Positions 1 to 64,000 of a DNA stretch of 64,000 nucleotides are shown in pieces. The stretch covers positions 1,565,988 through 1,629,987 of the forward strand of contig CAJFCJ010000005.1 of NCBI GenBank assembly GCA_904063045.1, written 5' to 3'. The position numbers and the translations under genes are program-made. This stretch comes from Dimorphilus gyrociliatus (lineage: Eukaryota; Animalia; Annelida). The stretch's first letter is position 1, and the number at the start of each line of letters is the position of its first letter. The notes below the pieces were generated by a model, which was given only the letters and a program-made list of their open reading frames with translations, was not told the origin of the DNA and made no database searches.

Positions 1-94
1 ATGCAAAAAAAAACATTCTTTACTTGCAATTTTCTGTTTAGTTTAAATCATTACATATGTTTTCTCTCTAATTTCTACAAATTTTCATACTCAG

Positions 95-3000
95 ATGAGC
101 ATAAAAAGGAAGATGAAACAGCAACTCTCAAAATGCTGTCAGTTATTACCGCTACATCAACTGGAGCTGAAGAAACAAATGATCTATCAAGTATTCAATT
201 GAGCGAAATATTCTCAGAATGTTTTATATCAACTAAAAAGCAGAAGAAAATTGATGAATGGCTAAAGAAATTAAAAATCTACTTAAAAAACTTAAATAGT
301 GACCAATCCATTGACGTTGAATTACCCACTTTCTTACCGGAAGATGTTGAGAAATTTCATTTAAAATCTTCTCATGCTCCTGAAAATATTGAACAAGTTT
401 CCCCCTACTGGCTGAATTCAGACGTTACAAGCAAAACTTTGAATATAGAAGTTTGTCTAGAAATACCGAAAAACTGTGTTTTCCCAAAAGATACTATAAA
501 TTACAAATACTTTTGTAAACGCATGGAATATTTAGCAAAGGTTGCATCTTTCTTAAAAAATTCAGATTTGGTTGCTGATATATTTTGGTCTTTAGACAAC
601 TCTGTAACTTATAGGCCAATTCTGATTATCGAACCGAATGAGCTGAAGAATGTTAAAGTTTTTGTTAAAACTGTAGTTCACAAAGATGTTCTTTGGAAAT
701 CAAGCCGATTCCAGCCCGGAGCAATTAATGTTAAACCTGAATATTTCAAAAAGAGTGAAGTTGAACAATCGACAAGTTTCTATAATGACAATTTGGGCTT
801 AGAAAAATTTTATTTTGAATCCAGACGTCAGCTACAAGAAAAACTAAAACCTTCTGACACAGCCACGAAGGGGTGTATCTTATTAAAAATTTGGTTGAGA
901 AATAGATTTCTCAATACTGGCTTTGGAAATTTTAATGATCATATAGCTGAATGTTTCTCCGTGTTTGTTCTTGAGAAAGAAGAAACTTTCCTTTCTCCTT
1001 TACACTTTTTTAAGATTGCAATGAAACATATAAATGAAGACTTTTTTCTCAAGCCGAAAGCCTTGAACGTAAGCTAATTATAGTACTCATTTGAGGCATA
1101 CAAACTCTAAATTTTTAATGTTTTTAGGGTGAAGTTGATGAAGAATATAAGAAATATTATGACGTAATCTTCTTGGATGGCTTTTCAATAAATCTTTGTT
1201 CACATTGGCATAAAAATACAGTTGACAGGATTAAGTATGAAGCTAAAATAGCCTTAAGTCTTATCGATGCTTCTCAGGGTTATCAATCCAATCTTATTGA
1301 GAATTTATTTGCATATGAAATTCAGCCAGAATTTGTTTTTGATCAAGTTATCTACATTAAAAAATGCAAACCTATTGAAAGTGAAATAAGTACATGCTGT
1401 AATATATTTTCTGCTGTTCCAAAAATTATTCAAATACTGGAGAGAGCTATTGGCAGAAGAGTTAAAAATATAATACCATATTCATCTCCTACTCAACCCT
1501 GGAATATATTGTCTAAAAGAGAAGAAAATACTTTGGCGATAGGTTTAATTTTAAACTTACAGCATTCGTATGAAATATTGGAAAAAGGACCTTCGGCTGA
1601 TTCCAATGAAGCAAAATCATTTCGCAATTTCTGGGGAGAAAAGTCTGAAATGAGAAAATTTCAAGATACATCAATATGCGAAGCGGTCGTATTTCCAGCG
1701 GACAACGCTGCTAAAAAAAGAAAAATTATAACAAAAATGATTAAATACATATTGGAAAGACATCTCAATGTTGTCAACAATGACTTAAAAATATTATCAA
1801 ATTCCATCGACAGTCAATTAACAGAAGAGGAAAAAGGAACCGGGGAAGAAGAATTGGCCTCAGTTTGTTCCTCCTTCGACAATTTGTGTAAAATACTCCG
1901 TAAATTGTCTCAGGATCTGCCCTTACCAATTCAAGCTATTCATGGCCTTCATCCAATATTAAGAATGACATCAACCTCCTCTACTCCCGAAATTATTGAT
2001 ATTATTTGTCTTCTAGAAACAAGCGGAAAATGGCCAGAAGATATAAATGCAATAAAAAGGTAACTAAATTTTTAAAAATATTATTCAACATTAATAGTTC
2101 TTTATTCAAAAGGTTAAAAGTTGCCTACTTGTTGGAGCTAAGAAAAAAATTAAAATTGTCCAATTATCAAGTCGAACTGAGCATTGACTTTCTAGATGTA
2201 ACATTCAATAATTTGAAATTTAGAATATCTGTTGCTCAAACAGGAGAAATAACTATGCTTAAGATGAATAAATCAAACAAAGGATTAATAAAATTCACAG
2301 ATACTGAAGAATCCATAGAAGCTCAGAAATTGATGGTAGCAAAGCCATTATTTGCATCAATGATAAAAGGCCTGCAGCAGGAGTATCCTGTCTTCAGTCT
2401 GTCTGTTCGTTTAGTAAAAAAGTGGCTTGATTCGCAAATGCTATCGCCTTACTTTGAAGACGAAGCCATAGAACTCCTCGTAGCATATATATTTCGAAGA
2501 AAATCCTGTTATAATGCACCAAATTGTTCACGTGTCACTTTTCTTCGATTTCTTGAACTTATAGCATCATTTGATTGGAAAATGTCTGGTTTGATTATAA
2601 ACATTGATGATAGTCTATCTAATAGTAGTATGGAAGAAATACGAAAAGAAATTGTAAAAAGTAAAAAGACACTACCATCTATGGTTTTATCCTGGTCGGG
2701 TGATAAGAAAGGTTGCATGTTTACAAAATCTACTCCAGATTTTATAATAAGACATTTAGTGGTTCTCAGCAAGAAAAGTATGGAATTATTGTCAAGTTCA
2801 CCAACAAATGTTGAAATTCTCTTCAAACCGGATCTTTCAATTTTTGATATTCTTATACATGTGAAGAAATCTGTTGGTAAAGAAATCGTAGAAAAGTTCG
2901 TGAATCGAATAAATGTAAGTTATAAATATTTAATATTTTAGATTTAAGTCAATGAACTAAACAAATTTAATTTATTATAAAACAGTTGGCCTACAAGAGT

Positions 3001-3231
3001 AATGCTATTTTCTTCTTTGATAAAAGCGAAAATTTAAAAATCGGAGGAATATGGAAACCCAATGCAAAAAATCGATCCTTTTCTACAACCCACTGTCATT
3101 ATGCAAGCCCTAATTGGAACAGGGAGGGCGAAATTATATTAACTATCGATTCAGAAGTTGTGAAGGAAGATATAAGAATATTAGGTAAAGATGTAATTAA
3201 TTCTATTGCAATAGTGAGACCAATGGTTTAA
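95..3231 (+). CDS. NOL6: Nucleolar protein 6 (Nrap/Utp22 family); 5' end lies outside the window
   Basis: Exons about 95-1068, 1128-2059, 2113-2914 and 2986-3231 join in frame across GT-AG introns. Nrap-type motifs include FWGEKSEMRKFQDTSICEAVVF, LETSGKWPEDI..IKRLKVAYLLEL and RLVKKWLDSQML..EAIELLVAYIF. Confidence 0.9.
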
Positions 3232-3529
3232 AGACAATTTATATTCCACTGTTATATTGTAATTAAAAGCTGATGCAAGTAACAAAAATCAATTTGCTTA
3301 TTGGAGCTTGTTGTGTATGCCAATAAACTCTTTCAAAGTACAACAAAAATCTATTAAGTTTTACTTTATCTGCAGTAATTATTTAATAATATATATTCAT
3401 ATTAAATAACATAACAAAGCTTTCCGAGTATTGCTAACAAACACAATACAATCAATCGTTTCAAATTATTTCACATCCTTTCTCTCAGTTTGTAAATAAT
3501 TCAACGTAGATCTAATTAAAAGTGATATA

Positions 3530-4627
3530 TCATCGAAGAAGTGAACAAACACGAATATTTGAACCACATCCAGCCATAGCTGCCTCTTCATTATTTACAT
3601 GCATCGTTTGAACAGCTCTTGAGAATGACACGAACGCTGTGATTTTCCCAGTTATTAGGTTAACCAAATGTAAACCACAGGTACCACTACCGGCTGCTAA
3701 AGCTGAATTCGCTTGCGCTAGTAAACTTGCGCAATACAAATATTCACCTTTTTCAGGGCTGTCTAAATTAAATATAACAGCTGGATGACTGGAAAATCTG
3801 TTTTTTATGTAATTCAGGATTTATTTCTGAAGGGAAAATGAAACCTACGAACCTGCAGTCCCACAACTCCAAAGCAGAATGTTTTCTCCAGGAGCCAGTT
3901 AATAAAAAATTATCAAAAGTATCAATGGCATCACCACATATATGAGGACCGGAAATATTCACAACACTTGTTCCTCTGGTGCGGGTATCCCATAACTTTA
4001 TAACATTATCCCAACCTCCCGATACAAGCACCGAATAGTCTTTCCATTTAACAGAAAAAATTCTACTAGTATGCCAACTACAATCACGAACCATTGTTTC
4101 TGAAGATAAATCGTAAATTCTCAAACAACCATCACTTCCTCCAGTAGTTGCCTGATTGTTTGGTGAAATATCTAGGCAATTTGTACCACTAGGTTCTTTG
4201 AAGAGACGGCGGATTTGCGGGTCTCCAGTGTTTATAGAACATTCAATTATGCTTCCTAATGAAGAAACGGTGTAGGATTAATTATTTAAAATCGATCTTA
4301 AAATTTATAATTATACTAATTACAGTAATTAAGTAATTTACCTGAAGCAAGAGTGGCTAAAATTCCATCTTTTTTTATCCATTTAACTGACATTACAGGA
4401 ATATCACCATCAATAGCCTTTGTGGTTGAAATTTGTTTATGATCCGAGTCCCTAAATTGTATGGTTCCATCAGCTAAACCCAACGCTAAAGAGCCAACAG
4501 AGTTGAATTGCAATGAATATACTGAATTTTCAGAGAAAGTACACGAATAAGTCAGCTTAATGTCCAATCCATTGAGATCTGTTTTTTTGCTTGCTTCTAG
4601 AGCTTCTGTCAATCTTCTAGCCGGCAT
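3530..4627 (-). CDS. Uncharacterised WD40-repeat protein, probably cilium-associated
   Basis: Three exons (about 4627-4342, 4256-3870, 3750-3530). WD repeats include TTGGSDGCLRIYD, HTSRIFSVKW..LVSGGWDNVIKLWD and GPHICGDAID..LLTGSWR..LELWD. Confidence 0.8.
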
Positions 4628-4653
4628 CTCTCGAAAACTTCGAAATTGTTTGA

Positions 4654-4678
4654 ATCTCTATAGGAACAGATGGCGCTG
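4654..4678. promoter_or_regulatory. X-box (RFX)-like 14-mer ATCTCTATAGGAAC next to a CTCF/YY1-like AACAGATGGCGCTG in the WD40/SRSF1 divergent promoter
   Basis: Motifs read directly at 4654-4667 and 4665-4678, 27-50 bp from the WD40 ATG, inside a 306-bp head-to-head interval. Confidence 0.5.
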
Positions 4679-4933
4679 TAGTCCCAAGGATCGATTATTT
4701 TATAAAATATCTATATAAAAAATATATGGTACTGAATTTGGCAGATATTTTAATTCTCTTATTTATTTTTTAATTAAATAAAAAATCAATTAAAGTAAAA
4801 ATATCCCCAAAACTAAAACCACAAAATGCTTTTGCAAACAACAATACAATAAAATGTACACGATTTGCTCCCTGGCATTTCACTTCCGACTTTCTCATCC
4901 GGCAAGCCTACCGCTTATATCTCTAAAATAAGC

Positions 4934-6455
4934 ATGTCCTACCGTAACAATGATAGTAGAATTTATGTTGGAAATTTGCCCCCTGACATCAGGAGCAAAG
5001 ACTTGGATGATTTGTTTTACAAATATGGCAAAATTATGTATATCGACTTAAAGAATCGCCGCGGTCCGCCATTTGCTTTCGTCGAATTTGAAGATCCACG
5101 GTAAATTATTTAAACTTATTGCATTTTTGATCGATTTTGTCTTATTATTGCCGTGATGGGCTCCTAAAATGTTTTGTATAGAAGTTTTAACCCGTCTTCG
5201 TAGGGAAAATTTTTTTTTTTCTACAAATCAATTTGTCACGACTATTACTTTGTAGTGTAGCTTAAACGAAAGGAAATCTAAGATGGCGGCGCTCAAAGTG
5301 TTCAAACGCAACCTGACTGTCGAATTGTTTTCACAGAAACTAAAATAGAGGACCTATCACAGAGGATGCAATTATCAGTTATTTTCAAAAACCTCTGAAA
5401 TAACATAGGCTACATAGGTGGAATTTTGTAACTGCTCCGAATCATTGGGATTTTGAAAGTTCATAGCATGTGAGCTTTTCATTCTAAACATTTTTGCAAA
5501 AACAAATAGGCCGAATTTTCATAAAATACAGGATGGGAACAGTCTATTTTAAAAAAAAGGTTTTTAAAAAGTGAATTAATAGTGGAATAGACGTGGTTTT
5601 CGTAGGAATTGCAATTGGGAAAATGTAAAGTAAATTGTATGGTTCCTGAATAGATTTTTAGATTCAGATGGTTAGCCCCGTCATAGGACCGTTTTTCATA
5701 ATTCGAAGATTTGCAGGCTTAAAATATTAACTTAAAGCATAGTTCTTGGAAAATGGCGTGTAATTTGTTTTTACTCATAATACTCAATGAAAACTGACAC
5801 GTCATTCATCACAGTAAACATCTGTTACCAAAGTCTAAACAATTTTTGAATTTGAAACGAATTGCGTTAATACGCCACAAGATAAATGGAGAGTTCTTTA
5901 GAATGATCAATACGTTCTACTTTTAGTGACGCTGATGATGCAGTTCGTGGACGGGATGGATATAATTATGATGGATACACTTTACGAGTAGAATTTCCTA
6001 AGGATTCCAACAGAGGATCTCGTTCTCTGTATCGTGGACGAGGAGGCGGTGGCGGTTACAGAGGGGGAGGAAGAAGAGGTGGACGAGGAGGCGGAATGCG
6101 TCGACCAGAAAATAGAGTTTTGGTAACCAATCTACCTCCTTCAGGTTCGTGGCAAGATCTGAAGGATCATATGCGCGAAGCAGGAGATATTTGCTTTGCG
6201 GATGTTTATAAAGATGGCACAGGAATCGTTGAATTTCTCCATCATGACGATATGAAGTATGCTATTCGTAAATTGGATGATACGAAGTTTAGGAGCCACG
6301 AGAATGAAACAGCTTACATTCGTGTGAAAGAAGATGCTGGTAGACGAGATCGGTCAAGATCGAGATCAAGAAGCCATAGCTTTGAAAAGAGAGATCGAAG
6401 AAGTCCTAGCTACTCCCCGATGAGAAGGAGCCGTTCTCTATCTCCAGGTCGATGA
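4934..6455 (+). CDS. SRSF1: SR splicing factor, SRSF1/SRSF9 (SF2/ASF) family
   Basis: Exons 4934-5100 and 5927-6455. RRM1 [40 protein letters not shown], a Gly/Arg linker, pseudo-RRM2 [10 protein letters not shown] and a C-terminal RS domain are all present. Confidence 0.95.
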
Positions 6456-7287
6456 ACCCTGGTTGTTCTTTTTTTTTCTTGTAGCCTGTTATAAGTAAAA
6501 ACGGCTATTTTTATAAAGATAGTTTAAAGGTAAAAAAAAATATTTTTCACGCAGGATTATTTGATCAATCATTTTGAATTTCGAAAATAAAATGTGATTT
6601 TTAGTAGGTGTACTAAATATAAGACGCATCCATAATGTTAATAGAATTACTCTCTAAAGCGATCTATATAACTTTTTTTGTTTCCAGAATAGACCTAAAG
6701 TTTACCAAAGCATTGATTAAATATATTCTATTGCATAGGTGTATGAAGTGAACACTTTGTTGATAAATTAAATGTAACTTTTGTTATGTGCGAATAAAGT
6801 GTTATTTCGGGAAAGAAACCAATGCAAAACTAAAATTCAGTAGTTATCAAATTACTTGCTTTTTTGTAATATTAAAACTTAACGTATGAGTAAACTCATA
6901 ACTTTAAAGCACTGAAATTTTTTTTTAAACGTAACATTAATCAAATTAAAGTTTTGAGCAAGTTTTATTTTGTTGTGCAGTTGATATACTATTATGATTC
7001 ACTAAAATTAACAAAGTAGTTTTCATTGTGTTTATTATATATTATACTATACTATTTTATACGATCAGTTTTATTTGAAGGAAATAACATACTACTAAAA
7101 AGCTGGCCGAACATAAAGTTCTTATAATTTAAGCATAAAAGTTTACTTTCAGTCGACTTATTTTTTTTTTCGTAAGAATAAACATGTGTTTGATTTCAAC
7201 AGGTAACCTCCTTTATTCTTAAAAACCCGTAAAAATTACCGGATCTAAACTACCGGATCCATAGAGCGCCAATGCCAATCTAAAGCG

Positions 7288-8420
7288 TTAAAAATCGAGC
7301 ATCTGAAAAAAGTAACCGTTTGAGAGACATAGACCGAGAGTGGATAGATAAGATGCTTACCAATTGCGGGAGTATTTTCTCCACATGTTCTGGCATCACT
7401 TTATCCTGTGATTCAATCTGAAAAACCACACAAAATCTCGATTAGGTAGCTCACCCGAGAGCATTTGAGAATCCTTAGGAGCTTTTGGTACATTTAGCTT
7501 ATCATGACATCGCTTAGAACTTTCTAGAAGCTGAACTTACCTGGGCGCGCTTTGCGGCTCTGACGACGAGCTCTGGAAAATGAAGCTTGAATGTAAGTTT
7601 GTTGTGATAAATTTAGGCGATATATCGCGTATTTTTTAACATATAACAACTAGTTGACGCGATATATCATGATAACATTGATTGATTCACATTTAAAGCA
7701 GCCGAATAAGATTCAAAGCCATTCAAAACTTGATTGCATACGATGACTAGTACCCGTAGCCCACTCGTATTGATATATAAGGCCTACAGAAATGAGAAGC
7801 CTATACCCCAAGGACCAACCCTTGCTTTTCCATCCACAACCCAACGCGAGATTGAGTTTGTGTGTCTTGACTAGGGAACGCTACGGATCACTTGTAAATA
7901 TTTTTCCTTCAGTAGATTTCAGGTTATAGATAATCCAACTGCTCAACTATTACGAAATCGGAGCCACTACTATCTTTCGTTAGTTGAGAGAAAATTATTA
8001 ATATTTTCTTCAAATTGTCATCGAAGAGTTCGCTAACCCTCTCGTGACCAATTTGTGTTGGTTTTGTTATGTGTAACGTTACATGAATTTTTCAAATACA
8101 TTTCACAAGAACCTAAAAAACTGAATGTGTTTTCGAATGTCCTACCTTCAATAAAGCATCCAAAAAGCTCAGTAGCCAACTGTGCAGCATTGTTCTTCAC
8201 TAATTAATCGTAAAATTAATAAATGAGAAACAAGTAAAAAAATTTATCTAACTTTTGGTATTATCGCTCTTGAAGTTTAACTGAAGAGTTTTTCGGACTG
8301 TTTCCTAAAGATAAAATTGAGTCAGAAATAAGTAAAATTTACTTATAAGCATTAATTTGTTACTGGTTTTAAAAAAGAAGCAGCAGAGCTTTCATCGCAA
8401 TCTTTGCCGCTATCCGCCAT
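7288..8420 (-). CDS. CENPX: Centromere protein X (MHF2/STRA13/FAAP10), 88 aa, five exons; absent from the ORF track
   Basis: Exons 8420-8364, 8304-8253, 8199-8146, 7572-7541 and 7417-7361, plus terminal MLDF* at 7302-7288, all have GT-AG ends and compatible phases. Product: MADSGKDCDESSAASFLKPETVRKTLQLNFKSDNTKMKNNAAQLATELFGCFIEELVVRAAKRAQIESQDKVMPEHVEKILPQLMLDF. This matches the CENP-X histone fold and its EK.LPQLLLDF-type C-terminus. Confidence 0.92.
7746..7895. mobile_element. Possible degenerate MITE/Helitron-like short element in the long CENP-X intron
   Basis: Imperfect terminal inverted repeats ACTAGTACCCGTAGC (7746-7760) and GCTACGGATCACTTGT (7880-7895); no coding capacity. Confidence 0.3.
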
Positions 8421-8703
8421 AACTGATGAAACTTTCACCAATTTTGAAAACTGGTTGAATTTAAAATCTTGGGAGAAAATATTAACAAATAATAAAGTCA
8501 AGTTCGTTAAGTTCATATTGAATGTATTTGAACACTTCAAATATCAGAAATAAGCAACACAATAATGAAGTATAATAACTATTGAGATTCTTAACTACTT
8601 GATCTTATAAGAAATACTGTGACAAATAGTCATTAGTGTGGGATATCATTGCAAGTGTTTTAGCCGCATTATCAAAATTGTAAGATCAAATTTTTTTCTT
8701 TTT

Positions 8704-10713
8704 TTACTGCGATGCATGCAACTTGGTGCGATCAGAAATTTCCGGAACCTCAATCATCCAAGGTGACTTTGCCTTTCCAAATTGAATATCTGTCAAGTTC
8801 TTTAGCAGCCTCCCATAGGTGGGATTCTCGACCTCCATTGTTGGAACTTCTAGCCATTTATTTTGGTAAAGAACTCTGTCAACGGGTGAAACAATACAGG
8901 CAGTTCCTGCCCCAAACACTTCTTCAACCCTGTTGTCCTTTAAACCGTTAACTAAGTCTTTCATTGTAATTATTCTTTCAGAAACGTTAAATTCACCCTA
9001 CAAGATTTAATCCAAATTAGAATATATAAATGAAAATAACACAGATCATATACCCATTGTTTGGCTAGTTCAAGCAAAGATAGTCTCGTAACTCCTGGTA
9101 AGATAATCCCTTGAGAAAGGGGTGGTGTTACCAATTCTCGTACTGGTGAACAGAAAATAAGTAGTTATAGATATAATATACAATTTTTTTGACTATTACT
9201 TCAATATACCTCCTTTTTCATTCGTCCACATCATAAAGATGTTCATTGTACCTACTTCAGTCATTTGTTCGTCTTTTCCATATAGCCATAAAACTTGTTG
9301 ACAGTTATGCTTTTTGTTTGCCAGATTTTGAATATAAATGGTAGGAGCATAATTACACCCCATTTTATAGCCTCCAGTACCACCTATAGTAGCTCTGACA
9401 AATTGCGGGTCAGCCAAAAGAGAAATTGGTTTAAATCCAGTTTTATAGTATGGTCCAACTGGTCCTGCTATTACAAAAAGTTTGGCGCTTGTTGATTTGC
9501 TCACTCCTAAGTGAGGATCAGTTCCTATCATTGTTGGTCGAATGTAGAGTGTGGAAGACTGACTACATGAAGATGGATTTGGTTTTGGTACCCAGTCGCT
9601 ATCAATAGCGATTAACTTTTTGATGCATTCGATCAATTCTTCACCATCGAAATCAGGAAGGTTCGATCGTAGGGCTGTTGTCTTCATTCTCTCCATATTT
9701 TTATCTGGCCTGAACAGTCGAATGACATTGTCGTATCCTCTGTAAGCTTTCATACCTTCAAACAGTTCAATAGCATAATGCAATACCTTTGTTGCTGGAT
9801 GCATCGAAAAATTTCTTATTTCTGAAATCTTCGGTCTTGTCCATCCCTCACTCTCTGTCCAGTCGATTTCCAGCATATGATCGGAAAAATTCTGACCGAA
9901 AACCAAGTCATCCGCATTGGGTATTTCTTTGGGATTCTTCGTTAGCTCAATTTCTAGATTGGAGGCCTTGAAACTTGAGTATCTCGAAATTCCAGTAACT
10001 TGTACTGGACGTAACTTTTTAACCTGAAAAAATAATATTTAAATTATGTTTAAAAAAGTATTGCTTCAATTATTAATATTTTCAAAAGTTAACAATAGCT
10101 AACCGATGTTGGAATTGAATATTATGTTTTTTATTAATCGATGTCTAAATCTATATTAGTTTTTAATTTTAGCTTTATTTGATTTCATTAAAAAAACACA
10201 ACAAATAATATGTTAATATGTTAAAAAGCATTTTGATAATATCTCGAAACAGTTATTTATAAAATATCATGTAAACTTTTTCAAAACCAATATTTAAATA
10301 ATTCATAAGGCAAAAAGTTAATTTTATTGCGTTTGTTACACTCAACCTCACACGTGCCACTAAGCCTAGTATTTAGGTCTGGGTCATTTTTTGAAAGATC
10401 TTATTCTTGAAGTTGAGAATGAGGAACAATGCTAAATGTTTAAAATATTTAAAATTATCATCTCATTTAACAAGGAAGTTTATCAAATATATAAGAAATG
10501 TTCCTAATCTTTCAACAGAATATGGCTAGTATCATTAATTTACATGGAAAAATCCAAAAGTGTAGAAAGAAATTTTTAACTGTGTCAGTTGCTTAAATTG
10601 AACAAAAAATATTTTAATTTACTGAAAAGCTCAAAAAATATAATATATAACATTTACAAACACAAAAAAATTAAAAAAGTATTAATCACCAAAGACGCAA
10701 ATCGCAACGCCAT
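8704..10713 (-). CDS. BCAT: Branched-chain amino acid aminotransferase with an N-terminal mitochondrial-type presequence
   Basis: First exon 10713-10690 (MALRFASL, good Kozak context) joins in phase 0 to exon 10023-~9203 (VKKLRPVQVTGISRYSSFKA..). Motifs LHYAIELFEGMKAY, LYIRPT, YKMGCNYAPT (PLP lysine), EVGTMNIF, ILPGVTR and EVFGAGTA are present. Confidence 0.93.
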
Positions 10714-12305
10714 GTTGTTGAGTTTGATATTGACTGCAGAACTGTACTGTGTCATGCAAGAAAAAATAGAGCAGGGTAAAATATTCTGAGAAACTGGTAT
10801 GTTTGTAAAAGAACTTTCACTGATTTTAACAACTTTTTATTAGGTGAAACAAGAAAAATTACAAAACTTTCATAACTTGAAAATGTCAATTAAATTTTCA
10901 AGTTTAATTTTCATTTTTAAAAAATTAAAAATTTAAATTATATTGTTATTTTTCCTATTTGATTTTTTATATATCATTTATTATAAGTTAATGTTATACC
11001 AAAATTATCCTTGGTCTAAAAAATAAAATATGTAGACTATTATCTAGTATATGGTCTTTGTTTCATTCTGCAATATCATACTAAAATACAATGACGAAAT
11101 CCTCATATTTTTTCAGTAGTTCTTATAAACTATTGCTTTTTCAATTCAGACATTTTATATTTGCAATAGAACGACTATTTTAAAAAACACAAAAACTTCG
11201 GAGCTTATTATTATATATTACAACTATTACATTTATAGGATTATAGAGCGAAATAGTATATAACCTACATTTTATACAAATATTTTATATGAGCTAGGTG
11301 GCAAATTAGCGGATATAACTTTTTTTTACAGCTTTTATATTTACTTGCAATGATTTATTGATTTCCATTTACATACTCTAAAATTCACTTCATTTTTTCA
11401 AAAAGAAAAGAAATACAGCATTTTAAAAGTACCACTTACTTTTGACAAATTTTGTCCAAGTATTAGGTTATTAATATACAAATTATAATTAGAAATTATT
11501 AAAATAAGTCATTACCTCCAATAGGCTTACAGACTACTACTATCTGCAATTTATTACTTAAGAGCTACGATATCACTGTCTAATATAGGCTTTCAAGTTT
11601 ATAAGATGAGAAAGTTCATAGTATTAATCTAGATTGTAAAAATTATACAATTGAAGGATGTGGCAGTTTTCTCTTTTCCTTGTCATGTAAACTAGTTAAT
11701 GCTCTATTTTAATGCAAAACTAGATAATTTATCAATTTCCTATGAAATATTTTATTTAAACTACTCTATTTTGACAGAGATAATAATGAAAAAAGACGAA
11801 GGCATACTTTTGAAATTTGTATGGTGTTGAATAGTTCACACAAGTTTAGTATTTTTTAGTTTTCTCTTGTGTTATTGAATTGTATTTGTAAAAGAAAAAA
11901 AAAGAATAATTTATGAAAGGGAAAACTTCCAAAGCTTGTTTTTTCCGTTAATAAAATACTACTTAGCATTTATAGTCTAAGGCGAAAAATTCTTTGTCTT
12001 AATAAATCAAGCGAAAACTGGTACATCAGATTGCAAAAAGATATATTTATAACTAAGGAATGCAATAAGAATAAAAATTAAATTATTAAATTATTCTCAT
12101 TTGAATGGTGACGCTAATTATATTTTACTACATTCTCTAAAAAGACTTTTTTTTAAATTTAAATTCACTAGTATTAAGTTTTGTTAAATATTTTAGTAAA
12201 GTTTAAGTGAAGGCCAAGGCCAAGGTGAAGGATAAAGAGGCTCCATCGCTAATCGTTCGATTCTAGAAAACCTGTGCTGACAGATCTCATTATGTACTTG
12301 TGATA

Positions 12306-15824
<3,519 letters not shown>

Positions 15825-15888
15825 TGAATTTGCGACTTTATCATACTTTGCAGAGTAGTTTTTTTTTTAACTTTAAATATTCGCTTCC

Positions 15889-15918
15889 TATATATATAGT
15901 ATATATATATATATATAT
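15889..15918. repeat. Interrupted (TA)n microsatellite
   Basis: Direct read. Confidence 0.9.
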
Positions 15919-16955
15919 CTTTTACCAGTACATTTTTTAAAGCTGATATATTTCTGCAATCTACTCTGTTGTGGGTATTAATTATTACTTGCTACTTGTG
16001 TGACTTCAATGACGCTTCTGTGATTTCATTGCCAAAACCAGTACTTTGGCTTGAATAAACTTCGCAAATCTTCAGATAAGAAACTTATAAATGTTTATAG
16101 CATACAATTCTTTACGTCGCAAAGTTACAAATACGTTTCAATGTGAAGAGTAAATAAATTGATTCTCTATACAACGATACAGGAAAGTATAGATTACAGT
16201 TTACTCTAAACTCGAACAATATCCGGTTGTGATAATAAGAAACCGGACGATAACAAATTGTCCACGTTTGTAGAAACTATCTATATGAAATTCCTGACGT
16301 TTATTAAATGACCTTTTAGTCGAGTTTTATAAGAACAATGTTGAATATAAAGAGCTTCCTTTTTATATAAGTGGAAAAGTTTAAATTAAACTTTGCTTTC
16401 TCTATTAGACAGCTGTAGCTAAAAGAATGCTCTTGAAAGACCTATTCTCGCACACAAGAATTTGTTGGAGTTGAGATATTTGAGGGTGTCTTTGACCTAT
16501 TTATAGATAGTATGTTTAGACGGATTAGCAAATGTAAATTATACACAGAGACGAGGCACAATCTCTGACGAAAAATTCTCACACACCCTACACAAAACAG
16601 AATCCTTTGTTTTATACGAAAATAAGTTTACAGCTGATTGAAAACATACTTTGTCAATGCCCCCCTTGGATTTGTTTAATTAAAAAAAAAAACACATAAA
16701 TGTTTGAATTATATCAATTTTTTCAGTAGCTGTTAGATAGGATATTAAGTGATCGTAAAAATTATCTAGGTCTGTAGCATTTTTTTCTTTGAATCGACGT
16801 TCAGTGTAAACTTCCGGTTTGTGCAAGGCCATCCTGACGTTTGCTTAAGCTTAGGATTTTTCTTAAGAAAAAGAAAAAAATAAGTGAAAAAAAAAGACTA
16901 CAAAAGCTAATTACGCGCTTGAAAAGAAATAGAAATAATTTTAGTTATTTCTAAG

Positions 16956-19900
16956 TGGGGGAATATTGGCGACGGGCCAAAATCAGAAGTTATTCCAACC
17001 GAAAGCGGCGCTGAGCAACGAATCGAAAAATCAATAGCGGTAAACAGCGCCAGTCAGCTTAAAGACAACCACTAGCAAACTTACTATGAAGGAACATCTA
17101 ATACTGGCGGTATCTAATAAGACTGGCTAAGTCGGTACCGCATATTGGGGACACAGGTGGCGCTGGCGCTGCCCTGAAGGGAAGGAGGCACTTATCGTTG
17201 TCCGAACTTTACCTCAAATCAGTAGAGGATAGTAATTTGTCGACTGACGAATCAACAACTGGTTCTGCTCCAACACTTTTCTGTGAGTTAGTTCATTATA
17301 AAGAACCTGATGGAAAAAAAAGAAAGCGAAGGCGGAAGAGAAGAGCTTTAGATATGGGAGGAGCCAATACAGTTCCTCTTGAATCGAACGTGGACGTGCC
17401 GAATTCGAATGTTGACTCTGCAGCTTATCACAGGTTGAATGATTTTGAAACGCTCGATCAACAGTCAAGATTAATTGATCAATTGCCGAAATTAAACCAA
17501 TCCATATCAATTGACTTGGGTGCTATTTCGTCCGAGAAAAATGAAAAATATTTCAAGGAGGATCCGCAAAAGTTGATGATATCTGAATTCTCAATTCAAA
17601 GCGGTAGTGAAAATATAGAATTGTCTGAAAATAATAGTCAAGAGGATTATCCTGGATCAAAACTAACACAAATAGAAATTGAAAGGAATTTTAACAGCAG
17701 TGCTCTTTCAACAGGCGGTCTGGCTGGTTCTGATTCCATAGGACATTCGCTTGATGATGAAACTTTAAATTTTGATATTAAACATCAAAGCTGTTTAAGT
17801 GATTCGGATGGTGGTGTAAAAAATAGTAATTCTTCTCCAATGACTAACGCCAACAACGAGAGTGCATTATTTATAGCACTTGATACGACTAAGACGGATT
17901 CAGATTATTGGCCAGGCCAAGAAAAGGAGTTGGAGGAGGCCGAAGAACTCTCTAAATTAGAATCCATGGACCACAAAGCTAATTTATCAGTGGCCGAACA
18001 CGATCTTGAATTGCCATATTTAGCAAAAGATCAACCTAATAAAGACAATATTGAATTTCAATCTGAAAGTTTACCAACGAATGAGAAGAATTTAGGTATG
18101 TCAAAAGAATTGACGGAAGAGGATAATTCGGAATCTCCCCAGTCGACTGACAACGGTAATCGCAGCGACGATTCGTTTCTTTCTAATCCTAAAGAAGGGG
18201 ATGCCGTTGAAATTTCAAGTGCTTTAGAACATACTCAGGTAGTTGGATTCAATGTCATGCCGAACAAAAATAGACGCTTTGACACTGAAGAAACTGATTC
18301 ACAACAGGTTTGATCTTAAATGTTTATATTTTTCTCACTATTACTGTAGTTTTTCCTGCCAGATGATAATGAATTCAAAGTCAACAATGACAATTCCAAG
18401 GGGAACTGTTGCTCAAGACATACAAATGGTTGGTCTACAGCCTAAAAGGCAAATTCAGTTAGCTGAACCGCTTCCCTGCTATGTTTTCTCCAAGTCTGAT
18501 GACGGAGAATTAACAGAATCGGCCCTTGACATTGAAATTCATCCTTGGAATCAGAATGAAGCTTTAGTTTTAGAGACCACCGAAAAAGAACCATCAGATT
18601 TTGATTCAAATAAAACTTTTGCCTCCACAATAGAATTGCAACAGAGAAGTATTCCACAATCTACCGATTCGGAGCGTCTCGACGCTGGCGTCGATACTCG
18701 AGATTTGGTTACAAGTTTTGAAGATATGCAAAATCTACCTTATGAAATTTTTGTCGGTGCTGAAGCTATCAGGGATGAATGGTTGAATAGAAATCCAGTT
18801 TTGCAAAGATCGTTTTCAACTTCGGATATTCCTCAAGAGAAATATAGAAGTGAACAACGTCGACCTAGTTTGGAGATTAAGCCACTAGACGAAAAAACAA
18901 CTTCTACCGATAGTATTCTATTAGTTTTCGTGCCGTCCGGGGATAAGCGTCGAACTCTTGAATCGAGTTTTGACGGTTATAATCCCTCTCATTTTTATAC
19001 AGTTCCAATTTTTGAAAGATCTGTTAGTGCTGATATGCTCAAAGTTTTCCGTCCAAATGAATGTCCAAAAAGGTCAAGATCCTTAGAAGATATTGAACCT
19101 TTGGAGGATGATATTACTGCTGATGAAATATTTGCTGAAAGTCTTCGCCAATCTGAACAATGGAAGGAAGAAATATGTAATGAAGGAGAGCCTGAAGAAG
19201 AAATTTTCAGAAAAAAAGTTAGTTGGGCTGATTTATCAAGTGAAAAATCTCCGAAACCTTCCCGAACTGTTCAGACTCAAACTTTCTTGCCTCATATAGC
19301 AACTCTTGCTCAAAAAAAGCTTGAATCTGCAAAGGGTGCGCAAGTGAAATTAACCTGCAATTTTGGAACTCAAACATCACAAGAAGTTATTGATAAAACG
19401 CTATTAGGGCTTGCGCTAGATAGAGAACAAGAGTTAGAAAGAGATTTCAGAAAAAGAAAAATAGAGTTTGCGGTCCAAGTCAATTTTCCTAAAGACAACT
19501 CTGTTAAGAATATAGGCTGTCAAACTGGAGATGTTTCTCAAGTACCTGAAGAAATTCCCACTGACGAGATTCGTAACAATGTCAATATCGATAGACAAAA
19601 TTCTAAAGATAATGAAAGTATTGAAGATTCAAGCGAAAAATTTTCCCGTTCGCTTTCAAGGGAGAACCTTGAGGAGTCTTTAACTGCTAGTAGTATTGAG
19701 CCTTTCACAACTCTTGACAAATTGATCTCAGAGAATTTGATAAAACCGACTGTCGAAGATTCGGCTGATGACAATGCAAAAGCCAATAGCGCGTCTGATT
19801 CTGATAGAGACAATAGTGAAGAAAGCCCTAAACCTAGAACCAGTTTGGAATCTTTCCAAACTCTAAAACACGAAGATAGTCAACATGTACCTCAAACGGC

Positions 19901-22900
19901 TTGCGAAACAGGCCAAGAAATGACAGTTACAATTATGAGCCGAGAAAATGTCAATATAGAGGAAGTAGAGCAAACAATTGCAAGTAATGTAACCTCAGGT
20001 GGTGTCAAGATTACAAAACCTGATATTTTACAAGATAAGCAAAGAGTTGAAAAGAATAAATTAGCTGGAGCATTAACTGATTTTAAAGAATCGTCAGTGG
20101 ATCAACCGTCAGATCTATTATACGTGTCCAAAGGTGAGTTGGATAGGGGGGAGGGCGAATATAAATTGCAAAAAGGGGAAGGAGGTGAATCGCAAACAGG
20201 AGCTAAAGGCGCATTGCCAAGTGACAAAGAAGGTAGATTCCACAAAGAGGACGAGAGTGAACTGCAAAAAGAAGATGATAAATCGGAAAGAGGAGAGGAA
20301 GATAGACTTCAAAAAAGAGACGAGGGTAAACCACAGAGGGCAAAAGAAGGTGAAATACAACAAAAGGAAGAAAATAAACCTCAAACAGGAGCCGAAGGCG
20401 GATCTCAAAGAGGGAAACCAGGTAGATTGCAAATAGGAGAGCAAGGTGAACCACAAAGAGGAGAAGAAGATAGACTCCAAAAAAGGGACGAAGGTGAACC
20501 GCAGAAAGGAGCCGAAGGTAAATCGGACAGAGAAAAGGAAGCTGGACTCCAAAAAGGAGATGAAGGCGAATTTCCAAGAGGGAAAAAAGGTAGATTGCAA
20601 GCAGAAGAAGGAAAACCGCAGAGAGGAGAGGAAGGTAGAATCCAGGGGGGAGATAAGGGTGAATTACAACAGAGAGAAGAAGGTAAATCGGAAAGAGGAG
20701 AGGAAGGTAGAATCCAGGGGGGAGATAAGGGTGAATTACAACAGAGAGAAGAAGGTAAATCGGAAAGAGGAGAGGAAGCTAGACTCCAAAAAGGAGACGA
20801 GGATGAACTACAAAAGGCAGAAGAAAGTAAATCGGAAAGAGGAGAAGAAGCTAGATTCCAAAAAGAAGACGAGGGTGAACTACAAAAGGCAGAAGAAAGT
20901 AAATCGGAAAGAGGAGAGAATGCTAGACTCCAAAAAGGAGCCGAGGATGAACCACAAAAGGCAGAAGAAAGTAAGTGGGAAAGAGGAGAGGAAGCTAAAC
21001 TCCAAAAAGGAGACGAGGATGAATTACAAAAAGGAAAAAAAGATAACTTTCCAAGCAAGAAGAGAGATATTCAAAGGCAGGTGGTAGCTGGTTCTCAGGA
21101 TTTTTCTTTGGACGAGGTTCTGCAAAACGTAGAAGCAGACCCACTTTTAATATTAGAGGAGGAAAAGATACAAATTAAAAACGTTTCGGCTACTCCCTCA
21201 TTGGGCTACTCTATTCACACAGATATACATCTTGAAGCTGAAACTACCCTAAAATTTCAAGATCCTTCTATAATAGCTGCAAAGGTTTCCACTGATGACG
21301 ATGAAGTACCACCGAAATTTAATGTGGTCAAATCAGCTGAAGTACTGGAATACGAAAAGTATTTAAGAGAATTAGACAACGAGGAAGGTGAAAGTGATGA
21401 TCAATATGATGAGAATAAGGAAATGGAATTGAAAGAAGGTAATTTAATTAAAGAATGCTCCGAGGAAAATCCTTTTAATGAATCGAATGAACCAGGCTTA
21501 AAATCGATGAGTGATCTCCAAAAGATTAGCTCTGCAGGAAATGAGGCCGGTGAAATTGAACATAAACCGTCGAAAATATTGCACGAAACATTTGTTATTG
21601 GACAAGATTCTATTGAAGAGCCAGTTGCATTTGATTCTCCTGAGCCACATGAATTTAGAAAAGCTGAAGACTTGGAGTCAGGTGATTTTAAAACAAACAT
21701 TGGTCGCTTAACAAAAAGTGAGTTTTTCATGAATATGGAAGATACCGAAGAGTCTGACGATGGATCTTCCGATTACGATGCAAATCTTTTGGGTACAATT
21801 AAACTAGTTCACCCGAATGAATCAAGTTTATCTGGTATAGAGGATAGATTAGAAGAAATGAAAGAAGACTCTAATAATGATAAATCTATTCGTGCAACTA
21901 GTGGCCTCATGACAGAATTGAGTTTGAAAGCAATAGCTATAAGTGATCCAGCTTTAGCACAGGCAAAAGCAGACGAGAGCTATCATGAAGTATCTGCTAA
22001 GTTTGATTCGATGAAGCCGTGTGAAGATTCTAAACAACTTTCAGATGTTAATCCTGGACAAAATATACGGGACAATAAAGATAAAAATGTCAGCGATATT
22101 GATAACGAAAATTTGCCTAGCATTGGTATCGCAAAACAATTTGCCGACAACCAGAGAGAGACTGGTAAGGTCGATGAAACACGATCTGCTACTTTGGTTG
22201 ATGAACAATTGAAAATTTCTGATAAGAAGCTATCTATGACAGTTGGTGAGGAAATTGGAGAAACGGAAGTTAAAACGAAGAAGGAAATGGTTTTTGCAGA
22301 CGAACTAGAATTGTCAAATAGCCAGTTAACTGCTGAAAATATAGCCGAAACCGAAAGAAAGTCAGCCTTTGTCAATCAAATACTTCAAACAGAAAAGTTG
22401 ATATCGTCAAATAATATATCAACTCAGACAACTTTTGAAGCCAGCCCTCCAGATAAGGCCATTTCACCTGATTCTAGTAAGGTTAAGAAGAAAAACTATG
22501 ATAAACGGAACAAGAATTCTTCGACTTGTGTAGAAGATTCTTGCCAGACCGAGCTAACCTTTCCTCCAACCGAGACCTCTACAAATCTTCCAAAGTACGA
22601 CTTTCAAGATCCAAGTCTGGCTAGTTTAAAAGAGGAACATGAAAAGTTGTTATCTCTTTTAAAACAATCAAAAGAAGAAAAATTGAAATCTTTAAAGTTG
22701 AAAAAAAATTTGCTCTCATCGATACGCAAGGAATACAATTTAAGTACATCTACAGATTCTCTTCCAATTATCATAGTAGAGGAAGCAGATGACGATTGTG
22801 AAGATCTTGTAGAATTACCAAGAGACCGGTGCTACTCTATGAATGAACAACTTTTAGAAATAAGCTTGAACAGAAATCCAAATTCTCTATCCGGTATTGA

Positions 22901-25764
22901 AATAAGTTCCCCGGAACTGTACGAAATATTATCGAAATCAACGGATAGTGAAAATATTGAGGACATTTTAGCAACAAACACAAACATATCCGATGATCTT
23001 ATAGAACAAATAAGACTTGCCAAAGATGCTCTAGCCAGGGCTATGGGGGGTAAATCATCATCAGAGCAAGTTATGAGAGGATTTATTACTCCAAATCTTC
23101 CTGTCGTTACTTTACACTTAATGAACGTGGAGACAAAATCGGACGTAGGTAATATTGTTGAAGATGTACTTGAAGAGACAGAAATTATTGAAGACGTTCA
23201 TGTTGAGAATGCGAAAAGTTTTAAACCTTATCCTTTTGTGGAAACAGTCAGCAATATCACCCAACCAATTTCACCTATAAGCGATGATCAATTTCACGAG
23301 CAATCGAAAAATGTACAGGGTGGAAGTACCTCATCCTCAGGTTTTCATGAAATGAAAGTCAGCCTTCAAATGTCACCTCAAAATCTTCAGAAATTAAGCA
23401 AAAAGTATAAGGATGCTAAAATGAAATCTAATCGCTCTGATGCCTCAAATGAGAATGCTAAGTCAACTGATCGCCCATTCGACAGTATATCATCGTTGGA
23501 CTTTGAGGAAATACAATCAGATAAGCTAAAGGGAAGCTTTCTTACTGACTTTGCTTCTTCTTTTGAACTTTTAGACACTGATGAAGAAAATTTCTACAAA
23601 GCGCTCAATACATCAAAAACAAGCGATAGTTCTATTCAAATAGAGGTTGACATGAAGGATGAAAGTATTGGAACTGATGACGAATTAGAAAGACTCCGCC
23701 TAGAGCGGGAGAGAATTTCTAATATGCTTGCTAAAGATGTTCTACCCTCAAATTCTCAAGTTGAGCTTGCTGAAGCTCAAATGAATTATGTTATGGGTCA
23801 AACTGACATACTTCTAGACGCCTTAGACAGAGATGAGGACTCCTTAGAAGAACTTCTAATCGGATTTCAAACTCCCGAAAAGGACATTGAGAGTATTGAC
23901 TATGATTTTCAGACAAGATATCGTCAAGAGCTTACTCTAGAAAGAAACAATATTGAAGATAAAATTGCAGAATTAGAAAATGATCAAGAGAGTAAAGCTG
24001 ACAGCAGCTTCTCTCAACCAGTGTCCTTAAATGTTAGCAGAGAAAGTAGACGCAAAAGAAACGGTCCATCACCCGTTAGAAAAGCCCAATTCGAACGAAA
24101 TGTACAAATTGAAGCGTTCAGATTAGAGCGGCTAAAAGTAAATTCCGATTTTGAAAGGAAGAAATTTACACCAAGATTTAGAAGTTTGAGTCCTTATCGA
24201 GATAATATTGAAGAAAAAGATGAAATTCCCAATGCCCCCATTTATGCAGAATCTCTAACGCCTAGACAAAGAATGAAATATTTGGCAAGCAAACGGCGTC
24301 GACTACTCAGAGGTTTATATATTGTTTAAATATTTTTTAAACTTGAATTATATTGAACACTTTTAAAAAATAATTAGATTCAAAATCGAAAAAGAAGACG
24401 ATTGTAACAACAACAGCCGGTGACTTGTTAACTACCACACCCCAGGTTTATTCAACATCTGTGATATCTAGTTCCTCAAGACATCGTCACTTGGACTTGA
24501 AAGAATTATCTGGATTTGAATCACCACCATTAATTTCAACTCCTCGAAGAGGATCTGATTGGGACGATTCAACTAGAAAATTGTTAGTCGAAAATCAGGA
24601 TGCAAGATCAGCGAATCGAAAGGAAGTTAGAATAGCAAGAGAGGCTTTGGAGAGAACACCTGTTGATCCAGAAAGATATTTAAATTTTGAGGGACATATG
24701 GACAGAATTATTAAACTAGAAGAGGTAAGCGTTTTGCGTGTTTAAAAATTTTGATATAGTGATGTGTTTACCCCTTTGATATTTTCCTAATGCACATGTT
24801 TGTTGTCCTTTATTTTGGTATTAGCCACGGTCTTCTTATTCCCCGCACGATAGCTATTCTAAAAGTAAACGAACGGTAGTTATAACCTTATAAAATTAAA
24901 GAATTCTAAATTATTAATCCTTAATTTCAACTCTTTTTTTAGGCTATTGACAACGAAATTGAACGAATGAAAGTTAGATATCTGCCCGATTTCAACATCT
25001 CCGATACAAGGTAAATAATAGATCAACAACGTCTAAAGAATATATATATTTAGATTGAGGTTTTTTCAAGTGAAAATAAATTAAGAAACCTTCAATAAGA
25101 TCAATCACTATTTCTCTCTTGTATAAAATTAATCGGGAAAACTCTTAATTAATCGACAACGGGTTAGATATTTTTGCCAATAATTCCAATATACTTTAGT
25201 ACTTTAACCCTTTTCTTTGATTATCTTACTAAGATTTTATCCAATAGAGGAGAATTCTCTTCTACTACTATTATCATTTAAAAATGCGCAATTCCTGTTT
25301 ATTAATGCTTCAGCCATTATATATTAATAGATTGGTAATAAATCTATTTAATCCTGATTGTTTGGTATAATATCTAAATGATTGATCTATTAATGTTATT
25401 CTATAGATAGTTTAAATTAAAGTTATTTATATTTTAGTAATTTACACTACTAATATAATTTTATCGAGTAGTAATAAATTGTTTTGCTAACATTATTTTT
25501 AATATTCGATAATCATTGTAGATCGATTTGTTTGCGCTCTTAAAATCGCCTTTTTATTGATAATCGATCAGATTTGAAAAGAAAATAGCTTCTGTTTGTT
25601 ATCTCTTTGTAAAAATCCTATTAAACGAGTATTTTCACTTCCAACTTTCTATTTTCAGGACTACTTATAAAGATTCACTATCGATAGCTGACGCGGCGAT
25701 TAATCGCCACGAACGCACTTTGGCAGCACTTGGTCGAAGTAAAAGTCGAACTTCTAAACCCTAA
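16956..25764 (+). CDS. Giant (about 2,500 aa) acidic, largely low-complexity protein of unknown family with an internal octapeptide repeat and a coiled-coil-like C-terminus; start codon not located
   Basis: Exons about 16956-17040(?), 17132-18307, 18363-24311, 24379-24724, 24943-25010 and 25660-25764 join in frame. One exon is about 6 kb and open throughout. No domain was recognised. Confidence 0.75.
20130..21050 (+). repeat. Coding tandem repeat: 24-bp (8-aa) monomer arranged into a 72-bp (24-aa) higher-order unit
   Basis: Units such as RGEEGRIQ-GGDKGELQ-QREEGKSE. The 72-bp blocks 20622-20693 and 20694-20765 are identical. Confidence 0.95.
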
Positions 25765-26370
25765 AATCCTTTATAAAGAAAACCTGCAGTGACTAGAACA
25801 TAAAGGAAACTGTGATATATTCTAGAAGAAAATAACTATGTTTGCTGTGATCACATGTTATGTTTTACTCTTACCAATTAAGTTTCTGTTATGGGATATA
25901 ATGCTTTTCCTAACATTTCTTTATAATTAAGCGAATCTTCCAAATTCTTTCTTTTTAAGATGCCATTCTTCGAAAGTTGTTTTCCAGACTTTCACAATTT
26001 GAACTGTTTTATATAATAATTATACAGTATATCACTTTTTTGATACTTTTCTGCAGACTCTACAAAAAAGGAATTACTAATAGAATGTATACAAAACTTC
26101 ACTTTGAACCTCTTGTTGATCTTAGATATAGATACTATGTATTTAATAGTTTACAGTTTCATTGTGCTTACTATGATATACAATTTATATAGTATATATT
26201 GTATATACATATGTAATGATAATATGTCTTGAAAAGAAAAAGAACAAGAAATAAACCTTATTAATGAGTTCGTAATTATTGTTAGAGAGAAAGCTAATCC
26301 TTTTCTTATGAATCCTTAGAAAAAAAATGCTCTTGACAAATGAAATGCTGAATTGTTATTATTATATTAG

Positions 26371-26384
26371 ACACTAGATGGCGA
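26371..26384 (+). promoter_or_regulatory. CTCF-like motif ACACTAGATGGCGA
   Basis: Matches the CTCF core CCACTAGRKGGC in an intergenic position. Confidence 0.45.
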
Positions 26385-27162
26385 GGTAGTATAAATTTAT
26401 ATAGGTGAGAGTAGTATTGTGAGGAAACAGCTGTGCGGCAGATATAGGTTTCATAGAGTCTAATTCTCCCTTTAACATGCAAATAAATCTTTATTAAACC
26501 GTTTTAAAAGAGAACGATCTTATTGGTATTGTAAGTATTAAAAGAAAAATAATGCTAAACCTTGGTTCATAAAATACTTGTGGGTAAACTATCAAAGAAT
26601 TGATAAATAAATGATTGGATACGTTTGAACATTATCGAATATAAGCACTAAAGAAATCGCTGATAAGCTTATAACCGTTGAAATTTATATATAAATACAT
26701 AAATAGAAAGTAGTTCAGAGTCCAAAAGGAAACAGTTTTTTTTATATATATCTTAATCATCATTGTTTCAGGCCTATAAAAATTCACTCTTCTATTTCTT
26801 ATGGTTGGAAATCTCGAAAAAACACAAGCATAGAACATTATATAGATAATCTTTAATAAAAAACACAACTTAGTTTTATATATTTTTTAAAGATAAGGAA
26901 ACGATAAGTGCGTATATACGATAGTATAATTTTAAGAATAGTATAGAACGTTTTATTGTCCTTGAATATCCATAAGGAAGAAATGTATATAATGTAAATT
27001 TGATACTCCTTATTCTGAAAATTAAAGTAATTTGGAATATAGACGGTAAGAGGGGAAAAAGCTTAATGATCAAATTTCTTTCAAACCTCCGGTTTTTTTT
27101 TACTTCTCTATAGAGAAAGAAAGAAGAAAAAAAGGTTATTGATAATTTTTTTGAACGCTTTC

Positions 27163-27188
27163 CTCTCTCTCTCTCTCTCTCTCTCTCT
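27163..27188. repeat. (CT)n microsatellite upstream of CBFB
   Basis: Direct read. Confidence 0.9.
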
Positions 27189-27495
27189 TTATACATACAA
27201 ACTGAATTGGAATATACAAGATTGACATAAAGCATGTATACCTTATTGTTAATATGGCCTCAAATATAAATATTAAAATTTTTGCGCCATCTTTTGAGTT
27301 TTCTATTAATACGGTAAAAATGAGCCATATGATAAAGAGTAAATTTTACTACAACTATGTAATCATCGAAAAAGAAAAATCCCCTTTAGAATAAGTCAGT
27401 GCTTAATACGGTCAGATACGAATTTCATGTCAAAACTTTGAGAGATAAGCGTGTGAAAAATAAGGGCCTTTAGCCAAGAGCCCGGAAGCAGTTTA

Positions 27496-27558
27496 AACCA
27501 ATCAGAGCCGTTCTCCCGCCGGATATATTCATATTCATAGTTTTTATAACCAATCAGC
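27496..27558 (+). promoter_or_regulatory. Paired CCAAT (NF-Y) boxes in the CBFB promoter
   Basis: AACCAATCAG occurs twice, about 52 bp apart, 100-160 bp upstream of the ATG. Confidence 0.55.
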
Positions 27559-27657
27559 GATCTAAATAGAAAAAATTGCTGAATGAGTAATTCCACAGGC
27601 TCTCTTGAATGAACTAGCACTTTACATTTGGCTATGCCGCTGCCCGTAAGACTAGGA

Positions 27658-28350
27658 ATGAGGATGCCGAGAGTAGTAACAAACCAAAGGGAAAAGTTTG
27701 AGAGTGATGAGTTTTTTAGGAAATTAAATAGGGTATCCGAAATCAAGTACACAGGATTTAGAGATCGAAATATTGATGAAAGGAGGCAAAAGTTCCGAGA
27801 AGGATGTCTTCAGGGTTACACCGAAATTGTGAGTATAAATAAAACAAGTCATGCAGATGTTTGATAATTAGTCCTATAATCTCTATACAGTCCTATCTTC
27901 AATGCGGTATGAATTTAGCATTATCCCTAGTTTCCAATTCATGGAGTGAGGACTCTAGTCAAAGACTGGTTACAGAAGAGTTTGTTGATTTTCGTAGAGA
28001 GCCAAATAAGGTAATTTCAATTGTATACATTGAAAATAATTATTATTCCATTATTAATCTTGTATTCTTTCTCTTAGGTTCACCTTAAATCTCAGTTTAT
28101 CCTTAATGGTGTTTGTGTAATATTTATTGGAAGTATCAATTTGGAAAGACTCGATGGAACTGGATGTATACAGTTCGATACGGAAAGAGCTCAAATTGAG
28201 AATCAATTGTTAAATCAAGAGCTTAGTCAATACAGAAGAACGACTGAAACATTTGAAGAGAGATATCGGCAGGAGCAAGAGAGAAGAACCGAGGAAGCAG
28301 AGGTTGTTCAAGCTTTACTTGATATATCACACGATTTTCAGATTCCTTGA
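27658..28350 (+). CDS. CBFB: Core-binding factor beta (Big brother/Brother), the Runx partner; additional 3' exons possible
   Basis: MPRVVTNQREKFESDEFFRKLNRVSEIKYTGFRDR, VHLKSQFILNGVCVIFIGSINLERLDGTGCIQFDTERAQ. Four exons up to ..RRTEEAE; reading through the donor gives VVQALLDISHDFQIP*. Confidence 0.95.
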
Positions 28351-30183
28351 AAAAAGTTGATATCGTTCTGTCGTAAGATGTTTAGACTAGACAATATAGA
28401 AGCTCGATATATTTCTTTGCGCGCTGGACGCGGCAACAGGAAGAGGCGTCATTCAGAATTACTGCGTGCCATTCGAACGAGGAAGGAAAAGTTATTGGCG
28501 GCCGGACCGATGTTGTTTAAATCAGTAAATCAGTTGTTGTTATTGTTATTGTTGTTATTGTTCAATTTTTTGCCTTCTATAAGTCTTATTTCTCCGTAAA
28601 CATCTGTTACCGTAGTATTATTTTTGTTTTCGCTTACTAAAATACCATAAGGTAATATGTCCCTGCATGCTCTTTTCTGTGCTATTTGTACACGAAAATT
28701 TTAAACGACAAAGTTTGAAAGACCAATTAGGAAAATGTTGAATTTAACCCGTCAAAAATCTCCTAGATGTTAGGTCTCGATGACAATGAATATCAAAATG
28801 TTTTACAGGCCAATATCTCTCACAAAACAACCAGATAGAGTGTCATTTTAAAATGCTCTATTCATTAACAAAAAAAAGTCTTCATACTACAAATTCAAAT
28901 ACTTATTAATATTATACCTTATATTAAAATTTAACGGACCTTTCCTCACTGACTTTCATTATTTAAGCGCTTTTGAACCATATTTTAGGAAGAATTAACC
29001 AATTGCAATCAATTAATAAATCGTTATTTATTTTAATTTATGCATATTGTCAAGAATTTAATTGTGAAAAAATTATGAAGATAATTAACTGATAGTAATG
29101 ATAATATTATTAACAATTTATCTATCTTTCTTTCGTTCTCTCTCTCTCTCTTTCTTTCTTTCCCGCATTCAAAAAAAGAAAATAAAGAATTTAAACGATT
29201 TTGTTGAAGTAAAGTCTTTTCTTTACATTTAAGTACAGTTAAGCCTTTTTTTTCAAAAATATTACTCTTTTATATATATATATATAAATAAAGATACCAA
29301 TGGATTTCCTGTAAAGTGTGTATATAAACTATATATATACTATATATATATATAAATTTTTATCAATCTCTAAAAAAATAGAGGTTTCACTTTGCCAAAA
29401 GAAGATAAATGTTCACAATTTTTCTTTAATGTTTTTAGGCTAATACTAGAAAAGAAAAGAGAAAATTTTTAACATTTGGTTTTGTTTCTTTTTTTTTTTA
29501 AAAAAAAGTAAAACGAAAGAAAAGACACATGTAAAAATCATGATTATTGTTTAAAGTATTTTTCCATATACTTAGGGAAAAACCATCAAAGACTTTAAGG
29601 ACGTATCCTTTATAGGCCATTTTCTTGTCAATTAACAAAAAGGAGAGTAGTTTTCAAAAGATTGAATACAATCGGAACACTTCCTCTGTCACGTGACTTT
29701 GAGTCATAAAATTTAAAGGCTTCCGTTGGCGGGGAAAAATACCACATTTCAAAAATCCTAAAGATTATTGGGGTTAGAGCAGTTAAAGAAAAAATTCGTA
29801 TTGCACTCGTTTCTGCATGCCAGGACGTTTAATTTTCGTTTTTGCCTAACAGCTTAATACTTCTATAGGCCTAAGATAGAGATGAAGATCATTTAATTCT
29901 GTTGTTTACCAGTGCAAACTATTCTTACCATATTGTAATTTGAATATTTCTTGACCTAATTCTACGAGCCATTAACATTCCATACGGATGATTATGCAAA
30001 CAGAATCTAGAATTGGGTAAAGTAATTCGACCTCGAGTATGAATCATATCCTAGAAATGACGTTGGCGGGGAGTTGTACAAAAACTAGATTAGCTTAGTA
30101 AATTTATTTGTACTTTTATTGCGAGTACCCTTTTTCCTCATTTGTCTGTCTATTCGAACTAATTATTTGTCGGGAAATCATAG

Positions 30184-31326
30184 AGTTCGACCGTACCAGA
30201 AATGTACCAGCTGCCATTTATTGTAACACGGAAAACGTCACGCTCCGATCGCTTTGATTTGACGAGCGTTTCCAACACCTTGAGAGACGGCTCGTTAGAC
30301 GGCTCTGATAAGCGTCGATTTTATCTTATACCCGCCGAAGTTAGATGAAAGGACTTTGACAGATTTTCCTTTGCTTTTCTCTTTCTCTTAATTTAGTTGT
30401 CAAATCAGTTTTTCACCCCTTTTTCCTGTATTTTATTCTTTCGCTGATTAAGGGTTAACAAGGGATAAAACAAAAGGTCAATTTTTCTTATTAACTATAA
30501 CTTTAAGACGAAAATATAGAAAAAAAAAACATATCCAAGTGCAAAGTTGAATAATATATTATGTCTAAAACTACATAATAAGTTGAAAGACCATAGTTCT
30601 CTTTCTCCTTCTGTCTATCTATTAGCTTTCTGATTCATACTAATATAAGAAATCTTTCAAGAAAATCAGAAAGGAAACCTCAAGTTTAGCATAGTTTTAG
30701 GACACTCGCAAAGAACTTCTTTGTTATGTACAATTGTTAAGAATTTTAAAAATTTCGCTTATTATATAATATATAAGAAATTAGATCAAAATTCTACAAG
30801 TATTTAACATATTAATATATATAGATATAGTTTTTTTTTTTTAAAAAAAAACTAAAATCTATTTTGTACCAAATTTAGAAAATATAATGATCAATAATCC
30901 AAGTATTTAAACAAACTATTCACTGATTTTCTAAATAATTTTCCCTTCGTTTTTTTTGTCAATTGCTTAGGTTTGCAAAAAGATAATGCTTAAGCAATCT
31001 TTTCTCTAGTAAAATGACAAGGTTTATAGGCTTGGTTTATACGTATGTATAGACTTGCTTATATACAAATATATAATGATTCTTAAACAATATTCATAAA
31101 CTATATAAATAATTTTAATTAGTGTTTTCCTTTTTTTTATATTAAACAGAGATATAGACTTGGCTTTGCCGGATGTTTGACTTATCCCCTTGGTCATTCC
31201 ATTCCAAAAACAACTGCTCCATCATCTTCGTTAATTACGCTCGAAAGTCGAAGACCTATATTAACGAGATACGATAAGGATAATAAAGACGAGCGTAAGG
31301 GGAACGAAGGAACGCCCTCCAAGTAA
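30184..31326 (+). CDS. Two unannotated in-frame exon candidates (30184-30339 and 31150-31326): a CBF-beta C-terminal extension or an independent small gene
   Basis: Both are fully open in phase 0 and GC-elevated, with proper acceptors; the first has a GAA|GTTAGA donor. Joined peptide: SSTVPEMYQLPFIVTRKTSRSDRFDLTSVSNTLRDGSLDGSDKRRFYLIPAE|RYRLGFAGCLTYPLGHSIPK..GTPSK*. Confidence 0.5.
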
Positions 31327-32080
31327 TATTAATCAAATGTAATGTCGCTTAAGTGTCAAGTTACCAATCAGCTGTTCATTTTTACTACTATAAAAAATAT
31401 ATATTAAAAAAAAGCAGGTGTTGTACAGTATTCTATTACGAGACGGGAAAAAGTGAGCTAATTTCTCTAATTAGACGCCCAACTAAAGCTGTTCGCGCGG
31501 ACACAAAGAAATATTGAAACGCCGCGGCGTCTACAGCGCTTTATCTACAATCACATCGGTTTGACCACGTCAAGCGATTTCTCGACCCTTTTGAACGGAT
31601 GTCTTTATTCCGTATGTTTATAAACTGTCTTTTTAGCCTTCCCTCATTCGTTTGTGTATGGTCTTAGGTAGACGTTTCTCTTTTGAAACTTTTGTTTGAT
31701 GTTCAGATTAGAGGGCGTCACATCTAAGACGAATCGTGTGCGAAATTTTAATAAATGGCATCTAATACGAAATAAAGAAACTCTATTCTTAATTTTCCTT
31801 TTATAGTACGTCTTCCGCAAGAATTCACACCTTTTTACATAATCTCTAAACGTGTACTGCAAACTCTGCAAAATTGTTCAACTTATTTAATAATAACAAT
31901 AAGCGAAAATCAGCTGTATTCGAATAATTTTTGTTTTGATATTATTTTAATTAATAGGTTTTTTTTAAAAAAAAAAACTTGACATTTAATTAAAGTCTCC
32001 TTTTTTTTTCGAAAAAAATATAAGGTGAAATCACACAAAAAAAACATTTAATGAGCTTAGGTAGGAATGTACTGTATTAA

Positions 32081-32805
32081 TTATTTCCGTAATCCATTAA
32101 TTAGGACACCTGGATTTTTTTCGGATTTACATGTTGACGATGGCAAGCTTTTAGACTGTTGAGGTCCGACCAAAAATTGTGCACTATCCGCAGGAACAAC
32201 TGCATTTTTCAATATGGGTAAGTGATAGGAGCGAGGTGGTCGGTTAAACTCTTCTTTAGAAATTCTAAAATGTAGATGATAAATGAAATTTAGATTATGA
32301 GTACGAAAAATTGAGTACATTAAAGAGCTTGTTCAATCAAGTTCAAACTCTTCATTTTACAAAGTACAACTCAGATTGATGTCTCCATCTAGTGGATACT
32401 TTCAAAATTAAAAATACGCTTTAAAGCGTAAAGGAACTAAGCGTAAATAAAAGCGAAACAAACAGGCAAAAGGGAAAAAAGAAGACATTTCTATAGGCAA
32501 TAAACAAAAAAAGAGATAAAAATAAAATAGTATAAATAGGTCTGAGGGGGGAAAAATTATAAATACAGTATACAGTATAAATAGTATTAAAAAAAAGGTA
32601 CAGAAGTGAAATCTGATGATTTGATTATACAGTCTAATCAACAAACCAATTTAATATTGAAGAGAAATACAAAGAATCTTCTATCAATTGTTGAAAAGAT
32701 ATTTGACAAGTTTCTTCATAAAAGAATATAAAATATATTATCGATTTTATAAGTTTTTGTCTTTAATCTAAGTCTTTTTTTTAACGGATATTGATATTTC
32801 TTATC

Positions 32806-32843
<38 letters not shown>

Positions 32844-35800
32844 TAATAATAATAATATATTCAGTTCAACGATAATTACAAAATTATAATTAATTAATTA
32901 ACGATCAATACATTGATTTTGTCATCAAAATAGTGTATAATATCTACTATATATCATGTCCTAAAATCGTAATTAGCACCTATAATAGAGGTTTATTATC
33001 CTTTTTCTGTGTCGTATCTAATCTAACGCAAACATTATCAATTTAGAAGGATTATTAATCTATTAAATAATAATACGAATTGTCTATGTACATACTAATA
33101 TAACATACTTATTATCTACTGTATTAAAAGGTGTTATCTAAACACTGTCACGTAGTATCTTATTAACATATGTTATTTTTTCCTTAACCATCTGTCACTA
33201 AACTGATAAAATGATTAAGTCACTCGAAAAGGTAAACGTTTTCTCAATAGAGAGAGGAATATCATACCTGTTCTATGTATATTTACTTTGAACTTGATTT
33301 TGGAATAAAGCATATTATTATTAATCTAAAAATAGATTTCTATATTCTATTAAAGAGATTACTGGTTGCTAACGAAAATAATTACTGTCAATAAAGTAAA
33401 CAAAATAGAGGTATTTAAAAAAAAATCACCAAGAAATATATAAAAAAATTACATGCTACACACAACAACAAAAACTTACACTGAATTTGTTCCTATGAGC
33501 TGAATTACTAAGTATATACCAACATTGTATATTTACATATACATTTACATATAAATATATATATATATATTAATAATAAAATAATAAATATGAATATGTT
33601 AATTTAAAAAATATGCAAATTAATAGATAAATAAAAATTATTTTATAAAAAAAACTTTATCAATAGATCTAACTACTTACCTAGGTTCTAATGGCGCTGT
33701 TGCTGTTGCAGGATGACTAAAATGACTATAAGTCTTTATGGTTGTATCGTATCTTTGATGAAATCGCAAACTCGATAGGTTAAGACTTGATAAAGGTTCG
33801 AATTGTTTATTTGGCACATGTCGTATTCTATCCATACTGACTGTGGGATTAAAACCTGTGAAGTAAAAAAAAAAAAAAGTATTTAATTGAAAAATTAAGT
33901 CTTTATAGTCCTAAATCGGGTTTTAATTAGATTGTATTTCACCTTGAGCGGTATGAACATAGGATAAATGAGGCGGAGTAGTTTTCACTCGAGCGGTATT
34001 GGGTTCTTCCTTTACATCATCCGACTGTTTGAGTACACAAAAATCGGTGTTTAATTAAAAATGAAAGGAACCCCCCCTATAACTTTCTATACACTACCGG
34101 AAAGTATAATAAATTCTTGTCGTCCGGCGTTTGATCTTCTAAACGATCTAATCGCTGTTTTAAACGGGTAAAAGATAAAAAGAAACATTAAATAAAATGA
34201 TAATGTCTAGATAAGGCTAGCACGAAATACGTACTTTCTTAGATCTCTCGTATAATCTTTCCTGGGAGAAGCACGGTATACCGCCGTTACTTCGGCCTTC
34301 GTATTTATTTTTAAAGGGAGGGTGTTTCTTAACAAATTCCTTACTCGTGAATGTATTGAGCTGTTTGTTTCCATTTTCAAAAATAAAACAAACACTAATG
34401 ACGAAAGACAAACAAAAGAGAAATGAACAGTTAAACATCCTCCTTTTTGTGTTTTTATTTTGTTTGTTTTTTACATTAAATTTCTAAGTTACAATAAGAC
34501 AAAGAGCTATAATAATATATCAATTTCCTCTTCAAACCCATTAGTCAGAGCCCCTATTTTTACCCACTCGATCCCTCCCTTTTCCAAATTTATTCATTTT
34601 CCCTATCCTACACCCTCATTCCTCCCTCCCTCTTTATAATCAACTAATTTAAATATTCTTATGACGATGGGCCAGAATTCTTTTTTGTGAAATTGTTATG
34701 TATAGCTATACTTAAAAGACTAGTGCACTTTTTGAGTGGTTTCTTATCCGCTGTTAACTCGGAAACAGTTAACGATTTCGAAAGTCTATGGCCGTTTTTA
34801 AAATCTTTTGATTCCACCTTCAAGTCATTTGAACTCAGCGACCTTTTTGTTAGTCTATCCGAGAATGGTGCTATAATGGGCTGTTTCAGCTTCTCTTGTA
34901 GGCTCTCCGTAGAGCTGTTTTGGTCTGATTCAGATTCGTTAAGCTTCCTTTGAGGTGAACAAGCTGGCAGTGAATCTGTTTGTCGCTTTGGCTCTTCTTC
35001 GCCATCAGATGTCGAGTATCGAACAAGAGAATTTGACGATTGATACGTTAATTCTTTAATTTGAGGTATGGAAAACAATTTCGGACAAACAGGCTGAGAA
35101 AGACATTGAGCGGGTGTTTGTCTTTTTGATAGTCGCAAATAACCGTGGAACTCCGTTGTCTAGAAAGGCAGTATGTTTGTACAAAACATAATGAAACGTT
35201 TAAGAGGGTTTTCATTGTTTGTACAGGTCTTTTTTTTCTGGCAAACTAAACATGCTTTCTTCTGTTGTCGCTATTTTGGGAACTAAGGGTTTTAAGTGTT
35301 TATGGGTGAAGAGAAATTGATACTATCGGTTAGGCTACTAAAAAATTTAGGATTTTTCATTTCACTTCTCCTTTAGGAGTTTTGACCATTCAAAGGCATT
35401 TAGTAAATAACTTACCGCTTTCTTCTTTGCTTCGTTATTATTTATAGCCGGGAGCGTCTATTAGAGGTTATAATTTTTCTTTATTTAGACAATCTTAAAA
35501 TAGAAACCCCCACCTTGTCGCTCAGGCTCTTTTTTTCGTTAAGTGCTTTAGTTTTTGATCTTTTCTTCTTTCTTTTCGCTTTCGGTTCCGTCCACTTAAG
35601 TTCGGGTTCGGATTCGCTATTACTATCACTCGACGACCTAATATAATTTATTGATTTTACGTATTCGATTAATTAACTAATTAATTATTAATTATTAAAA
35701 TTCTTACCCCGATTCGAGGCAATCGTTCGACAAATTCAAATTTTCTAAGATTTTTATACAACCATCCGAAGATTTAAGAGAAGTTTCGTTCAATAATTTA

Positions 35801-38800
35801 TCAATATTAACAGAGCTAACATCAAACGCTCTTTTTCTAGAGCTAACACAGTCTTGACTTTTGTTTTTATCAATACCATTAACAATTGGACTACTTGAAG
35901 CGTTACTACGTTTCTCTGTTTTAAGAGAAATTCTCTTTGTTAGTTAATTTAATTTAATTACTCAAGTAAGAAAGGAGCGGAACCTTGGTCATTAGTTTCA
36001 CTATTCCATTTCTTAATTGATGGATTCGATTTTATTTCAATTCCTCTTGTTTCTAAGAAATGTTGCGCAATAGCTCTTGTCATACTAATAAATATCTCGG
36101 TTTGAGCACTGAAACATACACTCATTTAATAAATAGAGTTAGCATTAAAAAATTTGGTAGGCCTATGTAGAAAGATTTAAGAATCGATTTTCTAGGTATT
36201 TCACCTTTTATTTGTCTGCGCTTCGTCATATTCTAAAACAGTTTCACAAAAAACTCTTCCCATATCTTGATAATCATTCACTGTAAAGTGCCGGTTTTCA
36301 CCGCTGGCGACAAATGGAGAAAAAAAGGTTCATACAAAAAATATTCGATTATCATTCCAATATGTAATTATTACCTGCAAATAGTTGTTCCGCTGAAGGT
36401 CGCTTCCAAGGTGAAGCTATTCTGAATGTTCATTTGCCTAAACATTACCACTCTTCCTGTGGACTCTTTGCATTTCCTTATTTGAAATTTACATCCGGTG
36501 AAGGAAAACTTTTCTGGAGCCTGTTGTTTTTTTTTAGAATAATGTTGTTATCTTAACGGATTAATTCTCATAATATATATATATATGTATATACTCGACC
36601 TTTCTTGACATTAAGAAGGGAAAAAGACGCTCTTTAAGAAAATGCTCGGGACTAGAAAAGTTCTGTTCAGTCTGTTCAGTTGTGTTACAACCGTACATGA
36701 AAACATTTTGCTTCCGGCTATGCCCGTGAAGATCACAATAAATAAGAACGTTGGAAGTTTTACCGAATTTTTCAAGCATTTCTTTTGTATACCAAATTGT
36801 TGGAAATTTTTCTTTATGGGGATGCCTATAATTCCTATTAAGATCTTTAGCCGATAGTGAACAACGATAATTTCCAACAATAACTCCATCGGGATTTAAC
36901 ATGGGTACCAATTTAAATATAAACTTTTTACGTAAAGTCTAAGAAAATAAGTAAAGGAAACAGATTACATCATACGATTGTATAATAGGAACTAAATTAC
37001 CTTTGCAGCATTTGAATTACTGGTAAGAAACTCTAAAACACCTTTCATTACCCAAGATGAATTTGATTCCCCTGGATGAACTCTTGCTGTCACGACAACT
37101 CCTTGTTTATCATCAGGATTAACGGCTTTTCAAAAAAAATGTTTCAATCAATTCATCTACTTAAAATTTTCAATTATAGGAAAAAAGATAATTACCAAAG
37201 TTTGTAACTGTTATTAAAAAGCAGCTATTTCCAGCTTTAGTTTCGCATAAAACCTCTCTTTTTATAACGTGCGACTTTTCACTATTTGTAATAATGTTGT
37301 CTAGATCCTCCTTAAGATCGGTATATGTGTACGGATAACAATGGGCGAGATAATAAGTATCTTCCTTATAGGGAAATTCCTAAAACATATATTCTTTGTT
37401 AAACAATCGATTCGATAAAAGCAATCATTCCCATGCTAAATAACAAACCATTTGCCATTCAAGCATATAATAAGGCATTTCTTTACTTAATAGAGGACAG
37501 TGTAGATGCATCGTATTTCTTCCATAACTATTGAACAAATAATAAATATATACATTTATATATTATCCTAATCAATTGCATAGAATATGTATTATAAACA
37601 TTTATTTACTATATATGGTGACCAGTTCTCATCCATCCCGTATTATGTAATGACGTATGCTTCTCAGAGTACATTAGAGGTCTCATTCCTGGATGTGAAT
37701 ATAAATACTTTGACCTTTCAACCTTACTTTTTTTTTTTTAATGTATGGGAACGATTTTTTACCGTAATTATATAGGCTATCCTTCTTTAGGAAATTTACA
37801 ATTCGAAATTTATAGGTAATATTGGGCAAGGAATTCCTGACGCGAAAATAATACCATTGCGTGTGTCGATTCGTATACAAGTCGGTTTTCAGCACCAGTT
37901 CGTATTCAAATTGTCCTCTGTATTCAAAACGGGAGCTTTTATTGTTCACAAAGAGTATTAAATATAGGTCAATGCATTAGAGTGTAAAATGTGTGGGGTA
38001 AGGGAGGTAACGGGGGGCAACGGAAAACGAAAGTGAGTCGGAGAAAGTAAAGGATGGGCGTTACTAGGAGTATTTTGTAATTGAAGCGAATTTGAATTAT
38101 ATACTTACACCCTTCTCACTTGACGAAGGTTTCCACTTTCAAATCGCGATTCGAACGTTAAAGAAGGGCAAAAACCAGAAGCAACTGGGGGTGGCTGATA
38201 ATCTTTACCACTTTTTTCAGAATCGTACACAATCTGTACTCCTCTCCATCTCCTATCAAATTCAGTTTGTTGCTTATCTATACTCAACTTCTTATTATCT
38301 ATTTAAAAATAAGTATAACAAATTACAACAGAGCGATTTTCAATATAAAATATCGATATATCATATTGTCAGGCTAATATACAATATCTGATAAGAGACT
38401 TATAATCCTGTTATCGACAACGATACATTCAAATTTCGTTACAAAATAATAAATGATAAAACATAGTACGATCAACAAACTTTTATAATAATTCTGAAAA
38501 AATAGTAAAACCTTTGCAAAATAGTGGTTCAATATAATCCGGCATAGTCCGTAGATGTTTCGGCGTCTGTAATAACGGACCATAATAGTGAGGGGGCCAA
38601 TATGGTCCATATGGCCAATATTTAATATCCGGTGGTTTGGTTTTATATTTGCTAATAAACTCCTCCAGATGTTGTGAATAACGATTGATAACTGTACGTT
38701 TGATTGGAGCAAACATACTGTTATTGTCCGCATCGTCAGTGCAAGAAGAATCCTGAGCGCTTTCGCTCAATGACTGTTGATCGTCGGACATAGCGTTCTG

Positions 38801-39045
38801 TATCAATCGTTATACGTAAGAAAAAGTATAAGTAATCGGCAGAATATTGGCGGCATACTCCAGTAGACTATAAATCTATAAAAGCTTATGTAAACAAGCT
38901 ATAAAATTGACTCGATCCGTGGAATTTGCTGAGTATATTATTATTCAAGAGCCAATCTTTATGCACTTTTCAAAAGGAATTCAAAAAGACCATGTAAAAC
39001 CAATTTATCAGTTAAGAAAGCATTAGCGCAATGATACTGTTTCTT

Positions 39046-39081
<36 letters not shown>

Positions 39082-41322
39082 ATCAACCATTCCTTCTCCA
39101 TGGCAACAAACTAAAGCTCTTAGGTTTAAATCAATTAATCATTGACTAACAAGTAATTAAAGAATGCTAAAGGGTGGGGTCAATCGTCTTTATTAGGTAC
39201 CGTTTCTTCCATTTTTAATTGTTTACTTGGATTTCTTTTAAACGTCGCCTCTTTGAGATATAAATGAACACACTTTATTGTTTTGCTTGTCTCATATTCT
39301 TTATTTACAATTATTAGTTGCTTTTTAATTCCGTTTACTGTATCCCATAAGTAGCCTTCTTCTTCCATTCAACAGAAAAAAGTACAATATTATTTGAAGC
39401 TGTTTCAGGCCGACTAAATTTGTTTTAATAATAAAAAAACAGGTTGCTAACAAAGTCGTAACAGTTCACAAAGGAGACACCGACAACTTCCGTTGACAAA
39501 CACGACAGGAAAAATCAATAACAATACTTGTGTATAGATTTTACAAACAAATTACATAGCTATCGTTAAACATCATATATTAACCATATAAAGATAAATA
39601 GGCTATAATGCGCTTTTCAATTTAATAATGAATGAAAACATGGAATTGATAAACCTACCTTCCATCCTAGTATTGAGCGGTTCAAATTTCCATTGAGAGG
39701 CTCTAGCTAATTTAGGAGTAGGGCATAATGGTCCATAATCGGATGGCCAAAATGGGCCGTATTCGTCCTTTTCTATTCCGTATCTATCTACGTAGTTTCC
39801 ATCAACTTTCTGCAGGAAGGATCCATCAGCCAATCTGCCAGTTCGGAGAGCATCTACGAAGGCATCTTTGGTGAAGAAATTAAAGAATTGATGCTTTTCA
39901 AAAGCATTCAATTTCTCATAGTCATTTAATGCTTTTTCGGCCAATTTTGCATATGAAAGATATTGAGTGGAAGTAGACGGTATTTCAGGTAAAGCTTTGT
40001 GTATTTCAAATTCGGGCGAAATCCTTTCTTCGCGGCTCAGGAATCGTCCTAATTTACGACCTATACTTCTTTCTGAACGGCCAATAGAATACACGGAAGA
40101 GCATTCAGAGGACGGGGATTTACTGTCCAAAGCGGAAAAAGCTCTAATCTTCTGAATTGATCTTTTTTTGCTGAGAATAAGAAAGTTTCGTTCCTTGATC
40201 TTATCGATGGCCGATATGCCCTGAGAATCATCAAGCTGCTCCCCTTCAACCTCCTCATCAGAAGAATGGGATGATGGTTGATCAGAATTATTGGAAGACG
40301 AATGTAGAGCTCTTTCAACTAAAGTAGTTATATCATTTTGAGTCTTTTTTCGTATTGTGTCTTTCCACGCATCAATATCTATTGAAAAAAAAAAAAAAGG
40401 TTAAATTTCTACTTTCAGTTATCAAGTTCATATTTAATTACATCCTAGAAACAAAAAGCTCAAAATCATTTTATAGCCTAGGAAAATGAATTTATTGTTA
40501 GTTATTTCGCTCGTTTAGCAGCGTGAATTTTTTATTATTAAATACACATATATATACAAATATGTATATGAAGATTATTTATGAAAATATAAGAAAATTT
40601 TATTTAAATGTGCACCACTCAACTCAAATATTTGCCTTTTGATTATAAGAAGGAAAATAAAGGAAATATGAAAGAAATTTTCGACTAAAGTCGATTAAAT
40701 AACTAATTTTTTAAATACCTGGTGCTTGACTTGTTCCAACTCGTCCTATAAAAAAATTTGGTTCTTTTTTGGTTTTTTGATTTTTTTTTTTAGAAAAAAA
40801 AGAACAGGAAGTGAAATTATAGTTTTTCTAAAACAATAATAAAGTTAAAATGAAAAAGAAACTATATACAATCAAAAATAGACTGAAATAAAGCTGAATC
40901 TATAAAGCGTTTAGCTATTTATTAAAGACTTTTAAGCCTTTAATGTAGGTATTTTTTTTTGAAAGTAAAAGAGCTTATGATTTTCAAAGTTCTCTTTGTA
41001 ACAAAACAGATTAAATTCATGACGAGAATAACGTCGTTCGCTACATTTAACTCGAAGAATAACGTAATGCAACACTAATTGATACTTGATAGTGAAAAAA
41101 CATTGTTTTTCACTATTACCTATTACGTAAGCCGATAGGTATATCTTATTGTAGTTTTTAATTAATTCAGTAAATTAAATGTAAATTATGCAAACCATGT
41201 CTTTCCAATAAAAGTTGTTTTTTCTCCTCTGAAAACTTATTAATTTCAGTCTGAAGACCGTTACTTATCCCGTGTCTAGAATAAAAGTCCTTAGTCGGAG
41301 TTGTATTTTCCGATCTGTACAT
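32081..41322 (-). CDS. AGBL2: Cytosolic carboxypeptidase (tubulin deglutamylase), CCP2/CCP3 (AGBL2/3)-like, with long N- and C-terminal extensions
   Basis: Motifs [88 protein letters not shown] and [17 protein letters not shown] likely start is ATG 41322 (MYRSENTT) joined via a 27-nt exon near 40720-40746. AGBL2 versus AGBL3 is not resolved. Confidence 0.9.
32809..32855. repeat. (AT)n followed by (AAT)n microsatellite in a CCP intron
   Basis: Direct read. Confidence 0.9.
39047..39107. promoter_or_regulatory. (CT)n tract followed by an RFX X-box-like TTCTCCATGGCAAC inside the CCP gene
   Basis: Microsatellite at 39047-39076. The motif at 39094-39107 has a perfect CCATGGCAAC half-site and lies about 300 bp upstream (minus strand) of an ATG at 38791. 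Confidence 0.55.
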
Positions 41323-42527
41323 TTTGTCGTCTTCGACTTAAACGGAAATCTGATATAAAGGAAATTGAAAAAGGAAAATAAACAAGGGAAATAATACTGT
41401 TACAATAATAATAGCATTAGGTTAGAAAGAAATCTTTTAAAGCAAGACATTATGTCATATAGAAGACGTTCTTATTCATAATACTTACGTATTGAACTTA
41501 GCATTCGGATTATCCAACTATCAGCTAAAGTGGTTAGACACGAGCAGGTTAATTCTGCAACAAAGATAATTGCTTAGTAGCGAGACTAGGCTTTCTCATT
41601 GTAGATAAAAATAATATCGCTTGTTCGTGTATAACAGCGCCAATAAGTACTGCAATTAACACTTGAACCGTTAGTATATTGAACGTGGAGCGAGAAAAAT
41701 CGAACGTTACTATAGGAGTGTCACATGAATTTCACTAGTTCTCAGCCAGTTAAAATTGGGTACACAATCCATAAAATTTACTGAAAGCTAATAGACCGAC
41801 AACAGATGTGAAAAGGCTAAAAAATAAAGTTAAATAACGAAACAGATTGATCTGAAAGATATTTACATTTATTCCTGTTGTCTCGCGCCCTTGTCATTTT
41901 CGAAGACTAACGGATCTAAGGTATTATAGCATTATGATAGGCTTCATTTGATACGCTCTCTTGTTAAAAGGCTTTTCATATCCTTAATCGATCACATTAA
42001 TCCATACGGCCAGGTTTATGAGCAAAGTTAATCAATTTAAACGTATTCACATATGGAGTAGATAGATATATCGTACTTATTATATTTAATTCGGCATATA
42101 GTCAATCAGCGGAACATTAATAGTACATGTAGGGATTAAGTTTCTTTACATATTTTGCTTTATATATACCGTTGTTAGAGTGGAGAGAAAATGAAAAGGT
42201 ATTTAGACCTACCTTTGTCAAGACCCTTAAATCGTAATTTGATACTTTTGCAACAGTGGTATTTCAATCACTATACAATCAAAAGTTTATAGAGTGAGCT
42301 TCTTGAACAGATCCAATATCAAAGAATACCTTTAAGTACTTTTAGAATGTATAACATTCACTAACTATTGATAAAACACCTAATTGTTGTTGAATCACAC
42401 GTAATTATGAAACTTTCAAGTGAAATCGAACTTTTCGAAGCAATTGCAACCGGAAGTAAATATTTTTATACTACAATTCGAACAAACGGACTTTTCGTAT
42501 TTGATTTTCCTAAATACGCTTAATTAA

Positions 42528-42544
42528 CCGCTAGATGTCAGCAC
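42528..42544 (+). promoter_or_regulatory. CTCF-like motif CCGCTAGATGTCAGCAC
   Basis: Close match to the CTCF consensus, between the divergent CCP and ZNF-A starts. Confidence 0.55.
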
Positions 42545-42976
42545 TTTCGCGGAAGAAGCTGATCAAGCCGAGGAAGAAGTTTTCTGATATTAGCCGAAAT
42601 ATAGTAAGTAATTTAGTAGATAATGCCGAATTGTACGGCAACCTTAGATTTTTAGCCAGGAGAAAAAAAGTTGTTTTATTCATAAGAAACTAGACCATTC
42701 GGAAAGTTCCTTTTTATGCGGCCAATTTCTTCTACCGTTCAAAGTAGGTCATGATGGCGTCCTCCTTCTCCACGGTCGTTTATATTTATTTCAGCAATCG
42801 ATAAATGCTTCAAATAGAACATTTATTATCTGAACTCCCGATATATTGGTCTATTCTCTCCTCAGTCTTTCACTTTCACATTCGAGAGTGTGAGAATTGT
42901 TTTATTGCCCATAAACTACCCTTTTTAACATTTTCATAAGGTAATTTGTTTTCCCCTTTGTAGCTGTTCTTCTAAA

Positions 42977-44366
42977 ATGGATGATCTGAAGGATCTTTTA
43001 AGAAATCATATAACCACTGTTGTTTCAAAAATGTGCCGGCAAGTTCTTCCAGACTCTTTAGATATAAACGTTGAAGGTTCGTAGAAGGAGATCGCTTTTA
43101 AGCAATAGTGTTTCTATTTAAAAATACCTTTTGTTAAATGGGCTATTTTTTCTTCAATAGGTTTAATAGGAATCACTGTGGGCGGAAAAAATGTTCTTTT
43201 ACTACGCATAAACGACGACATAAATCGATGTTCCGACAGCGCAAATTCTAATTCTAATATTAAATATGTTTCAAAACGAAAGCAGAATCGAAAAGATATT
43301 TTGCATGATGAAGATAATATTTCGTGCCATTCAGATAACTGTCAATCAGCTGAAAATAAAGTATTAATCAATTTAAACAACGCCGACGAAAGTCTCCCAG
43401 AGCATGTCTCTCAAATGCTGGGTATGCCTTCCAAATCAAAACCAATTAATCGTGTAGTGGAAGATGTTGCCCAACAAATTGAATTGGAAGAACGAATGTC
43501 GCCCTTTAGAGTAGGAGACAAATGGCTATGCCAAATGTGTAATAAGCAATTTACTACCTCAGTCGCAGCCGTAAATCACATGCAAATTCATACTGCAAAC
43601 ATTCAAACATCTGTTAAAAAACGAGCGACGACGACGCCGGACAAGCAAATTGATTCTACAGACGATCCGGATAATTATCTTCCGGATGGACGGTTAAAGC
43701 CGTACGATTGTTCAGAGTGTCATAAACGGTTTATTAGTAGGTAAGAGCGTTCGGCGGTGCGAAACAAAATTTTCTAATTTAACGCTTCCTCTTAGAACCC
43801 GACTTCTCTGCCACCAGAGAGTGCATTCTGGCGAAAAACCGTATTCTTGTACTATTTGTAACAGACGGTAAGATTTAAGTATATAATTGACGTCCTTTTT
43901 TCTAATTAGCCAGACCCCCTACAGATTTACGCAAAAAGTTCACCTGAGAACTCATATTCGAGTTCACACTGGAGAGCGACCGTACGAATGTCCAGTCTGC
44001 AGTAAGCGTTTTAGTCAAAAAGTTCACATGCAACGTCATAATCGTGTGCATACCGGAGAACGACCTTATCAATGCCCACTCTGCCCTAGAACTTTCTCTC
44101 AAAAGGTTCACGTAAGAGGTCACATGAAAAATCATGCACATGAGGTGGACAAAGAGAAGATGGAAGAGATGGTAAGAAAACTTGAAGAAGAAGACGACAG
44201 GCCCCCTTTATTACGGGCTGAAATGCCAATGGAAGCCGATGTATCGAATATGTCAAATGGAAGTGTTAGTTTATCAATGGACGACGACGACGAATACCCG
44301 CGCTTACAAATTGACGAAAGTTTTCAATCCGTACCGGGCACAGGAACATTAGAAGAAAAATTATAA
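42977..44366 (+). CDS. C2H2 zinc-finger protein A (1 isolated plus 4 linked fingers) with an unnamed N-terminal domain
   Basis: Exons 42977-43079, 43162-43740, 43796-43868 and 43925-44366. TGE(K/R)PY linkers; fingers WLCQMC, YDCSEC, YSCTIC, YECPVC and YQCPLC. Confidence 0.9.
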
Positions 44367-45396
44367 GTTTTTTTTGTTTTGTAACTCTTTGTTTCTTATA
44401 TTGTTTTACATTGAAAAGACGACCAAATATTAAAAAAAAACTTTTTGTATTTTAAACTTAACCAACTGGAGAATTACTTTTATAATTGCGTAACTGCGCA
44501 TCCGCTTCTCGGGAGTTTTAAATGCGATAACAGAGTGGGTTAAAATTATCGATGCGATAAAAATCGGGCATACCAAGAACGCTTGAATGCTATGAAAGGA
44601 ATACGCACTTTCTTCTCCGCGCGATACACAATCTGGCAGGTAGCAACGGTTAAAGGTTTCCTGTCAGCCCCAATTCTTATGCAAATCAACTTGCTATGGG
44701 CGAGAGCGATCTAACAACCAGGTCCGTTATAAATATATATAGGCCAGTATAAGCTGTCATTTTGTTATGCAAATCGCGGCCTACGGCATTGGAATGCGGC
44801 TTGTACAGGTGCGCTGGCACCTGTCTCCCTCCAGGTAGGCCTACTTCTTTGGCCTACGCGGCGGTTCAATGTCAGTCAATTATGCAATATCGTCCGTTAT
44901 GTAATTTTTTCTTTGCTAACAACCGCTTGCGGTTGGCCTACTTTCCCTGGAATCTCTTTCAACCCTTTCCGCCATGAATTCCATTCAATGCATTGTTGAA
45001 CTCGCCTAACGGCGATGGAAGCTAAGTTATACAAAAAATAGCTACCATAAACACATCGGTGGGAAGAGTGTCTCTTTTTACGAGTCTCCTTTGTTTGACT
45101 ACCGACTAGTTCTAGTTAAATAAACAGCCTGTAAAAAAAAGTAGGCCAAACCAAAGGGCAATAGGCCAACTTCGTGGGACGCTATCAGTTTTTTTAGAAA
45201 TAATTCAAACCATACTAGGTGTTTTTGAAACTAGGAAATACCTAATTCTTTCAAAACGGAAATATACATTATGCCTAACTAGTCAGTCACAATATACTGT
45301 TCATAAAATAGCAGTTGGGATTAATTGTTAAAAATATTTGACTAAAACCAGTCTACTACTAGGAATGTGTCACGTGGTTCACATAGGACAGCTATC

Positions 45397-45411
45397 ACAG
45401 CGCCCCCTAGG
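45397..45411 (-). promoter_or_regulatory. Strong CTCF motif CCTAGGGGGCGCTGT next to an E-box GTCACGTG
   Basis: Near-consensus CTCF core between the two zinc-finger genes; E-box at about 45369-45376. Confidence 0.65.
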
Positions 45412-46563
45412 CTCGTCTAGAAGTTACTTTTGTCACAAGGCCGTTTATCGATAGGAACGCTTCCCGATTTTTGCCGTTGAACGTTAAGAATACGATGATA
45501 GTTTGGTAAGTTAACTTATAATTTACTGTAATGTCTAGATACACTAGATATTCGAATAATAACTACTCGTTAAAGTCGCCATGCCCGTTAATGGTGCAAA
45601 ATAAGAAATGCACTCTGCATAGTTTTTTATACATTCCTTACATATTTTCGGGCATTAAAAACCGTAAAGCGTAGAAAACTCGGATAGGTAAATTGATGGA
45701 AAATATGTGAACCCGTTGCATTAGATTTTATTATGCGCATTTTAAGAAAGTCCGATAAATTCTTGGTCAACCGGCGTGGCCTAGAAAATTTTTGGCGCGC
45801 TGTCAGCATAGTCGGATCGCGTGACAGCTGTACGGGATGCACGGAAGGGTCAGACTAGTTTTAGGCCTATGTATTTTTTCGCCCTAATTGCCAATTAGCG
45901 TCGATCGCGATAAGCCGATGGAAAGGGACTGGCAAAGTGGGAGGGGATTAGGAAGGCCCGGTATAATGACGTCATTCAGCCTATGATGTAACTCTTCCAG
46001 AGGTATTATAGACCTATTTTTTTTAAACAATTTACCGTTTTAAGTCGGCGGGTGAGAGTGTCGATGGGACAATAGACTACCAGTTAGGCTTGGGGTATTC
46101 TTACTTTCTCTACTTAAATAACATCATTAGCACAGTTTGCCTAGAAAAGCTCAAACTGAGTTCAATTTTTAGCTTTCGCAACGCCTGTGTCGGTAAGTAT
46201 AATTGTCAAGCTGAATTTCTATAAGCATATCCGCACCTGCACGATTTTCCTAGCTAGGCCTATCCCTGGCTTTCTTGGCGCCAAAGACACATCACGTGAT
46301 TTTCGGAATCTTGCAAGCATGACCTTTGATCTCGAGACGTTGTAAACCGTTAGCCGTCCTTCCCCTCAATTCCAAGTGGCCAGATGTTAGTGTAATGTGT
46401 TCTCGTGTTGTTTTCCGGTTTTTCTTGTCTCTCTTTCCTGCCTTGTTATTGTTTATGTTTTTTTCCATGCGGGTGCGACGAATTTGAATAGGCCTATAAA
46501 TAGCCTAACCGACGCTTGACACCCAAAATAATAGGCAGTTCTCATTTTATTTTCAAACAGATC

Positions 46564-47634
46564 ATGCTCGACCTACAGAAGCAACGTTTCAAGCATTTAT
46601 TGGCGAATGCCATTTTGGAATTATGGAAAAAGGAGACAGGATCTTTATCTTCAGTTTTAATCGAGGGCACAATATGTATTTCCTCCGGCACTGGCAGAAC
46701 AACAGTTATTCAGGTAGCCGATCATTTTATGGGCGTTCTCCATGATTCAGCATTGAATGCATCAGCTACCTCTGAACAACCCCTTCCTCTATATTCCGAA
46801 TCAACAGAAAAGAAGCATGATTCGGGAGCGTTTTCTGATGGAGAGAGTGATCTTAACGTAACCGACGACCCCGATGACGAGCATAAAGATGTGAATGGCA
46901 ACGACTACGACGCTGTTGATAAGAACTGTCGACGGGGAAGGGAGACGCCCCCCGCTACGCCAGCCGAAAAAGACATGCTACCTCTACACGCAAGTACCCC
47001 GGTCCTAGATTTAAGAAAAGATGAAGATTTATCAATATCTTCACCGGCTAATTACACAACACAAGTGCGAGATGTAATTAAGCAGAAATATCTATCTCAA
47101 CGACCCGTATCAACTCCACCTACCGGACCCGTTGCGCCCTGGTTCCTCCCGCCTTCTTCTCACCATCACCTTGCCAACGTCCATATGTTAGCAGCCGCCG
47201 CTGCCGCGGCCAGTTTACAACCTCCGGCTATCAAGAAACGAGCCCTTTCATCGCCTTTTATGCCCTATTCTCCACATCCGGTTTCAGAACCTGCTCATCA
47301 CCAGAAAGAAAAACGATCAGATACTTCCACTGATGAAAAAAGGTCTTACCGGTGCGAGTATTGCGACAAAAAGTTCATGTTCAAATCAAAATATAATGAA
47401 CACTTACCTGTTCACACAAATGAGAGACCCTTCCAATGCCACCTATGCTCCCGAACTTATAAGTACAAGTACGATTTACAGGTTCATCTCAGGACGCATA
47501 TGGGTATTCCGACTAAATCGACTATATGCCCATTCTGTCAGGTGAAATTCGAATCAAATAAATTACTCAGACAACATATTCAGGCGGAACACCGCGATGT
47601 TGGATTAACTAATGAAGACTCCGAGGAAAAATGA
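46564..47634 (+). CDS. C2H2 zinc-finger protein B (3 fingers, intronless CDS) with the same N-terminal domain type, a PVLDLR CtBP-like motif and poly-Ala
   Basis: Fingers YRCEYCDKKF..H, FQCHLCSRTY..HLRTH and ICPFCQVKF..HIQAEH. ATG 46564 follows an acceptor at 46559-46560. Confidence 0.9.
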   Translation: MLDLQKQRFKHLLANAILELWKKETGSLSSVLIEGTICISSGTGRTTVIQVADHFMGVLHDSALNASATSEQPLPLYSESTEKKHDSGAFSDGESDLNVTDDPDDEHKDVNGNDYDAVDKNCRRGRETPPATPAEKDMLPLHASTPVLDLRKDEDLSISSPANYTTQVRDVIKQKYLSQRPVSTPPTGPVAPWFLPPSSHHHLANVHMLAAAAAAASLQPPAIKKRALSSPFMPYSPHPVSEPAHHQKEKRSDTSTDEKRSYRCEYCDKKFMFKSKYNEHLPVHTNERPFQCHLCSRTYKYKYDLQVHLRTHMGIPTKSTICPFCQVKFESNKLLRQHIQAEHRDVGLTNEDSEEK

Positions 47635-48095
47635 ATTGCTTGAAAAACAAAAAAAATAGAAGCTAGAGACTTGAATGTTAAAAAAGAATGTTTGGTGCTT
47701 TGAACCACCCCTTCATAAATTTCTTTTTTTTTTTTCTATTTCCCCCATTCTTTTTTATTTCGTTAGAAAACTTATTGGTAGAATTTTTTTACATGTTGTT
47801 TTGATTATCAGTGACAATTTTCAGGTACTTGTTTACTTTATTATTTAGAATGTAAACTTTCAAATGGAATAAAGACAATTGCCTATTTTTGAGACTTAAT
47901 TAACTTTACAAATACTCAGTTGTTACTTAAAAGCTGTTTTTCGAAAACAACATTTCATCTTAAAAAACTTTTGCATAGGCTACAATCTGGACATCGCATA
48001 CATAACATTCTTGGAACAACAATGGCATCTTTCCGTTTCCGCTTCCGTTTGAGTTAAAATTTTACTTTTAAAAAATTGGTTTTTAATTTATTAGA

Positions 48096-51003
48096 ATGAG
48101 CAAAAATGATAAATCATCTAGAAAGAGGCAAAAATTTAGAAAGTATGATACGTTTCTGTATTAGGATGCTGTGTGATTAGTGATTTGTGAAACAGACCAA
48201 GCAAGAAAACAACGACAGTTAACTCTACATTGGTAACAAGAACAGAAGAGGAAACCAAAAAGAAGATGATGTCATCAATATCCGATATATTTTCCGAGCC
48301 CGTAACCGTTTTAGGATACGATCCCTTGGGTCTGGTTAATAGATTTTAATTGCTTTCAGCTTGTTTCGAGTGGGAGGAAAACGCCTGAATTAAAAGAAAC
48401 GCGTTTTTCAAATAGAAAGGCAAATATTTGGCAATTAACCGCGGAACACGAAGACAATTGCGAGGTAAAGATGAACTTTTCCATGGTGAATTATTTCACC
48501 GATTCCCCCTTTCATTTACAGGCCCAAACCAGCAAATCGTCTTTTTTATTGGCCAGTCAAACAGCTTTGATGTTAGCCGAATTACGTTCTTCAGACAACT
48601 CCCAATTTACGCAGTTTACAATGAAATCCTTACAGGATTCTCAGAACAATGACCAAACTGTTAGTAGCACGCAGGAGAATTGTATGAGGCAATTGGACCA
48701 GGGGGGAGATAACGAAGACTCTCGCTTCCCTCTCTCATGCGATAAGGGGTCGTGTTTATTTCTTGATGGGCAATATGACTTTGATTGTAGCGTTGATTCA
48801 GATAGCTTTCCGGTTAAGAAACCGGGTTTAAAAAAACAAGATCTCAAAGATAAATTGCTTCAAAAACAAACAAAGCAATTAGAACATTCAGTCATCGACC
48901 AAACATCCGCTATTCCTCTTTTAGATATATCAAACGAAAAAAGTAACGACAATGAGAACAATTCTATTTTGAATGACTCATTGATGGTCATTGAGGTGGA
49001 CGGGAATTCGTCCAAAACGGAATCAGAGAAAAAAAATAGGCGCATAGTGATACCTGAAACTCCTTGCGGATTCGAAAGCAAAATTTCTCACAATAGCTCA
49101 TGTAACAAGGGGAAATCGACTATAAAATATTTTCAAGCAATTCTTAACGAAATGCGATCATACATTACATCTCAAAATAGTGAAATCATAACAATAACTT
49201 ATAAAGGTGGTACTATGGAAAAAAGTGCACCGATGCAATATTTTTCTCATCAATATCCTTTTTTGTTTACAGTAAGGCTTAAATTATAATTTACTATCTT
49301 CCCATAGGCCGTTCTTGTATATCTGCATTTCAGGCAATTAACGAAAACACATTAAATTTATCAAAGTATAGCAGAGAATCCGTAGAATTCTTTTGGAAAG
49401 TTATTATGGGCGAATGTGATAGTCTTTACTCGGCATTTAGCTTTGGAAGTGAATTCATTGAAATTTTTAAAAGGTCACTTGCATAATAAAAAGTGTTTAT
49501 TGATAGAAATTAATGATTTGAATCTGACAGATACAGTCTGGAAAGATTGATAATAGAAAAGGATGGTGAGACTTTAACAGATCCTTCCGACGATGATAAT
49601 AGGTCGAAGGCGTTATTTGACGATTGTAGTTGGTCTAATAATACATGGGAGGCTTTAGCGGAAGCGTCTGATGATAGACGTGTGAACGAAAGTGTCGGAA
49701 TTAATTCCCTCCAATCTGAGGTCCGTTATATAATTAGTCTATTAGTTTATAGTAAATAAAGACCGTTTCAATATTTCCTTTTAACAACACAGATTGAAAA
49801 GGGAGAGGAAATTTACTTAAATAGCCCGGAGAATTATGAGGAAGATAGAGAATTTTTGACACATTCCATAGAATTTGATATGAAAAATACCACCCCTAAG
49901 TCTTCCAATAGCAATCACTTAAACACGCCTGTTAGCTGGAAGAATAGTAACAAAACAAATTCGCCGGTTTGATTGTCTAAAAATTAACTTATTGTTCAGT
50001 AACTATTCTCTTTTGTTGGTGTCAGATTGTCCCGTCACCTTTTACACCAATGCCTAATTACGACGAAATGAATACTCCGACTTTAAAAGTAAGATAGTAC
50101 TTCATCGCCAAACTGTTGCGCAACATTACCCAATTATTTTCAATAGGGTGAATGCAAGAGATTTGGAGTTAAAGGACTTCCAAAACGGAAAATGAAAACT
50201 ATTCTGAAGACTATTTATCACGGCACACATCAATGTAATACCTTGTTTCAAGTGTTCTTAAAAAAGATACTCCTTTGATCATGTTTTAAATACAGACGAG
50301 AATGATAGTACAGCAGGAGAAGAACTACCTAGTATTAATGACGTAACTTCCCCCAAGTAATGAACTCTCTAATGATCTAATTGTATTTGATTATTTATTA
50401 ACAATTTTGTTTAGTGTCAAGAAATTTAAGAAATCAAAAGCGTCTAAAGATAGTCAAAAGAAAGAAGGAACGAGAAATCTTAATGAGGTCTTTTGACCGT
50501 TTAATTAAGTAAATGTTTGTGTTTGATTTAACGAATGTTCTTTACAAAATTTTCAGAAGAACAAAGAAATAATTAAAGAAATTCGTAAAAATACTGAATT
50601 ATATACTTCAATATTGCATTACGAGGTTTGTTTGTATGGAGTATTTATTATGTACACTCTCTTTGTTATACGCGAAATAGCCGCATTCCATAAGGGATTT
50701 CTGTGAGAAACTCGACACATCTACCTCGCAATCTCATCTAAAGGAGTTACTTGAGCAACAGGTTTGATTAACAATTTCAATATATAAGCCGTTTTGCATT
50801 TCAGCAATTGTGTTGTTAAGAATAGCTTTAATCATCTATTCTTTATATTATTGAATATTACGTAATATTTAATTGTGAAAGATTACGTTTATATTTATTT
50901 TACTAACTGTTGATTATAAAAATACGGTTTAATAATACAATTGATTTGATTTTCGTTTCAGTGCGTGCATTACGAGGAAGCCCAAAGTGTCAAGAAGAAC
51001 TAA
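48096..51003 (+). CDS. SLX4: Structure-specific endonuclease scaffold SLX4 (BTBD12/MUS312-like), compact form
   Basis: Multi-exon. It has an MLR-like segment (LVTRTEEETKKKMMSSISDIFSE..IWQLTA), a degenerate BTB-like segment, a SAP domain (PFTPMPNYDEMNTPTLK..FGVKGLPKRKMKTILKTIYHGTHQ) and a C-terminal SLX1-binding-type domain (ELYTSILHYEP..KELLEQQCVHY). Confidence 0.8.
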
Positions 51004-51236
51004 GAAGCAGCGGTCAAAGGTTATCATAGCACTATTATGTATCATTACGCTGTATGCCGGCAGCTTTTTTAAAAAACAAAACAATATAAAATAGTTCTTT
51101 AATGACTGAAATTCTTGTAAAAGATAACGAATTTTCTTATCGAGTTTATATTTTTAATTTGCGATGAATTTTCGTTGTATAAAACTACTGCATATTTTGA
51201 ACTGAGATATTTAAAACAACTTAAAATTGTTACAAA

Positions 51237-51686
51237 TCAGTTAAATTTTTGGACGTGATCTCTGACGGACGATCCAACTTCGGAAGCACGCTTGTCAAAT
51301 CCCTCGCTAGCCTTTGCTCCTTTATCAAAGAATACCATACCGGCCACACCCAGACCGGCTCCAAATAGGCAGAAAAGATAAGCAAAGTAATATAGGATAG
51401 AGTGTAGAAGAAAAGCCGACCAGATCAGCAGTTGATATGCTAGGATTACTAAAACAATAAGAGCGAAAGATATTATTGAACAAGATATAATCCAATAACG
51501 ATGTGAAGCGTAGCTCTTATTAGGATGTAGATATCCATAAATCTTTGTAATAAGGGTGAAAATAATCAGGATGAAGTTGGCTAATCCTTCCTTGATCGGG
51601 TTGTCATACCTTTTACCGCATCTTTCGCTCAGCATGTTATTTATAGCTGGCGAAGGTGTTTTTGGTACATTCTTAGAATGCGGCAT
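51237..51686 (-). CDS. Orphan small multi-pass membrane protein (149 aa)
   Basis: Intronless ORF with 2-4 hydrophobic segments. A 5'UTR intron (donor near 51770) and its own ETS/CTCF-containing promoter at 51845-51890 support a real gene. Confidence 0.6.
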   Translation of the reverse strand: MPHSKNVPKTPSPAINNMLSERCGKRYDNPIKEGLANFILIIFTLITKIYGYLHPNKSYASHRYWIISCSIISFALIVLVILAYQLLIWSAFLLHSILYYFAYLFCLFGAGLGVAGMVFFDKGAKASEGFDKRASEVGSSVRDHVQKFN

Positions 51687-51875
51687 TTTCAACTAATAGA
51701 TAAAGAAATTCGTTTGATTATATTGAATATGATATGGGATTTTATTTTTATAGTATGTATGGACGGCTTACCTGTTCAGATAAACTAAAGTACACAAAAT
51801 CAGTTTGAGCAAAGGACACTTTTTTCCTGTCATAAGATATAAAAACAGGAAGTATGTTACCGGAAATATGTTTAG

Positions 51876-51890
51876 TAGCGCCACCGTGGT
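51876..51890 (-). promoter_or_regulatory. CTCF motif ACCACGGTGGCGCTA with adjacent ETS sites
   Basis: Near-consensus CTCF core; ACAGGAAGT and ACCGGAAAT at 51845-51867. Confidence 0.6.
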
Positions 51891-52097
51891 TTCGATATTG
51901 TTTTTTTAAGTTAAAACTGTAATTAACAACTTATTAGGATAGAATTAATATTTTATAAATTTTATTTTTTAAAACAGCTCGTTTTTATCATGTTTACGGT
52001 CATGTTAAGTAAATATAGCGCGAGGCTGAACATTGAAATGAACTCTGACGGATGTTGGCATTGAACAAATAATCCCAATACTAATCCTTATCAATGG

Positions 52098-53503
<1,406 letters not shown>

Positions 53504-53738
53504 ATTTTTCTTTGGTAAATGACCGAAAGATAACAATTGGCAAGAATTGAAAATTTAGAGAACTTTGATTACGTCTGCTACGGCACATGCGCAAAAATTG
53601 CGCCATTGCGAAAGGTTTCCGTTTCCTCTTTACCACGCTTCATAAGATTTTGCGAAACTTTGAAAAAAGTTTTATAAACTGGACTTTGATTATTATCTTA
53701 TTTAATAACTTTCGTTTAAGATTGTCTACAATTTTAAA

Positions 53739-56700
53739 ATGGGTCAAAATATTTCATACTTTAAAGGAAATTCAGAGAAGGAATTCATTGAAAGCAGTAT
53801 TGATCCAGCTCCATCTGATTCCAATGAAATTACAGGGAGTGGAATAGTTACAACTTATAGCGGTTCTTTCGGTCAAATTGATAATGAAATATTTTTTGTT
53901 CATGATGTATTAGAGAATAATTTTATACCAAAAGAAGGAGAAAAAGTACTTTATAAGGCTTCCAGAAAATCACAATTTGACAATTGGGTTGGAACTTCAG
54001 TTCGACCAGTTGATCATTTCGACGATGAATTTGACGAAAGTGAAAATGGAGAAGAAGATAAAAGTATTACAATGGTTTTTAATGTTGAAAGGGTTTACGA
54101 CAATACTTGTTTCTTTAACAAGTCATTAAGCTTTCCACTTGACCTGTGCAAAAATTTCAAACTTGCAAGGGGAGATATCCTCAAAGCGGTAGTTAATTTT
54201 AGAAAAAACGAAGTCTACTCGGTTGAACCACTTAGGCAATATTCTTTTGCCACAGCTATCAAGCATGTGTCACATGGAAAGAAATTTGCCTTTACAAGGG
54301 AAGATGTATACTTTGACTTTAAAACTTGGGAGTTATGCGGCAATAAGGAAATGCCTCGGGTTGGTGATTTTGCATACTGTACAGCAATAGAAACTTCAAA
54401 GGGAAACTGTATGTGGAGAGCAACTAATATTATAAAGATAAATGTTGATGAGATGACAAATGCCGAAATAGCAAACTTGCAAGTTCATTTATACTGATAG
54501 CTTTTTATGATCTAATATTGTCTTTCGAAATTGTAGTTTGTCTGTTGATGAAATTCTAAAGCGGGAAGAGTTGGTTAAGTATTGCCATAATGATATTGAA
54601 ATAGCAAAATTTTTTCACATAGACACTATCCTTCTTAATGGTACAGCGACAATTCATATCAAATTTAAGTATGTAATAGCTAAGCTACGAAACAGCAATT
54701 AATAGTAAAATTTTCTTGTAGAAATATTGGGCATAAAAATCACATCCTAAAAAGCTACGAATTGAACAATGTATCATCCAAAGAAATTAATATAAACAGA
54801 GCAGATTTGTCTCAATATGATAGGACAAAAGAAAATTATGTTATTATAAAGAGTCAACAAGAATTTAGGTTCAGTGTTACAATAACAGGAAGGTTAATAA
54901 TTATTTCACCTGATATATTTTACGAATTAATTACATTTTTTTATTTTTTGGGCTACAACTAGACATCTTGGAAAAATCATTGAAGTTTTGGTTTTTGATT
55001 TCGAGGGATTCTTAATTGCTAGAGAAATTAGGGTAAGAAATAATTATTTTGAAAGATTGTATACAGGTAATTTTCAATTCTTTAAATACCAATTAAGGTT
55101 TCAGTTATAGATGCTACCAGCGCTATTATTGAAAACAATGATGATTATTTTCATGATAGGAAAGTGTATAGGGATACTCAATTTCGGAGAAAACAAATTG
55201 AAAAAGAGCTATTTGTTCTACCAGGCGAAAGACCCTTAAGGTTGTTAGTCAAATGTTATATTATTCTATCAGTACTTAACTCTTCTTAATTTGGAACTTT
55301 AGGATTCGATCCAATGTGCATGCCATAAGAAGGCTACCCCATTTTGACGTGCCTAGTTTCCTTAGGGGTTTAATTGTTAATAAGAAAGATCTCTTAAGTG
55401 ATCCAAGACTAGCCATACTTTTAGAGGTATAAGAGATTAAATAATAATCAATAAGATCAGTCTTTACAGTTTTAAATATCTTTATTTAGGAACTGACCTT
55501 TGAAAATCACTGTGAAAAGTTTCAATTAAGCTTATATCTCGAAGAATTGAGCATGGAATTAAACATTGAACAGTATATGATGCATAGAGTAGTATTGTAA
55601 ATAATCTTTATCTACTAAATTTAAATTGTATGTTATTTCCTATTAGGTTTGTCTGACAAAACGTGGAGAATATTTGAGTCTTGTTGTCAAAGGCCTTGCA
55701 GAGGGCCGACCATCGGTTCTAATTGGAGATAAAGTGATATTAGCACATCCGGATGGTAGAAATGATGTAGATCCATCGTATGAGGGTTTTATCCATGATG
55801 TTTTGAAAGATGAAATATTTTTAAAATTTCACGAAAGCTTTCACACGAAATATGATGGGGAAGACTTCGACGTTCATTTCTTCTTTAATAGATCTCCTAT
55901 GAGAAGATGTCAAGCTGCTATAAGGAGTGCAAGGAATTTGAACAAAAATAGTAAAGAGCTTTTTTATTTATAATTTGCAAACTTTAAAAACTTTCTATTT
56001 GTAGTTATTTTTCCTAAAACGCTTGATATAAAAAAGTCCCAACTATTGACAATCCAACATAGAAACAAAAAAATTACTAAACAAACAAACGACCAGATAG
56101 AGTTCATTAACAAAAATTTAAATGAAAGACAAAAGTTGGCTGTACGTCGCATATTAGAAGGTTACGCTCGTCCTATTCCGTATATTATATACGGTCCACC
56201 AGGAACTGGTAAAACCACGACAATCGTTGAATGCATATTACAGTTATACTTATGTTTGCCTTTTTCGAGAATTCTCGTGTGCGCGCCGTCAAACAGTGCA
56301 GTAGATTTAATAGTAAGTAGTAAATATAATTAGACACTTTTTACTATAAACAGATTTATTTTCTCTAAATAGACTTCTAAGCTACATGCAACTGATAAAT
56401 TACAATCAGGCGATATGGTTAGGCTAAATGCCTTTCAGAGATCTGCTTATGTATAACCGGTTTATTATTGCTTTCGATAAGCTTTCATTTATTTATGCAA
56501 TTTGTCAGGGAATACCAAAAGAAATACTTCCATACTGTAAGGTTACTGAAGAATTGGAAAAATTTGTGAACTTTCGAATAATTCTGTCTACGTGCATCTG
56601 TAGTGGTTCTTTTACAAGTGTCAGTTTGCCAATCGAACACTTTCTTTTTACTAAACATAACTTTTTGCAGAGAATTGTAAGAGATGGTCATTTTACCCAT

Positions 56701-57900
56701 TGCATTATTGATGAGGCTGGACAAGCAACAGAGCCAGAGACTCTAATACCGATTTCTCTACCCGGTGTAAAAAATGGACAAATTATTCTAGCTGGAGATC
56801 CGTTTCAATTAGGCCCTATTCTGCAAAATAGGTTTTTACCTATGAGATTGTTGGAAATCTCTCTGCTGGAACGTTTGTTGACGACACCCCTCTATTTAAG
56901 AGATGAAAAAAAATACGTGGGTCATGGAGCCTACAATCCTCATTTGGTATATTCTATAAATAACTGTTAAAAGTAGATTAATGATAAATTTCTTTCAGAT
57001 TACTAAATTGGTTGATAATTATAGGGCTCATGAGATGCTATTGACAATACCAAATAGGCTATTCTATCATAATGAATTAAAGACTATGGTTGGGGACAAA
57101 TTTAAAAAAGCTCTGTCAAAATTTGATGTATTGCCCAATAATAATTTCCCTATATTATTTCATGGTATACGGGTATGCAAAATTATAACTAGTAGACATA
57201 ATTTTTATTAGAGATATGACATAGATAAACGTTTCAGGGAGACGATTTAAGAGAAGGGAATAGCCCATCGTGGTTCAATGTTGTTGAAGCCGTTCAGGTT
57301 GCAAGATATTTGCGACTTCTAATACAGGATTACAACGTTCAAAGTTCTGATATTGGTGTCATTTCACCTTATCGAAAACAAGTTTGTCTTCATTAAAAAT
57401 TAACAAAACAATAACTTTTTTTGTTGTCAATAGAGTGAAAAAATTCGTCTACTGATTAGTCGTTTGGGTCTTGATGAAGTTAAAGTTGCTAGTGTTGAGG
57501 AATTTCAGGGTCAAGAACGGATGATAATAATACTTACAACTGTTCGATCAAATGAACATCTTATCAAATGGGATATTCGCTATAACCTAGGATTTCTTTC
57601 CAATCCGAAGAGATTCAATGTTGCTATAACAAGGGCCCAAGCCCTTCTGATTATAGTTGGAAATCCCTATGTTCTAACTCATGTAAGAGCCTAAATTTAA
57701 TTTTCGTTATTTTTGTCTAACAATTATCTAAACAGGATGATAATTGGTTAAGTGTATTGAAATTTTGTGCTGAGAACCGTTCCTATATTGGATGCAGCCT
57801 ACCAAACGGTATCAAATCTGTTCTGGATAATAGTCATATAGATGATGATAGAGAGGGCCTAAAGAGAACATTAAATGTATTGAATACGAAACCCCAATGA
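53739..57900 (+). CDS. MOV10L1: MOV10L1/Armitage-type SF1 RNA helicase (piRNA biogenesis)
   Basis: N-terminal OB-fold-like repeats ([19 protein letters not shown]). Helicase motifs [59 protein letters not shown] and [10 protein letters not shown]. The extended OB-fold N-terminus favours MOV10L1 over MOV10. Confidence 0.88.
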
Positions 57901-58136
57901 AATAGTGAAAATTAACAGAATCGAAAAAATACTCTAAATAACTAAATAATCCTAGTTTAAACAGTATACTTTTCTATTAAAAATAGCAAATTGTCTAAAT
58001 CTTCAGGATTTAAACTATGAAGAAAAACCAGACACAGGACTTTCTTATATCTATATTTATAGGAATGGAATACATAGGTGAAAAAAATTGGGGCGATAAC
58101 ATAATTAGAAAAAGAACAGAATAAACGTATTACTAC

Positions 58137-58207
58137 GTTAACTAAAAACGATCGGCCGTCACCGACCGCACTACACGGTTTCCAGTTCCAGCGTCAAAAA
58201 CAATAAC
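58137..58207 (-). other. SECIS element (type II) in the 3'UTR of selenophosphate synthetase
   Basis: Minus strand: GUUAUUG-UUUU-[UGAC]-GCUGGAACUGG-AAA-CCG-UGUAGUG-CGG-UCGGUGACGGC-[CGAU]-CGUUUU-UAGUUAAC. It shows the non-Watson-Crick quartet, an 11-bp helix II (9 pairs), an unpaired AAA, an apical mini-helix and helix I. Confidence 0.8.
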
Positions 58208-58313
58208 ACGCTATTTCTGGTCCTTTCTAATAGATGAAATTTTCCATGAAGCTGCTCACACTTCAAAGATCAAACATCATCTTCGAATGATTTATGATGA
58301 ATCATGAAAAAAT

Positions 58314-59675
58314 TTACCATAGTTCATTATCCTTTTCTTTTGCCGGAACTTCAATTACGCGTGGTTTATCTATTATTCTTGCCGTTCTGTTGCCTTTTTC
58401 TACAATACCAACAATCCAAGCTTGGTAACCTTCTGTTTTTTCAATGTCTTTACAAAAGGCGGCAGCTGTTTCGTAGATTAATGTGAGATGTTTTCTCGTT
58501 ATTTAGTATTGAAGACTCACCTTGTTCTCTTGGTAAAGCGATCATCAGGCCACCTGATGTTTCTGCTGATGTACCTTGTAAGAGACCAAACATGTTTCCG
58601 CATGCTTTGGCAACAGCTGCCATTTTAGCTATAACAGGTAAGTTATGGATTACGAAACCAACTTCATTCTTTTGGACTCTGGCCATATTTTTTGCATGCC
58701 CTAATAAACCAAAGCCCGTAATGTCGGTTGCCCCATGTGCATTATATTTGTGCATAAGTCTTGCGGCTGTCCTATTTAATCTGGCCATGGAGAACATGGC
58801 TCTTTGGTAGGCTTTATGTACATCATCTTCACTGACAACTAGTTTTATCCTATTCCAACGTTCTGGATGGTCTAACCATTGGTGTGCATTAACAGCAACT
58901 TGTGTCCCTAAAGGTTTTGTTAGAACCAGAACGTCCCCAACCATGGCATTATCTGGCATTATAAATTCGTTGGGTTGGCAAATGCTTGTTGCGACTCCCC
59001 CTATAGTCATCCAAGGATTCAAAACAGTTTGGCCTCCAGTCACAGAAGTCCCAGCGTCTTCTGCCTGATCTTTGAAACCGCGGATGATTAATGGAATAAC
59101 GATATCTCTCTCTTTTTCTGTCATTTTTTGACTGATCGCTAGCAGCATTAACATATTATCACATTCTGTAACGCCCATAGCGTATAGATCACTTAACACG
59201 TTTGAACAGGTGATTTTACCCTAAATAAGCAAAATTAATAATGTCAGTAATTAAGTTTAATACATTTGAATTAAATAAAAGAATCCTATTAAACCATCAT
59301 GTAAGGATCATCCACTAGGGGATAAAAGAAATCGGTTGTTTGGACGAGAGATAAACCACCATGTCGAATCGGCGTTATAGAAGCATCCATTCCAATTCCT
59401 AAAGAACGAATTCATGATGATAGTGTTCTAACGTTGAAACCGAATATCTTACCTAATCGGGGAATGGCCGAAACATATTGAAAATGAGCTTGTTCCGTTG
59501 CCTCGTTGCCGTCTTGTGTTTGGAGTCCCTCAAGAAGTTTGAGCAGAACTTCCTGGGGGACTTTACACCCTCATCCTTTAAGATCGGCAAAACGAGTTAA
59601 CCGAAACGAATTGTCGAGATCATGCAAAACTGGGTCGAAAAGGCGACGAATCGCAGGTGCTTGTTGGTTTGCCAT
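58314..59675 (-). CDS. SEPHS2: Selenophosphate synthetase (SelD/SPS) with an in-frame UGA (selenocysteine) at codon 35
   Basis: Exon 1 reads [37 protein letters not shown](59573-59571)[13 protein letters not shown]. Downstream motifs are [62 protein letters not shown] and [20 protein letters not shown]. Confidence 0.93.
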
Positions 59676-60452
59676 AAAAAGTTATTTACTGTAAAATAAA
59701 ATTCGTAAGTGGATAGCGTTCGAAAAAAGTCCGCGCCGCCCTTGGCGGACACCCTGCGCTGTAAACCGAGTGGAATCTCTAAAAAACGACGTGCAAGACT
59801 GGGCAAGAAGCATAGTAAATGGACTGGGCGCCATGGATTCCTGATCATATATCTCGGTCTCTACATCACTTTGAGCTAAAATTTTTATATGTATGCACTT
59901 GTATAGTCATTATACATTCATTTCCTTAAAAGAAAAGTTTAATATTGTTTTAGAAAGGAAAAATTCATAGTTACCTACTGAAAAAATGGCGACGCTTCTC
60001 TGACCGAAAGAGGATAACACGGGAACCAGGCTAGCGTTCAGTGAATTGCCCGGATACTCTTATACTTTTACCAACAAACTAGGCCTACATTCTCTCTCAT
60101 TAGGAATGCTGGGAGCATTTCTTAAACATTTTTACCCGGTACCAGTCGAAAAACTTTATTTTCTAAAATAAATTGCTTTATTTCAGAGCAGTACAACTTG
60201 TAAAAAATCTGAATTTTATTTTATAGTTCAATGAATAATAATGCTTACGCAAATTTATGGATTTAATTCTCTTTAATATTTTAAAAGTCCAAATGAGACA
60301 CTTCGACTAAAAGGAATCACAAAATATGTAGGCCTAACTAGTCTCTGTAACTTTTATCGTAATATTTTAATAGTTAATGAATAAATATTTCATAAAATCG
60401 TATGAATTTATTATACGATATCTTAACAATATGCTTTCAATTAATTAATAGT

Positions 60453-62019
60453 TTATTTAATATATTTTTTCTTGTTGAAACACGATATAAAGAATCCATT
60501 TGTTACATCTGTCTTAGCTGATAATCTAATAAAGCAAGAAGCATCTGCTCTAGAAATATCGATAGTTGCTAATTCAAATTTATCTTCAACTTCTTTGAGA
60601 ACTTCACGAACGACACCTTCGTTCTCTACTTCATGTACTGAGCAAGTTGAATATACAACTTTTTCAACTTTGGGAAAAGATAACGCCTTCAGTAGAATTT
60701 TCTTTTGGAAGGCAGCCAATTTTTCAAGACGTTCTTTTGAATCAGACTTATCATCGTTTGTCAATTCGTCCATTCTACTTACAATACCGGAGCCTGAACA
60801 CGACGGATCACACAAAATATATTTCACATTAGAATATTTTTTATCTGCTGGATCTTCTTCCAGGAAGTCACCTAATTTCGGTTTAACGCAACTTATACCG
60901 GCTTTCATCAATTGAGTGTTCATTGTTGAGAATCTTTTCATATCTTTGTCAAATGCGTAGATAATGCTAAAGATAGATATGCCTATATTATCTAACGGAT
61001 ACAATTAGATATTACCCTAAATACGATCATATAACCTTTCCTTTTCGCAAATTCTCTAGTTTTTAAAATGTAATTGTAATATATAGCTATGGAAAGTATA
61101 GGTGAACAAATCGTATTTTTTGCTTGACAATCGATTATTTACCCTTTGTCTTTCATTATGGCTGCCAAGTGGGATGTTTTGTTTCCTGGAGCCGCACAAC
61201 AATCAATTACATGACTTCCAGCCGGAGGGGATAAAACAAATGCTGGAATGCAGCTAGCTTTATCCTGAATAATCAGATGTCCTGTTTCATACAGAATATG
61301 ATCATGTAGATCGGTCGAACCAGGAAATATTAATAAATTTTCTACATAAATATCTCTTGTAAATTCTTTAGATTTAAGAGATTTTACTGATTTTATAAAA
61401 CTGAAAATAAATTATTTCAATTAATATATAAAATAAAATATATAAACATTTCTACTATACTTTTCATAACTATCCGATTGTTGAAAGATAAACTTGTATC
61501 CGTCCCTTTGAAAGTGCTTCATAACTTCTTCATTAGTAGTTTTCAAGGTATTAACTCTTATATATTTCGGTAGGGAAATACTTTTAGTACTAGATTTCAA
61601 AAGCTCTTTATTCGATGAAACATTTTTTTTCACTTTTATCCTGGCTAATTGAGCTTTCAATGATGCCTTATGTTTAAGGACAGCATCCTTTAGTTTGCCC
61701 TTTGCTAATCCTCTTCCAAAAAGATAATCATATAGTACAACACGGCATAAATAAACTTCTGAGATAGACTTTTCATGCTTTTGAATATTTGTTTTGGTTG
61801 CTATTTCATCAAGAATTTCTCGATTCTTTAAAGTTTCGCACACGAGGGCATATAATGGTTTCTTTTTCTGAAATAATAGGCCAAAGTTTTATAATTTAAA
61901 TATCTATTTCAAAGAGGAGTTACCTTGCATTCGCTATTCAGTACAAGATTCTTAACTGAACCTTTTTGTTGGTCTATTAACTTTAAGATTCGTGCAGCCT
62001 CCTTATGAATGGGCGACAT
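60453..62019 (-). CDS. NSUN5: 28S rRNA cytosine-C5 methyltransferase NSUN5
   Basis: MSPIHKEAARIL..GSVKNLV, LPKYIRVNTLK, LIIQDKASCIPAF, VIDCCAAPGNKTSHLAA, ILCDPSCSGSG and VVYSTCSVHEVENE. Confidence 0.95.
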
Positions 62020-62173
62020 TATAGGATTTTTAAAGTTGTGGACATTGGAATTTCAACGAACGATTTTCATTTATCAAACAAAAGTTTGAAGAATCTGAAT
62101 GAAATTTATAAGATTCAAAAAAATTCGGCGTTGCGATTCAACAATTCGAATATTTATCAATTGCTAGACTCAA

Positions 62174-64000
62174 ATGCCTTCTTTGAGCGATAAAATAGAA
62201 TCTTGCCTTTACCGTTTGTAACAAATTCAATCAAGTATTTTACAATTTGCTATATTTAACTATTTTCTAACTATAAGAGATTCAAAGGTACTTGAAAGCC
62301 GCTTGGCCGCTCTGGTACAAAATTCTAACAAGTCAATCGCACGAATATCGTTTAATAAAAGCTTTATTAGGGTTTCCTTTTGGAATATGTCTGGCAACTG
62401 GTACATATATATATATATATATTTTAATAGTATATCTTCAAAATACAACTTTTACAATAATTACTTGTTTTTTGTTGTTCTTATAGCACTTCATTTTTTG
62501 ATTTTTGTACAATTTAAATTACCTATTGGTTTATCGTTAGCAATTAGTTTTATCTACTTTAGTTTTTTCTCTATCGGTTTCGCTTGTTCAACCAAAGTGA
62601 GATAAATGACATTACTACTATATTATACATAGTCTATTTCCCTTTATGTTTTATAAAAGTTGAGATGTACAATTTTTCTACATTTTCCATTATTGGCTGG
62701 AAAGCATGGTCGAGCTTTTTTATTGGGTCTTGTTATGGCTGACATTTTAACAGCTCCAGTGGCTAATATTATGAAAAATACGGAACAGCAAATTGAATCT
62801 GTAAGATGTAATACAAATTTCATGAAAAATGTTACATCAGCAAAATTAGAGCATAAATTTTGGCCATTAAAGAAAGTTCTATCTAACATGGCTGTAAGTT
62901 TTATAACTAAAAATTAGAATTGAAAGAAATTCCAAACTATTTATCAGGAAGGTGTTGAATATCTAAAGAAATTTGGGAAATTTGCGTTGAGTACTATTAA
63001 AGATATTATCGTTGCTGTACGGTATTCTTTATGAAAATACTTTAAAAACCAATATTTAAGTCTATAGACAATTTAGGTTGATTTAGGCAGTAGTGGAGAA
63101 ACAAAACGAGAACCGCCCTCTTTAGAGGATATACAGAATAAAATTGGTAAAGATGGGGAAAATGTTGAAAAATATCTTAAAGAGAAGTCAAACAAATTCT
63201 GCGATGGTTGCATAAATTATCTTTGATATGATTTGTTTTTACGATACTTGTTCATTTTTAATAGATTTAAAGAAACAAAGAGACTTGGCATGTGAAACAA
63301 TGTTTACTATGCTTCAGAAAGAATGCTTTCAATTTGGTCCACTGAAAATGGGATTTATGAGTCCCATCAGTCAGGTGTTATGTAATAATATCAAAAGTAG
63401 CAGAGTATCTTGCCCAAATGGTAAACATAATATTTATAAAGTACCCAATACTATTAGCTCAATTTTAACAAAGGTATAAAGCCGTGCGGTTTAGAGAAAA
63501 GAACTCCAAACGGTTTGGGTACAACAACAAAGGGATACATGTTCTATTTGGGACGCCTTTCGAAAGACTCAATTGTTAATGTTCTATATATATTAAAACA
63601 TCCCAAGAAACTGTTTTATATAACTGGAAAATCTTTTTCTTTTATTAAAGATGTTATTGAGAGATTTATTCAAATTGTTGATATTTTAATAGGATTAGCG
63701 AATTTTATCTCTGCTATTCTATTTTTTCGAGTGGCCTATGGGTATAATAAAAATATATAGCTTATAAAAGCTCTTATAATAACAATAAAAACTATTTAGG
63801 GCTAGAACCTATCAAAAAAGCTATCTAGAAGAAGATAAATTTGATAATATTTATATAACATCTTACTTTAAAGTTATAGACGCCAGAAGATGGTTGCAAG
63901 TATATCTACAAACTCTTTTTTTGAAAGATACATTAGACAGAATGTATCAAAAATGACTATAATATTTCAGAAACGTCCAAAGCTTCTTCCATTGAAGAAG
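62174..64000 (+). CDS. DCST1: DC-STAMP domain protein 1 (DCST1/sneaky/SPE-49-like sperm fertilisation factor), 5' part only
   Basis: Transmembrane segments followed by KVRCTIFLHFPLLAGKHGRAFLLGLVMADILTAPVANIMKNTEQQIESVRCNT and a Cys-rich ectodomain (FCD..CETMF..CF..CNNIK). The probable ATG is 62174. DCST1 versus DCST2 is not firmly resolved. Confidence 0.8.

What the first reader, a model, noticed from the sequence alone, without database searches (positions are those of the whole stretch)
42977..46730. Unnamed N-terminal domain shared by two tandem zinc-finger genes (possible spiralian analogue of ZAD/KRAB/SCAN)
Seen: ZNF-A begins LKDLLRNHITTVVSKMCRQVLPDSLDINVEGLIGITVGGKNVLLLRINDDI and ZNF-B begins FKHLLANAILELWKKETGSLSSVLIEGTICISSGTGRTTVIQVADHF. 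They share (L/F)KxLLxNxI-helix..(V/I)EGxIxIxxG..hydrophobic strand..D, a roughly 55-aa helix plus three-strand pattern, while linkers and fingers are unrelated. It is not BTB, ZAD (no Cys4), KRAB or SCAN. From unverified memory, similar EGLLGITLD-type segments occur at the N-termini of many mollusc and annelid DNA-binding proteins without a family name. Inference: a lineage-specific dimerisation or effector module defining an undescribed transcription-factor class; the two neighbours might heterodimerise.
Basis: partly seen in the sequence, partly recalled or inferred. Interest (0 to 1): 0.75.

Follow-up and report, generated by a model that had tools for sequence, protein, structure and literature searches.

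The report
Unnamed N-terminal domain of zinc-finger genes
Two neighbouring zinc-finger genes of the small marine worm Dimorphilus gyrociliatus both start with the same ~55-residue domain, which has no name, no Pfam model and no solved relative, yet heads about 30 genes in this genome and nearly 1,900 protein clusters in public data; all the named ones come from annelids and molluscs.

Summary
ZNF-A (42977-44366, four exons) and ZNF-B (46564-47634, one exon) both begin with one ~55-aa domain.

**Homology.**
- A profile of 20 other copies from this genome ranks ZNF-A exon 1, ZNF-A exon 2 and ZNF-B as the top three of 3,890 six-frame pieces of the window, in register.
- Profile-profile comparison of ZNF-B orthologues against those copies gives 92% probability, E 6e-7.
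- The two neighbours are the most distant pair in the family (7/54 identical), so this is not a recent duplication.

**Size and spread.**
- The genome holds about 30 copies.
- A search of 1.84 billion proteins finds 1,899 clusters, with the domain almost always at residue 1-10.
- Partners are C2H2 fingers and, once, a BEN domain.
- Named members are annelids. Structure look-alikes are annelid and mollusc proteins.

**Structure and novelty.**
- AlphaFold (pLDDT 87) gives one long helix plus a two-strand hairpin, not three strands.
- There is no Pfam, PDB-sequence or convincing fold match.

**Function.** Function is inferred, not shown. A self-association or partner-binding module like BTB, ZAD or SCAN is most likely. 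Heterodimerisation of the two neighbours is untested.

**Earlier notes.** This scan had already noted the same domain at other loci of this genome.

The parts
42977..43076 (+). ZNF-A exon 1. Start codon at 42977. Encodes the first half of the N-terminal domain (helix and start of strand 1).
   Evidence: Translation. Matches A7 model positions 2-35 at E 1.5e-5. Genome-wide E 0.06 with A4.
43077..43160 (+). ZNF-A intron 1 (84 nt, GT..AG, phase 1). It splits the domain inside the Gly codon of the 'EG' motif.
   Evidence: Read from the sequence. The two exon matches meet exactly at model position 35.
43161..43225 (+). Start of ZNF-A exon 2: second half of the domain (the hairpin).
   Evidence: A7 model positions 35-56, E 0.018. 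A4 gives E 0.0026 in the window.
43226..43740 (+). Rest of ZNF-A exon 2: acidic, low-complexity linker, C2H2 finger 1 and the start of finger 2.
   Evidence: Pfam zf-C2H2 on residues 123-143 of the exon product. Donor AG|GTAAG at 43740/43741.
43796..43867 (+). ZNF-A exon 3: end of finger 2 and start of finger 3.
   Evidence: The reading frame restores the finger pattern. AG at 43794-95 and GT at 43868-69.
43925..44366 (+). ZNF-A exon 4: fingers 3-5, acidic tail and stop codon. The whole CDS is 1,194 nt (397 aa).
   Evidence: Pfam zf-H2C2_2 at 4.6e-19 and zf-C2H2 at 1e-13. ORF end.
46564..46731 (+). ZNF-B N-terminal domain (residues 1-56), a divergent member: W in place of the near-invariant C, and C-I-S in place of G-I-T.
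   Evidence: Orthologues at E 1e-20 to 1e-14. hhalign against the paralogues at 92%, E 5.9e-7. AF2 pLDDT 87, helix 2-25, strands 31-40 and 46-55.
47026..47094 (+). ZNF-B middle motif (residues 155-177), conserved in all of its orthologues.
   Evidence: Invariant columns D155, L156, P161, Y164, T165, Q167, V168, V171 and L177 in alignment A1.
47347..47592 (+). ZNF-B's three C-terminal C2H2 fingers, nearly invariant among orthologues. The stop codon ends at 47634.
   Evidence: Pfam zf-C2H2 at 5.7e-11. Alignment A1.

Best explanation
**What it is.** ZNF-A and ZNF-B are separate genes. Each opens with a copy of one ancient, unnamed domain of about 55 residues. The predicted fold is an amphipathic helix of about 24 residues followed by a long two-stranded beta-hairpin. 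This domain is the N-terminal badge of a large family of annelid and mollusc DNA-binding proteins, mostly C2H2 zinc fingers and at least one BEN protein.

**The two members here.** ZNF-B is the Dimorphilus orthologue of a strongly conserved, apparently single-copy member. ZNF-A is an ordinary member of the expanded 'EGLLGITL' branch.

**Likely function (inferred, not shown).** The domain is most likely a protein-protein interaction module that makes these factors self-associate or pair, as BTB, ZAD and SCAN do for other zinc-finger families.

**Confidence by part.** About 0.9 that the domain family is real and shared by both genes. About 0.45 that its job is oligomerisation.
For: **Shown.**
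- Independent-profile hits to both genes, in register.
- hhalign 92%, E 5.9e-7.
- About 28 intact copies plus 2 intron-split copies in the 78-Mb genome.
- 1,899 clusters at E<=1e-3 and 1,095 at E<=1e-10 among 1.84 billion representatives.
- 134 of 158 copies start within the first 10 residues of the protein.
- C2H2 fingers lie downstream on the same strand at most loci. One Helobdella member carries a BEN domain.
- The AF2 model is confident: pLDDT 87.
- ESM-Atlas models of annelid and mollusc proteins superpose at TM 0.66-0.81.

**Inferred.**
- Strand 2 has four consecutive hydrophobic positions (46-49) and strand 1 has a hydrophobic pair (36-37). Both faces of the sheet are therefore apolar, while one helix can cover only one face. 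That is typical of obligate oligomers.
- The consensus is net acidic, so DNA contact is unlikely.
- Natural ORFs with two copies about 10 residues apart exist.
- 13 of the roughly 30 genes sit in 6 tandem clusters.
Against: - No experiment or multimer model supports self-association.
- The one indirect test, AF2 of a natural tandem pair, gave an unusable model: pLDDT 48, pTM 0.42.
- A helix plus a hairpin could equally dock onto a cofactor or onto another part of the same protein.
- ZNF-B alone is only marginal against the paralogue HMM (E 0.069). Its membership rests on the profile-profile score and on the bridging gene ZNF-C.
- The organism is unknown for most hits.
Confidence: 0.55

Rival explanations
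1. The domain is an effector module, like KRAB or FiNZ. It recruits a co-repressor or another chromatin cofactor rather than mediating self-association.
For: - It sits at the extreme N-terminus of many zinc-finger genes and the genes form tandem clusters, as with KRAB and FiNZ (PMC10547256).
- The consensus is acidic.
- Near-invariant polar residues T40 and D42 at the hairpin tip could form a binding site.
Against: - No cofactor is known.
- The paralogues are old and divergent (18-46% identity), unlike the young, fast-evolving KRAB and FiNZ arrays.
- The doubly hydrophobic sheet fits an oligomer core better.
- The two functions are not exclusive.
Confidence: 0.3
2. The resemblance between ZNF-A and ZNF-B is chance. 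Only ZNF-A belongs to the EGLLGITL family, and ZNF-B has an unrelated N-terminus.
For: - Pairwise identity is 7/54.
- The ZNF-B-only HMM does not hit the ZNF-A exons.
- ZNF-B lacks the near-invariant C21, G38 and D42.
Against: - hhalign gives 92%, E 5.9e-7, end to end in register.
- ZNF-B is the third-best of 3,890 pieces against an HMM that contains no ZNF-B-like sequence.
- ZNF-C bridges the two types: it was found from ZNF-B and itself finds the EGLLGITL genes.
- The ESM-Atlas model of ZNF-B superposes on a mollusc zinc-finger cluster at TM 0.53, and an EGLLGITL-type protein matches the same cluster at TM 0.71.
Confidence: 0.07
3. The domain is an extra DNA-contacting element of MADS-box-like topology (long helix, then a hairpin that dimerises on DNA).
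For: The order of secondary structure is the same. SRF and MCM1 cores appear in the Foldseek list (ranks 9, 13, 39).
Against: - Those matches are noise: E 1.4-2.3, TM about 0.3.
- The consensus is net acidic and its helix carries few basic residues.
- There is no sequence match to any PDB chain.
Confidence: 0.03

Closest known systems
ZAD (zinc-finger-associated domain, Pfam zf-AD), arthropods
   Same: A small N-terminal module. It heads lineage-expanded, often clustered C2H2 genes and has a presumed pairing role.
   Different: ZAD is built around four zinc-binding cysteines. This domain has a single conserved Cys, no Pfam hit and a helix-plus-hairpin model.
BTB/POZ of transcription factors, including the TTK group (lola, fruitless)
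   Same: An N-terminal module combined with C2H2 fingers. One search shows several finger blocks behind that copy.
   Different: BTB is about 95-120 residues with a different alpha/beta fold. There is no Pfam BTB hit even at E<=10.
KRAB (tetrapods) and FiNZ (cyprinid fish; PMC10547256)
   Same: Lineage-restricted N-terminal tags of large zinc-finger families. FiNZ was also found as an unnamed conserved N-terminal sequence.
   Different: KRAB and FiNZ are short (FiNZ is 28 aa) and act as repression tags of young, fast-evolving genes. This domain is a folded unit of about 55 aa with old, divergent paralogues and a deeply conserved single-copy member.
SCAN domain (vertebrates)
   Same: An N-terminal zinc-finger-associated oligomerisation domain.
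   Different: SCAN is all-helical and about 80 aa. There is no Pfam hit, and the model here has a beta-hairpin.

Membership tests
ZAD (zf-AD) | Four conserved cysteines that bind one zinc ion | tested here: not met
   Only one conserved Cys (position 21, 99%) in 158 copies. ZNF-B has none at that position.
ZAD (zf-AD) | Match to the Pfam model | tested here: not met
   No hit at E<=10 for domain-only queries, and none in 150 family members.
BTB/POZ | Match to Pfam BTB; a core of about 95 aa or more | tested here: not met
   No hit. The conserved block is about 55 aa.
KRAB | Match to Pfam KRAB (A-box motif) | tested here: not met
   No hit.
SCAN | Match to Pfam SCAN; all-helical fold | tested here: not met
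   No hit. The AF2 model has two long strands.
FiNZ | 28-aa Glu-rich N-terminal motif of cyprinid zinc-finger genes (PMC10547256) | not testable with these tools
   No FiNZ model or sequence was at hand. Length (about 55 aa against 28 aa) and host taxa differ.
MADS-box | Significant fold or sequence match; basic DNA-binding helix | tested here: not met
   Foldseek E 1.4-2.3, TM about 0.3. No PDB sequence hit. Acidic consensus.
The unnamed 'EGLLGITL' N-terminal domain family (defined here) | Significant match to a profile built from copies other than the one tested | tested here: met
   ZNF-A exons at E 1.5e-5 and 0.018, co-linear at model positions 2-35 and 35-56. ZNF-B by hhalign at E 5.9e-7.
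The unnamed 'EGLLGITL' N-terminal domain family (defined here) | Position at the extreme N-terminus, ahead of a DNA-binding region | tested here: met
   Both genes start with it and end in C2H2 fingers. 134 of 158 copies start at residue 10 or earlier.

The most novel reading that the evidence does not exclude
This is an undescribed zinc-finger-associated domain with a fold of its own. It would be the annelid and mollusc counterpart of ZAD, KRAB, SCAN or BTB, and it oligomerises or pairs a whole class of C2H2 and BEN factors. That class includes one deeply conserved single-copy gene (the ZNF-B family) and lola-like genes with alternative finger ends.
Probability: 0.4. Interest if true: 0.75.

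Novelty: new variant of a known kind. Interest (0 to 1): 0.6.

Why it matters
**Context.** N-terminal partner domains (KRAB, SCAN, ZAD, BTB, FiNZ) define how the largest transcription-factor class of animals is wired. Each one has opened a field: TE silencing, insulator pairing, isoform codes.

**Gap.** Annelids and molluscs have large zinc-finger repertoires but no such named module.

**What this offers.**
- A folded, deeply conserved domain that heads nearly 1,900 protein clusters would give spiralian genome annotation a new family.
- It would give developmental and chromatin biologists a concrete handle, with testable partners, for a so far anonymous class of regulators.

**Where to start.** The compact Dimorphilus set of about 30 genes is a tractable starting point.

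Tried and rejected
- **ZNF-B-orthologue HMM alone.** It finds only ZNF-C, not ZNF-A. It is too narrow.
- **Word-indexed protein searches.** The search with P0097 residues 1-70 and the one with the 150-sequence alignment gave almost nothing. The taxonomic range could not be widened this way.
- **Cluster look-ups.** Only 5 of 30 proteins carry names, all annelid: four N-domain hits (Dimorphilus, Helobdella, Paralvinella, Capitella), plus the ZNF-B orthologue of Lamellibrachia named.
- **ESM-Atlas search by features.** No hit.
- **Fold searches.** Foldseek against the PDB gave no match better than E 0.7. VIA-align wide gave a best Z of 4.0, on pseudopilins, which is below the noise level stated by the tool.
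- **PDB sequence search.** Nothing better than E 0.34.
- **AF2 of a natural two-copy ORF as a pseudo-dimer test.** pLDDT 48, so it is unusable.
- **Synteny.** No second copy lies within 5-10 kb of the ZNF-B orthologue in four other species.
- **Transposon origin.** No transposase, integrase or RT domain in 150 members.
- **Rfam and repeats around the two genes.** Nothing apart from the 84-nt finger unit.
- **Literature.** No paper describing this domain was found.
Full report
**Organism and setting.** The window is G000:C5:1565988-1629987 of a 78-Mb assembly. A GenBank protein of Dimorphilus gyrociliatus (DgyrCDS14313) maps exon by exon to contig C33 at 91-99% identity. The genome is therefore this annelid or a very close strain. 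GC content is about 32-40% and introns are very short.

**Gene models.**
- ZNF-A has four exons: 42977-43076, 43161-43740, 43796-43867 and 43925-44366. All have GT..AG borders. The frame restores five C2H2 fingers, and the CDS is 1,194 nt, or 397 codons.
- The first intron (84 nt) cuts the N-terminal domain inside the Gly codon of its 'EG' motif.
- ZNF-B is one ORF, 46564-47634 (356 aa), with three C-terminal fingers.
Each was searched by reference, and the joined step is left out.

**ZNF-B is a conserved orthologue.**
- Its first 75 residues find 20 proteins at E 1e-20 to 8e-14, with 60-81% identity. One is a Lamellibrachia satsuma hypothetical protein.
- The full alignment shows three conserved blocks: the N-domain, a middle motif (residues 155-177) and three nearly invariant fingers.
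- The Dimorphilus protein is much shorter than the others (356 aa against 376-617 aa).

**From two genes to a family.**
- A six-frame search of the genome with the ZNF-B domain found a third zinc-finger gene, ZNF-C, at C6:2313875-2314060.
- ZNF-C in turn found genes whose N-termini read '...EGLLGITL...', like ZNF-A.
- Profiles built stepwise (A3, A4) find about 28 intact copies and two intron-split ones. The split ones are ZNF-A and a gene at C3:643720-645253.
- 13 of these genes lie in six tandem clusters.
- At most loci C2H2 fingers follow on the same strand within a few kb. Two loci (L063, L066) show none within 7 kb.

**Are ZNF-A and ZNF-B truly members?**
- I built an HMM from 20 EGLLGITL-type copies (A7), which contains neither ZNF-A, ZNF-B nor ZNF-C. 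Against all 3,890 six-frame pieces of the window, the three best hits are ZNF-A exon 1 (E 1.5e-5, model 2-35), ZNF-A exon 2 (E 0.018, model 35-56) and ZNF-B (E 0.069, model 5-49). The next hit is at E 0.49.
- The two ZNF-A halves are adjacent, co-linear and abut at model position 35.
- hhalign of the ZNF-B orthologue profile (A6) against A7 gives 92.2% probability, E 5.9e-7, over 52 columns in register.
- ZNF-A shares 30-35% identity with its nearest paralogues but only 7/54 positions with ZNF-B, the lowest value in the set. The neighbours share a domain family but are not recent duplicates.
- The ZNF-B orthologues of four other species have no second copy within 5-10 kb.

**Size and spread.**
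- hmmsearch of profile A4 against 1.84 billion representative proteins gave 1,899 clusters at E<=1e-3 and 1,095 at E<=1e-10.
- In the best 150 proteins, 134 of 158 domain copies start at residue 10 or earlier.
- The consensus has near-invariant C21, G38, T40 and D42.
- Named members are Dimorphilus, Helobdella robusta (a BEN-domain protein), Paralvinella palmiformis and Capitella teleta (both C2H2).
- ESM-Atlas structure neighbours are one annelid and four mollusc clusters at TM 0.66-0.81, two of them C2H2-rich.
- Most hits are unnamed first-exon ORFs from raw assemblies. This explains why only 6 of the 150 show fingers. It also means that occurrence outside Spiralia is untested.
- Several ORFs carry two copies about 10-40 residues apart.

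**Structure.**
- AF2 on ZNF-B's domain with alignment A4 gives pLDDT 87 and pTM 0.65. The model has a helix at 2-25 and strands at 31-40 and 46-55.
- Nothing convincing matches it. Foldseek against the PDB gives a best E of 0.7. VIA-align wide gives a best Z of 4.0, below the tool's own noise level. No PDB chain matches by sequence.
- No Pfam model hits the domain, even at E<=10.

**Mechanism (inference).**
- Positions 36-37 and 46-49 are hydrophobic in at least 96% of copies, so both faces of the small sheet are apolar.
- One helix can cover one face only. The other face needs a partner: another copy (oligomer), a cofactor, or another part of the same protein.
- The consensus is net acidic, which argues against DNA contact.
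- These points, together with the N-terminal position, the pairing with two kinds of DNA-binding domain, the tandem-copy ORFs and the gene clusters, resemble BTB, ZAD and SCAN.
- My only indirect test, AF2 of a natural two-copy ORF, failed for lack of alignment depth: pLDDT 48.
- I rate oligomerisation at about 0.45, cofactor recruitment at about 0.3, and the rest as other or unknown.

**Known or new?**
- Five literature searches found no description.
- The nearest precedent is FiNZ, an unnamed N-terminal motif of cyprinid zinc-finger genes named in 2023 (PMC10547256).
- UniProt names the members only after their C2H2 or BEN parts.
- I could not query InterPro member databases other than Pfam.

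**Earlier notes of this scan.**
- The same unnamed domain was flagged at other loci of this genome.
- One note (s1-080734) describes a gene at about C5:4.086 Mb as having one such front module and alternative finger ends. My one search shows that copy (L065) followed by three separate finger blocks.

**Verdict.**
- Heterodimerisation of these two particular neighbours has no support.

Noticed in passing
window 46564-47634; alignment A1: The ZNF-B family has a second conserved block (residues 155-177 here) and three almost invariant fingers. The Dimorphilus protein (356 aa) is shorter than its relatives (376-617 aa) and has lost their 'GTGYY' motif.
   Followed up: partly
G000:C5:4085697-4091400 (L065): One N-domain exon is followed on the same strand by three separate zinc-finger blocks.
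   Followed up: partly
G000:C3:643720-645253 (L064): A second intron-split copy of the domain. Its intron of about 1.3 kb lies two residues upstream of ZNF-A's intron position, so the two introns are probably independent.
   Followed up: no
G000:C33:4789-12982: The GenBank model DgyrCDS14313 (1,419 aa) spans two domain copies, at C33:4801 and C33:12053. It is either a fused gene model or a real two-domain protein. Identity to G000 is 91-99%, not 100%, so the strain or assembly differs.
   Followed up: partly
P0094 (Helobdella robusta T1FJQ8): The same N-terminal domain is fused to a C-terminal BEN domain instead of zinc fingers.
   Followed up: partly
P0022-P0026, P0028; L067:436-813: ORFs from other assemblies carry two copies of the domain in tandem, with short linkers.
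   Followed up: partly
G000:C3:443278-443448 (L063) and C1:2255424-2255594 (L066): These are domain copies with no C2H2 motif within 7 kb downstream. They may have other partners or be stand-alone.
   Followed up: no
window 18243-24329 (+): A single ORF of 2,028 aa with a long internal run of Glu/Lys/Gly-rich degenerate repeats. GC and AT skew peak at 20-22 kb.
   Followed up: no
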